A stretch of DNA of 64,000 bases from an uncultured Alphaproteobacteria bacterium (GTDB taxonomy: Bacteria; Pseudomonadota; Alphaproteobacteria; HIMB59; GCA-002718135): positions 16,563 through 80,562 of the forward strand of contig CACJAV010000001.1 in the NCBI GenBank assembly GCA_902591485.1, read 5' to 3'. Made by a program: the position numbers and the translations under genes. This document shows positions 1 to 64,000 of this stretch, one piece after another. Under the pieces are notes generated by a model, which did not search any database, was not told the DNA's origin, and saw nothing but the letters and a program-made list of their open reading frames with translations. Position 1 is the stretch's first letter, and the number at the start of each line of letters is the position of its first letter.

Positions 1-66
1 GAGGTATCTAAATATGTTAATAATCCTCAGAATAATGATTTTAAATGCATTGAGCCAATAAATTAA
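1..66 (+). CDS. C-terminal fragment of an ORF cut by the window edge (...EVSKYVNNPQNNDFKCIEPIN*)
   Basis: Frame 1 is open from the window edge to TAA at 64-66. No family recognisable. Confidence 0.2.
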   Translation, partial: EVSKYVNNPQNNDFKCIEPIN

Positions 67-103
67 TAATAGAAAATATTTTTTTTTTCTTTAATAGAAA
101 TCT

Positions 104-241
104 ATGCAAATTTTTAAAAAAAACGAATTTTGGTTATTAATTTTTTCAATAGGATTATTATATTGGCTATTTAATCCATCAGTATTAATGACTTTAGTAA
201 TGATAGTGCCTTTGCTTTTGGCAACTAGCGCTAAAAAATAA
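104..241 (+). CDS. possible 45-aa small hydrophobic (two-TM) protein, below the ORF-track size cutoff
   Basis: ATG at 104, TAA at 239-241. Translation by hand: MQIFKKNEFWLLIFSIGLLYWLFNPSVLMTLVMIVPLLLATSAKK. Fills an otherwise empty 220-nt gap. No homology recognisable. Confidence 0.25.
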   Translation: MQIFKKNEFWLLIFSIGLLYWLFNPSVLMTLVMIVPLLLATSAKK

Positions 242-285
242 ACCTTAAATATTGATATTTGAAGCACTTTAACTAATTAGATCTA

Positions 286-525
286 ATGGATAATAGAATT
301 GTAAACACCTCTCTAATACTAATTGCTGTTTCTTTTATGACTATCGCTGGAATATTCGCTTATAAGACATTTTTTTATGATCCCAAAAATGAATGGAAAT
401 TAGTATCTGATGACAATGAGAACGTTTATGTAGCAAAGAATAGAGGCGAAGATATTTGTTTTCTTTATACAAATACTTCAAATATGATTGATGGAAAATG
501 GGTAAAAACTCACTGTGATAACTAG
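286..525 (+). CDS. small membrane-anchored 2-Cys protein, paralog A (unknown function)
   Basis: One N-terminal TM helix (LILIAVSFMTIAGIFAY), then a ~50-aa domain with the conserved block YDPxNEWKLxSD...VKNRGEDIC...GKWxKTxCDN shared with the next ORF. Confidence 0.55.
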   Translation: MDNRIVNTSLILIAVSFMTIAGIFAYKTFFYDPKNEWKLVSDDNENVYVAKNRGEDICFLYTNTSNMIDGKWVKTHCDN

Positions 526-527
526 AT

Positions 528-779
528 ATGAATTATAAATTAGCGCACATCTGTATTATTTTATCTGCTCTTTCAGCTATCACAATTGCAGGAATATATG
601 CTTACAAGACTTTTTATTATGATCCCATAAATGAATGGAAACTAATTTCTGATGCTAAAAATCATGTTTATATTGTAAAAAATAGAGGTGAAGATATTTG
701 TCATTATTCTAGCAAAGAAATTATCAATAATGTTGGAATTACAGGTAAATGGCTTAAAACTAAATGTGATAATAACTAG
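528..779 (+). CDS. small membrane-anchored 2-Cys protein, paralog B (unknown function)
   Basis: Starts 2 nt after paralog A and has the same architecture and conserved blocks (ITIAGIYAYKTFYYDPINEWKLISD, VKNRGEDIC, GKWLKTKCDNN). Ends 2 nt before bcp. Confidence 0.55.
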   Translation: MNYKLAHICIILSALSAITIAGIYAYKTFYYDPINEWKLISDAKNHVYIVKNRGEDICHYSSKEIINNVGITGKWLKTKCDNN

Positions 780-781
780 TA

Positions 782-1231
782 ATGAGCAAGGCAATTAAGA
801 TAAAACTTCATCTTACTGATGGTACTAATTTCGATACATCCAATTTGAAAAATAAAACAGTTTTATTTTTTTATCCAAAAGCGCTTACAAGCGGATGCTC
901 TGTTGAAGTATCAGATTTTCAAAGAAAACTCTCGACGTTTAAAAAGTTAGGTTTTGATGTAATTGGCGCATCAAAAGATGACGTTGATAGAAATATAAAA
1001 TTTGTTGAAAAATTTAAATTAAAATATCCTTTAGGAACTGATGCAGGAAACGCTTGTGATAAACTGGGTATCTGGATAGAAAAATCTATGTATGGAAAAA
1101 AGTATTTTGGTATCAATAGATCTACATTCATTTTAGATAAAAAAGGTAAAATATTACATAGTTGGTCCAAGGTAAAAGTAAAAGATCATGTTGAAGAGGT
1201 TATTTCTTTTATTAAAGAAAACAAAATTTAA
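782..1231 (+). CDS. bcp: thiol peroxidase / peroxiredoxin, Bcp type
   Basis: 149 aa. Peroxidatic Cys motif FFYPKALTSGCSVEVSDF, typical Bcp length and AhpC/TSA fold sequence. Confidence 0.85.
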   Translation: MSKAIKIKLHLTDGTNFDTSNLKNKTVLFFYPKALTSGCSVEVSDFQRKLSTFKKLGFDVIGASKDDVDRNIKFVEKFKLKYPLGTDAGNACDKLGIWIEKSMYGKKYFGINRSTFILDKKGKILHSWSKVKVKDHVEEVISFIKENKI

Positions 1232-1232
1232 T

Positions 1233-2126
1233 TTATTTAATTTTACCAAGTTTTTTTTGTCTATTAATTACGAACAATCCACTTATACTAATAATCAATG
1301 CTCCTATAATCATATTCATTGATGGTATTTCGTTTAAAATTAAATATCCAAATAACATTCCAAAAACTATAACAGTATACCTTGATGAAGCAGTTAGTGA
1401 TAGTGGAGCATAAAAAATCGTTAGAACTGAAAAAGCATATGCAATTGTTAAAAAAATACTAGAAATTAATAAATTTGGCAAATATTCAAATTTAAAAGTA
1501 AATTCAAAAAATATAGATCCTATCCCTGAAAATAACGTCATTAATATTGATGTAATAAATATAATTTCAAAGCTATTATTTTTAGTTGCAATTCCTTTTG
1601 TTGCAATGTCTCTAATGGTTAAAAAAATTGCTGCTATAATGGGAAAAATAAATAAAAAATTAAAATTCATATTTTGAGGGTTAATTACAAACATAACTCC
1701 TATAAATCCAATAACTACTGCACCCCATCTCCGTATACCAACTTTTTCTTTTAAAAAAATAAAAGCAAATATTGTTACAAAAAAAGGATTAGTCATCAAT
1801 AAGGTATAAACTTCTGCAACAGGTAAAAGAATTAAACCAGTAAAAAAACAAATTGCAGTTAAAACTTCAAAAAGACCTCGTTGGTGATATTTTCTAATTT
1901 TAAATATATTAATAATATTCTTTTTTTCATAATATTTTAAATATAAAAATATAAGGAAGGTGGAAATTATGCCACGTAAAAAAATAACATTTATTACTGA
2001 CATATTATTTTTAGAGTCAACAACAATATCCTTAACTAACGTATCATTTATTGCAAAGCTTAGTTGACCAAGCATCATTAAAACGATACCAATTGTCCCT
2101 GCAGATAGAATATACTTGCTTTTCAT
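1233..2126 (-). CDS. DMT superfamily (EamA-type) permease
   Basis: 297 aa, ~10 TM, two EamA-like halves. Typical KEKVGIRRW loop between halves. Confidence 0.8.
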   Translation of the reverse strand: MKSKYILSAGTIGIVLMMLGQLSFAINDTLVKDIVVDSKNNMSVINVIFLRGIISTFLIFLYLKYYEKKNIINIFKIRKYHQRGLFEVLTAICFFTGLILLPVAEVYTLLMTNPFFVTIFAFIFLKEKVGIRRWGAVVIGFIGVMFVINPQNMNFNFLFIFPIIAAIFLTIRDIATKGIATKNNSFEIIFITSILMTLFSGIGSIFFEFTFKFEYLPNLLISSIFLTIAYAFSVLTIFYAPLSLTASSRYTVIVFGMLFGYLILNEIPSMNMIIGALIISISGLFVINRQKKLGKIK

Positions 2127-2152
2127 AATAAAAAAAATAATTAGTCACTAAT

Positions 2153-3487
2153 ATGCATAAATCAAATCAATCCCATCATTTATATGGATTTACTGACTTA
2201 AAAACCTTAAATGAAAGAGGTCCTGTAGTTATTTCTCATGGTAAAGGTATTTATGTATATGATATCTATGATAAGAAATATTTAGATGCAAATTCAGGAC
2301 TTTGGAATGCATGTGCAGGCTTTGATCACCCAGGATTAGTAGAAGTTGCGCAAAAACAATATTCCAAATTTGCTGGTTATCACTCATTATTTGGAAGGTT
2401 GTCTGAAGAAACATTAGAATTATCAGATAAGATTATTGAAGTATCGCCATTTAAAGATGGCAGGGTTTTCCTTTGTAACTCAGGCTCTGAAGCAAATGAC
2501 ACTATGGTTAAAATGCTGTGGATGTTACATGCTAGGAAAGGCAATCCTAAAAAAAGAAAAATTATAACAAGAATTAATGGCTATCATGGTGTTACACTTG
2601 GAGCAGCTTCTATGACAGGTAAACCATATAATGGAGAATTTCAATTACCCTTAGATGGGTTTATTCATGCTGATTGTCCCCACTATTGGAAATTTGGTAA
2701 CGAAGGTGAAACTGAAGAAGAATTTTCTAAAAGAATGGCAAATAATTTAGAGAAGTTAATTTTAAAAGAAGGATCTGATACAATTGCTGGATTTGTTGCT
2801 GAGCCTGTTCAAGGTGCTGGAGGTGTAATTCCTCCCTCAAAAAATTATTTTGATTTAATTCAACCAATATTAAAAAAATATAAAATACCTTTTGTTGCAG
2901 ACGAAGTTATTTGTGGTTTTGGAAGAACTGGAAACTTATGGGGATGTGATACGTATAATATCAAACCAGATATAATTATTTCTTCAAAATGTCTAACTGC
3001 AGGTTTTTTTCCAATGGGTGCTGTAATTGTAAATAAAGAATTTGCAGATGACTTTACTTCTGTTTCTGAAGATGCAGAAGAGTTCCCTCATGGTTTTACT
3101 GCAGGAGGGCATCCAGTAGGATGTGCAATAGCATTAAAAGCTATTGATGTGATTATTAATGAGGGCTTATTAGAAAATGTCAGAAGTGTTTCTCCTTATT
3201 TTCATGAAAGACTTAATGAATTTAATGAGTATGATCACATTGGTGAAACAAGAGGGATCGGTCTGATGGCTGCTCTAGAAATGGTTAAAGACAAAAAAAC
3301 AAAAGAACCTTTTGAAGGTCATCTAAATATGGGTGATAAAGTAGCAAACATGTCAATTGATAACGGTTTAATATGCAGACCTTTAGGACCTGCTATTGTA
3401 TTGTGTCCACAATTTATAATCAATAAAGCTCAAATTGATGAAATGTTTAACAGTCTTCATAATACTTTAAAACAAGCTTTTAATTAG
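2153..3487 (+). CDS. class-III PLP-dependent aminotransferase (omega-amino acid:pyruvate/putrescine type)
   Basis: 444 aa. Motifs SGSEANDTMVKML, DEVICGFGRTGNLWG, PLP-lysine context SSKCLTAG. Confidence 0.85.
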   Translation: MHKSNQSHHLYGFTDLKTLNERGPVVISHGKGIYVYDIYDKKYLDANSGLWNACAGFDHPGLVEVAQKQYSKFAGYHSLFGRLSEETLELSDKIIEVSPFKDGRVFLCNSGSEANDTMVKMLWMLHARKGNPKKRKIITRINGYHGVTLGAASMTGKPYNGEFQLPLDGFIHADCPHYWKFGNEGETEEEFSKRMANNLEKLILKEGSDTIAGFVAEPVQGAGGVIPPSKNYFDLIQPILKKYKIPFVADEVICGFGRTGNLWGCDTYNIKPDIIISSKCLTAGFFPMGAVIVNKEFADDFTSVSEDAEEFPHGFTAGGHPVGCAIALKAIDVIINEGLLENVRSVSPYFHERLNEFNEYDHIGETRGIGLMAALEMVKDKKTKEPFEGHLNMGDKVANMSIDNGLICRPLGPAIVLCPQFIINKAQIDEMFNSLHNTLKQAFN

Positions 3488-3783
3488 TTTGTTTCGTATT
3501 TAACTATAAAACCTGAGTATTTAACATTGCTTATTATACTAGATGGAATAACTCCTTCTACAAGAGCAAGCTCAGGGCCAGTTTTTGATTTTTCAGTTAT
3601 TGATAATATAGATTGCATATCACCTTGAATAATTGCCTCTACTTCGTCTTTACTTTCTTTATTTTGCACATATCCATTTAAACCAAGTGAAATTGCCAAA
3701 TCACTAAACCAATGTCTAAAACCAACATTTTGAACTTTTCCTTTAATAATTAATCTATAAGTTTTAATTTCTTTATTTTCCAT
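3484..3783 (-). CDS. acyP: acylphosphatase
   Basis: 99 aa. Signature IKGKVQNVGFRHW and GYVQN...VEAIIQG. Its 3' end overlaps the aminotransferase stop by 4 nt. Confidence 0.75.
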   Translation of the reverse strand: MENKEIKTYRLIIKGKVQNVGFRHWFSDLAISLGLNGYVQNKESKDEVEAIIQGDMQSILSITEKSKTGPELALVEGVIPSSIISNVKYSGFIVKYETN

Positions 3784-3848
3784 AAATATTGTATTGTTAA
3801 TTAAATATAAGAACTTAATCTTTCAATACAATCGTTATTAAGAAAAAT

Positions 3849-4724
3849 ATGAGAAAAAATATTATATTAGCATCCTCTGCATTATTGTTATCGAGTATTT
3901 TTTTTGTAATTAATGATGCAATAATTAACTATTTATCCTCTAATGATATTCAATTTTATCATTTTATTTTTTATGGAACCCCTGCCTATTTAAGTATTCC
4001 AATTTATTTATTTTTTAAAAAAAATTTAAAAAAACATTTAGTTAGTAGTAATTATAAAATTTTGATTATTAGATCTTTAATCTTCTCTCCAATGCCTTTT
4101 ATAACTTTTTTAGCACTAAAAAATATAAGTTTGCCAGAGTTTACGACATTAAATATGTCATCACCATTAGTAGGAGCTATATTGGCTTTTTTTATTTTAA
4201 AAGAAAAACTAAATTTTTATATTTATACTTCTCTTTTATTTGGCTTCACCGGTGTATTATTTGTAGTTCAGCCAGGTTTTGATACCTTTAATATTTATTT
4301 CCTTGTAACTTTGTTAGGGGTTTTTTTTATTACTTTAAGCACTGTAATAGTTAATAAATATAATAATATTGCTACAGCAATAGGATATTTTATTTACGGT
4401 GGTTTAATTATACATATAACATCATTTATTTTATTTTTAATAGATCCTTTAAAAGTAGATTTAAAAATTTTTTTTTTAATAACAACTGCTTCAATATTTA
4501 TTAACCTTGCTATTTTTTTAGCTACGTATTCATTTAGAATGGCACAAAAATACTATTCAGCAATTTTTTGCTTGGTCTATTTACAGATTGTCTGGTCATC
4601 ATTGATAGGTCTTTATTTCTTTAATGAGTATCTTAATAAATATGCATTAATTGGGGCCATTTTAATTGTTTTTAGCGGTTTAATTTCTGTACCTGGCCAA
4701 ATCAAACAAGTATATGGCAAATAA
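3849..4724 (+). CDS. DMT superfamily (EamA-type) permease
   Basis: 291 aa polytopic membrane protein with two EamA-like repeats. Confidence 0.7.
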   Translation: MRKNIILASSALLLSSIFFVINDAIINYLSSNDIQFYHFIFYGTPAYLSIPIYLFFKKNLKKHLVSSNYKILIIRSLIFSPMPFITFLALKNISLPEFTTLNMSSPLVGAILAFFILKEKLNFYIYTSLLFGFTGVLFVVQPGFDTFNIYFLVTLLGVFFITLSTVIVNKYNNIATAIGYFIYGGLIIHITSFILFLIDPLKVDLKIFFLITTASIFINLAIFLATYSFRMAQKYYSAIFCLVYLQIVWSSLIGLYFFNEYLNKYALIGAILIVFSGLISVPGQIKQVYGK

Positions 4725-5601
4725 TTATATTGCGATAACGCTAAAAATTTTTTCTGTAATTTTTTTTGTATTAATGGATGTATTAATTAAAAAACTATCT
4801 GCAGATTTTAATACTTTTCAAATTGTTTTTTTTAGATGCTTTTTTGGAATTTTCCCTGTTTTGATTATGATGTATTTTACTAACTCAACACCTAAAACTA
4901 ATAAAATAAATTTACATTTGTTAAGAGCCGTTATTGCTTGTTTAGCTATGTTTTGTTTTTTTAGAGCATTTGGTATTTTACCTTTAGCGGATGTTTCATC
5001 AATAAGTTTTGCAAGCATTATGATCATTACAATTCTTGCAATTTTTATTTTGAAAGAAAAAGTTGGGATTAGAAGATGGTTAGCAATTTTTTTTGGATTT
5101 ATTGGAGTATTAATCATTTTTAGGCCAGGTACATCTTTGTTTAGTCTTTATTCAATTTATCCTCTTATAGGTGCATTTGCACTTTCGTTTGCAGTAATAA
5201 TCATGAAAAAATTACTTTCATATGACACCCCTCCTACTTGTAGTTTTTATCTTCACGCATTTGTTTCTTTATTCTATTTGCCTATTCTTATCTTCAATTG
5301 GCAACAACCAACGTTAAATTTATGGTTATTATTAATTGCTATGGGATTTTGTGGAGGTATCGCCCAAATACTATTAACTAATGCTTATAAAATCTCAACG
5401 GTTAATCTTTTACAACCTTTTGATTACACAGCTATAATCTGGGCAATAACTTTTGGAATTATATTTTTTAATGATTATCCTGATAAATATGTAATTATTG
5501 GCAGCATAGTAATTGTTATTTCAACATATTATATTATTTATAGAGAAAATAAATTAGGCAAAAAAATCAACACCCTTAAAGTTAACCAAAGGCAAATATG
5601 A
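4714..5601 (+). CDS. DMT superfamily (EamA-type) permease
   Basis: 295 aa, ~10 TM, LKEKVGIRRW inter-repeat loop. Overlaps the upstream DMT gene by 11 nt and the downstream FKBP gene by 4 nt. Confidence 0.75.
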   Translation: MANNYIAITLKIFSVIFFVLMDVLIKKLSADFNTFQIVFFRCFFGIFPVLIMMYFTNSTPKTNKINLHLLRAVIACLAMFCFFRAFGILPLADVSSISFASIMIITILAIFILKEKVGIRRWLAIFFGFIGVLIIFRPGTSLFSLYSIYPLIGAFALSFAVIIMKKLLSYDTPPTCSFYLHAFVSLFYLPILIFNWQQPTLNLWLLLIAMGFCGGIAQILLTNAYKISTVNLLQPFDYTAIIWAITFGIIFFNDYPDKYVIIGSIVIVISTYYIIYRENKLGKKINTLKVNQRQI

Positions 5602-6320
5602 AAAAAATTATTATAATTTTATTATTTCTATCAAAAATAACGCTGGCAAACACTGTCACAGTTAAAAATAATATAGAGGGTGAAGGTGCAGAAATACTTT
5701 TACATTCAAAAATTTTAGTTCATTACACTGGAAAGCTTGAGGATGGCACCGTTTTTGATAGTAGTTATGATAGGGGGCAGCCGTTTAGTTTTCAAATAGG
5801 ATTAAGGCAAGTAATTGAGGGTTGGGAACAAGGGCTTTTAGGAATGAAAGTTGGAGGTAAAAGAACAATATTTATACCTTCAGAACTTGGTTATGGAGAT
5901 AGGGGCGCAGGTGATCTTATACCACCAAATGCTAATCTTGTTTTTGATATTGAAATTATCGATGTACAACTTCCGAATTATAAACTTGTAGTTTCTAGTG
6001 AAATAGAAAAACTTCTTAAAGATAATTTTAAGTTCATTGATATAAGGACAAAAAAAGAAAGAGATAATACTGGAATTATTCCAGGCTCTTTAGAAATAAC
6101 TGCTTTTGACATTTATGGAAAATTTGTTCCAGAATTTATGAAAACTTTTCAAGATCTTGTTGATTTAAATGACAATATTGTTTTTATTAGTAATGAGGGA
6201 GAAATATCTTCAATTTTAGCAAATGGTTTTGCGGAACAACTTGGAGCAAAGAATATGCATTCATTAAAAGGGGGAATTCAACAACTTCTTAAAGAAAATT
6301 ATCAACTAACTAAAAATTAA
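5598..6320 (+). CDS. secreted FKBP-type peptidyl-prolyl isomerase fused to a rhodanese-like domain
   Basis: Signal peptide MKKIIIILLFLSKITLA. FKBP motifs HYTGKLEDGTVFDSSYDRGQPFSFQIG and GYGDRGAGDLIPPNANLVFDIEIIDV. C-terminal ~110 aa are rhodanese-like (FIDIRTKKERDNTGIIPGS...VFISNEGEISS...LKGGI), with Ser where the catalytic Cys is expected. Confidence 0.8.
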   Translation: MKKIIIILLFLSKITLANTVTVKNNIEGEGAEILLHSKILVHYTGKLEDGTVFDSSYDRGQPFSFQIGLRQVIEGWEQGLLGMKVGGKRTIFIPSELGYGDRGAGDLIPPNANLVFDIEIIDVQLPNYKLVVSSEIEKLLKDNFKFIDIRTKKERDNTGIIPGSLEITAFDIYGKFVPEFMKTFQDLVDLNDNIVFISNEGEISSILANGFAEQLGAKNMHSLKGGIQQLLKENYQLTKN

Positions 6321-7113
6321 TTTTTAAATTTTGATTTGATGCTGTGTCTAAAATAAACTGCCATGCAGTTCTGCCTGTTCTATTTCCTCTTCGTAAGCTC
6401 CACTGAATCGCTTTCTTTTTAATACTCTCATCATAATTAATTTTATAAAACTGACAGTAGGTTTCGATAATTTTTAAATAATCAATTTGTGATAATTTAT
6501 GAAATCCAATCCAAAGACCAAATCTATCACTTAGACTAATCTTCTCTTCAACACTTTCATCTGTATGTATTGCTGATGATCTTTCATTGTCTATCATATC
6601 TCTTGGCATAAGATGGCGTCGATTAGACGAAACATATAATAAAATATTATTAGGTTGATTTTGAATACTTCCATCTAATGTTGATTTTATAATTTTGTAA
6701 TCACTATCTATTTTTTCAAATGATAAATCGTCAATAAAAATAATAAATCTGTAATAATATAATTTTCCAATAATTTGATATAAATACTCAATATCAAAAA
6801 TATTGTTTTTGTTAAGTTGAATTAATTTTAAATTATTGTGTTTTGATAAAACTTTATGAAATACTGATTTGATTAGAGAGCTTTTTCCATTTCCTCTTGC
6901 TCCCCATAGAAGGGCATTATTAGTGAAATTACCCTCAGCAAAATTTATCGTATTATTTAATAAAATTTCTTTTTGACTATCAATACCTATAATTAGATTT
7001 AAATTTAATGGTGTAAAATCCTTAATAGGATGGATACTTTTGTTTTCATTTTTCCAAATAAAATAAGCATTTCGCTTAACAGTTTCTTTTAATAAAAAAT
7101 TTTTAAAAAACAT
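6310..7113 (-). CDS. AAA-type ATP-binding protein (DUF815 family)
   Basis: 267 aa. Walker A LLWGARGNGKSSLIKS, Walker B-like FIIFIDDLSF. This family commonly neighbours yajC-secDF in alphaproteobacteria. Confidence 0.7.
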   Translation of the reverse strand: MFFKNFLLKETVKRNAYFIWKNENKSIHPIKDFTPLNLNLIIGIDSQKEILLNNTINFAEGNFTNNALLWGARGNGKSSLIKSVFHKVLSKHNNLKLIQLNKNNIFDIEYLYQIIGKLYYYRFIIFIDDLSFEKIDSDYKIIKSTLDGSIQNQPNNILLYVSSNRRHLMPRDMIDNERSSAIHTDESVEEKISLSDRFGLWIGFHKLSQIDYLKIIETYCQFYKINYDESIKKKAIQWSLRRGNRTGRTAWQFILDTASNQNLKINF

Positions 7114-7189
7114 GTGATTTCGTTACTTTAATTGCTTTTTTCTTTTACACAGTATAAGAAATCTCTCAAATTAATAATCAAGGAAATTT

Positions 7190-7540
7190 ATGGAATCAAT
7201 TGGCGCTTTTCTACCATTAATTTTAATTTTTGGTGTTTTTTATATCCTATTAATTAGACCTCAACAAAAGAAGGTAAAACAGCATCGCGAAATGCTAAAT
7301 AACCTTAGAAGAGGAGATAAAATAATTACCTCTGGTGGAATTATAGGAACAATTAACAAAGTAGCAGATAACAGAGAATTGCAAGTGCAGGTTTCTGAAA
7401 ATGTTGAAATAAAAATTGCACCTGGAATGGTTGCTGATCTTTATATTTCTGCTGAAACAGAAAAAAAACAACAAGTAAAAGAAACTAAAAATGAAACAAA
7501 AGGTGGATTATTATCAGGTCTTTTGGGTAAGAAAAAATAA
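7190..7540 (+). CDS. yajC: preprotein translocase subunit YajC
   Basis: 116 aa. Single TM, then LIRPQQKKVKQHREMLNNLRRGDKIITSGGIIGTI. Lies upstream of secDF. Confidence 0.85.
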   Translation: MESIGAFLPLILIFGVFYILLIRPQQKKVKQHREMLNNLRRGDKIITSGGIIGTINKVADNRELQVQVSENVEIKIAPGMVADLYISAETEKKQQVKETKNETKGGLLSGLLGKKK

Positions 7541-7546
7541 ATCAAT

Positions 7547-9097
7547 ATGAAAAATTATCCTCTATGGAAGATTTTTATAGTTATCATTTTATTATTTTTA
7601 GGTATCATATTTGCTATACCATCTTTGCTATATAAAGAAAATACAGGTAGTTGGTATCTAGATAATCGTTTAAATCTCGGTTTAGATTTGCAAGGCGGCT
7701 CTTATCTACTTCTTGAAGTTCAAACAGATGTTTTAATTAAGGAAGAATTTGAAAATTTTAGTGATACCGTTAGAATAATTGCAAGAGAGAATAGAGTTAA
7801 AATTAATAATATCGAAAAGAATGATGAAGCTTTAAAAGTTCGATTTGATAGTGGAGATAAATTAAAAATTATTCGTGAAGAATTTCTAAAAAATTATCGC
7901 TCTGTAAATTTTGCTATAACAAATAATATTATTTCAATAACAATTGATGAAATATACAAAAAATCTATTCAAGACGCAGCTATCAAACAGTCATTAGAAA
8001 TTGTAAGAAAAAGAATAGATGAATCTGGCACAAAAGAACCTTTAATTCAACGATCTGGCAGAGATAGAATTCTTCTTCAATTACCCGGTGTAAAAGATCC
8101 TGAAAGAATAAAAGATCTTTTAGGTAAAACAGCTAAGTTAAATTTCCATATGGTAGATGACGACGATACAAAATCTTTATCACTAAATATTGCTCCTTTT
8201 GGTAGAATGATTGTTTCAGATATTGATAATGAAGATATTAAATATTTATTAGAAAAAAAATCACGGGTAGGGGGTGAAAATTTAATTGATGCTTATGCTT
8301 CATTTGATCCCACAGAAGGACATGCTGTTTCTTTCAGATTTGATACAACCGGTGCGCAAAAATTTGGTAAAGCAACTTCTGAAAATATAGGAAAAAGATT
8401 TGCAGTTGTTTTAGACGGTGTTGTAATTACTGCACCAGTTATTAACTCGGCAATTACTGGTGGATCAGGTATAATAACTGGAAACTTTACTTCTCAGGAA
8501 GCAACAGATTTGGCAGTTTTGTTAAGAGCTGGAGCATTACCCGCCCCATTAGAAATTGTTGAAGAGAGATCTGTCGGTCCTGGACTTGGGGCAGACTCAA
8601 TAGCAGCTGGCAAGATTGCTGCTATAATAGGAATGGTACTTGTTTGTATATTTATGGTTCTCATTTATGGATCTTTTGGTTTAATTGCCAACATATCACT
8701 CATAGCTAATTTATTTATAATAATTGCTTTACTTGGAACAATTGGTGCTACTCTAACTTTACCTGGTATTGCCGGTATAGTTTTAACAATTGGAATGGCA
8801 GTTGATGCAAATGTTTTAATCTTTGAGAGAATTAAAGAAGAAAATACCAAAAATAAAAAGGTATATGAAACAATCAAAAAAGGTTTTGATAGAGCTCTTT
8901 CGACTATTTTAGATGCCAATATAACAACATTAATTGCATCCTTATTATTGTTTATATTTGGCTCTGGACCAATAAAAGGTTTTTCAATTACTTTATCTTT
9001 AGGAGTAATTGCATCAATGTTTACTGCATTGATGCTTACTAATCTTTTAGTCCATTTTTATATTTCTTTTGCTTCAAAAAAGGAGATTAATTTATAA
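7547..9097 (+). CDS. secD: protein translocase subunit SecD
   Basis: 516 aa. GLDLQGGSYLLLEV, large periplasmic domain, C-terminal 5-TM block with VDANVLIFERIKEE. Confidence 0.9.
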   Translation: MKNYPLWKIFIVIILLFLGIIFAIPSLLYKENTGSWYLDNRLNLGLDLQGGSYLLLEVQTDVLIKEEFENFSDTVRIIARENRVKINNIEKNDEALKVRFDSGDKLKIIREEFLKNYRSVNFAITNNIISITIDEIYKKSIQDAAIKQSLEIVRKRIDESGTKEPLIQRSGRDRILLQLPGVKDPERIKDLLGKTAKLNFHMVDDDDTKSLSLNIAPFGRMIVSDIDNEDIKYLLEKKSRVGGENLIDAYASFDPTEGHAVSFRFDTTGAQKFGKATSENIGKRFAVVLDGVVITAPVINSAITGGSGIITGNFTSQEATDLAVLLRAGALPAPLEIVEERSVGPGLGADSIAAGKIAAIIGMVLVCIFMVLIYGSFGLIANISLIANLFIIIALLGTIGATLTLPGIAGIVLTIGMAVDANVLIFERIKEENTKNKKVYETIKKGFDRALSTILDANITTLIASLLLFIFGSGPIKGFSITLSLGVIASMFTALMLTNLLVHFYISFASKKEINL

Positions 9098-9999
9098 TGT
9101 TTGGTCTAAATAAAATAATACCTGTTGACTCTGATTATAAATTTTTAAATTACAGAAAAAAATTCTATATAGCTTCTGGTGTCGCTATTTTACTATCTTT
9201 AATCCTCCTATTTTTTAAAGGATTAAATTTAGGAATTGATTTTAAAGGTGGAACTTTAATTGAAGTTAGTACCCAAAATACGAATATTGGTGAATTGCGT
9301 GATATCTTATCACCAAATTTTAATGAAGTTTCTCTTCAAGAATTTGGTGATGAAAATACTATAATAATCAGATTACAAAATGAAAACAACCAGGAAAGTA
9401 TTGAAACAGTTAATAAGGTTAAGCAACTGATTAGTGATAAAGTACAAGAGTTTAGAAGATCAGAATTTGTAGGACCTACAATTAGTTCTGAATTATTATG
9501 GAAAGGTTTTCAAGCCGTCTCTTTTGCTTTATTTGCTATTTTAATTTACATCTGGTTGAGGTTTGAATGGCAGTTTGGTTTTGGAGCTGTAGTCGCCTTA
9601 ACACATGATGTTCTTTTTACACTAGGCGTTTTATCAATTTTGAATGTAGAATTTTCTCTATCCACAATTGCAGCTGTATTAACAATCGCAGGATATTCAA
9701 TAAATGATACTGTTGTAATTTTTGACAGAGTCAGAGAAAACTTAAGAAAGTATAAAAAACTTGAACTCTTAGATCTGTTTAATTTATCAATTAATAATAC
9801 GCTCTCAAGAACTGTTATGACTAGTATTACGACACTATTAGCATTGTTATCACTCTATATTTTTGGTGGTGAGGTAATTAAGCCTTTTGCTTTAACAATG
9901 ATTATTGGTGTATTAATAGGAACTTATTCATCAATATTTATTGCGGTCCCAACTTTATTAGTTTTTAAGTTCAGACCGCAAGAAGATGATGAAAATTAG
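9097..9999 (+). CDS. secF: protein translocase subunit SecF
   Basis: 300 aa. GIDFKGGTLIEV, INDTVVIFDRVRENL. Start overlaps the secD stop. Confidence 0.9.
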   Translation: MFGLNKIIPVDSDYKFLNYRKKFYIASGVAILLSLILLFFKGLNLGIDFKGGTLIEVSTQNTNIGELRDILSPNFNEVSLQEFGDENTIIIRLQNENNQESIETVNKVKQLISDKVQEFRRSEFVGPTISSELLWKGFQAVSFALFAILIYIWLRFEWQFGFGAVVALTHDVLFTLGVLSILNVEFSLSTIAAVLTIAGYSINDTVVIFDRVRENLRKYKKLELLDLFNLSINNTLSRTVMTSITTLLALLSLYIFGGEVIKPFALTMIIGVLIGTYSSIFIAVPTLLVFKFRPQEDDEN

Positions 10000-10000
10000 T

Positions 10001-10600
10001 TTAAGAGTTCTTTAAGAAATTTTCTGTAACTTTTTCCCAGTTAACCATATTGTCAACAAATGCTTTTAAGTAATCAGGTCTTCTATTTCTATAATCAACG
10101 TAGTAAGAATGCTCCCAGACATCGCAACCCAAAAGGGGAACGTGACCATGTACTATAGGGTTTTCTGCATTAGGAGTTTTGGTAATTTCAAGTTTACCTC
10201 CATTTAATACAAGCCAACACCAACCTGAACCAAACTGTCCAATGCCAGCGTTTATAAATGCTTCTTTCATTTCTTCGACTGATCCTAAATCTTCATTGAT
10301 TTTATTTTCTAATTCAGAAGGTATTTTACCATCTGGGTTATTTTTCATAATTTCCCAGAAATGAATGTGATTTAAATGCTGTGAAACATTGTTAAATACA
10401 GGGGCGTTTTTATTATATGTATTCTTAACAATATCTTCTATCGAATCTTCACTTAAATTATTTTCTTTAATAAATTTATTTCCGTTAGTGACATATGCCA
10501 TGTGATGTTTGTCATGATGCAACTCTAAAGTTTCAGCAGACATATAAGGTGCAAGAGCATCTTTACTATAAGGTAAATCAGGCAACTCTAAGTTTATCAT
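10001..10600 (-). CDS. sodB: Fe-type superoxide dismutase
   Basis: 199 aa. LPDLPY, LHHDKHHMAYV, DVWEHSYYVDYRN. Gln in FNNVSQHLNH favours the Fe type. Confidence 0.9.
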   Translation of the reverse strand: MINLELPDLPYSKDALAPYMSAETLELHHDKHHMAYVTNGNKFIKENNLSEDSIEDIVKNTYNKNAPVFNNVSQHLNHIHFWEIMKNNPDGKIPSELENKINEDLGSVEEMKEAFINAGIGQFGSGWCWLVLNGGKLEITKTPNAENPIVHGHVPLLGCDVWEHSYYVDYRNRRPDYLKAFVDNMVNWEKVTENFLKNS

Positions 10601-10614
10601 TTTTTTTCCTTTAT

Positions 10615-13419
10615 TTATAAAATTTTTTTTAAGAAACTACCTGTAAAGCTTTTTTTACTATTTGCAATATCTTCAGGAGAGCCCTTTGCTATGATTTCTC
10701 CACCTTTAACACCGCCAAGTGGACCTAAATCAATAATGTAATCTGCTGTCTTTATAACATCTAAATTATGCTCAATAACAATAACGGTATTACCCTCATC
10801 TACCAATGTATGTAATATTTTTAGTAACTTGTTAACATCATCAAAATGTAATCCAGTTGTTGGCTCATCTAAAATATATAGAGTTTTTCCAGTTGATCTT
10901 TTGGACAATTCTTTTGATAATTTTATACGTTGAGCTTCTCCACCTGAAAGAGTGGTCGCTGATTGTCCAATTTTAATATAATCTAATCCCACATCAACTA
11001 GAGTTTTTAATTTTTGTTTAATTGAAGGTATTTTTGAAAAAAAATTGTAACCTTCTTCTACCGTCATATCTAACACTTCTGCAATTGATTTGTTGTTGTA
11101 TTTAACTTCTAACGTTTCCCGGTTATATCTTTTGCCTTTACAAATATCACACTCAACATAAACATCTGCTAAAAAATGCATTTCAATCTTTTTGACACCA
11201 TCACCCTCACAAGATTCACATCTTCCACCTTTCACATTAAAAGAAAAGCGTCCTGGTTTATATCCTCTTGCATTAGATTCATTTAACCCAGCATACCAAT
11301 CTCTAATTGGCGTGAAACAGCCTGTATAGGTAGCTGGATTAGATCTTGGAGTTCTTCCAATAGGAGATTGATCTATATCAATAACTTTATCAATATTTTT
11401 AATACCTTTAAAATTGAAATAACCCTCTTCTTTATTCAATGATTTGTTAAAATATTCATCAAGTCTTTTGTATAGTGTATCAATAATCAATGATGATTTT
11501 CCACTACCAGAAACTCCTGTTACACAAATAAAATTACCTAAAGGAAATATTACTTCTAAATTATTAAGATTATTTGTGTTAATTTTTTTTAGAGTGAAAA
11601 CTTTATTTTTATTAAATTTTCTTCTTTGATCTGGAATTTTAATTTTCTTTTTTTTATTTAGATATTGGGCTGTTAAACTTTTTGTATTTTTAAGAACATT
11701 TTTTAGATTGCCTTGTGCAACAACTTCACCACCATGAATTCCTGCTTTTACTCCAATATCAATGACATGATCAGATTGCTTTATTGCATCTTCATCATGC
11801 TCTACGACTATTACTGTATTTCCAAGGTCTCTTAATTTAAAAAGTGTATTAATTAATTGTTGATTGTCTTTTTGATGTAATCCAATTGAGGGTTCATCTA
11901 ATACGTATAATACACCTGTTAATCCTGATCCAATTTGACTTGCTAATCTTATTCTCTGACTTTCACCCCCAGATAAACTTTTACTTGCTCTTGCTAGAGA
12001 TAAATAATCTAGACCCACTTTATTTAAAAATTCTAGCCTATCTTTTATTTCTTTGATTACACCTTCAGCAATTTTATTTTCATTATCTGATAGATTTTTT
12101 TTAATTTTACTGAACCATGCATAGCAATCATCAATTGATTTTTTAGTGATTTCTCCAATGTGTTTTCCTACTATTTTAACTGATAAAGCTTTTTCATTTA
12201 ATCTGTAACCCTTGCATACTTCACAATCTCTCTCAGATAAATATTTTTCTAATTCATATTGTATCCACCATCTTTCTGTTTCAGAATATTTTCTATCAAT
12301 AAAATGAATAATCCCTTCAAAACCTTTTAAAAAAGTTAAATCATTATTTGCATCTCCATAAAGTATAATGTTTTGAATAGTTTTTGGTATCTTGTACCAA
12401 GGAGTATTTATATTTATTTTATAATTTTTTAAAATTTTTGATATTGTTTCAACAAAAAATTTTTTTTGATAACCAAATACTTTAGTTTCCCAAGGTTTTA
12501 TTGCACCTTTTAAAATTGACCTAGAGTCATCAGGAATAATTTTTTTGTCATCAAAAAATTTTTCTATTCCAATTCCATCACATTCATTGCAAGCTCCCAT
12601 TGGAGCATTAAAGCTAAACAGTCTTGGCTCTATTTCTTCTATTGAAAAACCAGAAACTGGACATGCAAATTTTGATGAGTATGTTGATATTTTTTTTGTA
12701 TCCAAGTCCTCAAGATATATTAATCCATCTGATAAGGTTAAACCTATTTCAATACTTTCAGCTAATCGTTGTTGAATATTTTTTTTTACAATTAATCTAT
12801 CTACAAGAACATCAATATTATGTTTAAAATTTTTTTTTAATTTTGGAACATTTTCAATCTCATAGATTTTTCCATCAACTTTTAGTCTTTGATATCCTTT
12901 CTTTTTTAATTCTTCTATTTCTTTTCTGTATTCTCCTTTTCTATCCCTTACTATGGGCGCAAGAATATAAGCTTTACTTCCTTCATTAATCTCCAATATA
13001 CTATCGCAAATTTCGCTTACACTTTGAGACTTGATAGGCAAACCCGTAGATGGTGAGTAAGGTACACCAACTCTAGCAAATAGAACTCTTAAATAATCAT
13101 AAATTTCAGTAACTGTACCAACTGTACTTCTTGGATTTTTTTGAGTTGTCTTTTGTTCAATAGAAATCGCTGGAGATAAACCATCAATAGAGTCAACATC
13201 TGGCTTATTCATCATTTGCAAAAACTGTCTTGCATAAGCAGACAAGCTTTCGACATATTTTCTTTGACCTTCAGAGTATATAGTGTCAAATGCTAACGTT
13301 GATTTGCCTGACCCACTTACTCCTGTGATAACAACAAATTTATTTTTTGGTATTTCAAGACTAATATTTTTTAAATTGTGCTCCCTTGCACCTTTAATAA
13401 CAATTTTGTCGTGAATCAT
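10615..13419 (-). CDS. uvrA: excinuclease ABC subunit A
   Basis: 934 aa. Two ABC modules (GVSGSGKSTLAFDTIY, GVSGSGKSSLIIDTLY), zinc-finger Cys clusters, two LSGGE signatures. Confidence 0.95.
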   Translation of the reverse strand: MIHDKIVIKGAREHNLKNISLEIPKNKFVVITGVSGSGKSTLAFDTIYSEGQRKYVESLSAYARQFLQMMNKPDVDSIDGLSPAISIEQKTTQKNPRSTVGTVTEIYDYLRVLFARVGVPYSPSTGLPIKSQSVSEICDSILEINEGSKAYILAPIVRDRKGEYRKEIEELKKKGYQRLKVDGKIYEIENVPKLKKNFKHNIDVLVDRLIVKKNIQQRLAESIEIGLTLSDGLIYLEDLDTKKISTYSSKFACPVSGFSIEEIEPRLFSFNAPMGACNECDGIGIEKFFDDKKIIPDDSRSILKGAIKPWETKVFGYQKKFFVETISKILKNYKININTPWYKIPKTIQNIILYGDANNDLTFLKGFEGIIHFIDRKYSETERWWIQYELEKYLSERDCEVCKGYRLNEKALSVKIVGKHIGEITKKSIDDCYAWFSKIKKNLSDNENKIAEGVIKEIKDRLEFLNKVGLDYLSLARASKSLSGGESQRIRLASQIGSGLTGVLYVLDEPSIGLHQKDNQQLINTLFKLRDLGNTVIVVEHDEDAIKQSDHVIDIGVKAGIHGGEVVAQGNLKNVLKNTKSLTAQYLNKKKKIKIPDQRRKFNKNKVFTLKKINTNNLNNLEVIFPLGNFICVTGVSGSGKSSLIIDTLYKRLDEYFNKSLNKEEGYFNFKGIKNIDKVIDIDQSPIGRTPRSNPATYTGCFTPIRDWYAGLNESNARGYKPGRFSFNVKGGRCESCEGDGVKKIEMHFLADVYVECDICKGKRYNRETLEVKYNNKSIAEVLDMTVEEGYNFFSKIPSIKQKLKTLVDVGLDYIKIGQSATTLSGGEAQRIKLSKELSKRSTGKTLYILDEPTTGLHFDDVNKLLKILHTLVDEGNTVIVIEHNLDVIKTADYIIDLGPLGGVKGGEIIAKGSPEDIANSKKSFTGSFLKKIL

Positions 13420-13475
13420 TCAATTACTGATAGTTTATTTAAATAAATTGTTATAAAGATATATATAGAAAATTT

Positions 13476-13946
13476 ATGGTTGGTAGTGTTAATAAGGTAA
13501 TATTGTTAGGAAGATTAGGTAAAGATCCTGATATAAGATCCATGCAGAATGGAAAAAAAATTGCTAATTTTAGCATTGCAACTTCTAAACGTTGGACAGA
13601 TAGAGATACTCAAGAAAAAAAAGAAAAAACTTCATGGCATAATGTTGTAGTATTTAATGAAGGGCTGGTTGGAATAGTTGAACAATATGTAAAAAAAGGC
13701 TCACAAATATATGTTGAGGGTGAGTTACAAACGCGTAAATGGCAAGATCAAGAGGGAAAAGATAGATACACAACAGAGGTTGTACTTCAAAATTACACTG
13801 GTAATTTAACTCTCCTTGGCTCAAGAAACCAATCTGATACTGTTGAAAATCAGTCATCATCTATGAATAATAACTCAATTTCAGATGACTCATTTGGTGA
13901 AATGACTAGTGATTCTTCAGATTTGGACGAAGATATCCCTTTTTAA
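13476..13946 (+). CDS. ssb: single-stranded DNA-binding protein
   Basis: 156 aa. OB-fold N-terminus (NKVILLGRLGKDPD...), acidic tail ending DEDIPF. Divergent from uvrA. Confidence 0.9.
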   Translation: MVGSVNKVILLGRLGKDPDIRSMQNGKKIANFSIATSKRWTDRDTQEKKEKTSWHNVVVFNEGLVGIVEQYVKKGSQIYVEGELQTRKWQDQEGKDRYTTEVVLQNYTGNLTLLGSRNQSDTVENQSSSMNNNSISDDSFGEMTSDSSDLDEDIPF

Positions 13947-14087
13947 ATATATACTTTAAAAAAATATATTAAGTAATTGATAAATATAAATAATATTATC
14001 TAATAATTGAATTTTATAAGATTGTATTAATATTTCATATTTGATATAGATTTATCTTAATTTTTCGCAGAAAACCAATAAAATTCA

Positions 14088-16754
14088 GTGTCAGATAACA
14101 ATATAAGTTCGGATAGCGGATCGCCAAATAATATTTCTAATATTTCATTAGTAGAGGAAATGAAAAAATCATACCTCGACTATGCTATGTCTGTAATTGT
14201 CAGTAGAGCTCTTCCAGATTGCAGGGATGGATTAAAACCAGTTCATCGAAGAATATTGTATTCTATGAATGAATCAGGTTACAATTTTAACAAACCATAT
14301 AGAAAATCAGCAAGAATAGTTGGGGACGTTATGGGTAAATATCACCCTCATGGAGATGGCGCAATTTATCAATCAATGGTGCGAATGGCTCAGGATTTCT
14401 CGATGAGATTAGAGTTAATCGATGGTCAAGGTAATTTTGGTTCTCTCGATGGTGATCCTCCAGCTGCGATGCGGTACACTGAAGCTAGGTTAGCGAAGGT
14501 TGCGGAAAAAATTGTAACTGATTTAGATAAAGAAACAATTACTTTTCAACCGAACTATGATGATAGTACAAATGAACCAACTGTACTACCTGCTCAGTTC
14601 CCTAATTTGCTTGTTAACGGAGCTTCAGGAATTGCTGTGGGAATGGCAACAAATATTGCTCCTCATAATTTGGGTGAGGTTATAGATGCAACTTTGCACT
14701 TAATTGAAAATCCAGATTCAGATCTAATAGATCTTGTTAAATTTATTCATGGCCCAGATTTTCCTACTGGTGGTCAGATAATTGGCAAAAAAGGTATATT
14801 TGATACTTTTGAAACTGGAAAAGGAGGAGTAGTTTTAAGATCTAAGACATCTATTGAAAACTTTAAAAAAGATAGAGAAGCTATAGTTATTCATGAGATA
14901 CCTTATCAAGTTAATAAATCTAAACTAATTGAAAAAATTGCTGAAACAGTAAAAAACAATATAATTGAAGGTATTTCTGACTTAAGAGATGAATCTGATC
15001 GTAATGGTGTTCGTGTAGTAGTTGAGCTAAAAAAAGATGTTGATGCCAATATTATTCTAAATCAATTATATAAACACACGCTCCTTCAAACTACGTTCAA
15101 TTCAAATATGTTGGCTTTAAATAAAGGTAAGCCAGAACAAATGAATCTTAAGGACATGTTAAGTGCCTTTATTGACTTCAGAGAAGAGGTAATTACTAAA
15201 AGAACAATATTCGATTTAAATAAAGCAAGGGATAAAGCTCACATTTTAATAGGTTTAGTTGTTGCGAATGCAAATATAGATGAAATTATAAACCTAATTA
15301 AAGCATCCAAAGACTCTAAAGAAGCTAGAGAAAAATTGATTAAGAAAAAATGGAAATTAAGTGAAAAAAATCTTAATTTTATTCGTCTAGTAGATGATGA
15401 AAATACGCAAGTTGAAAAAAACATATTTTTATTTACTGAGGCGCAAGCAAGGGCAATTCTTGAATTGAGATTACATCGTTTAACTTCATTGGAAAGAGAT
15501 GATATCCAAAAAGATTTAGAACAATTAATTTTAGAAATAAAAAAATATCTGGATATTTTGCAATCCAGAACAAAACTTTTAAATGAAATAAAAAAAGAAT
15601 TAAATGAAATAAAAAAAGAATTCGCCACACCTCGTAAAAGTGAAATTATCGATAGAGAATATGAGGAAGTAGATGATTTGAAATATATTCAAAAAGAAGA
15701 CATCGTAATTACCATATCCAATAATGGATATATCAAACGTTCACTGCTTGAAAATTACAGAGCTCAGAATAGGGGTGGAAAAGGAAAAACAGGAATGTCA
15801 ACTAGAGAAGAAGATTTTGTCAAAGAAATACATCTGGCAGACACTCATACTAAGTTATTAGTATTTTCTTCTTTAGGAAAAGTTTATTCTCTTAAATCAC
15901 ATGACATACCTGAGGCATCTTTAAAAGCCAGAGGTAAACCAATCGTTAATTTACTTCCTTTTTCTGATGAAGAAAAAATTGCAACATTCCTCCCATTGCC
16001 TTTAGAAGAAAATTCTTGGTCTGAAAATTTAATAATTTTTGCAACAAAAAATGGAATGGTTAGAAAAAATAAACTGATCGATGTTGCTAAAAGTGGAAAA
16101 CGTGAATTAAGAGAAACAGGAAAACTGGCAATAAAACTTGATCCAAAAGATAAGCTTATTGGAATTAAATTAGCAAATTCTGACGATGATATTCTTTTAT
16201 CAACCAAAAATGGTAAATGTTTACGTTTCCCTCTAGAGAAATTAAGACTATTCTCTGGATTAAATTCTTCTGGTGTGAGAGGTATTAATCTAGAGAAAAA
16301 CAATTATGTAATTTCTCAAGCAATACTAAAGCATTCAAAAATAGATATAAATATTAGGCAAGAATACCTTAGAGCTGCTTCTGAAAATAGAAAAAGCGCA
16401 GGGAGTCTAAAACATGAATTTAAAGAACTAAATATCAATGAAGAATTCCTTCTAGCTTTAACTACAAATGGTTTTGGGAAAAGATCATCTGCATATGAGT
16501 ATAGGATATCAAACAGAGGTGGGAAGGGTATTACTGGCATCTTAACCTCTGACAAAAATGGTGAAGTGATTGACTGCTTTGTTGTTCAAGATAATGATCA
16601 AATAATTTTAGTAACAGATAAAGGTCAAATTATACGTGTTAACGTTAATCAAATAAGGATTGCAGGTAGATCAACTAAAGGAGTTAGTGTATTTAAAATA
16701 CCAGTATCAGATTCAATAGTTTCTGTTTCTCGAGTACAAGATATTGATAGTTAA
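14088..16754 (+). CDS. gyrA: DNA gyrase subunit A
   Basis: 888 aa, GTG start. [27 protein letters not shown], active-site [11 protein letters not shown]-terminal beta-pinwheel repeats. Confidence 0.95.
15579..15620 (+). repeat. perfect 21-nt tandem duplication inside gyrA (encodes LNEIKKE x2)
   Basis: ttaaatgaaataaaaaaagaa occurs at 15579-15599 and again at 15600-15620, in frame. Confidence 0.9.
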
Positions 16755-16755
16755 T

Positions 16756-17253
16756 ATGTCTAAAATTGGAATATATCCCGGCACTTTTGATCCCATGACT
16801 AATGGTCATTTAAATATAATTAAAAGATCACTAAAAATTGTTGATCAATTAATAATAGGTGTAGCAGATAATCAAAATAAAACACCCTTGTTTAGTATCA
16901 ATGAAAGAAAAGATATTATTGCAAATGATTTAAAATTAGAAAATATGGATAATAACAAAATTTCTATTTTCTCTGTTAAAGGACTTTTAACTGAATTTGC
17001 AAAAACTCATAATGCAAATTGTATTATACGAGGGTTAAGAGCAGTATCTGACTTTGAATATGAATTCCAGATGACAGGAATGAATTATCAACTCAGTCCA
17101 GATATTGAGACGGTTTTTTTAATGTCTTCAGATAATAATTCTTTTATCTCTTCTAATTTAGTTAAAGAAGTTCATAAACTAGGTGGAGATGTATCTAAAT
17201 TTGTTTCAAAAAATACTATCAACATTTTAAATCGTAAAAACTCTATATCATAG
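16756..17253 (+). CDS. coaD: phosphopantetheine adenylyltransferase
   Basis: GIYPGTFDPMTNGHLNII, plus RGLRAVSDFEYE. I prefer the ATG at 16756 (1 nt after the gyrA stop) to the TTG at 16744 given by the ORF track. Confidence 0.9.
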   Translation: MSKIGIYPGTFDPMTNGHLNIIKRSLKIVDQLIIGVADNQNKTPLFSINERKDIIANDLKLENMDNNKISIFSVKGLLTEFAKTHNANCIIRGLRAVSDFEYEFQMTGMNYQLSPDIETVFLMSSDNNSFISSNLVKEVHKLGGDVSKFVSKNTINILNRKNSIS

Positions 17254-17256
17254 GTC

Positions 17257-17285
17257 TTGCGTTCATGAATTTTGAACTATATAGA
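17257..17285 (+). promoter_or_regulatory. possible sigma70-type promoter for tRNA-Lys
   Basis: TTGCGT (17257-17262), 17-nt spacer, TATAGA (17280-17285), ~12 nt before the tRNA 5' end. AT-rich background makes this weak. Confidence 0.3.
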
Positions 17286-17297
17286 CATCACATTGAT

Positions 17298-17373
<76 letters not shown>

Positions 17374-17380
17374 TTTTTAA

Positions 17381-17563
17381 ATGAGACAAACCATCATTAA
17401 AAATATTGCTACCGGAATTACTAAAAATTGTGATATTCTCAAAAAAAATGATAAATTTTTAGAAGTAGTTCTTGAAGGAACAACAATTAAAATAATTTTG
17501 AAAAAAAAAGGTGAAATTTATGTAGGTTCTTATAAGGACATGGAGTTTACTTCACAGGGTTAA
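17381..17563 (+). CDS. hypothetical 60-aa protein
   Basis: ORF only. Begins 7 nt after tRNA-Lys and overlaps the convergent ykgJ-like gene by 17 nt. No family recognised. Confidence 0.3.
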   Translation: MRQTIIKNIATGITKNCDILKKNDKFLEVVLEGTTIKIILKKKGEIYVGSYKDMEFTSQG

Positions 17564-18014
17564 CTCTATTTTTAAGAATTAATTTTTCATTATCAAAATC
17601 TTCTTTTAACAATTTATTAATTTTTGTTTGAGTTATTATCTTACCTTTTCCAATGCCAGGGCAATTGACTGAGATATCTTCATTCCATACTTTTGAATTC
17701 ATATTATCATTCCAAAAAGGCCATGTTCTGCATTGAGATGGTCTACTTTTATATACTGTGCACATTTTATTTTTTAAAAATATACAATTACCATTTAATT
17801 CTTTTCTTTCAGTCAAATGAATAAATCCATCAGTTATTTGGCAATATTTCTTTTTAAAAGCCTTTACAGATAATTTAAAAAATTTTGAAAATCTTTTTAT
17901 GTCAATATTACTTAAATAAACAAAACCATAAGAATTTCTTGAAACACAGCATTTACCAGAACCTTGGCATTCAAACCTTATGCCATGCTTAAAACTAATC
18001 AAATCATCCTGCAT
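17547..18014 (-). CDS. YkgJ-family (UPF0153) cysteine-cluster protein
   Basis: 155 aa. CQGSGKCC cluster near the N-terminus plus distal Cys residues (CIFLKNKMCTVY, CRTWPFW, CPGIG). Overlaps the recG 3' end by 11 nt on the same strand. Confidence 0.7.
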   Translation of the reverse strand: MQDDLISFKHGIRFECQGSGKCCVSRNSYGFVYLSNIDIKRFSKFFKLSVKAFKKKYCQITDGFIHLTERKELNGNCIFLKNKMCTVYKSRPSQCRTWPFWNDNMNSKVWNEDISVNCPGIGKGKIITQTKINKLLKEDFDNEKLILKNRVNPVK

Positions 18015-20082
18015 TTAGTGTCCTTATAGCTGTATCTCTTTCATGAATGTACAGCAAATCTCTAAGATTTTTATTTTTTTCTAATTTGGGATCGCTATTA
18101 ATTATTTTTTCAGCTTTTAATTTAGCTTCTTCAAGTAAATCTCCATCATAGCTTAAGTCAGCTACATTAAAAGATGGGAGTCCTGATTGTCTTTTTCCAA
18201 GAATTTCACCTGGTCCTCTGATTTTTAAATCTTCTTCAGCTATGAGGAATCCATCATTCGTTTCTGTCATTATACTTAATCTTCTCTTTGCAGTTTCATT
18301 TATGTTTTCTTTATGTAATAAAATACAATAAGAATCTTCATTATTTCTTCCTACACGACCTCTTAATTGATGAAGCTGAGCTAATCCAAACCTTTCAGCA
18401 TGCTCGATAATAATTGTTGTTGCTGATTTTATATCAATACCAACCTCTATGACTGTAGTCGCAACCAAGATGCGGTAATCTTCGTTCTTAAATTTTTCCA
18501 TTGTTGCTTCTTTATCTTTTTCATTTAATTGACCATGAATAAGTAATACTTTGTTTTTAAATAATTTGTTTAACGAATTAAAACGATCGGTAGCTGCTTT
18601 TAAATCAAGTTCTTGAGACTCCTCAATAAGAGGACAAACCCAAAAAAATTTATTATTTGAGTTATTTATTTTATTTTTAATTCTTTCGATTAAATTCTTT
18701 TCTTTTTTTAATGTTAACACTGATGTTATAATAGGTTTTCTTCCAATTGGTTTTTCAGTTAATCTGCTTTCATCCATATCACCGTAGGCTGCCAAAGTTA
18801 GAGTTCTAGGAATTGGAGTTGCGCTCATTACTAAAATAGAGGGTCTAAAACCCTTGTAATTAAAAGCCATTCTTTGATAGACACCAAATCTATGCTGCTC
18901 ATCGATTACTGACAAACCTAATTTATTAAAATTGACACCCTCTTGTATTAGAGCGTGGGTTCCAATTATTATTTTAGTATCACCATTTTTAATTTTTTCT
19001 AATTTTTCTAATCTTTTTTTTCCTTTATCTCTTCCTGTAAGTATATCTATTTCTATTGGAAGATTATTGATTAGTTTAGCAATGTTTTCATAGTGTTGGT
19101 ATGCTAAGATACTAGTAGGGGCCATTAGTGTTACTTGATATCCAGACTCTATTACTGAAAGCATTGAAATTAGAGCAACTATAGTTTTTCCGGAACCAAC
19201 ATCTCCCTGAAGTAATCTAATCATTTGTTTGTTAGAAATAAGATCACCTTGGATTTCGTTAAGAACAGTTAGTTGAGAATTAGTTAATTCAAATTCTAAA
19301 TTTTTTATTAAATTATTTTTAAAGTTATCTTTATTTGTAAAAGAAATAGATTTTTTTTTATTATCAATTGTTCTAACAATACAAATTGCTAATTGATGTG
19401 CGAATAATTCATCAAAAGCTAACCTTCTTCGATAAAAATTTTTTTCACTGTATGTATCATCTATATCTGGATTATGTAATTTTTCTACAGCATCTTTCCA
19501 TGAAGTAAATTTATATTTTTTAATCAATGTTTTATCAATCCACTCATTTAAATCAGGAATTGATTGTAAAACTTGATTTGATAATTTGATAAAGTTTTTC
19601 ATGTTTAGACCTGCAGTCAAGCTATAAACAGGCTCTTTTTCTCTTAATAATTGAATATCGGATATATTTTCTATACTTGAAGGATGAGTAATCTGAAATT
19701 TATTTTTAAAAAACTCTAATTTACCTGAAATCATTTTTATACTTTTAACAGGCAAAACTGATCTTACAAAAGGGTGTCTAGCATTAAAATAAACAATATC
19801 TATTGGTATCTCATTAGCTAAGCAAGTTACTCTGTATGGCTGTCTTCTAAATTTTGAGGGATAATGTTTTATAACTTCTATTTTTAAAGTAACTAATTGA
19901 TTTATTGGTGCGTCATAAATATTTTCATAATATTTTTTTTCAATAATCCTGTAAGGAAAATGCCATAAGAAATGCACATTAAGTTTTATGCCTAATTTAT
20001 TTATAATGCTTTCTAATTTTGGCCCAACTCCCTTTAATTTATTGATTGGAGAGAGTAATAAGTCTAAATGTGCAGGTCTCAT
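18004..20082 (-). CDS. recG: ATP-dependent DNA helicase RecG
   Basis: 692 aa. Wedge domain followed by SF2 helicase motifs GDVGSGKT, DEQHRFG, SATPIPRT, QLRGRVGR. Confidence 0.9.
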   Translation of the reverse strand: MRPAHLDLLLSPINKLKGVGPKLESIINKLGIKLNVHFLWHFPYRIIEKKYYENIYDAPINQLVTLKIEVIKHYPSKFRRQPYRVTCLANEIPIDIVYFNARHPFVRSVLPVKSIKMISGKLEFFKNKFQITHPSSIENISDIQLLREKEPVYSLTAGLNMKNFIKLSNQVLQSIPDLNEWIDKTLIKKYKFTSWKDAVEKLHNPDIDDTYSEKNFYRRRLAFDELFAHQLAICIVRTIDNKKKSISFTNKDNFKNNLIKNLEFELTNSQLTVLNEIQGDLISNKQMIRLLQGDVGSGKTIVALISMLSVIESGYQVTLMAPTSILAYQHYENIAKLINNLPIEIDILTGRDKGKKRLEKLEKIKNGDTKIIIGTHALIQEGVNFNKLGLSVIDEQHRFGVYQRMAFNYKGFRPSILVMSATPIPRTLTLAAYGDMDESRLTEKPIGRKPIITSVLTLKKEKNLIERIKNKINNSNNKFFWVCPLIEESQELDLKAATDRFNSLNKLFKNKVLLIHGQLNEKDKEATMEKFKNEDYRILVATTVIEVGIDIKSATTIIIEHAERFGLAQLHQLRGRVGRNNEDSYCILLHKENINETAKRRLSIMTETNDGFLIAEEDLKIRGPGEILGKRQSGLPSFNVADLSYDGDLLEEAKLKAEKIINSDPKLEKNKNLRDLLYIHERDTAIRTLNAG

Positions 20083-20122
20083 AGAATATTATAATATTTT
20101 ACTATATTCTATTATTAATTAT

Positions 20123-20368
20123 ATGACATTAAATTCACTAAAAAAAATTATTAAATATAGGTCAAACTATTCAGGTACTAAAGAGACTGATATATTGTAC
20201 AAAAAATATTTTATTAACAATTTAAATAGTTTTAGTGAAAATGAATTAAAGTTATTAAAATCAGTTTTTGACATTTATTCAGATAGCGAAATTTACAATA
20301 TTCTTACAAATAAAATAAAAGTTAACATAGAGTACAAAAATCTTTTTGAAAAAATATTAAAAAATTAA
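20123..20368 (+). CDS. sdhE: succinate dehydrogenase flavinylation/assembly factor SdhE (DUF339)
   Basis: 81 aa from the ATG at 20123. RSNYSGTKETDILYKKY fits the RGxxExD motif. The recG-sdhE-mfd arrangement is typical of alphaproteobacteria. The ORF-track start at 19988 would overlap recG. Confidence 0.65.
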   Translation: MTLNSLKKIIKYRSNYSGTKETDILYKKYFINNLNSFSENELKLLKSVFDIYSDSEIYNILTNKIKVNIEYKNLFEKILKN

Positions 20369-23300
20369 ATGAAATCTACAGGTCCTGTAATAGATAAAAC
20401 TGAAGCCTTTATAATTTCAGAGATATTTCATAAAAGCGATAGATCATTAGTTTATATAGGAAAAGACGATAGAGAAATAATAAATATCAAAAATAAGCTT
20501 TCTTGGTTGCTTCCAGATCAGTTAGTCTTGTTATATAAAGCTTGGGATCAAATTCCATATGATAATATTTCACCTTCTAAAGAAATTCAAACATCTCGAT
20601 TAGAAACACTTTTTCATCTTAGTTTAAATAATGAGAATAAAATTATTATTCTAACAACGTTGAATGCAATAATTCAGAAAACTTTACCTAAAAATGAAAT
20701 TACAAAAAATTTTATTACGATTTCAAAAAAATCGAAAATTAAAATAGACAAGATTCTACATCTTCTTATAAAACTAGGTTATGAAAGGACATCTTTAGTA
20801 AGGGATAAATCTGAATTTGCAATAAGAGGCTCAATAATTGATATTTTTCTTCCTCAATCTGTTAATCCAATTAGAATAGATTTATTTGATGATGAAATTG
20901 AGTCGATATTTAAATTTGATCCAATTACACAAAAAAGAATTCAAAGCTCAAACTTAGACTCTTTTACAATTAATCCAAGTAATGAATTAATTATAGATAA
21001 TCAAAATTTAGAAAGATTTAGAGTTCAATTTAGGTCCACATTTCAAAACTTCAGAAAAAGTCAAACTTATGAAATGTTTTCTTCAGGTATCATTCCTTCT
21101 GGAGGTGAGCAATTCCTTCCTTTATTTTATGAAAATTTAGAAACTCTATTTGATTATTGTAAAAATACTCAAATATTGATTCACAATGATACCTTTGAAC
21201 TATTTGATGAAAGAACTGAAAATTTAAAAGATTACTTTGAGGCAAGAAATAACTCTAAAGACTCATTTTTTCTCAAGCCACATAATTTATTTATAAATAA
21301 AGATTATCTTGATCAAATTTTAACTCAATTTCCAGTTACAAAATTATCATTATTTTATAATGAAGGTGATATTCCAATAAAAATAAAAAAAATAAATAAT
21401 ATTTCTTCAATCAGAGAAAAAATAGACTTTGATTTTATAAAAAAATTCTTTGATATAAATTCATCAAATAAAAAAATTATTATCTGTTGCAACTCCGAAG
21501 GATCATTAGAAAAAGTTTATAAAATTTTAAAAGAAAATATTTTTATTTCACCCTTAGAAATTAAAAATCTATCAAATTTATCTGAACAAAAATTATATAT
21601 AACAGTTTTAGAAACAGAAGAGTCTTTTGAATTAAATAATATTATTTTTATTAACGAAAAAACTATTTTTGGATATTCATTAGCTGTTAAATCTAAAAAA
21701 AAGGATCAAAAAAATAAATTTCTTTTTGAGGAGTTAAATAAACTATCCCAAGGCTCAATCTTAGTGCATTCAGAATATGGTATTTGCAGGTTTAATAATA
21801 TTCAAAAGATAGAATTGAATGACTCAGTTCATGATTGTTTAGAGCTAGAATTTGCAGATACTCAAAAACTATTTTTACCAGTTGAAAATCTTAATTATAT
21901 TACAAATTATGGAGAAGAAGATGAAAGTTCTATTAATTTAGATAGACTAGGGGCTTCAAGTTGGCAAAAAAGAAAAGCCGATGCTAAAAAGAAAATAAGA
22001 GATGCGGCCAAAAAATTAATTAAAATTGCTTCAAAAAGACTTCAATCTAAATCACCTACAATTAACATTGGAAATACAGAATATGATAAATTTTGTAGCA
22101 CATTTCCATATGTTGAAACTGATGATCAACTTAGTGCTATTAATGATGTAATAGATGATTTTGAAAGTGGCACGCCTAGTGACAGACTTATAGTAGGTGA
22201 TGTTGCTTTTGGTAAGACGGAAGTAATTATTAGAGCATTATTTCTTGCCGCAAAATCAAACATTCAGTCAATTGTTTTTGTGCCAACAACCCTATTATCC
22301 AGACAACATTATAATAATTTTTTAAAAAGATTTAGTCTTTTTAATATTAATATTGCTGAGGTTTCACGTCTAGTTTCACAAAAAGAAAAAAAACAAATTT
22401 TTACTGATTGTGCTGAAGGAAAAATAGACATTCTTATTGGAACACATGCATTATTAAGTGATAAATTAAAATTCAAAAATTTAGGATTAATTATTTACGA
22501 TGAAGAGCAAAAACTAGGCACATTACAAAAAGAAAAATTTAAGGAAATTTCACCAAATGCCCATGTATTAGCATTATCTGCCACTCCTATACCAAGAACT
22601 CTTTCTATGTCTTTATCTGGTGTAAGAGATTTAAGTCTAATCTTAACTGCGCCTTTTGAAAGATTAGCCGTAAGAAGTTATGTAGCAAAATTTGATGATA
22701 TAACCATCAAAGAAGCTATTAAAAGAGAAATTTACGGAAGAAAAAATGGCGTTTATTTTGTTACGCCAAGAAAAAAAGATATCCCATTTATTGAAAATTT
22801 TTTAAAAGATAATCTTCCTGATATTAAATATGTAGTAACTCATGGACAATTAGCTCCTTCGTTATTAGAAAGTAGAATATCTAAGTTTTATAATCAAGAA
22901 GTTCCTCTAATGGTGAGTACTAATATAGTTGAAAATGGATTAGACTTACCACACGTTAATACCATTATTGTTTATAGGGCTAATTTATTTTCTCTAGCTG
23001 CACTTTACCAACTAAAAGGTAGGGTAGGTCGTTCATCGAAAAGGGGTTATGCTTATATTACATATAAAGAAAATGAACTTAAGGAAAACGGTAAAAAAAG
23101 ACTCTCAATAATTAATTCATCAGAGTCTCTTGGTGCCGGATTTAATATAGCATCTCAAGATCTTGAAATGAGGGGAGGGGGCTCAATAATTGGAGAAGAG
23201 CAGAGTGGTTTTATTAGAGAAATTGGAACTGAGCTTTATCATCAGATGTTAGAAGAAGAAATTTTATTCCAAAAACAAAAAATTTCAAAAGACGTTGAGC

Positions 23301-23746
23301 ATAAAAGTTCATTTCAACCATCTATTAAAATACCTGAGGAAATATTCATACCTGATGAATTTATTAATGATTTAGATTTAAGACTTTCAATTTATAAAAG
23401 AATTTCAAGTCTTAATAATAATGAGGATTTATCAAACCTAATTATAGAATTAAGAGATAGATTTGGTCCAATTCCAAAAGAATTGAATAATTTGTTCAAT
23501 TTAATAGAAATCAAAATATTATGTATTGAATATAATGTTGAGCAATTTGAATTTAGTAGAAAGGGTATAGTTATTGGTTTTTATAAAAATAATCCACGTA
23601 ATCCTCAAAAGTTGTTAGATCTATCAATGAATAGACATAGCCAGTTTACGTTGAGGCCAGATCAAAAAATGTTTTATGACTTTATGGGGCAATTAAATAC
23701 AGATAGGTTTAAGCTGTCAAAACAGATTTTAGATAAAATAAAATAA
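20369..23746 (+). CDS. mfd: transcription-repair coupling factor
   Basis: 1125 aa. UvrB-homology N-terminus, RNAP-interaction domain, helicase motifs GDVAFGKTEV, DEEQKLG, SATPIPRT, QLKGRVGRS, TRG region. Confidence 0.9.
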   Translation: MKSTGPVIDKTEAFIISEIFHKSDRSLVYIGKDDREIINIKNKLSWLLPDQLVLLYKAWDQIPYDNISPSKEIQTSRLETLFHLSLNNENKIIILTTLNAIIQKTLPKNEITKNFITISKKSKIKIDKILHLLIKLGYERTSLVRDKSEFAIRGSIIDIFLPQSVNPIRIDLFDDEIESIFKFDPITQKRIQSSNLDSFTINPSNELIIDNQNLERFRVQFRSTFQNFRKSQTYEMFSSGIIPSGGEQFLPLFYENLETLFDYCKNTQILIHNDTFELFDERTENLKDYFEARNNSKDSFFLKPHNLFINKDYLDQILTQFPVTKLSLFYNEGDIPIKIKKINNISSIREKIDFDFIKKFFDINSSNKKIIICCNSEGSLEKVYKILKENIFISPLEIKNLSNLSEQKLYITVLETEESFELNNIIFINEKTIFGYSLAVKSKKKDQKNKFLFEELNKLSQGSILVHSEYGICRFNNIQKIELNDSVHDCLELEFADTQKLFLPVENLNYITNYGEEDESSINLDRLGASSWQKRKADAKKKIRDAAKKLIKIASKRLQSKSPTINIGNTEYDKFCSTFPYVETDDQLSAINDVIDDFESGTPSDRLIVGDVAFGKTEVIIRALFLAAKSNIQSIVFVPTTLLSRQHYNNFLKRFSLFNINIAEVSRLVSQKEKKQIFTDCAEGKIDILIGTHALLSDKLKFKNLGLIIYDEEQKLGTLQKEKFKEISPNAHVLALSATPIPRTLSMSLSGVRDLSLILTAPFERLAVRSYVAKFDDITIKEAIKREIYGRKNGVYFVTPRKKDIPFIENFLKDNLPDIKYVVTHGQLAPSLLESRISKFYNQEVPLMVSTNIVENGLDLPHVNTIIVYRANLFSLAALYQLKGRVGRSSKRGYAYITYKENELKENGKKRLSIINSSESLGAGFNIASQDLEMRGGGSIIGEEQSGFIREIGTELYHQMLEEEILFQKQKISKDVEHKSSFQPSIKIPEEIFIPDEFINDLDLRLSIYKRISSLNNNEDLSNLIIELRDRFGPIPKELNNLFNLIEIKILCIEYNVEQFEFSRKGIVIGFYKNNPRNPQKLLDLSMNRHSQFTLRPDQKMFYDFMGQLNTDRFKLSKQILDKIK

Positions 23747-23765
23747 TTTTTAATGAAAAAATTTG

Positions 23766-23855
23766 TGGCGGAGAGACAGAGATTCGAACTCTGGAAGGTG
23801 TTGCCACCTTGCCGGTTTTCAAGACCGGTGCTTTCAACCGCTCAGCCATCTCTCC
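23766..23855 (-). tRNA. tRNA-Ser (anticodon UGA)
   Basis: The reverse complement folds as a type-II tRNA. Acceptor GGAGAGA/TCTCTCC, anticodon stem CCGGT/ACCGG with loop CTTGAAA, long variable arm, T arm CAGAG-TTCGAAT-CTCTG, G discriminator, encoded CCA. Confidence 0.9.
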
Positions 23856-23870
23856 GTTTTTGTGGGTTTT

Positions 23871-23898
23871 GTTATACTTTTAAATATATTAAAGTCAA
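23871..23898 (-). promoter_or_regulatory. probable sigma70-type promoter for tRNA-Ser
   Basis: On the minus strand: TTGACT (23898-23893), 16-nt spacer, TATAAC (23876-23871), 15 nt upstream of the tRNA 5' end. Confidence 0.4.
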
Positions 23899-23952
23899 AA
23901 TATAAAGGATATAAAAATATACGAATTTATAAAAATTTGTTATTTCGTTCAT

Positions 23953-24984
23953 ATGATTCTTAAATATATTTTTCTAATTTTCATCTTTTTTACATACTCA
24001 TTAAAAGCATGTGAGAAACCAACAATGCCTACTGCTAGTGAATGGAATAACTGGTTAGAAGATGTTAGAAATGAGGCTAAGGATAAAAACATCAGTGAAA
24101 AAACAATCAGCCTCTATTTGTCTGATGTTAAACCTCAGGAAAAAATTATTCTCCGTGACCGATGCCAACCAGAGTCAACAATTACTCTAGAGGAATATTT
24201 GTATTATCGCGTTGATAAATCAAGGATAATTGCAGGCAGAAATGTTTTAAAAGAGCATAAGGATATTCTAAACAAAATTTCTAAACATTTTGGCATTCAG
24301 CCTCGTTTTATTGTAGCAGTTTTGGGGATGGAGAGTTTTTATGGACGAAATCAGGGAAAAGTAGATACTATTACAGCAGTAACAACACTAGCTTTTGACA
24401 GACGAAGAAGTGATTTTTATAGAAAGCAGTTATTTGCAGCTCTAAAAATATTAGATGATGAATTAGTCCCTTCAGGTCAATTGATAGGTAGCTGGGGCGG
24501 TGCTGTTGGAATGACACAAATGATACCAACAACCTTTTTAGAAAGTGCTTATGATTGGGATGGAGGAGGGATTGATATTTGGAATAGTTATGCCGATGGT
24601 TTTGCTAGCACAGCTAATTATTTAACTTCCATTGATAAGAACCCTTGGTCAAACGATAGTACTTGGGGAAGAGAGGTTTTACCTCCTGAAAATATTGAGT
24701 TTATATATCCATCATTAAAACAAGATAATCCAAAAGGGTGTGGAGCTGTTAAAAGGAGATCTGTACCTAAATCATTACCCGAATGGTCCAATTTAGGATT
24801 TAAAACAATAAATAACACTTCGCTTCCTCAAAGACCTGATCTTGAAGCGCGATTAGTTGCACCAGATGGTGTTAAAGGGAGAATGTTTTTAGTTTATCCA
24901 AATTATAAAAACATTTTATATTACAATTGTTCATCTTATTACGCTATTTCTATAGGACTTCTTAGTGATGAAATTAATAATTAG
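23953..24984 (+). CDS. lytic murein transglycosylase (MltB/SLT_2 type)
   Basis: 343 aa. Signal/lipobox-like SLKAC, GMESFYGRNQG, GAVGMTQMIPTTF. Confidence 0.8.
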   Translation: MILKYIFLIFIFFTYSLKACEKPTMPTASEWNNWLEDVRNEAKDKNISEKTISLYLSDVKPQEKIILRDRCQPESTITLEEYLYYRVDKSRIIAGRNVLKEHKDILNKISKHFGIQPRFIVAVLGMESFYGRNQGKVDTITAVTTLAFDRRRSDFYRKQLFAALKILDDELVPSGQLIGSWGGAVGMTQMIPTTFLESAYDWDGGGIDIWNSYADGFASTANYLTSIDKNPWSNDSTWGREVLPPENIEFIYPSLKQDNPKGCGAVKRRSVPKSLPEWSNLGFKTINNTSLPQRPDLEARLVAPDGVKGRMFLVYPNYKNILYYNCSSYYAISIGLLSDEINN

Positions 24985-25900
24985 TTTATTTTTTATTTTT
25001 TTATTTTCTTGCGATAATATCTCTAACAATAAAGTTGTAAATAAAATAGAAAATGCAAAAAATATCATTGAGGATAAGACTAAAGAAAATGTTGCAAAAT
25101 TAGTTGAACCAAAAAAAAACTTAGATAAAGAAAATTCAACTAGTGAAAATATTTTCTATCTTATAGGGGATCCATATTTCATAGAAGGTGTAAAATATAC
25201 TCCTAAAGAAGATTATTCTTATTCAGAAGTTGGACTTGCCACTTTCTATGATAAAGAGTTGCATAACCAAAAAACTCTTAATAATGATCTAAACAAAGTT
25301 ACAGAATTACTTGGTCGACACAAAACTCTACCTTTGCCCAGTATTGTAAAAATAACAAATTTAGAAAATGGATTATCCTTAACAATTAAAGTAATTGATA
25401 GGCATGATGACAATGCTTCAGTTATTCAAGTTTCTCGTAAAGTTGCACAGCTCTTAAGGTTTTACAAAAATAGAATTGCTAGAGTAAAAGTAGAAATTTT
25501 ATCTGATCCATCAAAACAATGGAAAAATGTTACTATGTCCATCAACGATGAAGATTTTAACTCTACAGTTGAATCAGCGCCAACTGAAATCGTATCTATT
25601 TCTAACATTGATAATGATAATGAAGAGAGTAGTGTAGAAGAAGACATTGAGCAACCAATTGAATTAGGTTTCGAGAAAGTCGAAAATTTAGAACTATTTT
25701 TACATATTAATAACTTCAAAAATTATGAAGATATTCAAAAAATTGTTAATGAAATACAATTAAAAGAAAAATTCACTTCAGAAAATATGGGTGATTTTTA
25801 TAAACTAATAATTGGTCCAATTGAAAACGAAGTAGCCAATAAATTAGTTTCGACATTCATTCTTAAAGGTTATAAGGAGAATGAAATAATTTTGGAATAA
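24965..25900 (+). CDS. rlpA: RlpA-like lipoprotein (DPBB domain) with C-terminal SPOR-like domain
   Basis: Lipobox LFSC. DPBB region GLATFYDKELHNQKT...LPLPSIVKITNLENGLSLTIKVIDRH. C-terminal ~75 aa resemble SPOR. Catalytic-region residues diverge from canonical RlpA. Confidence 0.65.
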   Translation: MMKLIISLFFIFLFSCDNISNNKVVNKIENAKNIIEDKTKENVAKLVEPKKNLDKENSTSENIFYLIGDPYFIEGVKYTPKEDYSYSEVGLATFYDKELHNQKTLNNDLNKVTELLGRHKTLPLPSIVKITNLENGLSLTIKVIDRHDDNASVIQVSRKVAQLLRFYKNRIARVKVEILSDPSKQWKNVTMSINDEDFNSTVESAPTEIVSISNIDNDNEESSVEEDIEQPIELGFEKVENLELFLHINNFKNYEDIQKIVNEIQLKEKFTSENMGDFYKLIIGPIENEVANKLVSTFILKGYKENEIILE

Positions 25901-25938
25901 TCTTACTTACAACATATTTAAAAATTATAAATAATACT

Positions 25939-27072
25939 ATGATAACACAAACGATCACCTTCATCTTATTAATTTTCTTAATTTCTAAAAATGTATTTGC
26001 AATTGATACGAAAGCTGAACAAGCAATCGTTATGGATTTTGATACAAATGAAATACTCTTTGAAAAAAACTCAAATTCAAAAACACCCCCTGCATCGATG
26101 ACGAAAATTATGACAGTTTATGCTGCATTTGACAGATTAAAAAATACTGATCTTTCAATTAATAATGAATGCACCGTTTCAGCAAAAGCCTATAAAATGG
26201 GTGGATCTAGAACTTTTCTAGAAATAGACGATAAAGTTTCAATCGATGATCTTCTTAAGGGGATAATTATACAATCTGGAAATGATGCTTCAGTAGCATT
26301 AGCAGAGTGTTTAGCAGGTACCGAAGAAGATTTTGCAAAATTAATGAATGTTTATGCTAAGCGTTTAGGGATGAATAACACAAACTTTATTAATTCATCA
26401 GGATGGCCTGAAGATGATCATTATTCTTCAGTGTATGATTTAGCAATCTTATCAAATGCTGTAATAAGAGAGTTTCCTAATCTTTACCTTTATTTTGCTG
26501 ATGAAGAATTTACTTACAACGACATCAAACAACCAAACAGAAATAAGCTATTAAGTTCTGTTCAAGGAGCTGATGGATTAAAAACAGGTTTTACAAAAGC
26601 ATCTGGATGGGGAATTGCAGCAACTGCCAAAAGAGAAGATAGAAGAATTACTGTTGTAATCAATGGAACTAATAGCTCCAGATCAAGAATGAATGAATCT
26701 GCAAATTTAATTAATTGGGCCTTTTCACAAACAAGTCAAAAAGAACTAGTCAGTGAAGGTCAAGTGATTACACAGGTAGATGTATGGCTTGGAAATAAAC
26801 CAAGAGTAAACTTAATTTCTCCTAGAAAAGTTGTGTCAACTTTATCTTTTGATCAATTGCAATTAATCAAGTCTTCAATTCAGTATAAGAAGCCCCTAGA
26901 TGCACCAATTTTGAAAGGTAATTCATATGGTAAATTATTAATTTCAATTGAAGGTAAACCAAATATGGAAATTGATTTAGTGGCTGATGAAGATGTGGAA
27001 ACTATAAATCCAATTTTAAAGATTTTCGCTGCACTAAAGTATCTTATTTTTGGTTCAACTTTAGATGAATAA
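25939..27072 (+). CDS. D-alanyl-D-alanine carboxypeptidase (PBP5/6 class)
   Basis: 377 aa. Signal peptide, SxxK (ASMTKIMT), SxN (SGND), KTG (KTGFT), C-terminal PBP5_C-like domain. Confidence 0.85.
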   Translation: MITQTITFILLIFLISKNVFAIDTKAEQAIVMDFDTNEILFEKNSNSKTPPASMTKIMTVYAAFDRLKNTDLSINNECTVSAKAYKMGGSRTFLEIDDKVSIDDLLKGIIIQSGNDASVALAECLAGTEEDFAKLMNVYAKRLGMNNTNFINSSGWPEDDHYSSVYDLAILSNAVIREFPNLYLYFADEEFTYNDIKQPNRNKLLSSVQGADGLKTGFTKASGWGIAATAKREDRRITVVINGTNSSRSRMNESANLINWAFSQTSQKELVSEGQVITQVDVWLGNKPRVNLISPRKVVSTLSFDQLQLIKSSIQYKKPLDAPILKGNSYGKLLISIEGKPNMEIDLVADEDVETINPILKIFAALKYLIFGSTLDE

Positions 27073-27682
27073 AAAAAAAGGTTTATTCATAACTTTTGAA
27101 GGTCCTGAGGCTAGTGGTAAATCATCACAAATTTTACTGTTGGAAAAATATTTAAAAAAAAACAAAATTCCATTTATCACAACAAGAGAACCTGGTGGAA
27201 CTAAAATTGCAGAGTCACTAAGAAAACTTATTTTAAAAGTTAAGTCAGATATTAATATACAGGAAGAAGTATTAATGCTCATGGCAGCCAGATCACATCA
27301 TATCAATAATGTTATAGTCCCATCTTTGAAAAAAGGTAAGTTAGTTATATCAGATAGATTTGCTGACTCTACTTTTGTTTATCAGGGTTATGTAAATAAA
27401 TTTGGTATACAAAAAGCTAAAAATTTACATAAAAATCTATTAAATAATTTTTTACCCCATAAAACTTTTCTGTTTGAATTATCTACTAAGTTAATTTTAT
27501 CAAGGTTAAAGCAAAGAAAATTAAAAAATAAATACGATAAATTAGATAGAAAATTCCATGACACTGTTAATAAAGGCTATAAATTAATTTATAATAACAA
27601 AAGATTTATAAAAATAGATGCATCTAAGCCTATTACTCAAATTAATAATGAAATTATAAATTATATAAATTCATTGCTATGA
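27065..27682 (+). CDS. tmk: thymidylate kinase
   Basis: 205 aa. P-loop FEGPEASGKSSQ, TREPGGT, DRFADSTFVYQG. Confidence 0.9.
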   Translation: MNKKKGLFITFEGPEASGKSSQILLLEKYLKKNKIPFITTREPGGTKIAESLRKLILKVKSDINIQEEVLMLMAARSHHINNVIVPSLKKGKLVISDRFADSTFVYQGYVNKFGIQKAKNLHKNLLNNFLPHKTFLFELSTKLILSRLKQRKLKNKYDKLDRKFHDTVNKGYKLIYNNKRFIKIDASKPITQINNEIINYINSLL

Positions 27683-28668
27683 AATCATTAGTGGGTTTTG
27701 AAAAAGAATTTGAAATTATTTCAAAAAATTTAATTGCTGACAAACTAAATAACTCAGTTCTTATTTGTGGCAATAAAGGAATAGGTAAATATTTTTTTAT
27801 TATTAAAATAATTGAAGAATATATGAAATTAAAAATCAACTCAGATCAAATCAATCATCATTTAACTCTCTTAGATAATAATTCTCATCCTAATGTTAAA
27901 ATATTAAATAAAAAACTTGATGAAAAAACTGGTAAAGTAAAAAATAATATTACAATAGATCAAATTAGAGAATTAAATAATTTTTTTACAGAGACATCAT
28001 TAATTGATAATTTTCCAAAATTTATTTTAATTGATAGCGCCGATGATTTAAATATAAGTTCTTCAAATGCTCTTTTGAAGATATTAGAAGAGCCAAAAAA
28101 GAATACTTATTTTTTTTTAATTTCACATCACCATTCTTCGTTATTACCAACAATCAAATCTCGATGTTTGAAATTACAATTGCCTACTCATAGTTATAAT
28201 GATTTTGAAAAAATTTTAATTTCTAATAATCTTAAATATGATGATGAATTATTAAAATTATTATTTGATATAACTAATGGCTCTCCTGGCATATCTTTTG
28301 AATATAATGCTGAAAATTTTATAGATCTATTTAGTCAATTAAAAAATTCTTTTATAGACAGTGATATTTTTTCAAATGAAAATAATACGTTAATTGATAC
28401 ATTTACTGCCTTTGAAAATGATAGGTTTAATATTCATTTATCACTATTTAAGTTTATTTTAGTTGTGTTGAAAAAAATAAAATTGGGTATCAATATAAAA
28501 GACATTTATTTATCTAATAGTGTTTTAGATATAGCAAATTTATCAAATAAGTTGAATACAGATATTATTGAAAAAAAATTTGATTACTTGATAAATAATG
28601 AAAATGATTTATTCACATTCAATCTAGATAAAAAATTTTTTATGATTAACTTTTTTTCTACAAAATAA
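27679..28668 (+). CDS. holB: DNA polymerase III delta-prime subunit
   Basis: 329 aa. Degenerate P-loop LICGNKGIGKYFF, LKILEEP, SRCLKLQL. Conserved tmk-holB-metG order. Confidence 0.75.
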   Translation: MKSLVGFEKEFEIISKNLIADKLNNSVLICGNKGIGKYFFIIKIIEEYMKLKINSDQINHHLTLLDNNSHPNVKILNKKLDEKTGKVKNNITIDQIRELNNFFTETSLIDNFPKFILIDSADDLNISSSNALLKILEEPKKNTYFFLISHHHSSLLPTIKSRCLKLQLPTHSYNDFEKILISNNLKYDDELLKLLFDITNGSPGISFEYNAENFIDLFSQLKNSFIDSDIFSNENNTLIDTFTAFENDRFNIHLSLFKFILVVLKKIKLGINIKDIYLSNSVLDIANLSNKLNTDIIEKKFDYLINNENDLFTFNLDKKFFMINFFSTK

Positions 28669-28673
28669 TTATT

Positions 28674-30191
28674 ATGACTTATTTCATTACTACACCAATT
28701 TATTATGTTAATGACGCTCCTCATATCGGTCATGCTTACACAACAATTGCTTGTGATATTTTATCAAGATATAATAAGTTAAAGGGTGATAAAACATTTT
28801 TCTTAACTGGAACTGATGAGCATGGGCAAAAAGTAGAAAAAGCTGCTTTGTCTAAGAAAAAAGATACACAAAATTTTGTTGATGAAATGTCCCAAAATTT
28901 TCGAGATTTAATTCCTTTTCTTGGCTGTCAAATTGATGATTTTATTAGAACTACAGAAGAAAGACATAAAATTGCAACACAATTTTTATGGAATAAATTA
29001 AAAGATAATGACCAAATTTACTTATCTAATTATGAAGGTTGGTATTCTATAAGAGATGAGGCATTCTATTTAGAGTCTGAATTAACTAAAACCGAAAATG
29101 GACTTATTGCTCCTTCAGGAGCTCCAGTTGAATGGGTAAAAGAACAAAGTTATTTTTTTAAATTATCACAGTGGGAGGATAAATTATTAGAATATTATGA
29201 AAAAAATCCTGACTCAATACTACCACGCTCAAGATATAATGAAGTTTTAAGCTTTATTAGGGGTGGATTAAAAGATTTATCAATTTCAAGGACAACTTTT
29301 AAGTGGGGTGTTCAAGTACCAGATACCGAAAACCATGTTATGTATGTATGGATCGATGCTCTATGCAATTATATTACAGCATTAAATTATCCAAATACTG
29401 ACCATGACTCATTTAAGACATTTTGGCCTGGAATTCACGTTGTTGGAAAAGACATTTTAAGATTTCATGCAGTCTATTGGCCAGCATTTTTAATGGCTGC
29501 AGGATTAGAACCTCCAAAACAAATTTTTGCGCATGGTTGGTGGACTAATGAAGGTCAAAAAATATCAAAATCTGTTGGAAATATAATTAATCCATATGAA
29601 ATAATTGATACTTATGGGCTTGATCAAATTAGATTTTTTCTTTTCAGGGAAGTCCCTTTTGGTAATGATGGTGATTTTTCAAAAGATGCAATTGCTCAAA
29701 GAGTTAATGCAGATTTATCCAACAATTATGGAAATTTAATTCAAAGAATAAGTTCATTTATAATTAAAAATTCTGATTCAGCTGTTTCCAAACCTCAAAA
29801 TTATAAAGAAATAGATCATCAATTGTTAAAGTCATTTGATGAAACTTTAGTTAATTATATTAAAAATATGAATTCTTTTCAAATTGACAAAGCTCTTAAA
29901 AACATTTTTGATTATTTATCTGAAGTTAATGCATATGTTGACTCCCAAGCTCCTTGGTCATTAAAAAAAACAGATGATCAAAGAATGAAAGATGTTTTAT
30001 ATTTAGTAACTTTGATAACAATTAAAATTTCAGTAATTCTATATCCAGTAATACCTTCTAGTATTGATAAAGCACTTAAAATTTATAATTTATCGATTGA
30101 TAATTTAAACTTAAACAATATTGAACATTTTTCACCTGATTTGATTAATTTGAATATTCCCAAACCTCTTTTTCCTCGAATTGATTTGTGA
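28674..30191 (+). CDS. metG: methionine--tRNA ligase (short form)
   Basis: 505 aa. HIGH (PHIGHAYT) and KMSKS (KISKSVGN) motifs. No C-terminal dimerisation appendix. Confidence 0.9.
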   Translation: MTYFITTPIYYVNDAPHIGHAYTTIACDILSRYNKLKGDKTFFLTGTDEHGQKVEKAALSKKKDTQNFVDEMSQNFRDLIPFLGCQIDDFIRTTEERHKIATQFLWNKLKDNDQIYLSNYEGWYSIRDEAFYLESELTKTENGLIAPSGAPVEWVKEQSYFFKLSQWEDKLLEYYEKNPDSILPRSRYNEVLSFIRGGLKDLSISRTTFKWGVQVPDTENHVMYVWIDALCNYITALNYPNTDHDSFKTFWPGIHVVGKDILRFHAVYWPAFLMAAGLEPPKQIFAHGWWTNEGQKISKSVGNIINPYEIIDTYGLDQIRFFLFREVPFGNDGDFSKDAIAQRVNADLSNNYGNLIQRISSFIIKNSDSAVSKPQNYKEIDHQLLKSFDETLVNYIKNMNSFQIDKALKNIFDYLSEVNAYVDSQAPWSLKKTDDQRMKDVLYLVTLITIKISVILYPVIPSSIDKALKIYNLSIDNLNLNNIEHFSPDLINLNIPKPLFPRIDL

Positions 30192-30964
30192 TTGACTCAC
30201 ACTGTCACTTAAATTTTGAAACTTTAAGTAAAGATCTTCCAAATATTGTTAAAAGATGCGTTGATAATGATGTTACGCATTTACTTTCAATAAATACTAA
30301 CCCGAAAGATTTTCAAACACATTTGGATTTAATTAGTGATTTTAATAATATTTTTATTTCATATGGTATTCATCCTGAAGGAATTAATGATGATACGATC
30401 TTTTCTTTTGAGGAAATAGAAAAAGTAATTAAAAATCCTAGATTAATTGCATTTGGAGAAACTGGTTTAGATTTTTATCATTCTATAGAATATAAAAATA
30501 AGCAATTCGAAATATTTGAAGCTCACATTGAGGCATCAAAAATTTATAATATACCCTTAATTATTCATCAAAGAAATTCTGAAGAAGAAATAATTAAAGT
30601 TCTTAATAAATTTAAAAATGATAATTTAAAACTTGTTTTTCACTGTTTCACTGGATCAAAAAAGTTGTTAGAATTCTGTATTGAAAATAATTATTATATA
30701 TCTCTATCTGGCATCGTAACTTTTAAAAATGCCGTTTCATTAAGAGAGATTATTGCTGATGCCTCATTAGATCATTTATTAATTGAAACAGATAGTCCTT
30801 TTTTGGCTCCTGTACCTATGCGAGGTAAATCCAATGAACCATCTTTTGTTAAATTTACTGGTGAATTTCTTGCTGAATTTTATTCAATGTCAAAAGAAAA
30901 TTTTTTTGAATTAACAAATAATAATTTTTACAAATTGTTTTCTCGCGCAAAAAGAGATAATTAA
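30188..30964 (+). CDS. tatD: TatD-family metal-dependent hydrolase/DNase
   Basis: 258 aa. IDSHCHLNF, GETGLDFYH, VFHCFTG, ETDSPFLAP. GTG start overlaps the metG stop (GTGA). Confidence 0.85.
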   Translation: MIDSHCHLNFETLSKDLPNIVKRCVDNDVTHLLSINTNPKDFQTHLDLISDFNNIFISYGIHPEGINDDTIFSFEEIEKVIKNPRLIAFGETGLDFYHSIEYKNKQFEIFEAHIEASKIYNIPLIIHQRNSEEEIIKVLNKFKNDNLKLVFHCFTGSKKLLEFCIENNYYISLSGIVTFKNAVSLREIIADASLDHLLIETDSPFLAPVPMRGKSNEPSFVKFTGEFLAEFYSMSKENFFELTNNNFYKLFSRAKRDN

Positions 30965-30969
30965 ATCTA

Positions 30970-31722
30970 ATGAAAGTAAGAGTTTTGGGATGCGGTGGTT
31001 CTTTTGGTTCGCCACTTGCATGGAATAGAAATGGAAATATTGATGTAAATAATCCTAAAAATCATCGAACTAGATCGTCCGTCTTAATACATATAAATGA
31101 TCAAAATTTGTTGATTGATACAAGTCCTGATTTAAGGGCACAACTATACAATGCAAGATGTACAAAAATTGATGCAGTTTTATTTACTCATGAACATTCA
31201 GATCATACATCCGGTTTGCCAGATATGAGAGCAATGTCCTTGATCAATCAATCTATAATTCCAGCATTTTTATCAAGTGATATAAAAGAATCCATGACAA
31301 GAAATTATAAATATATCTTTGATGGTCATAAAGATTATTCACCATTCATGTCTGTTAAGACAATTGATGATCATTTTAATATTGGTAATACTAAAATTAA
31401 TACTTTCAAACATAACCATGGTTCCATAGATGTTCAAACATACAGAATTAATAATTTTGCTTATTCAACTGATTTAAAAAATTTTTATGAAAATGATATT
31501 GATAAATTAAAAGATTTAGATTTATGGATTGTTGGATTACTTAGATATGATCCGCATCCATCTCATGCTGGATTTGATCAAATTAATGAATACATAAAAT
31601 ATTTAAAACCAAAAAAAACTTTATTCACTCATATGACAGCTCTTTTGGATTATGAAGAGTTGTTATCAAAATGTTCTGATAATATTGAACCTGCATATGA
31701 TGGCATGACTATAGAGTTATGA
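30970..31722 (+). CDS. MBL-fold metallo-hydrolase
   Basis: 250 aa. HxHxDH motif FTHEHSDHTSG. Conserved downstream partner of tatD in alphaproteobacteria. Confidence 0.75.
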   Translation: MKVRVLGCGGSFGSPLAWNRNGNIDVNNPKNHRTRSSVLIHINDQNLLIDTSPDLRAQLYNARCTKIDAVLFTHEHSDHTSGLPDMRAMSLINQSIIPAFLSSDIKESMTRNYKYIFDGHKDYSPFMSVKTIDDHFNIGNTKINTFKHNHGSIDVQTYRINNFAYSTDLKNFYENDIDKLKDLDLWIVGLLRYDPHPSHAGFDQINEYIKYLKPKKTLFTHMTALLDYEELLSKCSDNIEPAYDGMTIEL

Positions 31723-32663
31723 AAGATAAAAAAATAGGTTTCATTGGTCTAGGAAATGTTGGCAGTAAAATTGCCCATAATATTCTAAAAAATAAAAATT
31801 ATAGTTTATATATATTTGACTTAAATAAAAAAAAATCAAAAAAATTAGTTTCTGAAGGTGCTATATTATGTAATTCAATTGAGGAATTAATCTTTAATGT
31901 AACAGTGTTCATAACTTGTTTACCGTCACCCACTTCAGTCAAAAAAGTTTTACTTAATACTATTCCTTATTTAAATAAAAATCATCTCTGGATAGAGATG
32001 AGCACAACAGATGAAGAAGATATGAAAATGTTATCTAATTTAGTATTGAAAAAAAAAGCTAGAGTACTTGAAGCTCCTATAACAGGAGGTCAACACAGAG
32101 CCGAAAGTGGCAATATCTCAATTTTAGTTGCTGGAAGCAAAAAAACATTTAGTAGAGCTTTTCCAATATTAAGTTGTCTTGGACATAAAATTTTACACTG
32201 TGGTAAAATTGGTAATGCTTCAACGCTAAAAGTTGTAACAAATTATTTAGCTTCTATAAATCTTTTAGCAATAGGAGAGGCGTTGATGGTTTGTAAAAAA
32301 TACGGATTAGATCTTAAAACATCATATAATGGAATAAAAATAAGTTCTGGCAATAGTTTTGTTCATGAAACAGAAAGTCAGGTTATTTTGAATGGCTCAT
32401 ATAATGTAGGTTTTACAATGGATTTAGTTTGCAAAGATGTTGGACTTTTTAATAAACTAACTAATAAATTTAAAATTCCTGCACAAATTAGTAATCTTAT
32501 GGTTAAAATTTTTAAGAATGGTCAAAAAAAATTAGGTAAAAGATCTTTGAGTACAAGTATAGTAAAGTTACTAGAAGAAGATTGTGGAGAAAATTTACGA
32601 TCTAAAGGTTTTCCTTCAGTTCTAGTTGATATAAATAAAAAGAAAAAAGGTATAGAAATATAA
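31719..32663 (+). CDS. NAD(P)-dependent beta-hydroxyacid dehydrogenase (3-hydroxyisobutyrate dehydrogenase family)
   Basis: 314 aa. Rossmann IGFIGLGNVGSKIA, LEAPITGG, NASTLKVVTNYL. ATGA overlap with the MBL gene. Confidence 0.75.
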   Translation: MKDKKIGFIGLGNVGSKIAHNILKNKNYSLYIFDLNKKKSKKLVSEGAILCNSIEELIFNVTVFITCLPSPTSVKKVLLNTIPYLNKNHLWIEMSTTDEEDMKMLSNLVLKKKARVLEAPITGGQHRAESGNISILVAGSKKTFSRAFPILSCLGHKILHCGKIGNASTLKVVTNYLASINLLAIGEALMVCKKYGLDLKTSYNGIKISSGNSFVHETESQVILNGSYNVGFTMDLVCKDVGLFNKLTNKFKIPAQISNLMVKIFKNGQKKLGKRSLSTSIVKLLEEDCGENLRSKGFPSVLVDINKKKKGIEI

Positions 32664-32664
32664 A

Positions 32665-33594
32665 ATGAAAAAAAAAGATTTTAGTCCTACAGTTTATAAA
32701 TATAAAAACTCGGTAATGGAACATGTCGAAAATTCAGACTTATTTAATAGTTATCTTAAAACTACTGAATTTACTCAAGTTTACGATGGTACATTATGGG
32801 GTGAAGGGCCATGTTATATTCCACATAAAGATATGCTTGTATGGAGTGACAATCCAAATAATAGAATGATGAAATTAATCAATGGTCAAGTTTCAGAATT
32901 CAGAAATCCATCAAATTTTTGCAATGGAAATACAATTGACAATGAAGAAAATTTAATATCGTGTTCACATGGAGGTCGTTGTGTTTATAAAACAGATGAT
33001 AATTTAAATGTTTCTATTTTAGTAGATAAATTTGAAGGAAAAAAACTAAATTCTCCTAATGATATATGTGTAAAATCAGATGATACAATTTGGTTTACTG
33101 ATCCACCTTACGGGATTTTATCAGACTATGAAGGCTATCCAGGTGAGCAAGAATATGATGGATGTTATGTATTTAGATTTAATCCTAAAACACTACAATT
33201 AGATGTTATGACTAAAAATCTTGATAGACCAAATGGAATTGCATTTTCCCATGATGAAAAGAAATTATATATCGCAGATACAGGTGAAGATGTAAAATGT
33301 CTGTATGTGTTTGATGTGTATGATGATAAAATAATAAATCAAAAATTAGTTTATGATTTCAAACCTTTTTTTTCTGATGGTTTCAGATCTGATAAGGATG
33401 GTAATATTTGGACTAGTGCTGGTAAAGCTATAAAATGTTTTAATCCTAATAATGAATTGATAGGGCAAATTTTAGTTCCTGAATTAGTATCAAATTTAGA
33501 GTTTGGAGGCAAAGAGGGAAATATATTATATGTTACAGCTACAAGTTCCCTTTATAAGATGGAGCTTAACCAAATTGGAGCTAAATTTAAATGA
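32665..33594 (+). CDS. SMP-30/gluconolactonase/LRE-family lactonase
   Basis: 309 aa. EGPCYIP, LNSPNDICV, IWFTDPPYG, RPNGIAFS beta-propeller signature blocks. Confidence 0.75.
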   Translation: MKKKDFSPTVYKYKNSVMEHVENSDLFNSYLKTTEFTQVYDGTLWGEGPCYIPHKDMLVWSDNPNNRMMKLINGQVSEFRNPSNFCNGNTIDNEENLISCSHGGRCVYKTDDNLNVSILVDKFEGKKLNSPNDICVKSDDTIWFTDPPYGILSDYEGYPGEQEYDGCYVFRFNPKTLQLDVMTKNLDRPNGIAFSHDEKKLYIADTGEDVKCLYVFDVYDDKIINQKLVYDFKPFFSDGFRSDKDGNIWTSAGKAIKCFNPNNELIGQILVPELVSNLEFGGKEGNILYVTATSSLYKMELNQIGAKFK

Positions 33595-33923
33595 CTAAAG
33601 AATTAAAATATCAAAAATGCCAAGCTTGTTCTGGCAATACTCCAAAATTTGATGAAAAACAAATTAGTGATAATTTATCCAAACTAGATAATTGGTCAGT
33701 TAATGATGAGCAAAAAATGATTTATAAAAAATTTAATTTTAAGACGTTTAAGCAAGCCCTTAATTTTACAAATAAAGTAGGGGAAATTGCTGATATAGAG
33801 GGTCACCATCCTGATATCTCTGTTGGTTGGGGGTATTCACTAGTCATGCTCCATACACATGCAATTAAAGGTTTATCAATCAATGATTTTATTCTTGCAG
33901 CTAAAATTGATGCAATAGCTTAA
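33591..33923 (+). CDS. phhB: pterin-4a-carbinolamine dehydratase (PCD/DCoH family)
   Basis: 110 aa. F.F..F..AL.F.N.VG..A..EGHHPDI core (EGHHPDISVGWG). 4-nt overlap with the lactonase gene. Confidence 0.8.
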   Translation: MTKELKYQKCQACSGNTPKFDEKQISDNLSKLDNWSVNDEQKMIYKKFNFKTFKQALNFTNKVGEIADIEGHHPDISVGWGYSLVMLHTHAIKGLSINDFILAAKIDAIA

Positions 33924-33954
33924 AAATATATTATTAGTATTTGAAATATATAAA

Positions 33955-34428
33955 TTATTCAAAAATATATAAACCAATAAACAAACCAGTACCAAATACA
34001 AAATGTGCTATTAAATTCTGAACTATTATATTAGCCCTGAGCTCACTTTTTGATGCAAAAAAACCTAAATTATAGGCAAAAGGCATTAAAAAACACCAAG
34101 CACCTAAAACAGTACTAAAGCCAAAAATATAAGCCAATAGAATTGAAGGATAATCAAATAACAAGAAGTTAATAATTACAAAAACTATCCCATATATTAT
34201 GCCAATTAAATAATGAAAAAAATATCCCCATAATAATTCATTATCTAATTCATCATCATCGATAAGAGTTTTTCTAATAAATTTGCTTTCTTTATATCCT
34301 AAAAAATACCTTCCTAATAAATTCCATTTTGGTTTTTCGATACCATAAGCGTAATTTAGAGAAGATTGAAATAAATCAAAAATAATAGTAGCAAATAATC
34401 CAGATATTATACCTTGAAGTAAAATCAT
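33955..34428 (-). CDS. 4-TM membrane protein (DUF2938-like)
   Basis: 157 aa, hydrophobic. Immediately downstream of pxpA with 0-nt spacing. Family assignment is from memory of sequence style only. Confidence 0.5.
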   Translation of the reverse strand: MILLQGIISGLFATIIFDLFQSSLNYAYGIEKPKWNLLGRYFLGYKESKFIRKTLIDDDELDNELLWGYFFHYLIGIIYGIVFVIINFLLFDYPSILLAYIFGFSTVLGAWCFLMPFAYNLGFFASKSELRANIIVQNLIAHFVFGTGLFIGLYIFE

Positions 34429-35202
34429 TTAATTGAATTTTGACAACATATTTAGTGGCTTAAAGTCTACACCTCTGTCTTTTAAACCATTTTTAATCAT
34501 TTGCGCTATTCCAACAGCATTCTTGCCATCACCGTGTACACAAATAGTATCAATATCAGTTTTAAGAAAATTACCACCTATAGTTTTGATTCCATTGTTC
34601 TCTAGCATTTGAAAAATATTATTTACTGCAATATTTGGATCAATAATCATTGAGTTTGTGTTTTTTCTATCAATTAACAGACCGGACTCATCATAATTTC
34701 TATCTGCAAATATTTCACAAACATATCTTAAGTTTATTTGTTTAGCAGCTTTTATCATTTGAGTGCATGGTAAAACCATAAAAATTAAATCTTTATTAAA
34801 AGCACTAATAGATTTTGCAATTTGAATTGAAATGTCTAAATTTTCACAAGCCATATTGTTTAATGCTCCGTGAGGTTTTACATGAGTGAAATCATAATTT
34901 TCTGAATCAGCAACTTCACTAAAAATTTCAAGTTGCTCAGATATCAATTTATCCAACTCTGTTAGAGTTAGATTTATTCTTTTTCTTCCAAAATTTAATT
35001 TATCATTAAATCCAGGATGGGCACCAACACTAACTTCAAATTTTTTTGCATTAATAATTGTTTCTTTGATTATTTTTTTGCTTCCAGCATGATAACCACA
35101 AGCAATATTTGCGGTATTAATAATTTGTAGAAGTTCATAATCATTAATGCCATCAAATACTTCAGACTTTTCTCCTAAATCACAATTTATATTTAATTCC
35201 AT
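34429..35202 (-). CDS. pxpA: 5-oxoprolinase subunit A (LamB/YcsF family)
   Basis: 257 aa. NCDLGE, ANIACGYHAGS, HVKPHGALNN, ICVHGD. Confidence 0.85.
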   Translation of the reverse strand: MELNINCDLGEKSEVFDGINDYELLQIINTANIACGYHAGSKKIIKETIINAKKFEVSVGAHPGFNDKLNFGRKRINLTLTELDKLISEQLEIFSEVADSENYDFTHVKPHGALNNMACENLDISIQIAKSISAFNKDLIFMVLPCTQMIKAAKQINLRYVCEIFADRNYDESGLLIDRKNTNSMIIDPNIAVNNIFQMLENNGIKTIGGNFLKTDIDTICVHGDGKNAVGIAQMIKNGLKDRGVDFKPLNMLSKFN

Positions 35203-35231
35203 TTTATTAAATTAGTTGTAATATATTTATT

Positions 35232-35897
35232 ATGTTTATCACTTATCAGCAAACTAGTGAACAGTCATATTTATTAAATTATGGTGAAGACATCAATATT
35301 ATTACTAATAAAAAAGTTATTTCTCATTTCAATTATTTAATAAAAAACAAATTTAAATATATTTTTAATGTTGTACCCTCATTTAATAAATTATTAATTG
35401 AATTTGATATTAATTTTAAGAAAGATGTTGAAATTTTAATTCAAAAATTGAAATTAATTGATGAAAATGATGAGGTAAAATCTATTCAACATTTAATTTC
35501 AGTATGTTATGATGAAGAGTATGCATTAGATTATAAAAATGTAGAAAATGCATTTTCTATTGATTTTGATGAATTTATTAATCTACATTCATCATCTATT
35601 TTAAATGTTTTTATGATAGGTTTTATGCCAGGTCTACCTTTCTTGGGCTTATTAAATATTAATCAATCATTACCTAGACTCGAAAACCCAAGAATATCAA
35701 TTCCTGCTGGGTCTGTTGGTGTTGTAGATAAACTAAGCGTCATTTACCCAAATCAAAGTTCTGGAGGTTGGAATTTAGTTGGAAAGACAACTTTTAATTT
35801 ATTCAATAAGAATAGTAACACCACAATTCTTAATCCAGGTGATACTGTGAAATTTCATAATATTTCAAAAAAAGACTTTATTAAAAATGAAAAATGA
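35232..35897 (+). CDS. pxpB: 5-oxoprolinase subunit B (KipI / allophanate hydrolase subunit 1 family)
   Basis: 221 aa. GFMPGLPFLG, PRLENPRISIPAGSVGV, YPNQSSGGWNLVGKT. Confidence 0.8.
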   Translation: MFITYQQTSEQSYLLNYGEDINIITNKKVISHFNYLIKNKFKYIFNVVPSFNKLLIEFDINFKKDVEILIQKLKLIDENDEVKSIQHLISVCYDEEYALDYKNVENAFSIDFDEFINLHSSSILNVFMIGFMPGLPFLGLLNINQSLPRLENPRISIPAGSVGVVDKLSVIYPNQSSGGWNLVGKTTFNLFNKNSNTTILNPGDTVKFHNISKKDFIKNEK

Positions 35898-36846
35898 ATC
35901 TAAAATTGAATTTTTAAGAGGAGGTTTAATAACTTCTCTACAAGGAAGTAAAATAAATAATCTTCAACATCTTGGAATCACTACCAGTGGACCTATGGAT
36001 TATTTTCTTTCAAAAATAGGCAATCTAATTATGGATAATAATGAAGATGACCTAACTTTTGAAATATGTAAATTTGGACCAAAAATTAAAATATTAGAAG
36101 GTAATTTTATTTTTTTAGTTTCAGGAAATATAAATTTTAATATTATTACTAATTCTAATACCCAATTAGGAAAATGTTTTAAAAGTTATATTTTAAAAAA
36201 AGGAGATATTTTAGAATTAAATCAAACTATTAACAGTAATTATGCTTATTTAATTTTTAAAGGTAAACTAAATACCGATATATCTTCTAACTACAAAAGC
36301 AGTATTATTAGTTCATCATTAGGAATAAACGATGGAAAAAAAATAAGTGATTCAGATAAATTTAAAATTTTAAAAATTCCTAATTTTAAAGATAGATTTC
36401 TTTCTATTTCTCTTAGTAATTTTTATGACAATAAGATTCGAGTTATAAAAGGTCCACAGATGAATTATTTTAAAATATCTATAATAAAAAAATTTTTCTC
36501 AAAAAAATTCAAAATTTCAAAAAATTTAAATAGGGTAGGGATACGCCTAATTGAAAATCCTATTAAACCAACTGTTTCATCAAATTTACCTTCTGAGGCT
36601 ATCATCAAAGGGTCTATACAAGTGCCAGGAGATGGCAATCCAATTGTTTTAGCATCAGAACATCCAACAATTGGAGGATATCCTAAAATAGCTACTATAT
36701 TAATATCTGAATTGTATAAATTAGTTCAACTTGAAGAGGGTGCAAAAATTAGCTTTGAAGAAGTGGACATTAATTTAGGTGAGAAGCTATATTTTGATTT
36801 TCTTGAAACTATAAAATCAATTCAAAATAAAATTGTTTATTTATAG
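35887..36846 (+). CDS. pxpC: 5-oxoprolinase subunit C (KipA / allophanate hydrolase subunit 2 family)
   Basis: 319 aa. TSLQGS...GPMD, NRVGIRL, GSIQVPGDGNPIVLASEHPTIGGYPKIA. Overlaps pxpB by 11 nt. Confidence 0.8.
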   Translation: MKNESKIEFLRGGLITSLQGSKINNLQHLGITTSGPMDYFLSKIGNLIMDNNEDDLTFEICKFGPKIKILEGNFIFLVSGNINFNIITNSNTQLGKCFKSYILKKGDILELNQTINSNYAYLIFKGKLNTDISSNYKSSIISSSLGINDGKKISDSDKFKILKIPNFKDRFLSISLSNFYDNKIRVIKGPQMNYFKISIIKKFFSKKFKISKNLNRVGIRLIENPIKPTVSSNLPSEAIIKGSIQVPGDGNPIVLASEHPTIGGYPKIATILISELYKLVQLEEGAKISFEEVDINLGEKLYFDFLETIKSIQNKIVYL

Positions 36847-36870
36847 TAAAAATTCTATAGATGATTCTTA

Positions 36871-37419
36871 ATGAAATACTTAAAATATTTTAAAGACTAT
36901 AATGATTCAATTTATGATTTATTAGATACCTTTGATACATCTTTAATTGATAAGTCAGTAGAATTAATTTTAGATTGCAAAAAAAATAATGGCAAAGTCT
37001 ATGTTGTTGGCAACGGTGGCAGTTCTTCTATAGCAAGTCATGTTAGTGTAGATCTTGCTAAAGTGTCAAATATTCCATCTGATACTTTTAATAATACAAA
37101 CCTGATAACATGTTTTGCAAATGATTATGGTCATGATAACTGGATAAAAGAAGCTATAAAAGCATATACTAGTCAAAATGATATTCTAATTCTAATCAGT
37201 AGTAGTGGCACATCAAAAAATATTCTTAATGCAGCACAATATTGTAAAGATAATACAATCTCACTTATTACTCTTAGTGGATTTAATACTGATAATCCTT
37301 TGACTCAGCTTGGCAATGTTAACATTCATATTCCTTCAAATAAATATAACTTTATCGAAATGGCCCATCATATTATTTTAGTCTCTATTGTTGATATTTT
37401 TGCTGAAAACTTAATTTAA
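36871..37419 (+). CDS. SIS-domain protein (phosphoheptose isomerase GmhA/DiaA-like)
   Basis: 182 aa. VYVVGNGGSSSIASHVSVDL, ILILISSSGTSKN. Confidence 0.7.
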   Translation: MKYLKYFKDYNDSIYDLLDTFDTSLIDKSVELILDCKKNNGKVYVVGNGGSSSIASHVSVDLAKVSNIPSDTFNNTNLITCFANDYGHDNWIKEAIKAYTSQNDILILISSSGTSKNILNAAQYCKDNTISLITLSGFNTDNPLTQLGNVNIHIPSNKYNFIEMAHHIILVSIVDIFAENLI

Positions 37420-37424
37420 ATTAA

Positions 37425-38831
37425 TTAAGTCCCACAAAAGGTTTGATGAATTTTCTCATCTTCCGACGGCCCCTTTTGGAAATTACTATTTACTTCATTT
37501 GAATACGGCTCATTTAAATTTTCTATGAATTTATATAAGTTATCATAGTTACCATTTTCAGACTCATTTAGCACTTTTTCAATTATATGATTTCTTGGAA
37601 TAATTTTTGGGTTATATTTGTCATTAGTTTTATTAAATTTTTTATTTATTTTTCTTCTTTCTTTGAGCTTTGAGTACCAATTTTTCATAAAATCATGTTT
37701 TTTAATTTGATCATTGTCAATTTCTATAAATGTATTTGTAAAATCAAGTTTGAATACATGCATTAAGTCTAATAATTCTATTATAAGTTTTTCATCTTTT
37801 TCATTATGATTATTGATTTGTAGTTTATTTTTCATCATTTTTAACCAGAGTTCGTAATATTTCTTCTCAAAAGATTTAAGGAGATCTTCAATTATTTTTA
37901 TTGCTAATGTTTGATCTTTATGAATTAAATGTAAAATTGTTTCTGCAAAACGAGCTAAATTCCATAGCGCTATTTTAGGTTGATTATTAAATGCATATCT
38001 CCCTTTTTGGTCAATAGAACTGAAAACCTTATTTGGATTGTATTCATCTAAAAAAGCACATGGTCCGTAATCAATAGTTTCTCCACTAAGTGCCATATTA
38101 TCTGTATTCATTACTCCATGAATAAAGCCCACTCTTTGCCATTCAATCATTAAATTAATCTGGTTTTCAACAATTTTTTTATAGAATTCTAGATGCCTAT
38201 CTTTATGTTCGTAGATTTCTGGATGTAATCTTTTTATTGAATAATCAAGTAATTCTTCAATATTTTTTCTTTCTTTACTTAATGCTGCTAATTGAAAAGT
38301 TCCGACACGTATGTGACTTTCAGCAACTCTTACTAATATTCCTCCTTCTTCAAAACCATTTCTCATAATTCTTTCTCCAGTTTTCAAAACAGCCAATGAT
38401 CTGGTAGTTTTAATATTAAGATTATGCATAGCTTCACTTACAATATACTCACGAAGCATTGATTTTAATGTTCCTTTACCATCTCCATTTCTAGAGTAGG
38501 GTGTTTTCCCGGATCCTTTTAATTGTATGTCAAATCTCTCACTTTTTTTATTTAAGTGCTCACCTAGTAAAGTTGCTCTACCGTCTCCTAAAATAGTAAA
38601 GTGACCAAATTGATGACCTGCATAAGCTTGAGAATAAAAATCTTGTTTGTCATCAGCGATAGATGTTACAATAAATTTATTAAATTTGTTTCTATCTAAA
38701 CTTAATTTATCTATTAATTTTTGATTTTTCAAAATAAGTTCTAAATTGGGAAATTGATTTGGTTTAGTTTTAGAAAAAAATATTTTTGGTAATTGTAAGT
38801 ATGAATTATTAAAATTCCATTGAGATAACAT
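37425..38831 (-). CDS. selO: protein adenylyltransferase SelO (YdiU)
   Basis: 468 aa. YAGHQFG, LGDGRA, LKGSGKTPYSR, FIHGVMNTDNM. The C-terminus ...QTFCGT carries the near-terminal Cys that replaces the eukaryotic Sec. Confidence 0.9.
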   Translation of the reverse strand: MLSQWNFNNSYLQLPKIFFSKTKPNQFPNLELILKNQKLIDKLSLDRNKFNKFIVTSIADDKQDFYSQAYAGHQFGHFTILGDGRATLLGEHLNKKSERFDIQLKGSGKTPYSRNGDGKGTLKSMLREYIVSEAMHNLNIKTTRSLAVLKTGERIMRNGFEEGGILVRVAESHIRVGTFQLAALSKERKNIEELLDYSIKRLHPEIYEHKDRHLEFYKKIVENQINLMIEWQRVGFIHGVMNTDNMALSGETIDYGPCAFLDEYNPNKVFSSIDQKGRYAFNNQPKIALWNLARFAETILHLIHKDQTLAIKIIEDLLKSFEKKYYELWLKMMKNKLQINNHNEKDEKLIIELLDLMHVFKLDFTNTFIEIDNDQIKKHDFMKNWYSKLKERRKINKKFNKTNDKYNPKIIPRNHIIEKVLNESENGNYDNLYKFIENLNEPYSNEVNSNFQKGPSEDEKIHQTFCGT

Positions 38832-38876
38832 TTAAATACTATTATAATATAATAATAAGTATAACAAACTTAATGC

Positions 38877-39908
38877 ATGAAATTTTTTGGACTTATAAAA
38901 GAAGCTTGGAAAGATTATGATAATTCAAGGAAAATTTTAAGCATCACTGATATTAGTATTAAAGTTTCCACCAATCATGTTTATAGAATAATTCTTAAAG
39001 ATGGATCTAAAGTTATAGCTAAAATATCAGATTATGGTTATGTCTCAAACTTTTCAGAGGATCATTCTATTATAAATGCTCTGTCAATAAATCTTACTTA
39101 TCCATTTGAAAATTTTCTTGCAAAATCTTTAACAAAAAATGGGAGACTATATATCTATGAAAAGAAAGTGAACAAATCCCCAATTTGGGTAGTATTTTAT
39201 AATCCTATAAGAACTGATAAAAAACCATCAAAAAAACAGAATATAAAAAGAATAAAAATTTTAGGTAAAGAATTAGCTTGTTTTCATTTGACATGTAAAA
39301 ATATAAGTAAGATTTTACCTCATAAATATAAAACATTTAATGAAGATATTAAATTTATAAAAAAAAATATTTTTTCCAAAACTTATTTTCACTTTTCTAA
39401 GAATGAAAAAAAAGAAATTATTAAACATTGTGATATTTTTATTAAAAATACAGGAAAGCTAATTAAAAAAAATGATTTACTTCCTGTATTTATTGATTGG
39501 AATATAGGAAATTTCTCAGTTGATAATAAATATAATTTTTTTAGTCGCTGGGATTATGATTGGTTTAGAATAGGTCATAGAACCCTAGATTTCTATTTTC
39601 TAAGTCGTGTTTGTTCTGAGCAAGGTGACTCAACATTATTTACATATTCACCTTTACCTTTAATGGAAAAGAGATTTATGATTTTTCTAAAATCATACCA
39701 CAAAATATACCCTCTTAAAAATTATGATTTTTTATTAATTCCTGAGATGTATAGATTTTTTATTCTAAATTACGTTATCAAAGATGGTTTTAGATTTTTT
39801 AATAAACATATTGCTAAAAAATTAATTAAAGACTCTGTTAATCAGTATTTACCTAATATTGATAAATTAGTAAGCTCAAATGAAATTAAAGATTATGTCT
39901 TGTCATGA
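38877..39908 (+). CDS. APH/choline-kinase-fold phosphotransferase (substrate unknown)
   Basis: 343 aa. Beta-3 Lys context SKVIAKI, catalytic loop FIDWNIGNF (Asp and Asn spaced D+5 as in HGDxxxxN, His replaced), metal-binding WDYDWFRIGHRTLDF (cf. IDWExxxxGDPxxDL). Confidence 0.55.
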   Translation: MKFFGLIKEAWKDYDNSRKILSITDISIKVSTNHVYRIILKDGSKVIAKISDYGYVSNFSEDHSIINALSINLTYPFENFLAKSLTKNGRLYIYEKKVNKSPIWVVFYNPIRTDKKPSKKQNIKRIKILGKELACFHLTCKNISKILPHKYKTFNEDIKFIKKNIFSKTYFHFSKNEKKEIIKHCDIFIKNTGKLIKKNDLLPVFIDWNIGNFSVDNKYNFFSRWDYDWFRIGHRTLDFYFLSRVCSEQGDSTLFTYSPLPLMEKRFMIFLKSYHKIYPLKNYDFLLIPEMYRFFILNYVIKDGFRFFNKHIAKKLIKDSVNQYLPNIDKLVSSNEIKDYVLS

Positions 39909-40309
39909 AGAGTAAAATAAGAACCCTTAGCGCATCTTGTTTATGTAATGGTGTTTCCATGAAAATTACAGGAGAATTTAGGCCTGTTATAAACTGTCAT
40001 TGCGTACAATGTACTAAAACCCATGGTAATTTTGCAGCTTATACATCTGTATTAGAAGCAAATATTGAATATAAATCAAAAAAAACACTTAAGTGGTTTA
40101 AATCTTCACAAAAAGCAAAAAGAGGTTTTTGCAAAACTTGTGGCGCTAGTATTTTTTTTAAAAGATATGGTAGTAAAGGTGTTTCGATATCAGCAGGACT
40201 CTTTAGAAATCCTAGTAAGTTAATGACAAAATCACATATCTACGTAAAAAATAAAAGAGATTATTATGAAATAAAAGACGATTTACCAAAATTTAACAAG
40301 TATAAATAA
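39905..40309 (+). CDS. GFA-family (glutathione-dependent formaldehyde-activating / CENP-V-like) zinc protein
   Basis: 134 aa. CLCNGV, CHCVQCTKTHG, FCKTCGASIFF cysteine pattern. ATGA overlap with the upstream gene. Confidence 0.75.
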   Translation: MKSKIRTLSASCLCNGVSMKITGEFRPVINCHCVQCTKTHGNFAAYTSVLEANIEYKSKKTLKWFKSSQKAKRGFCKTCGASIFFKRYGSKGVSISAGLFRNPSKLMTKSHIYVKNKRDYYEIKDDLPKFNKYK

Positions 40310-40312
40310 TCC

Positions 40313-41092
40313 ATGACTAATATTGCCTCAATTGTTGATTTTTCAAATCACCCTATAGATGATTTAAACTATATAAATAAATGCAACTCTTACATAAAAG
40401 AAAATTCAATATTAGTTTTAGAAAATTTTTTGTTAAATATTAGTTTAAATAAAATTTTAACTGAGGCAAAATTTTTAGAAAAAGAGGCTTTTTATTGTGA
40501 GCAAAAACACACAATTTTATTAAAAAAACAATCATCAGATTATGATCAAGAAGATCCTCTAAATATTTTAATGACTAGTGATAAAGGTTGCGTACCCCAT
40601 GATTTAATTAATACTAATTCAGATTTAAACATTTTATACCATTCTGATATTTTTAAAAATTTTATTAAAAAAGTTTTAGGTCTTGATAATATTTATCCAT
40701 ATGTTGATAAATTATCTTCAATTAATTTAAATTATTATCAAAAAGGTCAACAACTTGGTTGGCATTTTGATAATGCTTCTTTTGCTATAACTCTTATGAT
40801 TCAGTCTGCACCAATCGGTGGAGAGTTTGAGTATATAACAGAAGGAAGAGATTCAAATAAAGATTTAATAGATAGAGATATTATGTCTAGAATTATTTCA
40901 GGTTCAAAAAAACCAAATAAACTTAATGCTGATGATGGCACATTAATATTATTTTATGGAAGAAATTATCTTCATCGGGTAACACCAGTTGAAAGTGAAA
41001 TACCGAGAATACTTATTACACTTAATTATAATCAAGAGAATAATGTAGAACTTTCTGAAAATGCCAGAATGACTTTTTTTGGGAGATTATAA
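40313..41092 (+). CDS. Fe(II)/2-oxoglutarate-dependent oxygenase (subfamily unknown)
   Basis: 259 aa. HxD...H facial triad candidates (GWHFDN ... YLHRVTPV) with an Arg (PRILITLNY) downstream. Starts 3 nt after the GFA gene. Confidence 0.6.
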   Translation: MTNIASIVDFSNHPIDDLNYINKCNSYIKENSILVLENFLLNISLNKILTEAKFLEKEAFYCEQKHTILLKKQSSDYDQEDPLNILMTSDKGCVPHDLINTNSDLNILYHSDIFKNFIKKVLGLDNIYPYVDKLSSINLNYYQKGQQLGWHFDNASFAITLMIQSAPIGGEFEYITEGRDSNKDLIDRDIMSRIISGSKKPNKLNADDGTLILFYGRNYLHRVTPVESEIPRILITLNYNQENNVELSENARMTFFGRL

Positions 41093-41181
41093 TTTTATTA
41101 ACAATTTTTTTTATTTTTTTAAATAATTAAAATTTAATTTTTATCTTTTTTATGAAAATTCTATTCTTTTAATTTTATTAT

Positions 41182-42219
41182 ATGATGAATTTATTACAAC
41201 GTTTAGATAAAGGACCAATCATTTGTGCTGAAGGTTATTTATTTGCAATGGAAAGAAGGGGTTATCTTTCTGCAGGTGCATTTGTTCCTGAAGTAGTAAT
41301 AGAACATCCAGAAGTAGTAAGTCAATTACACCGAGAATTTATTCGTGCAGGTAGTGATGTTGTTCAAGCTTTTACATATTATGGACATAGAGAAAAACTT
41401 AGAATCATTGGTAAGGAGCACTTATTAGAACAACTTCAAAAAGATGCATTGCAAATTGCTAAAAATGCAGCAAATGAGTTTAAAGAATTAGATTTGATGG
41501 TTTGCGGAGATGTAGCAAATACAAATATATATGATCCAAATGATCAATCTACAATTAAACAATGTCAAAAAATGTATGAAGAGCAAATTTTGTGGGCAAA
41601 AGAAGCTGGTGTAGATTTTGTTGTTGCAGAGACAATTAATTGGGTTGAGGAAATGAAAATAGCTTTACAGGCTATTAAAAGAGAAAACATAATAGCAGTT
41701 ACAAATTTTGCAATACCAAGAGGTGATATTACTAGAGATGGTTATACTCCTGCCGAAGCTTGTAAGATGATGGAAGATCTTGGGGCAGATGTTGTTGGTT
41801 TAAATTGTTATAGAGGCCCAAAAATGACTATGAAATTTATTGATGAAATAAGAAATAATGTATCATGCCATGTGTCTGCATTACCTGTACCATATCGAAC
41901 AACTGAAAAAGAGCCAGGTTTTTTAAATATTAGTGATCATGGATGCGATTGCATACCTGATAACAATGCTTTTCCAGTTGCGCTCGATAATTTGTATTGT
42001 AACCGTTATGAAATGGCAGAATTTGCTAAAGAATGTATGCAAAAAAAAGTAAACTTTATTGGTATATGTTGTGGAGCTGAGGCTCATCATGTAAGAGAAA
42101 TGTCAATTGCTGTTGGTAAAGAGCCTATCTCGATGAAATATATTCCTGATATGAGCAAACATTTTCATCATGGATATGACAAAACGCTAAAAGATGTTAA
42201 TAAAAAAATTACTTATTGA
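41182..42219 (+). CDS. bhmt: betaine--homocysteine S-methyltransferase (Hcy-binding domain, BHMT-like)
   Basis: 345 aa. The N-terminus closely parallels animal BHMT (AEGYLFAMERRGY...PEVVIEHPEVVSQLHREFIRAGSDVVQAFTYY). Zn-ligand Cys residues at GLNC and GICCG. Confidence 0.85.
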   Translation: MMNLLQRLDKGPIICAEGYLFAMERRGYLSAGAFVPEVVIEHPEVVSQLHREFIRAGSDVVQAFTYYGHREKLRIIGKEHLLEQLQKDALQIAKNAANEFKELDLMVCGDVANTNIYDPNDQSTIKQCQKMYEEQILWAKEAGVDFVVAETINWVEEMKIALQAIKRENIIAVTNFAIPRGDITRDGYTPAEACKMMEDLGADVVGLNCYRGPKMTMKFIDEIRNNVSCHVSALPVPYRTTEKEPGFLNISDHGCDCIPDNNAFPVALDNLYCNRYEMAEFAKECMQKKVNFIGICCGAEAHHVREMSIAVGKEPISMKYIPDMSKHFHHGYDKTLKDVNKKITY

Positions 42220-43019
42220 TTATAATTGTAATAAAATAATTGCTTATCCTTAACTTTAAAATTATTAATTATTTCCTTTACTTCATTTGTTTTGAACCAG
42301 TCAAAATATTTTTTTGCATTATTAAAATTTAAATTTTTATTTAAATTTGGATTTACTAAAATAATGCCATACTGATTAAATAAAGGTGGAAGATTTTCAC
42401 AAACAATTTTAAGATTATTTTTGTAATTAAATGCTATCCAAGTACTTCTGTCAGATAAAGTATATCCTTTTTTTTCATTAGCAATTAATAATGTACTCCC
42501 CATTCCCTGTCCAACACTCAAATACCATTGAGATTTATCATTTATTATTAATTCTGACTCCGACCAAATTTCTATTTCTTTTCTATGTGTTCCACTATCA
42601 TCACCTCTAGAGATGAATAAATAATTTTTACTATGTATTTGTTTTAATTTATCCTGAACTGATAAACATTCTATATTATCTTCTTTAGGTCCAACTAAAA
42701 TATAATCATTGTACATAATTTCACTTCTTTCCAAGCCATACCCATCTTTAATAAATTCTAATTCTGAAGGTTCATGATGAACAAGTAAAATTTCTGCATT
42801 TCCATCTTTTGCCGTTCTGATAGCCTGTCCTGTTCCTAAAGATAATACCTGAACTCTAATATTATATTTTTCATAAAATTTGCTATTAAGTGCATCTAGT
42901 AAACCTGTATCATAAGTTGAAGTCGTACTAGCTACAATAATTTTACTCTCAGCGTTAACAGTGTTGGTAAATACTGTTAAAACTAAAATTTTTAAAAAAG
43001 TTAATAAAATTTTTTTCAT
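42213..43019 (-). CDS. periplasmic oxyanion-binding protein, TupA-like (tungstate/molybdate-type PBP)
   Basis: 268 aa. Signal peptide. Mature N-terminus ESKIIVASTTSTYDTGLLDAL, GTGQAIRTAKDGNAEILLVHH, MYNDYILVGP. Its 3' end overlaps the bhmt stop by 7 nt. Confidence 0.7.
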   Translation of the reverse strand: MKKILLTFLKILVLTVFTNTVNAESKIIVASTTSTYDTGLLDALNSKFYEKYNIRVQVLSLGTGQAIRTAKDGNAEILLVHHEPSELEFIKDGYGLERSEIMYNDYILVGPKEDNIECLSVQDKLKQIHSKNYLFISRGDDSGTHRKEIEIWSESELIINDKSQWYLSVGQGMGSTLLIANEKKGYTLSDRSTWIAFNYKNNLKIVCENLPPLFNQYGIILVNPNLNKNLNFNNAKKYFDWFKTNEVKEIINNFKVKDKQLFYYNYNQ

Positions 43020-43020
43020 T

Positions 43021-43824
43021 TTAAGGAGTTTTTAAAGTATAAGAAGCCCATAAAGAATGCCATTTTGCATACTTATCTTTTTTTTTATTACTTCCTTTAA
43101 TTATTACTACACTATCAATTAAATATTTTGTATTTTTTTTAAAGACGTATTCAATGTATCCTTTAGAGTTAGTTCTTAAATAATCTACTTTTAAATTATT
43201 ATCTTTTATGCTCATTATCGTAATTTGATGATCAACAAGAATATTATTTTTATATTCTAATAAAATTCTTTTATTTTTGGTTAATTCTAGCAGTGGATTG
43301 TCTAGAAATATTAATTCCAATTTCATCCCAGTATCAACATCTGAACCTTGATGATTATCTATGGAAACAATTGATTTTGCATACCTTTTATAACTCTCTA
43401 CAAAATTGAGAGGGTAGTTATTATATTGATGTTCTTCCGCTAAATTCCGATAACCCTTTTTTCTTGAAAATATATCGAATTTTAGAAGACCATCATAATC
43501 AACATAATTAATTGAAGATATTACTTGAAGAATGTTTATCCCTGTGTTGCCCTTTTTTGTATTTAAAGCAGGTAAGTCCCCCAATCTTCCTTTAATTTTT
43601 ATTTTTTTATTTCCTGAATATAAATTAGTTATCTCAAACTCTTTTTTAGAATAAGGTAATTGCGAACCTAAAAAATTTTCACCAATTAATAGTTTTGCGC
43701 TAATTTGATTACTATTTTCTAAGTGATAATTAATTGGATCAATCCAAAATTCATGACAATATACGTTTTTAAATATTGAAGTTATAATTATAATAAATAA
43801 AAAGCTTGTAAATATTTTTTTCAT
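43021..43824 (-). CDS. DUF4198-family periplasmic protein (putative metal-binding)
   Basis: 267 aa. Signal peptide followed directly by HEFWIDP (the family hallmark H-[DE]-[FL]-W). Beta-rich. Ends 1 nt before the SBP gene. Confidence 0.65.
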   Translation of the reverse strand: MKKIFTSFLFIIIITSIFKNVYCHEFWIDPINYHLENSNQISAKLLIGENFLGSQLPYSKKEFEITNLYSGNKKIKIKGRLGDLPALNTKKGNTGINILQVISSINYVDYDGLLKFDIFSRKKGYRNLAEEHQYNNYPLNFVESYKRYAKSIVSIDNHQGSDVDTGMKLELIFLDNPLLELTKNKRILLEYKNNILVDHQITIMSIKDNNLKVDYLRTNSKGYIEYVFKKNTKYLIDSVVIIKGSNKKKDKYAKWHSLWASYTLKTP

Positions 43825-43826
43825 TC

Positions 43827-44999
43827 ATGCCTACTTTAATCAAATTTTCAAAAATAATGAAATTAAATATAATTTTTTATTTTTTTATATTTTTAACATT
43901 TTATTCTACATTAGCAATTTCACACGAAATTAGACCCTCAATTGCAGATTATAAGATTGAAGAAAATATATTATTTTTTGATGTACGACTTAATGCAGAA
44001 TTAATACTCTCTGGTATTGATGCTTCAAAAATCACGGACACTAATTCATCTACATTAAGTGGAACTTATGATGATTTAAGATCGTTAACTGGAGAAGAAC
44101 TTAAAGCATTATTTATTAAGTCATGGATAAAAATTCAGTCAAAAATGAATTTAAATATAAACGATGTACCTAGGAAATTTGAACTCATAGATATGGATAT
44201 TCAAAGCAATAGTAATTTTGAAATTTCTAGAGATTCAATATTATATCTTAAAGCTATACTTGATGAAGATACTGAATATTTTACTTTTAAATGGGATGAG
44301 CAATATGGTCCAATTATCATTAGAGAAATTAACGAATTAGAGTACGATGATGATTTATATACACAGTATTTACAATCTGGATTACAAACAGATAAAATTT
44401 TTATTAAAAAAGGAAACACTCGATCTATTTTTAATAGTATAGTTGATTATTTTATTCTTGGTATTCAACATATAATTCCAAAAGGTTTAGATCATATATT
44501 ATTTATTGTTGGACTGTTCTTCTTTTCTGTTTCTTTGAAACCCTTATTAATCCAGGTAACTATGTTTACCATTGCACATTCCATTACTTTAATTTTTGTT
44601 ACTGTTTCATTTATTAATATCAATCCTATAATAGTTGAGCCAATTATAGCTCTCTCCATTGCTTATGTGGGTGTAGAAAATATTTTTAAAAAATATGTCA
44701 AAGATTATTTACGATATATTATTATATTCTTTTTTGGTTTATTGCACGGGTTAGGCTTTGCTCTTGTTTTAAGTGATATAGGTTTTCAGAGTTCAAAACT
44801 GATACTTAATTTGATTTCTTTCAATTTAGGTATTGAGGCTGCTCAAATTTTCATAATTTTATTTTTGTATCTTATAATTGGCACCATGTTTTCAAGTAAA
44901 AAATATTACAGATATGTGTTTCAAATTCCTGTATCCCTTTTTATAGCTTTAGTGGGAATGTATTGGTTTTTTGATAGAATAGGTATGCCCATATTTTAA
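43827..44999 (+). CDS. HupE/UreJ-like membrane protein with ~190-aa N-terminal periplasmic extension
   Basis: The C-terminal half has GIQHIIPKGLDHILFIVGLFF and FFGLLHGLGFA motifs in ~6 TM. The N-terminal half is soluble and starts with His after the signal peptide (TLAISHEIRP). The true start may be the ATG at 43857 (MKLNIIFYFF...). Confidence 0.7.
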   Translation: MPTLIKFSKIMKLNIIFYFFIFLTFYSTLAISHEIRPSIADYKIEENILFFDVRLNAELILSGIDASKITDTNSSTLSGTYDDLRSLTGEELKALFIKSWIKIQSKMNLNINDVPRKFELIDMDIQSNSNFEISRDSILYLKAILDEDTEYFTFKWDEQYGPIIIREINELEYDDDLYTQYLQSGLQTDKIFIKKGNTRSIFNSIVDYFILGIQHIIPKGLDHILFIVGLFFFSVSLKPLLIQVTMFTIAHSITLIFVTVSFININPIIVEPIIALSIAYVGVENIFKKYVKDYLRYIIIFFFGLLHGLGFALVLSDIGFQSSKLILNLISFNLGIEAAQIFIILFLYLIIGTMFSSKKYYRYVFQIPVSLFIALVGMYWFFDRIGMPIF

Positions 45000-45009
45000 T
45001 ATGGGCATA
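44984..45009. terminator. stem-loop between convergent genes (possible terminator, non-canonical)
   Basis: TATGCCCATA (44984-44993) pairs with TATGGGCATA (45000-45009), 6-nt loop. Spans the HupE-like stop codon. No clean U-tract on either strand. Confidence 0.3.
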
Positions 45010-45070
45010 AAAATTAAGGAGGTAAGTACCCTTATAATTAATCCGACTTAATTATTTTTCAACGGTTGAC

Positions 45071-45421
45071 CTAGATAAAAATACCTAATTTTTTCAAAAA
45101 ATAAGTAAAAATAAAATAAATTATAGCAGTTCCAATTATAGAAATAATAATTGAAAATGCAAAATTTTGTTTAAATTTAAGTAAAATAGGTAAAATAATA
45201 AAAAATGCAAAACCCGGAATACTAAGTAAAATAGTGCCATAGGATAAATCAATAACTTTTTGGTAGTCTTTTGTGTCTATATAAAGCCAACTAAAAGCCA
45301 ATAATGATGTTAGAGGAATGGAAATGATTATTGCGCCTATAAAAGTAGATTTTTTAGCTACTTCAGAAACAATCACTATAATTAAAGCGGTAATTATTAG
45401 TTTTGTAAAATAATACATCAT
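45071..45421 (-). CDS. small 4-TM membrane protein (DUF3147-like)
   Basis: 116 aa, hydrophobic. Downstream of the EamA gene on the same strand. Confidence 0.5.
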   Translation of the reverse strand: MMYYFTKLIITALIIVIVSEVAKKSTFIGAIIISIPLTSLLAFSWLYIDTKDYQKVIDLSYGTILLSIPGFAFFIILPILLKFKQNFAFSIIISIIGTAIIYFIFTYFLKKLGIFI

Positions 45422-45429
45422 ATTTTAAG

Positions 45430-46287
45430 TTAGTCTAATTTGTTTAATAAATAAATAGATACAATAACAATTATTCCTCCTATTAAAATTATTATAGTCG
45501 GAATTTCATTAAATAATATCATTGTTTGTAGTATTCCAAATATGGGAAACAAGGAATAAAATGGAAATATTCTTTGAACTGTGTAAGTTTTATAAAGGTA
45601 AAATATAGACATATGAGCAATTATTGAGATAAAAATTGCTGAGTGAAATATCAATAACCACGAATTAATATCAATCATTATAATGTTTTCTTTTGTATTA
45701 CCTTCAAACATAATAGAAAAAATTAAGAGCAAAATGAAACCAACTAAAGCCATAAATGCATTAGTATAAACTACATCCAATTCTTTCAAATACCTTGAGA
45801 ACACTTGAGATCCTCCATAGAAGAATGACATTAATGTTACAAGACCTAAAGCTAATTTTTCATTTGTTAATGCTGGATCAAATCCAATTAGAAATACACC
45901 AAAAAAACTTGTAAAAATTAATATCCATTTTTTTAAATTTACTTTTTCTTTTAAAAAAATAGAGCTTAATAAAATACCAAAAGGTATTGATAATTGTGCA
46001 CCAATTATAGTAGGTGCTAAAATATCTGCTACGTAAATAGATAAATTTAAAAAAACATTAGTTGCAAAACCCATAAAGAAACCAAAACCTAAAAGAGGAA
46101 TCCAATATTTTCGTTCAGGAATTTGTATTTTTATAAAAGGCAATAATACCATAAATACAATTAACATTCTCAATGACCCCATAAGAAGTGGCGGAACATC
46201 ATTGTTAAATATTAATTTACCAACTGGATATGAGCTTCCAAAAAGAAATGTTATCAATAATATCCAAAAAAAGTGTTTTATTGTCAT
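45430..46287 (-). CDS. DMT superfamily (EamA-type) permease
   Basis: 285 aa, ~10 TM, LKEKVNLKKW inter-repeat loop. Confidence 0.75.
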   Translation of the reverse strand: MTIKHFFWILLITFLFGSSYPVGKLIFNNDVPPLLMGSLRMLIVFMVLLPFIKIQIPERKYWIPLLGFGFFMGFATNVFLNLSIYVADILAPTIIGAQLSIPFGILLSSIFLKEKVNLKKWILIFTSFFGVFLIGFDPALTNEKLALGLVTLMSFFYGGSQVFSRYLKELDVVYTNAFMALVGFILLLIFSIMFEGNTKENIIMIDINSWLLIFHSAIFISIIAHMSIFYLYKTYTVQRIFPFYSLFPIFGILQTMILFNEIPTIIILIGGIIVIVSIYLLNKLD

Positions 46288-46347
46288 ACGAATTTATAAT
46301 TAAAAATTTCATTTACTTAACATTTTAAAAATATAAAGTATTTACTT

Positions 46348-46797
46348 ATGAGTGAGCTTTCAATAAGTCTTGAATGGAGTTTACAAGAAGAGTCTCTTAT
46401 TCCTGATAAGTTTTCTAAGAGTCATACAATAAATATTAATAATAATTTAATAAAGGCTGGTTCTGCACCTGAATATGGAGGTAGTGATACAGAATTAAAT
46501 CCTGAACAGTCTCTTGCCGCAGCTATAAGTAGTTGTCACATGATGACCTTTTTGGCTCTTTCAGCTAAAATGCGATGGCCTGTCGTTTCTTACAAAGATA
46601 AAGCATGTGCTTTTCTTGGTAAAAATTCTAAAGGTAAAATGTGTGTTAATAAAATTGAATTAAATCCAATTATAAAATTTGAAAGTGGTTTTTCTGTTTC
46701 TAAAGTTGATATGGACCAAATGCAAGATCGCTCTCACCGTTATTGTTTTGTCGCAAATTCTCTTGCAGAAGATATTGAAATTAAAATAAATATATGA
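46348..46797 (+). CDS. OsmC/Ohr-family peroxiredoxin-like protein
   Basis: 149 aa. LNPEQSLAAAISSCHMMTF and a second Cys context (HRYCFVANS), typical of OsmC. Confidence 0.75.
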   Translation: MSELSISLEWSLQEESLIPDKFSKSHTININNNLIKAGSAPEYGGSDTELNPEQSLAAAISSCHMMTFLALSAKMRWPVVSYKDKACAFLGKNSKGKMCVNKIELNPIIKFESGFSVSKVDMDQMQDRSHRYCFVANSLAEDIEIKINI

Positions 46798-47579
46798 GTA
46801 ATTTAATACTTTCAGACATTAAAGATAATATTTTAAATATAACCTTAAACAATCCTTCATCTCAAAATACTTTGAGTTTAGATATAATAAAAAGTTTAAA
46901 TGAAATTATTTTAGATTCTGAAAAAGATAGAGAAGTAAAAGTAATCATTATTAAATCAACTGGAAAAATATTTTCAGCTGGTCATAATTTAAAAGAAATT
47001 ACTTTACATAGACAAGACTCTGATAAGGGATTAAAATTTTTTACAACATTAATAAATAGTTGTTCAAATTTAATGTTAAATATTTTAAAAATTCCAAAGC
47101 CTGTGATAGCTGAAGTTAATGGCATAGCAACTGCTGCTGGTTGCCAATTAGTTGCTACTTGTGACTTAGCATATGCAAGTAGTGAGTCTTTTTTTGCTAC
47201 ACCTGGTGTAAATATTGGTTTATTTTGTTCAACTCCAATGGTTGCTTTATCAAGAGTTTCAAAAAATAAACATGCAATGGAAATGCTTTTAACAGGAGAT
47301 CTAATTAGCGCAAAAAAGGCAAAAAAAATTGCTTTGATTAATAATTATTTTGATCATAATAATTTATCCAATGAAGTTAATTTAATAGCAAAAAAAATTG
47401 CAAACAAATCCTCTTTAACATTAAAAATTGGTAAAAAAGCTTTTTATGAGCAATCAGAAATGAATATTATAGATTCTTATAATTATGCATCTAAAATTAT
47501 GATTACTAATATGATGGAGTCAGACGCAGATGAGGGAATAAGCGCATTCATAGATAAACGTCAACCTAAATGGAAATAA
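46794..47579 (+). CDS. enoyl-CoA hydratase/isomerase (crotonase) family protein
   Basis: 261 aa. FSAGHNLKE, VNGIATAAGCQLV, oxyanion-hole pattern. ATGA overlap with the OsmC gene. Confidence 0.8.
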   Translation: MSNLILSDIKDNILNITLNNPSSQNTLSLDIIKSLNEIILDSEKDREVKVIIIKSTGKIFSAGHNLKEITLHRQDSDKGLKFFTTLINSCSNLMLNILKIPKPVIAEVNGIATAAGCQLVATCDLAYASSESFFATPGVNIGLFCSTPMVALSRVSKNKHAMEMLLTGDLISAKKAKKIALINNYFDHNNLSNEVNLIAKKIANKSSLTLKIGKKAFYEQSEMNIIDSYNYASKIMITNMMESDADEGISAFIDKRQPKWK

Positions 47580-48565
47580 ATACATCACTATTACTAGATA
47601 GAAATTTAGCTTTGGAAGCAGTAAGAGTTACAGAGATAGCAGCAATAGCAAGTTCTTTTCATATGGGCAGAGGTAATGAAAAAGCAGCTGATCAATCAGC
47701 TGTAAATGCAATGAGGGATTTTTTAAATATACTTGATGTAAGGGGAAAAGTAGTAATAGGAGAAGGCGAGCGTGATAAAGCACCTATGCTTTATATTGGA
47801 GAGTTAGTTGGTAAAGGTAAAACTAAAGTCGATATAGCTTTAGACCCTCTAGAAGGAACATCTATAACAGCTAAAGGAGGTGAAAATGCACTCTCTGTGT
47901 TAGCAATTGGTGAAGAGGGTAGTTTTTTGCACGCTCCTGATATTTATATGAAAAAGATAGCTTATGGATATAAGTATGAAGATTTAGAGATAAATATTGA
48001 TGATAGTCCTGGAAAAATCATAAAAGAATTTTCTAATTTTTCTAAAATTAGAGAAGAAAATATTGTTGTTTGTATTTTAGATAGACCAAGACATGAAGAA
48101 TTAATTAAGCAAGTTAGATCAACTGGCGCAAGAATTAAATTAATCCCTGATGGTGATGTTAGCGCTGTTATTGCTACTTCAATAGATGACAGTGGAATTG
48201 ATATCTATATGGGTGTTGGAGGATCACCGGAGGGAGTGTTAGCTGCTGCTGCACTTAGATGTTTGGGTGGTAAAATTTATACGAAGCTAATTTATGAAGA
48301 CGATAAATCTTTTGAAAGAGCTAAAAAGATGGGTGTAAATGATAGAAATCAAGTATTCAAAACTAATGATTTGGCAAAAGGAGATGTAATGTTTTCTGCC
48401 ACTGGTGTAACGGATGGCACTTTATTAAAAGGTGTTAGAATTAACAAAGATGATGCTTATACCCATTCTGTTGTAATGAGATCAGAAACATCCACTATTA
48501 GATATATTAACGCAAAACATAATTTAAATATAAAGAAATATAAGTCGTACTTTAAATATCCATAA
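47570..48565 (+). CDS. glpX: class II fructose-1,6-bisphosphatase
   Basis: 331 aa. AVRVTEIAAIASS, ALDPLEGTSITAKG, GVGGSPEGVLAAAALRCLGG. Confidence 0.9.
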   Translation: MEINTSLLLDRNLALEAVRVTEIAAIASSFHMGRGNEKAADQSAVNAMRDFLNILDVRGKVVIGEGERDKAPMLYIGELVGKGKTKVDIALDPLEGTSITAKGGENALSVLAIGEEGSFLHAPDIYMKKIAYGYKYEDLEINIDDSPGKIIKEFSNFSKIREENIVVCILDRPRHEELIKQVRSTGARIKLIPDGDVSAVIATSIDDSGIDIYMGVGGSPEGVLAAAALRCLGGKIYTKLIYEDDKSFERAKKMGVNDRNQVFKTNDLAKGDVMFSATGVTDGTLLKGVRINKDDAYTHSVVMRSETSTIRYINAKHNLNIKKYKSYFKYP

Positions 48566-48579
48566 TAAATAATTGAAAT

Positions 48580-48612
48580 ATATATATATTTATATTGTAT
48601 ATATATTTATAT
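48580..48612. repeat. two copies of a 16-nt AT-only direct repeat (period 17) upstream of macA
   Basis: tatatatatttatatt at 48580-48595 and 48597-48612, separated by a single g. Confidence 0.8.
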
Positions 48613-48682
48613 TTATTCTAGTATGTATCATTTTACTTTTTTTATACTATATCAATTAAATTTAATAAATGTGAGGTGTTGA

Positions 48683-50257
48683 GTGAAAAAAATTATTGTT
48701 ATTATTATTGTTATAGCTGCTGTTGCAGGTGGATACTATTTTTATAACTTAAACAATACTGAAATTTCAACAACTTCATATGAATATATTAAAATAGAAA
48801 AGGGTAATATCAAGAAGACAGTTTCAGCAACTGGAAAAATCATCCCAACTTCAACATTAACATTATCATCAGAAATATCTGGAAAGATAGTTGATATAAA
48901 CAAGGATTTTAATGAAAAGATCAAAAAAGGTGAGGTGTTAGCAACATTTGATCAAAATCCATTTATTTTGAATGTTGAAGAAACTGAAACTTCAGTAAGT
49001 ATATCTAAATCAAAGTTAAAACAAAAAAATGGAAGTCTAGAAAAAGCAAAATCAGAATTAAATAATTCTATTTCAAATAAAAATGGAGCTGTATCTAAGC
49101 TTAATGACTCATCTCTTAATATTAAAAAACTTAAGGAAAATTTGGATGATAAAACAAAGTTATATGAAAAAAAATTTATATCTAAAAAAGAACTTGAAGA
49201 TGCTAAGTTTGAATATGAGAGTGCAGTATTTCAATACAGCACATTGGAATCTGAAATTTTATCACTCAATGCTATTATTGATTCTAGAGAAGCCCAAATT
49301 AAAATTATTAATGCTGAAATAGAAGAGGTTGAAACATTAATTGAACAAACTGAATTAACTTTGGAAAGTGAAAAATTAGATTTAAGTAAAACGAAAATAG
49401 TTTCACCAATTGATGGTTTTATATTAGATAAACACATAAGTGTTGGTGATGTTTTGGGAGCTTACCAAAAAGATTCAATAATGTTTACGATTGCTGAAAC
49501 TTTATCAAAAATGAATATCGAAATATTTATAGATGAGTCAGATATTGGTAATATAAAACCAAATCAAGAAGTACAATTTACCACTGATGCTTTCCCTGAT
49601 AGAAATCTAAAGGCTACTATAACTCAAATTAGATATTCTCCCATAGATGATCAAAACGTTATTACTTACGAGGTTATTGCTTCATTTGATAATCCTAATA
49701 ATATTCTCTTACCGGGCATGACAGCTAATGTTGATATTATTGTAGAAAATAAAAATGATGTTTTGAAAGTTAAAAATTCAGCACTTTCAGTTAAATTAAA
49801 TCAAAAACCTAAAAAAAATTCTGGTAGTGGAAATCGATGGGGAGGAGGAGGGGCTTCTCAACTTCAAGAAATAATGGGTCAACTTAACATGACTACAGAG
49901 CAACAAAATAAAATGCGGGGTGTATACCCTAAATTAGGCAAGGTAAGAGACTCATTAACTGCTAAAAATCTATCGCCAGAGAAAATTCGAAAAGAAATTC
50001 AGCTGTATATTGAAAATGCACTCATTGAATTACTAAGTGATGAGCAAAAAAATAAATTCTTTGAATTAAAAGAATCCCTTAATGTTAAAAAAGTTTACAA
50101 ACTTGTAGATGGTGAACATCAAAAAACTGATTTAATAACGGGTTTAAATTCTGGTGGCTATACTGAAATAATAAATGGGGAAATTGAGGAGGGTGATGAA
50201 GTAATATCTAAAGTTATTATTGAAACTTCAAATAAAAAAGCTCTTAGACTATTTTAA
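48683..50257 (+). CDS. macA: efflux periplasmic adaptor (HlyD/MacA family) with ~95-aa C-proximal insertion
   Basis: 524 aa, GTG start preceded by GAGGTG. N-terminal TM, lipoyl halves, long coiled-coil hairpin, beta-barrel. An insertion with a G-rich linker and two LTxxQ-like motifs precedes the membrane-proximal domain. Confidence 0.8.
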   Translation: MKKIIVIIIVIAAVAGGYYFYNLNNTEISTTSYEYIKIEKGNIKKTVSATGKIIPTSTLTLSSEISGKIVDINKDFNEKIKKGEVLATFDQNPFILNVEETETSVSISKSKLKQKNGSLEKAKSELNNSISNKNGAVSKLNDSSLNIKKLKENLDDKTKLYEKKFISKKELEDAKFEYESAVFQYSTLESEILSLNAIIDSREAQIKIINAEIEEVETLIEQTELTLESEKLDLSKTKIVSPIDGFILDKHISVGDVLGAYQKDSIMFTIAETLSKMNIEIFIDESDIGNIKPNQEVQFTTDAFPDRNLKATITQIRYSPIDDQNVITYEVIASFDNPNNILLPGMTANVDIIVENKNDVLKVKNSALSVKLNQKPKKNSGSGNRWGGGGASQLQEIMGQLNMTTEQQNKMRGVYPKLGKVRDSLTAKNLSPEKIRKEIQLYIENALIELLSDEQKNKFFELKESLNVKKVYKLVDGEHQKTDLITGLNSGGYTEIINGEIEEGDEVISKVIIETSNKKALRLF

Positions 50258-50258
50258 A

Positions 50259-50942
50259 ATGATTAAGATTGACTCTATCTCAAAAGAATATGTAATGGGA
50301 GATAACAAACTTTTAGCTCTGAATAATGTAAATGTGTCTATTTTAAATGGTGAGTTTGTTTCAATTATGGGGTCTTCAGGCTCCGGCAAATCAACATTGA
50401 TGAATATTATTGGCTGTTTAGATGTTCCTTCAAGTGGAGATTATTTTTTCAAGGATGATAATATTTCAAATTTTAATGCAAATAAACTTGCTGAACTTCG
50501 TAATAGAGAAATTGGTTTTATTTTTCAAAATTTTAATCTTTTACCTAGACTGAATGCCCTAGAAAATGTTGTCTTACCTTTATTATATTCAGGTAAAAAT
50601 CAGAAAGAAAGAAATAACCTTGCTTTAAAAGCCCTAGAAAATGTAGGTCTTAAAGATCGTGTTCATCATAGACCAAATCAATTATCTGGTGGTCAACAAC
50701 AAAGAGTATCAATAGCTAGAGCTATTGCTGGTTCTCCTAAATTAATTTTAGCTGATGAGCCAACTGGAGCACTAGATAGTAAGACAAGTATAGAAATTAT
50801 GAAAATACTAAATGATTTAAATGCTAAAGGTATAACTGTAGTTTTAGTTACTCATGAAGATGATATAGCTAAATATGCCTCTAGAATTATTAAAATGAAA
50901 GATGGCCAGATAATTGAGGATAAAAAAAATGTCCCTAACTGA
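50259..50942 (+). CDS. macB: ABC transporter ATP-binding protein (MacB/LolD type)
   Basis: Preferred ATG at 50259 (MIKIDSISKEY), 1 nt after the macA stop. Walker A GSSGSGKSTL, signature LSGGQQQRVSIARA, Walker B ILADEPTGALD. Confidence 0.9.
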   Translation: MIKIDSISKEYVMGDNKLLALNNVNVSILNGEFVSIMGSSGSGKSTLMNIIGCLDVPSSGDYFFKDDNISNFNANKLAELRNREIGFIFQNFNLLPRLNALENVVLPLLYSGKNQKERNNLALKALENVGLKDRVHHRPNQLSGGQQQRVSIARAIAGSPKLILADEPTGALDSKTSIEIMKILNDLNAKGITVVLVTHEDDIAKYASRIIKMKDGQIIEDKKNVPN

Positions 50943-52155
50943 TCTTATCTACTTATCACAAAAAAGTTTACGCTCTAATATTTTAAGAAGTGTTTTAACT
51001 TCTCTTGGTATAATTATTGGAGTTAGTTCTGTAATAACAATGATCTCTATTGGTTCAGGAGCTAGACAAGAAGTTGAAGAACAAATTGAAAGATTTGGAT
51101 CAAATAACTTAATTTTAAGATCTCAAAGTTCATCTAATAGAGGTGTTTCAATGGGAGCTAATTCTATAAATACTCTAACATTAAAAGACATGGAAGCTCT
51201 TAAAAATGAATTACCTGCAATTTCAGCAATTGCTCCTAGAGTTAGTTTGAGTACACAAATTATAGCAAATGGAAATAATTGGTTAGCAACAGTCACGGGG
51301 ACTACAAATGATTATTTTAATTTAGGAAATTGGAAGTTTGAATTAGGAAGATCATTTCAAGATGATGAATTAGACTCTGGATCAAGGGTAGCAATAATAG
51401 GTAAAACTGTTCAAAAAAATTTATTTGGAACAGATAGTCCAATTGATGAAGTTATCAGGATTAACAAAGTCCCATTTACTGTAATAGGTTTATTAGATGC
51501 AAAAGGTGGAACAGCTTGGGCAGATTTAGATGATACAATTGTCGTTCCGTTAAAAACCGCTAAACAAAGACTCGTTGCTAAAAAATTTCCTGGTGATCAA
51601 ATACGTAGCATGACAATTAATGTATCTTCATCTGATTTACTTTTTAAAACAGAAAAAGATATTGATACAGTAATGAGAAAATTACACAAAATTTCAGCAA
51701 ATGGAAATCCTGATTTTGTAATTAGAAATTATGCTCAATTCTTAAATGCCAGACAAGAGTCATCTAGAGTTATGTCTATTCTTTTAGCAACTGTTGCTGG
51801 TATATCCCTAATTGTTGGAGGGATTGGCATTATGAATATCATGTTAGTTACTGTCACAGAGAGAACAAAAGAAATTGGTGTTTGTATGTCTGTTGGTGCA
51901 AAAAAAAGAGATATATTGCTACAGTTTTTAATAGAATCTTTAATGATTTCTCTTATTGGCGGATTAATTGGTATTGGTTTGGGATTAGGTGTAATTTTTG
52001 GGGTTAGTGAATACTTTAATTGGAAAATGAGTTTAGATTATTTTTCTTTAGTTTTATCATTTGTTTTTTCATCATCTATTGGAATTATATTTGGTTTTTA
52101 TCCTGCAAGAAAAGCAGCCAATCTTAATCCTATTGACGCTCTAAGATACGAATAA
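50929..52155 (+). CDS. ABC transporter permease (MacB_PCD + FtsX domains)
   Basis: Preferred ATG at 50929 (MSLTDLIY...). N-terminal TM, periplasmic domain, C-terminal FtsX 3-TM block with ERTKEIGV and PARKAANLNPIDALRYE. Confidence 0.85.
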   Translation: MSLTDLIYLSQKSLRSNILRSVLTSLGIIIGVSSVITMISIGSGARQEVEEQIERFGSNNLILRSQSSSNRGVSMGANSINTLTLKDMEALKNELPAISAIAPRVSLSTQIIANGNNWLATVTGTTNDYFNLGNWKFELGRSFQDDELDSGSRVAIIGKTVQKNLFGTDSPIDEVIRINKVPFTVIGLLDAKGGTAWADLDDTIVVPLKTAKQRLVAKKFPGDQIRSMTINVSSSDLLFKTEKDIDTVMRKLHKISANGNPDFVIRNYAQFLNARQESSRVMSILLATVAGISLIVGGIGIMNIMLVTVTERTKEIGVCMSVGAKKRDILLQFLIESLMISLIGGLIGIGLGLGVIFGVSEYFNWKMSLDYFSLVLSFVFSSSIGIIFGFYPARKAANLNPIDALRYE

Positions 52156-52193
52156 AGTATTGATATAAAAATTTTAATAAATAACATATTTGT

Positions 52194-52976
52194 ATGTTTA
52201 AACCTGGAGATAATATTATTTCAACTCCCCGAACTCCTGAAATGAGTGAAGGTAGACACTGGAGGGCTAAACTTGGTTTCATTTTAATGTCTACGGATTT
52301 AGCAGCAGAAGGAGATTTTTTTGATATGGTTCCACATGATGTTGCTGTTCATATTACACGATTAAAAACAGATGATTATACCACTAATGAAACTTTATCT
52401 CGTCACATAGATTTTATGGCTGATGCAGCTTCTAGAATTCAACCAGATACAAAGCCAAATGTTATAAGTTATAGTTGTACATCAGGATCAATAGTTATTG
52501 GTGAAGAAAAAATTAAAGCTGAAATTAAAAAGGGGGCACCGTATGCAATTCCTATGACTTTAGTAACAGGTGTTATTGATGCTTTAAATGAATTAAATAT
52601 TAACAAAATTGTAGTTGGGACTCCATACTTAGATGAAATTAATACAAAAGAAGCTGAATTTCTTTTTAATAAAGGATTTTCAGTAATTAATATTCAAGGA
52701 TTAAATTTAACTACTGGAATTGAGTTTGGAAAAGTAACGCCTGAATATTGGATTAAATTTGCTGAAGAAATAAACCATAAGGAAGCTGAGGCAATTTTTC
52801 TAAGTTGTGGCGGTATAAGGTCTACCGAAGTCATAGATGAAATTGAAAAGCGAGTCGGAAAGCCTGTTATAACAAGTAATCAAGCACAATTTTGGAGCTG
52901 TCTTAGAAGAGCTGGAGTAAAAGATAATTTAAAAGGATTTGGAAAGTTATTTAATCATCAACTTACTATTCAGTAA
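52194..52976 (+). CDS. Asp/Glu racemase-superfamily enzyme (maleate isomerase / arylmalonate decarboxylase-like)
   Basis: 260 aa. Two catalytic-Cys contexts, ISYSCTSGS and IFLSCGGIRS, spaced as in maleate isomerase. Confidence 0.65.
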   Translation: MFKPGDNIISTPRTPEMSEGRHWRAKLGFILMSTDLAAEGDFFDMVPHDVAVHITRLKTDDYTTNETLSRHIDFMADAASRIQPDTKPNVISYSCTSGSIVIGEEKIKAEIKKGAPYAIPMTLVTGVIDALNELNINKIVVGTPYLDEINTKEAEFLFNKGFSVINIQGLNLTTGIEFGKVTPEYWIKFAEEINHKEAEAIFLSCGGIRSTEVIDEIEKRVGKPVITSNQAQFWSCLRRAGVKDNLKGFGKLFNHQLTIQ

Positions 52977-52981
52977 TATAA

Positions 52982-53356
52982 ATGATTGATGTAGTTGCCG
53001 CAGTAATAAAAAAGGATAATCAATATTTGATTGCGCAAAGGAATAGAAATAAGCATTTTGCTTTTCATTGGGAATTCCCTGGTGGCAAAGTTGATAATGG
53101 AGAAACATTTGAGATCGCTCTTCAAAGAGAAATTAAAGAAGAACTATCTATTAATATAAAAATTTATAAAAAAGTATCTTCTCAGAAACACAAAGATGAT
53201 AAAATCAATGTTGAGATTCATTATTTTTTATGTGAACATTTAGATGGTAAAATTATTCTATTGGAACATGAAGATATAAAATGGGTGACTAAGAAAGAAT
53301 TATTTTCTTATAAAATGGCACCAGGTGATTCAAAAATTATAGAATTTTTAGCTTAA
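52982..53356 (+). CDS. mutT: NUDIX hydrolase (MutT-like 8-oxo-dGTP diphosphatase)
   Basis: 124 aa. Nudix box GGKVDNGETFEIALQREIKEEL. Confidence 0.75.
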   Translation: MIDVVAAVIKKDNQYLIAQRNRNKHFAFHWEFPGGKVDNGETFEIALQREIKEELSINIKIYKKVSSQKHKDDKINVEIHYFLCEHLDGKIILLEHEDIKWVTKKELFSYKMAPGDSKIIEFLA

Positions 53357-53374
53357 ATTAATTTTAAAAAATGA

Positions 53375-54223
53375 TTATTTTCTTGTAGCTATATAAACAC
53401 CTAAAGCTGCAATTATTAATCCAATTATATCATTTCTTAATATCTCTTCATTTAAAACTAACCAAGCCATTATAGCTGTTGTAGGTGGTACAAGAAAAAA
53501 TAAATTAGATGTTTTAGAAGCAGTACCTATTTTAATTAAGTACATTAATATTGTAAACGCACCAAATGATACCATAATAATTTGCCAGCTCATGGACAAA
53601 ATAAAAGAAGTTGTAAAATTTATATAAGAAACTTCAAAAAATAGTGAAGCAAAAAACAAAAATATCGCTGCTGCAACAGCTTGATAAAAATTATTTGTAG
53701 TCAATGGTAAGTTGTTTGTGAATTTTTTTTGCCAAATGGTTGCAGTTGTTGCTCCAATTAAAGCAACTACAGATGCAATTACACCTAGTATAGGAATTGA
53801 TTTTCCTATATCTAATCCAATTACAAATACTGTACCAATTAATCCTAATAATATTCCAATCCATTGCGTTTTACTAACTTTTTCTCTTAATATTGGCCCT
53901 GATAAAATATTAGTTAACACTGGTTGCAAACCTACAATTAATGCTGATAAAGTTGCTGAGAGACCAACGCTATAAGAAAAAAATACTCCTCCTAGATAAA
54001 ATCCATGAAAAAAAATCCCAGTAATCCCAGATTGTAAAACTAATGATTTTTTTACAAAAATTTTTTCTCTGAAAAATAACGCAACTAATAAGAACCCAAA
54101 AGCAACTATTACAAAACGAAATGATAATGATGCAAAAGGACTTGCAGACTGCACAATTATTTGTCCACTAACAAATGCAGAACTCCAAAAAAAAACAAAT
54201 AAAAAAGGAAAAATGTTTGTCAT
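53375..54223 (-). CDS. DMT superfamily (EamA-type) permease
   Basis: 282 aa, ~10 TM, two EamA-like halves. Confidence 0.75.
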   Translation of the reverse strand: MTNIFPFLFVFFWSSAFVSGQIIVQSASPFASLSFRFVIVAFGFLLVALFFREKIFVKKSLVLQSGITGIFFHGFYLGGVFFSYSVGLSATLSALIVGLQPVLTNILSGPILREKVSKTQWIGILLGLIGTVFVIGLDIGKSIPILGVIASVVALIGATTATIWQKKFTNNLPLTTNNFYQAVAAAIFLFFASLFFEVSYINFTTSFILSMSWQIIMVSFGAFTILMYLIKIGTASKTSNLFFLVPPTTAIMAWLVLNEEILRNDIIGLIIAALGVYIATRK

Positions 54224-54274
54224 CTATCTTTATAGAGTTATTACACTATATTTTTAATTATATAAGGAGATACT

Positions 54275-54595
54275 ATGTCAATATTAACAAAATACAGTGA
54301 AGCATTCATGAATAAAGACGAAGCTGCAATGAATGATATACTTCATGATGATTATAGATTTACCATGCATGCTTCAGGAAATGTTCTTTCAAAACAAGAT
54401 GTTATAAGCTGGGCAATGAGTGATGATATTAATAGAGAAAAGGTAAGAATTATCTATGAAAATGATGATATAGGTATTGAACATTCATTTGTTACTTTTA
54501 ATGATGGTAATACACAAGCGGTAATGGCTGTTTTTACCTTTAAAGATGGAAAAATTCTCTCACTTGAGACTGGTGCTACCAATATGCCGAAATAA
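54275..54595 (+). CDS. SnoaL/NTF2-like small protein
   Basis: 106 aa. Preceded by the SD-like sequence AAGGAGA. Alpha+beta cone-like pattern. Weak assignment. Confidence 0.45.
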   Translation: MSILTKYSEAFMNKDEAAMNDILHDDYRFTMHASGNVLSKQDVISWAMSDDINREKVRIIYENDDIGIEHSFVTFNDGNTQAVMAVFTFKDGKILSLETGATNMPK

Positions 54596-54604
54596 TTATT
54601 ATTC

Positions 54605-54636
54605 AAAGCAAGTAATTAATATTACTTGCTTTTTTT
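54605..54636 (+). terminator. rho-independent terminator
   Basis: 11-bp stem AAGCAAGTAAT (54606-54616) / ATTACTTGCTT (54621-54631), loop TAAT, followed by a T-run to 54636. The next gene's ATG begins at 54637. Confidence 0.55.
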
Positions 54637-55299
54637 ATGAATTTTTTCATTACTATATTAACAATCAAACAAATTCCAAATTTATCATGGAGTTCTAATG
54701 ATCCGTTCAATTTTAAACCAAAATTAAAAACATTTATTTATCTTCTATTTGGTTTGATCTTATTTGGATTAGGTGAAACTCTTTTAATTACTGCTAATCA
54801 AGGAGTTAGTCCCTGGACTGTTCTTGCACAAGGACTTTCATTTCAATTAGATTTATCAATAGGTATAACGACTTTTATTGTAAGCATAATTGTTTTATTT
54901 TTATGGTTTCCTTTAAAACAAAAACCAGGATTAGGAACTTTATTAAACGTAATTTTAATTTCAATTGTAATAGATTTATCAACTCCAATTTTACCTTATC
55001 CAAAGACTTTTTTTTATCAAGTTGTGCAATCTTTGATTGCTGTCCTCATTGTTGGGATAGGAAGTGGATTTTACTTAACTGCAAACTTAGGCCCTGGACC
55101 AAGAGATGGTTTAATGACAGGTTTACAAAAGTTAACTAATCAACCAATTGCATTAATTAGAACAGTTATTGAAGTAACTGCAGTAGTAATTGGTTTTTAT
55201 TTAGGTGGCGTAGTAGGAATAGGAACGTTGTTATTTGCATTTGGAATAGGACCTGCTGTATCTTTAGGCATATTTATTGTTATGAAATTTTTTAAATAA
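54637..55299 (+). CDS. YczE/YitT-like integral membrane protein
   Basis: 220 aa, ~5-6 TM. GVSPWTVLAQGL and GPGPRDGLMTGL motifs. Confidence 0.6.
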   Translation: MNFFITILTIKQIPNLSWSSNDPFNFKPKLKTFIYLLFGLILFGLGETLLITANQGVSPWTVLAQGLSFQLDLSIGITTFIVSIIVLFLWFPLKQKPGLGTLLNVILISIVIDLSTPILPYPKTFFYQVVQSLIAVLIVGIGSGFYLTANLGPGPRDGLMTGLQKLTNQPIALIRTVIEVTAVVIGFYLGGVVGIGTLLFAFGIGPAVSLGIFIVMKFFK

Positions 55300-55989
55300 T
55301 TAGAGTTTTTTTTGACTTAATATAACATCTACTATTACTGCAATTAACAAATTCATCATTGTAATTGCGCAAATAATAATAAAACTAAAAAAATATATCC
55401 ATGCCCACCAATATATTTCTTGTAATGGTAACATAACAGTTTCCCAGCTAGATAAAGTTAAAACTTGGAAAAGTGTAATTAAAGAAACTCCTACATCTCT
55501 CCATCTATAAGGAATAACATCACCAAATAAAATTGAGCCAATAGTAGCGTAAATATAAAGAATGATAAAGAGAAGCAAACTTACATAAAACACTTTCTTG
55601 ATTGAGTTTATTAGAGCTTCTATTATTTTTTTTAATTCAGGAATCACTGAAATTAATCTCAATACTCTGAATACTCGTAAGAGACGCAATAATAAATAAC
55701 TCGAATTATTTGGAATGGGAATTAATGAAATAAATACTATTATTGAGTCAAATATATTCCAACCATTTTTAAAAAAATCTCTTTTATTAGGTTCACTAAA
55801 AAAACGTATCAAAATTTCTATGACAAAAAAAACTGTAATTGTATAATCAAGTAACTGAATGGAATTCTTTAGAATGGGATTTAAATCATATGTGCTAATA
55901 CCAACAGTTATTGCATTTAAAATAATAATAAAAATTACAGCTAATTGAAAAATTTTAGATGAATTTAATTTAAATAATATATTTCTCAT
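55300..55989 (-). CDS. single-domain voltage-gated cation channel (BacNav/NaChBac-like), minimal form
   Basis: 229 aa, 6 TM. S4 LLLRLLRVFRVLRLISV with four Arg at every third position. Pore TLFQVLTLSSWETV aligns with TLFQVMTLESWSM of characterised BacNavs. The protein ends 8 residues after the S6 motif IAVIVDV. Confidence 0.8.
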   Translation of the reverse strand: MRNILFKLNSSKIFQLAVIFIIILNAITVGISTYDLNPILKNSIQLLDYTITVFFVIEILIRFFSEPNKRDFFKNGWNIFDSIIVFISLIPIPNNSSYLLLRLLRVFRVLRLISVIPELKKIIEALINSIKKVFYVSLLLFIILYIYATIGSILFGDVIPYRWRDVGVSLITLFQVLTLSSWETVMLPLQEIYWWAWIYFFSFIIICAITMMNLLIAVIVDVILSQKKL

Positions 55990-56056
55990 TTTGTAAATCT
56001 TATACTTAAAATAATATAATTTTAAATAGTAATATTTTTTTCATCATCTATAGTAT

Positions 56057-56479
56057 TTGGATATGGAAAAAGAAAATCAAGAGAAATTTCAATGTCCCGA
56101 GTGTGAATCTAAAAACATTAGATTTAGGTTTAAAGTAAGCACTAAAGATAAAAATAATCCATACGCAAATGTTACTGAAGAAATTCAGTGCGCTAGTTGT
56201 TTTATGGATATACCTGCTAACGTATTTATTTTCAAAAATGCAAATGATATTGAGGATAATAAAAAAATTTGGCAATCTTTTTACAAACCAGAGCATTTAA
56301 AAGTTGCTGCTCAGTGTTCAAAATGTAGCCAATATTATTGGCAGATTGAAAAACAACTATCCGATATTAATATTACTTCTCCTGATATTTTTTATCAAAC
56401 GTATGACACTAAGGGTAGTGGTGGCAAAATGGTTTGCCGATTATGTGATCCAGAAGCTTTTAAAAACAATAAACAATAA
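56057..56479 (+). CDS. hypothetical protein with two CxxC...CxxC zinc-ribbon-like units
   Basis: 140 aa. CPEC(x~43)CASC and CSKC(x~43)CRLC. No family recognised. Confidence 0.5.
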   Translation: MDMEKENQEKFQCPECESKNIRFRFKVSTKDKNNPYANVTEEIQCASCFMDIPANVFIFKNANDIEDNKKIWQSFYKPEHLKVAAQCSKCSQYYWQIEKQLSDINITSPDIFYQTYDTKGSGGKMVCRLCDPEAFKNNKQ

Positions 56480-56488
56480 GGAGCAAAT

Positions 56489-56677
56489 ATGCCTGTAATA
56501 AGAGTAGAGATGTTTAAAAGAACACAAGAACAAAAAAGGGACTTAGCAAGAGAACTCACAGATGCTTTTGTAAGAACGTGTGGGGGCAATAAGGAGGCAA
56601 TTAAAATTCTTATTACTGAAGTTGATAAAAATAATTGGGCTTCTGGCGGAGTTATTACTGCAGATAAGAAAGATTAA
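56489..56677 (+). CDS. 4-oxalocrotonate tautomerase-family protein
   Basis: 62 aa. N-terminal catalytic Pro (MPVIRVEM), beta-alpha-beta size and pattern. Confidence 0.75.
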   Translation: MPVIRVEMFKRTQEQKRDLARELTDAFVRTCGGNKEAIKILITEVDKNNWASGGVITADKKD

Positions 56678-56680
56678 ATA

Positions 56681-57340
56681 ATGAAAATTGCTATTTTATT
56701 TGGTGCCACAGGTTTGGTTGGTGGACATTTATTAAATTTATTAGTTAATAGTAATGAGTATGATAAAATAAAAATATTTTCTCGAAAAGATATAGAAACA
56801 AAAAACCCAAAAATAGAGAAATATATCATTGATTTTAATGAATTAGAAAAACATAAAGATGAAATTGTTGGTGATGATTGTTTCTTTGCTATTGGAACAA
56901 CCAGAAGATTAACTCCGAATAAAAATGATTACATTGATGTTGAATTAAACTTACCAGTAAAAATTAGTAAAATTGCTAAAAATAATAATGTGAAATCATT
57001 CATATATGTTTCTTCTGGCGGAGCTAATGCAAATAGTAGAAATCTTTATCTGCAAAATAAAGGAAAAGCAGAAAAAGAAATCATTGATCTGTCATTTGAA
57101 TTTACAGCAATTATTCAACCATCACTTTTATTAGGAAATCGAAATGAAAACAGAATAGTAGAAAAAATTGCTAAATTTATATTTAAAATTTTATCTTTTA
57201 TTTTTATTGGTAAACTTAGACCATTTAAAGCTATTCATGCTACAAATGTAGCTAAAGCGATTATGCATATTACAAAAAATCAACTAAAGGATTTATTTTT
57301 TACTTCAGATAAACTTGAAGATTTTAGCTTAATTAAATGA
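56681..57340 (+). CDS. NAD(P)H-binding atypical SDR (HTATIP2/NmrA-like oxidoreductase)
   Basis: 219 aa. Rossmann motif IAILFGATGLVGGHLL. Confidence 0.7.
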   Translation: MKIAILFGATGLVGGHLLNLLVNSNEYDKIKIFSRKDIETKNPKIEKYIIDFNELEKHKDEIVGDDCFFAIGTTRRLTPNKNDYIDVELNLPVKISKIAKNNNVKSFIYVSSGGANANSRNLYLQNKGKAEKEIIDLSFEFTAIIQPSLLLGNRNENRIVEKIAKFIFKILSFIFIGKLRPFKAIHATNVAKAIMHITKNQLKDLFFTSDKLEDFSLIK

Positions 57341-57343
57341 GTA

Positions 57344-58000
57344 TTATTTAAAGATTGATAGAGTGTGTTCTAGACCTTTCAATATATGTTTCTCAAGTGT
57401 TTCAGTAGCTAATTTTGTATCTCTTTTCAATGCTGCTTCAAATAATATTTTATGTTCATCTTCTGCTTCTTTTCCTCTATATTTTGTTACTGCCATTTGG
57501 TAGCGAATATATTTATCATATAAAATAGAATGAAGATTTAATAAGTTTTGAGAACCACAATTTGATACCAAAGCCAAATGGAAACCCCAATCATATTTTT
57601 TCCATTCTTCTCTATTTTTTTTATAATCTTTTTGCGTTTCTTTTTCTAATAGACTTAATTTATGATGTGAAGCAACTAAATTACCTTCCCAATCAGTATC
57701 ACCATTCTCAATAGATAATGTTATAGCATGACACTCTAACAAAACTCTTATATTTGCTATTTCAATTAAGTCATCTTTTGTAAAATCATTTACAAAAAAT
57801 CCTCTTTGTTCCTCTGCTTTGACGAAACCTTCACTAGCTAATCTATTTAATGTTTCTCTAATTGTCGATAAACTAGCATTATAATTATTTTTTAAGTTAT
57901 CTAGTTTTAATTTTATTGAAGGTTTTAATTTTCCAAATATTATATCTCTTTTTATAACATCGTATGTTATTGAGCTTATTGTATTATTTTTATTATTCAT
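57344..58000 (-). CDS. GntR-family transcriptional regulator (FadR/FCD subfamily)
   Basis: 218 aa. N-terminal winged HTH (LSTIRETLNRLASEGFV), helical FCD-like C-terminal domain with His residues. Confidence 0.85.
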   Translation of the reverse strand: MNNKNNTISSITYDVIKRDIIFGKLKPSIKLKLDNLKNNYNASLSTIRETLNRLASEGFVKAEEQRGFFVNDFTKDDLIEIANIRVLLECHAITLSIENGDTDWEGNLVASHHKLSLLEKETQKDYKKNREEWKKYDWGFHLALVSNCGSQNLLNLHSILYDKYIRYQMAVTKYRGKEAEDEHKILFEAALKRDTKLATETLEKHILKGLEHTLSIFK

Positions 58001-58079
58001 AATAAAATATCATATATTTTTTTTTCTTATCATATAAAGTAGAAAATATAATATTTTTTTAAAAAAAAAGGAGAAATTT

Positions 58080-58961
58080 ATGAGTAATGTAGGTTTTATT
58101 GGTGTTGGCACTATGGGTTGTCCAATGGCTTCAAATATAATTTCTAAAGGCAATAACCTGAATTTCTTCGATCCGTTTGTAATTAATGAAAATAGATCAA
58201 ATTTAGAGAAATTAGGAGCTAAATATTGCACTTCAATCAAAGAACTTTTGGAAGATAGAGACTTTATAATCACAATGCTCCCAAATGGTAATAATGTAAA
58301 AGAAGTATGCCTTAAAGAAGACGGACTTTTAAATCAAAATTATAAAAATTATATTTATATTGATATGAGTACTATTTTACCTGCAGACTCTATCCATATT
58401 AATGAGTCATTTAAATCTAAAAATATTACAATGTTTGATGCTCCAGTTGCACGTTTAGTTAATAATGCAATAGATGGCACTCTTTTGATTTTAGTTGGTG
58501 GAGATAAAAATAAATTTGAAACTGTAAAGCCTCTATTAGAAACAATGGGCAGTGATGTAATTTATTGTGGCTTAAACGGATCTGGAAGCAAGATGAAAAT
58601 CATAAATAATTATATGTCAATTGTTTCAAATATTGTAACTGCAGAAACTTTAACTTTAGTTGAAAAATATGGCATCGATTTAGAGCTTGCAATTAAATTA
58701 TTAAAAACGACAGCTGCAGGTAAAGGACATTTGAATGTTAGTTATCCTATGAAGGTATTAAAAAATGATGTTTCTCCAGGTTTCAAAAATACTTTAGCAT
58801 TAAAAGATTTAAAACTTGCGCTTGAGCAAGGCTCTATTGATGGAGTTGATTTGATTACTGGAAAAGCTGCTTTAAAAACTTACGAAGATGCAGAAAATAC
58901 AACTTATAAAGATTTAGATTGGACTTCAATGTTTAATTTTATTAAAGAAAAAAACAATTGA
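58080..58961 (+). CDS. NAD-dependent beta-hydroxyacid dehydrogenase (3-hydroxyisobutyrate / tartronate semialdehyde reductase family)
   Basis: 293 aa. VGFIGVGTMGCPMA, FDAPVARL, GSGSKMKIINNYM. Strong SD AAGGAG upstream. Confidence 0.8.
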   Translation: MSNVGFIGVGTMGCPMASNIISKGNNLNFFDPFVINENRSNLEKLGAKYCTSIKELLEDRDFIITMLPNGNNVKEVCLKEDGLLNQNYKNYIYIDMSTILPADSIHINESFKSKNITMFDAPVARLVNNAIDGTLLILVGGDKNKFETVKPLLETMGSDVIYCGLNGSGSKMKIINNYMSIVSNIVTAETLTLVEKYGIDLELAIKLLKTTAAGKGHLNVSYPMKVLKNDVSPGFKNTLALKDLKLALEQGSIDGVDLITGKAALKTYEDAENTTYKDLDWTSMFNFIKEKNN

Positions 58962-58979
58962 AATAATAAAAAAAAGAGT

Positions 58980-59345
58980 CTAAGCTTTTTTCCAAGGGCC
59001 AAAATCTTTATCATCAGTAATAAATTCATAACCAATAACTTCTTTCTCACCTACAACCCAAGCATCGTGGCCTGGTGCTAAAAAATAAGTATCTCCTTCA
59101 GTAAATTCCATTTCAGTTCCATCTTCGTGTTTAACATGCATTGTTCCCTGAGCTATTACACCTACATGACCAGCTTGGCATGTTTCTGTTCCAACTATTG
59201 GTTTTATGCAAGTTGACCATTTCCAACCGGGCTGAAGTACTGCTTTACTTAAAGTGACATTATTTAGTGTAACAGTTGATGAATGTGCTTTTTCAGGTGT
59301 TTTTATTTCACCCTCTGAAAATGATTTTTTCATAACATTGGACAT
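58980..59345 (-). CDS. cupin-domain protein
   Basis: 121 aa. GHVGVIAQGTMHVKHEDGTEMEFTEGDTYFLAPGHDAWVVG two-motif cupin pattern. Confidence 0.65.
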   Translation of the reverse strand: MSNVMKKSFSEGEIKTPEKAHSSTVTLNNVTLSKAVLQPGWKWSTCIKPIVGTETCQAGHVGVIAQGTMHVKHEDGTEMEFTEGDTYFLAPGHDAWVVGEKEVIGYEFITDDKDFGPWKKA

Positions 59346-59418
59346 AATTGCTCCTTTATTTTAAATTTTAAATTAACTAAAAATAATATAATAATTAATT
59401 AATATTATTTAAAGTCTC

Positions 59419-59925
59419 ATGTCTATTGTAATTAAAACCGAAAGACTAAATCTAAAAAAAATTGAACACAAAGATCTTAAAAATTTAGTAAATTGCTTAA
59501 ACAATTGGAATGTTGTAAAATGGTTGAGCAATGTTCCATATCCTTATACATTAAAAGATGCTGAAAAATGGTTAGATAAATCAACTAGAGAAGAATTAGC
59601 ATTAAATATTTATTTGAGAAATGATTTAATAGGTGGAATAACTATTGATAAACGAACTTCTAACAAGATTCCTGTTTTAGGTTATTGGCTTGGAGAACAA
59701 TACTGGGGAAGAGGGTATGCCTCAGAAGCATGCAATTCTCTTATCTCATATTTTTTCTTAAATCATTCTAATAATAAACTTTATGCTAGCCATATTTTTC
59801 AAAATGAAAAATCAAAAAAAATTTTATTAAGTTTAGGTTTTAATAAAGTTAGTACTGGTAAAGTTTTTTCATTATCAAAAAATATAGAAGTTGAAGATAT
59901 AAATTATGAATTGATTAACTCTTAG
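59419..59925 (+). CDS. GNAT-family N-acetyltransferase (RimJ/RimL-like)
   Basis: 168 aa. YWLGEQYWGRGYASEA acetyl-CoA-binding motif region. Confidence 0.8.
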   Translation: MSIVIKTERLNLKKIEHKDLKNLVNCLNNWNVVKWLSNVPYPYTLKDAEKWLDKSTREELALNIYLRNDLIGGITIDKRTSNKIPVLGYWLGEQYWGRGYASEACNSLISYFFLNHSNNKLYASHIFQNEKSKKILLSLGFNKVSTGKVFSLSKNIEVEDINYELINS

Positions 59926-59946
59926 ACTTTTAAAAAAAAGTCTAAG
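59921..59946. terminator. stem-loop between convergent genes (probable bidirectional terminator)
   Basis: Perfect 11-bp stem CTTAGACTTTT (59921-59931) / AAAAGTCTAAG (59936-59946), loop AAAA, followed by AAAATTTTTT. Includes the GNAT stop codon. Confidence 0.5.
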
Positions 59947-59954
59947 AAAATTTT

Positions 59955-60239
59955 TTAATTATTATGATTTAAAATTACATTACCAGTTTTTCCATCCATA
60001 GACTCGATAATGTCTTTATTTATATCCATTCTTTTTGATCTTGCAGCAGAAGCTCGTTCCATTGCATCATTATCAGCATATAGTGAAACAAACATTAGAG
60101 TTGTATCATCTACACGAACCTCTAATAATTGTTCAGCTTCAGCAAATTCAGTTGGTGCACTATTTTTATAAGTCTCTTCAACTTGGTCTGCACCTTCTTT
60201 CGATTTAAAATTTAAAGTTGTTATTCTTGCTACAGACAT
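59955..60239 (-). CDS. hypothetical 94-aa protein (possibly Dabb/ABM-like ferredoxin fold)
   Basis: I prefer the ATG at 60239 (MSVARITTLNF...), which is preceded by GGAGGTAAA, over the ORF-track start at 60278. The fold guess is weak. Confidence 0.5.
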   Translation of the reverse strand: MSVARITTLNFKSKEGADQVEETYKNSAPTEFAEAEQLLEVRVDDTTLMFVSLYADNDAMERASAARSKRMDINKDIIESMDGKTGNVILNHNN

Positions 60240-60346
60240 TTTACCTCCAATAAAGAGATCATAGTAGCTCATTGGCATTTATATACTAATTAATTTTTTC
60301 TTTTTATGCACAATTGTGATAATTAATCAAAGTTCTCATTTAAATC

Positions 60347-61519
60347 ATGAAAAAATATTTCTTCCATAATTCACCAATTTTGATGTTAGTTCTAATGTCA
60401 ATAGCAACGCCAATAGCATTTAATGGATGGTCGGCGTTATTAAATAATTTTGTAGTAGAAAGAGCTAAATTTACTGGAGTGGAAATTGGTATCTTGCAAA
60501 GTATAAGAGAAATTCCAGGTTTTTTAGCTTTTACAATTGTTTTTGTGTTGCTAATTATTAAAGAGCAATCTTTTTCTGTAATTGCATTAGCTTTAATGGG
60601 TTTAGGTGTAGCTATAACTGGCTATTTTCCAAGTGTATACGGTCTTTATTTTACAACAATAATTATGAGTACAGGTTTTCATTATTTTGAAACAGTAAAA
60701 AATTCATTGAGTCTTCAATGGTTATCCAAAGATGAAGCTCCTCAAGTATTGGGAAGACTTATAGCTGTAGGATCTATTACCTCTTTATTTTTATATGGAG
60801 CAATCTGGTGCTTTCTAGAAATATTTAAAATTGATTATATTTATATCTTTTTAATTTGTGGGGTAGTGTGCATGTGTATTGCGGTGTATTTGCAAATTGC
60901 CTTTCCTTTTTTTAAACCAATCAATACTCAACATAAAAATATAGTAATAAGAAAAAAATATATTCTTTATTATATTTTGATTTTTTTATCAGGTGCAAGA
61001 AGACAAATATTTATTGTTTTTGCAGCATTTCTAATGGTGGAAAAATTTAAATATAGTGCGTCTCAAGTGACGTTATTATTTTTAATTAATTATCTTTTTA
61101 ATTGGTTATTTGCTGAGAGAATAGGGAAGATCATTCATATTTTTGGTGAAAAGAAATCTCTTACATTCGAGTATGTAGGATTAATAATTGTTTTTATATC
61201 TTACGGTATTGTTACTAATGCTTACGTAGCTGCTTTTCTATATGTGATTGATCACATGTTTTTTGCTTTGGCTTTAGCTATAAATACTTACTTTCAAAAA
61301 ATTGCTGATCCAGAAGATATAGCAAGCTCAGCTGGTGTATCTTTCACAATAAATCATATTGCTGCTATATTCGTTCCAGTCCTATTAGGATTTTTATGGA
61401 TTTATTCTAACTCTCTTGTATTTTTTATAGGTGCTTTTTTTGCTTTGTTATCATTAATAGCAACACAGTTTATTCCATCAAATTTAAAAGAAATAAAATT
61501 AGTTGAAAATACTTTATAA
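60347..61519 (+). CDS. MFS-type transporter
   Basis: 390 aa, ~12 TM in two 6-TM halves separated by a basic loop (KNIVIRKK). Confidence 0.7.
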   Translation: MKKYFFHNSPILMLVLMSIATPIAFNGWSALLNNFVVERAKFTGVEIGILQSIREIPGFLAFTIVFVLLIIKEQSFSVIALALMGLGVAITGYFPSVYGLYFTTIIMSTGFHYFETVKNSLSLQWLSKDEAPQVLGRLIAVGSITSLFLYGAIWCFLEIFKIDYIYIFLICGVVCMCIAVYLQIAFPFFKPINTQHKNIVIRKKYILYYILIFLSGARRQIFIVFAAFLMVEKFKYSASQVTLLFLINYLFNWLFAERIGKIIHIFGEKKSLTFEYVGLIIVFISYGIVTNAYVAAFLYVIDHMFFALALAINTYFQKIADPEDIASSAGVSFTINHIAAIFVPVLLGFLWIYSNSLVFFIGAFFALLSLIATQFIPSNLKEIKLVENTL

Positions 61520-61520
61520 T

Positions 61521-61988
61521 TTACTCTTCATACGGCATTACTCGAATATCATTACCATAAATAATGACAACTCTCTGCCCATTTTCTAGAGGACTATCAC
61601 CCCCTTGAACAATTGCAGAATCTTTCTCATTATTATCGATATCAATAATATATTGAAATCCATCATGATCTCCTAATTTTGCTTGTGTGACACTTCCAAT
61701 TGCCGCCCCACCAATTGTTCCAAAAACAACTGCAATATCTTGGCACTTTGTGCCAACTATCTCTTCTTCCCCACAAACTGCTGTGCCAAGTAAACCACCA
61801 ATCATAGCTCCTGCTGTTGCACCAACCCAATTTGATTCACCTTTTATCTTTACTGGAGAAGATGATTTAATAAAGCCATATTCAATTGAAGTAACTTTTT
61901 GCGCGTCACTTGTTTTTACGTTTGTTGGTGATGTACTAGAACATGCATATAAAAATAGTATAAAAAAAACAGTCAATATTTTAATCAT
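61521..61988 (-). CDS. glycine-zipper outer-membrane-type lipoprotein (SlyB/17-kDa antigen-like)
   Basis: 155 aa. Lipobox LYAC. Glycine zippers GATAGAMIGGLLGTAV and FGTIGGAAIGSV. Confidence 0.65.
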   Translation of the reverse strand: MIKILTVFFILFLYACSSTSPTNVKTSDAQKVTSIEYGFIKSSSPVKIKGESNWVGATAGAMIGGLLGTAVCGEEEIVGTKCQDIAVVFGTIGGAAIGSVTQAKLGDHDGFQYIIDIDNNEKDSAIVQGGDSPLENGQRVVIIYGNDIRVMPYEE

Positions 61989-62124
61989 TTATTTTAACTC
62001 CCACTTCTTTATTAATTTTAAACTCAACATTACTTACTTTATTTTTATTATTTACATTATTACTAGTTGCATTCATTGAGCAGCCAAACAAGAATATAAT
62101 AAAAAAATATAAAATGTATTTCAT
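61981..62124 (-). CDS. possible 47-aa lipoprotein, below the ORF-track cutoff
   Basis: Hand translation: MKYILYFFIIFLFGCSMNATSNNVNNKNKVSNVEFKINKEVGVKIND. Lipobox LFGC. Its stop overlaps the start of the next lipoprotein gene (ATGATTAA). Confidence 0.35.
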   Translation of the reverse strand: MKYILYFFIIFLFGCSMNATSNNVNNKNKVSNVEFKINKEVGVKIND

Positions 62125-62154
62125 AATAAATTCAAAATTTGATAAAAATATGAC

Positions 62155-62757
62155 TTAATTCCATTTAATTTTAATCATAGCCTCATTTCTTCTTAGTATT
62201 GGTAATGTAAATGGCCCGTCAAAAGTAGCTTTAGTGCCATTATCTAACATTACAATTTTATCTTTTTCTAGATAATCTTTTAGTTCTGATAAGCGGTTTA
62301 AATAATTTTTATCAGAATTCCTTCCAGAATATTTAAGAACTGCGTAATAACCACCTTCAATAATGACTAATTTTACCCTTTTGTTTTTGGGAGTGGGGGC
62401 AGTATCAATTGTAAATTTAGATGGTAAGAAAAACTGCATTAACATTTTACCATCTTTATTAGATTGAGTTACAGGAGCAGTCATATCAATTTTAGCAGAT
62501 TGAGTTACAGGAGCAGTCATGCTTATTTTTTCTGATGTTGTATTTTCTCCTGAAATATAATTGAAGAGATAATTAAATCCTGAGTCTTCTGATCTAAATT
62601 CAACTTCTACTGCTAAACGATCATCATATTTTCGAATTTCATATCCTTCGTAGGATTTAATAATTTTATAAGCTGGTTCTTCTAATGCCATTGATAAGTT
62701 AGTATTAAATATTATAAATAAAGCAATGATTAAATAATATTTTGAATTTTTAATCAT
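62155..62757 (-). CDS. SOUL/HBP-family heme-binding-like protein, secreted
   Basis: 200 aa. Signal peptide, EEPAYKII..YEGYEIRKY start, MTAPV motifs, YYAVLKYSG, PFTLPILRRNE. Confidence 0.75.
   Translation of the reverse strand: MIKNSKYYLIIALFIIFNTNLSMALEEPAYKIIKSYEGYEIRKYDDRLAVEVEFRSEDSGFNYLFNYISGENTTSEKISMTAPVTQSAKIDMTAPVTQSNKDGKMLMQFFLPSKFTIDTAPTPKNKRVKLVIIEGGYYAVLKYSGRNSDKNYLNRLSELKDYLEKDKIVMLDNGTKATFDGPFTLPILRRNEAMIKIKWN
62461..62520 (-). repeat. perfect 24-nt repeat (period 36) inside the SOUL gene, encoding MTAPVTQS twice
   Basis: agattgagttacaggagcagtcat at 62461-62484 and at 62497-62520. Confidence 0.9.
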
Positions 62758-62800
62758 AGATTATTTATATAGTATAATTTAAATAAGTTTCAGCTTTTAA

Positions 62801-63205
62801 ATGATAAAAACTAACAATATTTTAATCTTACTAAATATTATTTTTCTACTTTATTATTCAATTCAGCTATTAATTTTTACGGATGAATTTTCAATTAGTA
62901 ACTTGGGTGCATTTAATCATGCTATTGCAGGTTTAAGTGAAATAATTGGAATTATTTTTTTTTCACTAGCACTATCTTTAATTATTATTATTAAAAATAA
63001 TATAAAAGGACAAATTCCAATATTTTTAACAATTTTTCTAATTCAATTATTAATATTTATAAATTTTTTGAGATACATATTTACGAATAGTCCAGGAGAA
63101 ACATCTATTGAAACTATAACTTTTAATGCTTTTATTTTTTTTATTGGTTTAATAGTAAGTATAATATTTCTTCTTAAGAATTTTAAAACTCTAAAGCAGT
63201 TTTAG
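62801..63205 (+). CDS. hypothetical 4-TM membrane protein
   Basis: 134 aa, very hydrophobic, no family recognised. 15-nt convergent overlap with the creatininase-family gene. Confidence 0.45.
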   Translation: MIKTNNILILLNIIFLLYYSIQLLIFTDEFSISNLGAFNHAIAGLSEIIGIIFFSLALSLIIIIKNNIKGQIPIFLTIFLIQLLIFINFLRYIFTNSPGETSIETITFNAFIFFIGLIVSIIFLLKNFKTLKQF

Positions 63206-63970
63206 CTCTTTTATAATTTTTTCAATTGTTGATATTGTAATTTTAGCTAATTTTTCACCTTTTAAAGAATTTGCATTTATGGGATTGCCAATTATTCCTG
63301 TTTTGCTAATATTCTCTGTATTCCATTGTAACTTCACATCTTTTTCATAACCAATTACATTTTTGCTTTTATAGTCTGGAGATAAACGGCCTTTTTTAAT
63401 TTTATTAATTCTTACATTTTCTTTATCTAAATAAAGCATTAAAGATGTTTCAAATTCCCCTCCATGATAACCATGAGATAGTTCATTAATAGAAATAATT
63501 TTTTCATACCCACTAAATAAGAAATAATTAGCTTTAATTATTTTTGATTTTTTAAATTTAGTTTTTAATTCTTTTGCAATTATTTCCATATGACTTGTTT
63601 GACCACCATGACTATTGATAAAAACAAATTTATAAAATTTCTTAGAAAAAATATTTTCTAAATAATTTATACAAAAATTTATGTAGTTTAATGAATTTAC
63701 AGTTAATGTTCCTTCAAAACTTGCATGTTCTGATGATGAGCCAATACTTAGATTAGGTAACACAACAAAATCTTTACTCTTGTTATTTTTTTGGCATAAT
63801 TTTTCTAAAATTTTATCTAGAATGATTTTATCTGTACCCAAAGGTAAATGGGGCCCATGTTGCTCAATTGCAGAAAAAGGAACTATAATTATTGTATTTC
63901 TCGATAATTTAGAAATATCTTCTGTTGTTAAATTGATCCAAAACTTTGTTCGCATTTTCCTATTATACAT
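63191..63970 (-). CDS. creatininase-family amidohydrolase
   Basis: 259 aa. PFSAIEQHGPHLPLGTD, NSHGGQ, HGGEFETS metal-ligand blocks. Confidence 0.8.
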   Translation of the reverse strand: MYNRKMRTKFWINLTTEDISKLSRNTIIIVPFSAIEQHGPHLPLGTDKIILDKILEKLCQKNNKSKDFVVLPNLSIGSSSEHASFEGTLTVNSLNYINFCINYLENIFSKKFYKFVFINSHGGQTSHMEIIAKELKTKFKKSKIIKANYFLFSGYEKIISINELSHGYHGGEFETSLMLYLDKENVRINKIKKGRLSPDYKSKNVIGYEKDVKLQWNTENISKTGIIGNPINANSLKGEKLAKITISTIEKIIKELKLL

Positions 63971-64000
63971 CTATATTAACCTTATGAAATCTCAATCTTT

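Follow-up and report, generated by a model that had tools for sequence, protein, structure and literature searches.

In the window, the whole 64,000-nucleotide stretch of DNA analysed here, a head-to-head gene pair encoding a DUF4198 protein and an Ang-1-HupE/UreJ-2 permease lies beside the gene of a TupA-like binding protein (SBP). These genes probably make up two distinct functional units that lie side by side in some SAR11 lineages, namely a metal capture and uptake pair and an independent TupA-like SBP. The DUF4198 and Ang-1-HupE/UreJ-2 pair is already published, and it is found here in a SAR11-type marine bacterium; the SAR11-type origin of the window is supported by its G+C content of ~27% and by homologues that are labelled Pelagibacteraceae or come from marine single-cell genomes. 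The original prediction placed all three proteins in one non-ABC metal-uptake route. The part of this route formed by DUF4198 with the extended HupE protein stands, while a place for the SBP in it is not supported, the SBP being absent from 42 of the 46 evaluable pair-bearing loci. The features of the locus are as follows.

42213..43019, minus strand: gene of the TupA-family SBP (predicted tungstate/molybdate-type oxyanion binding protein), 268 aa
43021..43824, minus strand: gene of the predicted DUF4198 periplasmic metal-binding protein, 267 aa, divergent from the permease gene
43827..44999, plus strand: predicted Ang-1 "anglerase"-HupE/UreJ-2 fusion gene, 390 aa
43827-43922, plus strand: predicted signal peptide of the fusion protein (aa 1-32), the mature protein starting at 43923
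43923-44396, plus strand: predicted periplasmic Ang-1 beta-sandwich domain of the fusion protein, from His33 to ~aa 190
44448-44996, plus strand: HupE_UreJ_2 membrane domain of the fusion protein (aa ~208-390), preceded by a linker
44984..45009, no strand: terminator-like hairpin (stem of 11 bp) where the permease gene ends, in between that gene and the convergently oriented gene for the 116-aa protein
45071..45421, minus strand: gene of a PRK09272 / BV97_02767-family small membrane protein, 116 aa

The coordinates and strands of the three open reading frames agree with those originally given, the quoted motifs are found in the translations, and the three family assignments are upheld by Pfam profile search (PBP_like_2, DUF4198 and HupE_UreJ_2). 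The start codons of the DUF4198 and HupE-like genes lie back to back with 2 nt between them, and 1 nt separates the stop of DUF4198 from the start of the SBP gene; the SBP gene is probably co-transcribed with the DUF4198 gene in this SAR11-type lineage. The hairpin at the end of the permease gene is the sole terminator-like site in 42000-45600, about as many as the 0.8 expected by chance.

Judged from its sequence and its structural model, the product of 43827-44999 joins an Ang-1 anglerase and a HupE/UreJ-2 permease in one protein. HupE_UreJ_2 (PF13795) matches at aa 208-355 with E 4.9e-43 (146.9 bits vs 24.5; Pfam), and the classical HupE/UreJ model (PF04955) also matches at 31 bits, above its GA of 23. 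No Pfam model matches aa 1-207. In phmmer, the Ang-1 domain matches the crystal chain 9gce_A over aa 33-168 (E 6.7e-13); His33 and Asn73 fall opposite His1 and Asn41 of the crystal chain, the two Cu ligands of RbAng-1a. The AF2 model of the protein, of moderate confidence (pLDDT 71.5), has 9gce as its top match in the PDB (Foldseek E 6.8e-11, target TM 0.84). The extra soluble domain that had been noticed on the HupE-like protein is thus borne out as an Ang-1 domain by sequence and model alike. The mature protein would begin between STLAIS and HEIRP, a site with the -3/-1 Ala/Ser pattern that was read from the sequence without a predictor. Furthermore, His33, Asn73 (N63 in the numbering of the alignment) and the membrane-domain His residues are invariant among 17 homologues. 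In the same numbering, the invariant His residues of the HupE_UreJ_2 membrane domain are H205, H213, H241 and H297, whose spacing resembles that of the His194/His201/His229 site proposed for MmAng-2a (PMC12537917).

The closest characterised counterpart is RbAng-1a-HupE/UreJ-2 from Rhodobacteraceae bacterium PD-2 (ETA49561.1, 9GCE), which has the same succession of signal peptide, His1, beta-sandwich, linker and PF13795. Both sandwiches contain a helical insert between strands 2 and 3, both mature N-termini are alike (HEIRPSIAD in the window protein, HEVRPAIGD in RbAng-1a) with His1 and Asn41 in common, and both proteins are alphaproteobacterial with a DUF4198 neighbour. However, the identity over the Ang-1 domain is only 28%, and the window protein, known from sequence and model whereas RbAng-1a is biochemically characterised, comes from a streamlined low-GC SAR11-type genome with the closely spaced start codons described above and a TupA-like gene after DUF4198. 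Compared with the classical HupE/UreJ nickel permeases (PF04955; R. leguminosarum HupE), the protein shares a related membrane domain, a signal peptide followed by His and a predicted secondary metal transport, but it scores best with the sister family PF13795 and has an additional ~160-aa periplasmic domain, and its gene is unlinked to hydrogenase or urease genes.

The product of 43021-43824(-) matches DUF4198 (PF10670) with 46.1 bits against a gathering score of 34 (Pfam) and, from sequence and model, is predicted to be a periplasmic metal binder. Its signal peptide covers aa 1-23, and the mature N-terminus is His24-Glu-Phe-Trp; H24, E25 and W27 are invariant in 72 diverse members of the subfamily, giving the motif H-E-x-W. 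The claim that a His directly follows the signal peptide in both the DUF4198 and the HupE-like proteins holds, and the residue is invariant in the respective alignments. Plain phmmer with the DUF4198 protein retrieves neither Zcp nor IsDUF4198, whereas a profile of the 72 sequences reaches Zcp (9mhi, E 3e-6) and 9gcb (E 0.057). In the case of the AF2 model (moderate confidence, pLDDT 76.5), the nine best PDB matches are Zcp (9MH*) and IsDUF4198 (9GCB), with E 1e-11 to 2e-8 and TM 0.59-0.73 (Foldseek). H34 and H132 are kept across the subfamily with a spacing like that in Zcp (H29, H31, H142), and may correspond to the further metal ligands of Zcp or to His18 of IsDUF4198. The protein thus shares the Pfam family and the fold with Zcp of N. 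gonorrhoeae (9MHI-9MHO, PMC12663993; Foldseek E 1e-11) and with IsDUF4198/NikK of Ideonella sakaiensis (9GCB; E 2e-8), together with a periplasmic location, a His at or near the mature N-terminus and, by prediction, transition-metal binding. It belongs to a distant subfamily, with ~10-13% identity in the structural alignment, and the genomic settings differ: zcp is monocistronic and Zur-regulated, IsDUF4198-type genes accompany TonB receptors and NikR, but the window subfamily accompanies the Ang-1-HupE permease.

This last association is nearly universal. Among 80 metagenome loci with G+C contents of 23-69%, 70 are evaluable, and all but one of these (69) have DUF4198 upstream of the permease gene in divergent orientation. 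The identities of the two proteins vary together (DUF4198/HupE 86/82, 79/77, 68/60, 64/62 and 52/53), while the SBP stays at 73-86%, like the flanking genes. The head-to-head adjacency and the co-varying divergence suggest a functional coupling tighter than shared regulation. The association has a published precedent: Franco Cairo et al. 2025 (Nat Commun, PMC12537917) described the Ang-1-HupE/UreJ-2 architecture with DUF4198 as a frequent neighbour, and showed that RbAng-1a binds Cu2+ (Kd 74 nM) and Ni2+ (220 nM) and that IsDUF4198 binds Ni2+ (18 nM) via His1 and His18. The earlier statement that there is no characterised example is accordingly outdated, the arrangement of DUF4198 with an N-terminal-His-domain HupE/UreJ-2 protein having been characterised structurally and biochemically in that work. 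In addition, the DUF4198 protein Zcp binds Zn, Co, Ni and Cu (PMC12663993).

The first unit is best read as a head-to-head pair that would capture a divalent transition metal, for which Ni, Cu, Zn or Co are candidates, and take it up by secondary (non-ATP) transport. Sec export and signal-peptide cleavage would leave His as residue 1 on both products, and its free amine and imidazole would chelate the metal. The soluble DUF4198 protein may capture or buffer the metal ion in the periplasm; the linker-tethered Ang-1 domain would bind the ion via His1 and Asn and swing it to the permease mouth, from where invariant His, Asp and Glu residues of the permease would relay it into the cytoplasm, following the "anglerase" model (Franco Cairo et al. 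2025, PMC12537917). The second unit, the TupA-family SBP, would ride the DUF4198 transcript in this lineage and work apart from the first, most likely with membrane components encoded elsewhere. To our knowledge, neither transport by a HupE_UreJ_2 protein nor a hand-off from DUF4198 to Ang-1 has ever been directly demonstrated.

The two proteins of the pair could also be co-regulated with no relay between them: Ang-1-HupE would take up the metal alone, and the DUF4198 protein would buffer metal in the periplasm or act as a metal chaperone for envelope metalloproteins, the role proposed for Zcp. Capture is already supplied by the Ang-1 domain (PMC12537917), and the DUF4198 model matches Zcp best, both of which favour such a division of labour. 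Nevertheless, it is a minority possibility in our judgement, against which stand the head-to-head adjacency across very diverse taxa and the co-varying divergence; moreover, zcp has no HupE partner (PMC12663993) and may model this subfamily poorly.

The SBP encoded at 42213-43019(-) matches PBP_like_2 (E 6.5e-34, Pfam). Its best and essentially sole family match in NCBIfam is TupA, at E 2.4e-66 and 223.9 bits, which is under the 400-bit equivalog cut-off, and solved TupA-type proteins match with E 1e-48 to 1e-58 overall (3lr1 E 1e-53, 5my5 E 4e-48). All SAR11-type copies share the residues S31/T32/T33/S34, H81, R138, T144 and D190, which correspond to TTTS, H59, R118, T124 and D170 of TupA (D. 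alaskensis 5MY5, G. sulfurreducens 3LR1). All match apart from the first position of the motif, where Ser conservatively replaces Thr (STTS against TTTS). Across 124 SBP sequences, seven of the eight site positions are kept in every one, and 123 have Ser at the first. The oxyanion site of the tungstate/molybdate type thus appears intact by sequence. Differences from TupA also lie in the surroundings, which have no adjacent tupB or tupC in the SAR11 contexts examined and a DUF4198 gene in the same orientation; the only canonical tupABC operon seen is that of a 35%-identical relative in a Dehalococcoidia locus (L013).

The SBP is a lineage-specific neighbour that is evolutionarily separable from the pair. 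It occurs in four of the 46 evaluable pair-bearing loci, all of them low-GC, and in none of the 32 at G+C >= 0.32. The pair occurs without the SBP in L006, L007, L094, L019 and L020, also at another chromosomal site, and the SBP is found without the pair in L012 and L011. In L011, a clean 1.85-kb deletion has removed the pair, while the SBP gene remains whole; the breaks in the alignment are at window positions 43086 and 44940, and ~60-nt remnants of both the DUF4198 and the permease genes are left. L011 is one single-cell genome, in which the deletion may be recent and the persistence of the SBP may not yet be a sign of selection. Meanwhile, the operon-like trio with its 1-nt spacing is kept in several SAR11 sublineages whose permeases are 53% to 99% identical to that of the window, so co-expression of the SBP with the metal module is long-standing rather than accidental.

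These data bear on the proposal of a single transporter that replaces TupBC, in which the TupA-like SBP passes a W/Mo oxyanion or a metal on to the HupE-type permease and DUF4198 acts as a chaperone. The conserved 1-nt arrangement speaks for it, as do the lack of a TupB-like permease in the window or any SAR11 locus examined and the presence in SAR11 of formate dehydrogenase, a molybdo/tungsto-enzyme, with Moco genes (PMC3160333). It is nonetheless very unlikely: the SBP is missing from most pair loci, where the pair stands as a unit, it persists where the pair is deleted (L011) or absent (L012), and its divergence tracks the flanking genes and not the pair. Furthermore, its site is that of an oxyanion binder, whereas metal cations are what the HupE family and the two His1 proteins deal with, and the permease already has its own tethered capture domain. 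TRAP and TTT transporters are SBP-dependent secondary transporters and provide a known precedent for the kind of system proposed. The co-inheritance of the SBP and permease genes expected of such a transporter fails here, with separation in both directions; neither an SBP of the DctP or TctC families nor the membrane components DctQM or TctAB are present, the binding protein here is of an ABC-type family, and there is no evidence of its docking on the HupE-type protein. The three-part transporter is unsupported.

For the reading preferred here, in which the SBP works apart from the pair, an independent ABC partner encoded elsewhere is assumed. A TupB permease probe taken from the canonical L013 operon gave no tblastn match at E<10 in the window, which agrees with the earlier observation that the 64 kb contain no tupBC or modBC; an ABC system does lie there, at 48683-52155, but it is a MacA/MacB-type exporter (adaptor, ATPase and FtsX-type permease) and not an importer. 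No tupBC was found within +-10 kb of the ~15 SAR11-type SBP copies examined.

The product of 45071..45421(-) matches PRK09272.1-2 at E 7e-29 (NCBIfam) and is hydrophobic, apparently with four membrane helices; its MerC-like matches are weak and non-significant. It recurs near the pair as well as near the SBP and is a possible accessory component. It has also to be considered as the membrane partner of the SBP in a new, non-ABC, binding-protein-dependent system, since where the pair is absent (L011 and L012) the SBP gene is immediately preceded by the 116-aa gene on the same strand, with a gap of 13 nt in L012, and the 116-aa gene is present in every SBP-bearing SAR11 locus with that side of the contig readable. 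We regard this as highly improbable. A distant homologue lies directly downstream of DUF4198 in nine loci of another lineage, all without the SBP, and the family may belong with the metal pair or with neither unit; the protein is small for a transporter, its family has no known function, and all SBP cases fall in SAR11-type lineages, where synteny may be plain inheritance. Least probable of all is metal export or detoxification by the HupE-type protein, the pair being a resistance module: the direction of transport has been measured for no HupE_UreJ_2 protein and the small neighbour has the faint MerC-like matches mentioned, but nickel uptake is the role described for the classical HupE/UreJ permeases (cited via PMC12537917), periplasmic domains that capture metal with high affinity suit scavenging, metals are scarce and not in excess for an oligotrophic bacterium of the open ocean, and DUF4198 of Pelagibacter has been suggested to mark adaptation to trace-metal limitation (PMC12972064).

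SAR11 bacteria need Mo or W for formate dehydrogenase, yet we know of no described Mo/W importer in them. It is conceivable, though very unlikely, that SBP-bearing SAR11 genomes lack TupBC altogether and that the SBP delivers tungstate or molybdate to a non-ABC partner, either the PRK09272 protein or the HupE-type permease. If true, the most abundant bacteria of the ocean would take up oxyanions by a new class of system that depends on a binding protein.

Three open reading frames lie where the original prediction placed them, with the quoted motifs present in their translations, and are given here with the adjoining small gene:

42213-43019, minus strand: TupA-like binding protein (SBP); Pfam PBP_like_2, E 6.5e-34
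43021-43824, minus strand: DUF4198 protein; Pfam DUF4198, 46.1 bits (gathering score 34)
43827-44999, plus strand: 390-aa HupE-like protein (the permease); Pfam HupE_UreJ_2 on residues 208-355, E 4.9e-43
45071-45421, minus strand: 116-aa hydrophobic membrane protein; NCBIfam PRK09272, and Pfam BV97_02767 in precomputed hits

No Pfam model matches the first ~200 residues of the HupE-like protein. A single nucleotide separates the stop of DUF4198 from the start of the SBP, and the start codons of DUF4198 and the permease stand back to back, 2 nt apart (43824-43827). At its 3' end, the SBP gene is convergent with a BHMT-like gene (41182-42219, plus strand), and the two ends overlap by 7 nt (42213-42219). 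A SAR11-type origin of the window is well supported, because its G+C content is ~27% and its homologues carry Pelagibacteraceae labels or come from marine single-cell genomes.

Ang-1 anglerases, defined by Franco Cairo et al. (Nat Commun 2025, PMC12537917), are periplasmic beta-sandwich domains of Pseudomonadota that begin with His after signal-peptide cleavage and are fused to HupE/UreJ-2 (PF13795). In the crystal of RbAng-1a (9GCE), His1 and Asn41 hold Cu, and the protein binds Cu2+ and Ni2+ with Kd values of 74 nM and 220 nM, respectively (PMC12537917). The window permease matches 9gce_A (E 6.7e-13), with His33 aligned to His1 and Asn73 to Asn41; neither residue varies among 17 homologues with identities as low as 60%, and four membrane-domain His are equally constant. 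Furthermore, its AlphaFold2 model (pLDDT 71.5) shows the topology already published, including the helical insertion that separates strand 2 from strand 3. In the PDB, the model comes closest to 9GCE (E 6.8e-11, target TM 0.84); PA4063 and ZrgA, which bind zinc in the periplasm, rank next. Every sequence-level feature of Ang-1 membership is found in the window protein.

A plain phmmer search of the PDB with the DUF4198 protein returns nothing, and the solved structures of the family are reached only through a sequence profile and a predicted structure. An exhaustive representative search gives 824 relatives. The subfamily profile of 72 sequences detects Zcp (9MHI) with an E-value of 3e-6 and IsDUF4198/NikK (9GCB) with 0.057, and the nine best structural matches of the AlphaFold2 model (pLDDT 76.5) are Zcp and IsDUF4198 only (E 1e-11 to 2e-8). 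Within DUF4198, the window protein falls into a distant subfamily, and the mature N-terminus H-E-x-W is invariant throughout that subfamily. IsDUF4198 binds Ni2+ via His1 and His18 with a Kd of 18 nM (PMC12537917).

DUF4198 has been listed as one of the families prevalent beside Ang-1 genes (PMC12537917). Among 80 metagenome loci, with permeases 36-99% identical to the query and G+C of 0.23-0.69, a divergent DUF4198 gene lies immediately upstream of the permease in 69 of the 70 that have at least 400 bp upstream. The median gap between the two HMM envelopes is -1 nt in these 69 loci of widely varied G+C, and the very tight head-to-head layout of the pair is general. The sole exception among the 70 evaluable loci, L087 (G+C 0.64), carries an Ang-1-HupE gene without a divergent DUF4198. 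Such near-obligate pairing over a G+C range of 23-69% strengthens the published remark on the neighbourhood and speaks for a joint role of DUF4198 and Ang-1-HupE. The search for a third partner with broad conservation found none: in all-against-all neighbour clustering, the next commonest family occurs in only 13 of the 80 loci. IndA-like and PfkB-like genes recur near the pair in 7-8 loci, as likewise reported by Franco Cairo et al. (PMC12537917).

The nearest NCBIfam model of the SBP is TupA (E 2.4e-66), at 224 bits, below the 400-bit equivalog cut-off, and the protein matches TupA-type structures with E-values of 1e-48 to 1e-58. The oxyanion site proposed for D. alaskensis TupA consists of T9-T11, S12, H59, R118, T124, and D170 (PMC5517513); all are kept in the SBP, with one conservative Thr-to-Ser change (STTS). 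These positions are kept in 124/124 sequences (120 SAR11-type homologues, the window, two further SBP loci, L011 and L012, and the Dehalococcoidia locus L013), the first being Ser except in L013, where alone it is Thr. The L013 relative, 35% identical, sits in a canonical tupABC operon. Because the TupA site is conserved and a relative belongs to such an operon, the SBP is most likely, judged from its sequence, a tungstate/molybdate binder, chemically ill-suited to a cation permease.

That no tupBC or modBC lies in the window is borne out by probes taken from the L013 operon. The TupB permease probe gives no tblastn match in the window, and the ATPase probe finds only the ATPase at ~50.3 kb and UvrA. 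The ABC genes of the window were considered as the missing importer and rejected, being an exporter:

48683-52155, plus strand: MacAB-type ABC exporter, comprising a MacA-like adaptor, a MacB-type ATPase, and an FtsX-type permease

The copy of this exporter in L011 is 98-100% identical. A BPD_transp_1 permease near the pair in another locus, L006, was rejected as TupB; by sequence it resembles the polar-amino-acid type, and it is missed by the TupB probe. Within ±10 kb, tupBC is found at none of the SAR11 SBP copies. A literature search on tupABC/modABC in SAR11 returned no statement either way, and the SAR11 route of Mo or W acquisition appears undescribed in the literature. We take PF12849 to be assigned to Pfam clan CL0177. 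In the SAR11 type strain HTCC1062, Clifton et al. (2024) searched for all proteins of clan CL0177, and the binding proteins for inorganic solutes are phosphate and iron binders only, with no tungstate/molybdate binder (PMC11485210); hence, the SBP gene is missing from this reference strain and is accessory within SAR11. HTCC1062 possesses formate dehydrogenase and Moco-biosynthesis genes (PMC3160333).

The SBP and the pair also occur separately. Where enough upstream sequence is available, the SBP accompanies the pair in 4 of 46 loci, all four of low G+C (4/14 low-GC loci against 0/32 with G+C of at least 0.32). Scanning the genome collection with the SBP as query gave only four loci. The SAR11-type trio occupies a single chromosomal site, where the gene order is SelO, GFA, HalD-like, BHMT, trio, 116-aa gene, EamA, and OsmC. 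The pair without the SBP is found at a different site, by DHDPS-SmpB-RpoZ-SpoT, in L006, L007, and L094, and the SBP without the pair in L012 (60% identical) and L011 (83% identical). L011, from the single-cell genome AG-447-L18, aligns with the window in two blocks, ending at window positions 44940 and 43086, and a clean deletion of ~1.85 kb at about 9910-9917, equivalent to window 43087-44939, has removed the pair; a 3' remnant of ~60 nt per pair gene is kept, and the 270-aa SBP frame is intact. L011 is, in effect, a natural knock-out of the pair. Since the DUF4198/permease identities to the window drop together (86/82, 79/77, 68/60, 64/62, and 52/53%) while that of the SBP holds at 73-86%, as do those of BHMT, EamA, and the 116-aa gene, the SBP and the pair have different evolutionary histories.

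In three loci at the same site as the window (L017, L022, and L023), the pair is 52-64% identical, against 73-88% for the genes on either side, which suggests fast evolution of two periplasm-exposed proteins or cassette replacement by recombination. On a 129-kb JGI contig (L008, 6873-10807), PBP_like_2 is present twice (209 and 268 aa) alongside a truncated HupE_UreJ_2 gene (207 aa) without the Ang-1 domain, and DUF4198 is absent; this locus is either rearranged or decayed, or else a chimeric assembly.

With start codons only 2 nt apart, the promoter of each pair gene must lie inside the coding sequence of the other. A promoter scan gave fewer sites than in shuffled sequence. In Rfam scans, no Moco riboswitch, metal riboswitch, or other known RNA family appeared in or near the region; the only matches were two tRNAs elsewhere in the window. 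Where the permease gene and the 116-aa gene converge, a hairpin with an 11-bp stem (44984-45009) lies at the stop codon of the permease; its counterpart in L011, which has lost the permease gene, is degenerate. The PRK09272 protein adjoins the pair in SAR11 loci and still stands beside the SBP in L011 and L012, where the pair is absent. Proteins of this type lie at:

L011, 9431-9781
L012, 9623-9973
L025, 4786-5121
L030, 1286-1621
L041, 1960-2295

In another lineage, nine loci with G+C of 0.28-0.40 carry a distant homologue that matches PRK09272 over its full length (E ~1e-12); it lies directly downstream of DUF4198 and fills the slot taken by the SBP in the window. A MerC-like identity was rejected, the matches being weak and not significant (E 0.2-0.5). 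The PRK09272 protein may serve one of the two units described below in an accessory role.

Taken together, the region probably comprises two independent units, an anglerase metal pair and a TupA-family oxyanion binder. In the first, the free amine and imidazole of His1 in DUF4198 and in the tethered Ang-1 domain would each chelate a divalent transition metal, and the Ang-1 domain would offer the metal to the HupE/UreJ-2 domain, lined by His, Asp, and Glu, for secondary uptake. In the second, the oxyanion binder would be co-transcribed with DUF4198 in certain SAR11 lineages and act with partners encoded elsewhere. The homologies, the conserved ligands, the pairing, and the separability of the SBP are observed, whereas the passing on of the metal, the transport direction, the identity of the metal, and the partner of the SBP are inferred. 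The main rival within the first unit, a rather unlikely one beside the working partnership for which the head-to-head pairing argues, makes DUF4198 a periplasmic buffer like Zcp and not a feeder of the permease; Zcp binds Zn, Co, Ni, and Cu, and zinc uptake works without it (PMC12663993). The original prediction of one three-component transporter, in which the SBP closely follows DUF4198, is highly improbable given the separable SBP; its metal-uptake module without ABC parts survives, with two genes in place of three. The two-gene module is already characterised (PMC12537917), contrary to the view that no such example existed.

Meanwhile, trace-metal acquisition is poorly mapped in SAR11. These bacteria dominate the surface ocean. 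Among their genomes, 45% carry hupE/ureJ and 50% carry znuA (PMC4771312). An abundant SAR11 gene pair is now placed in the newly defined anglerase/DUF4198 system, which offers a concrete, testable mechanism for the pair and removes a tempting, unsupported three-component model. The remaining interest lies in the PRK09272 association and in the accessory TupA-like binder without a nearby permease, which bears on how SAR11 obtains Mo or W.
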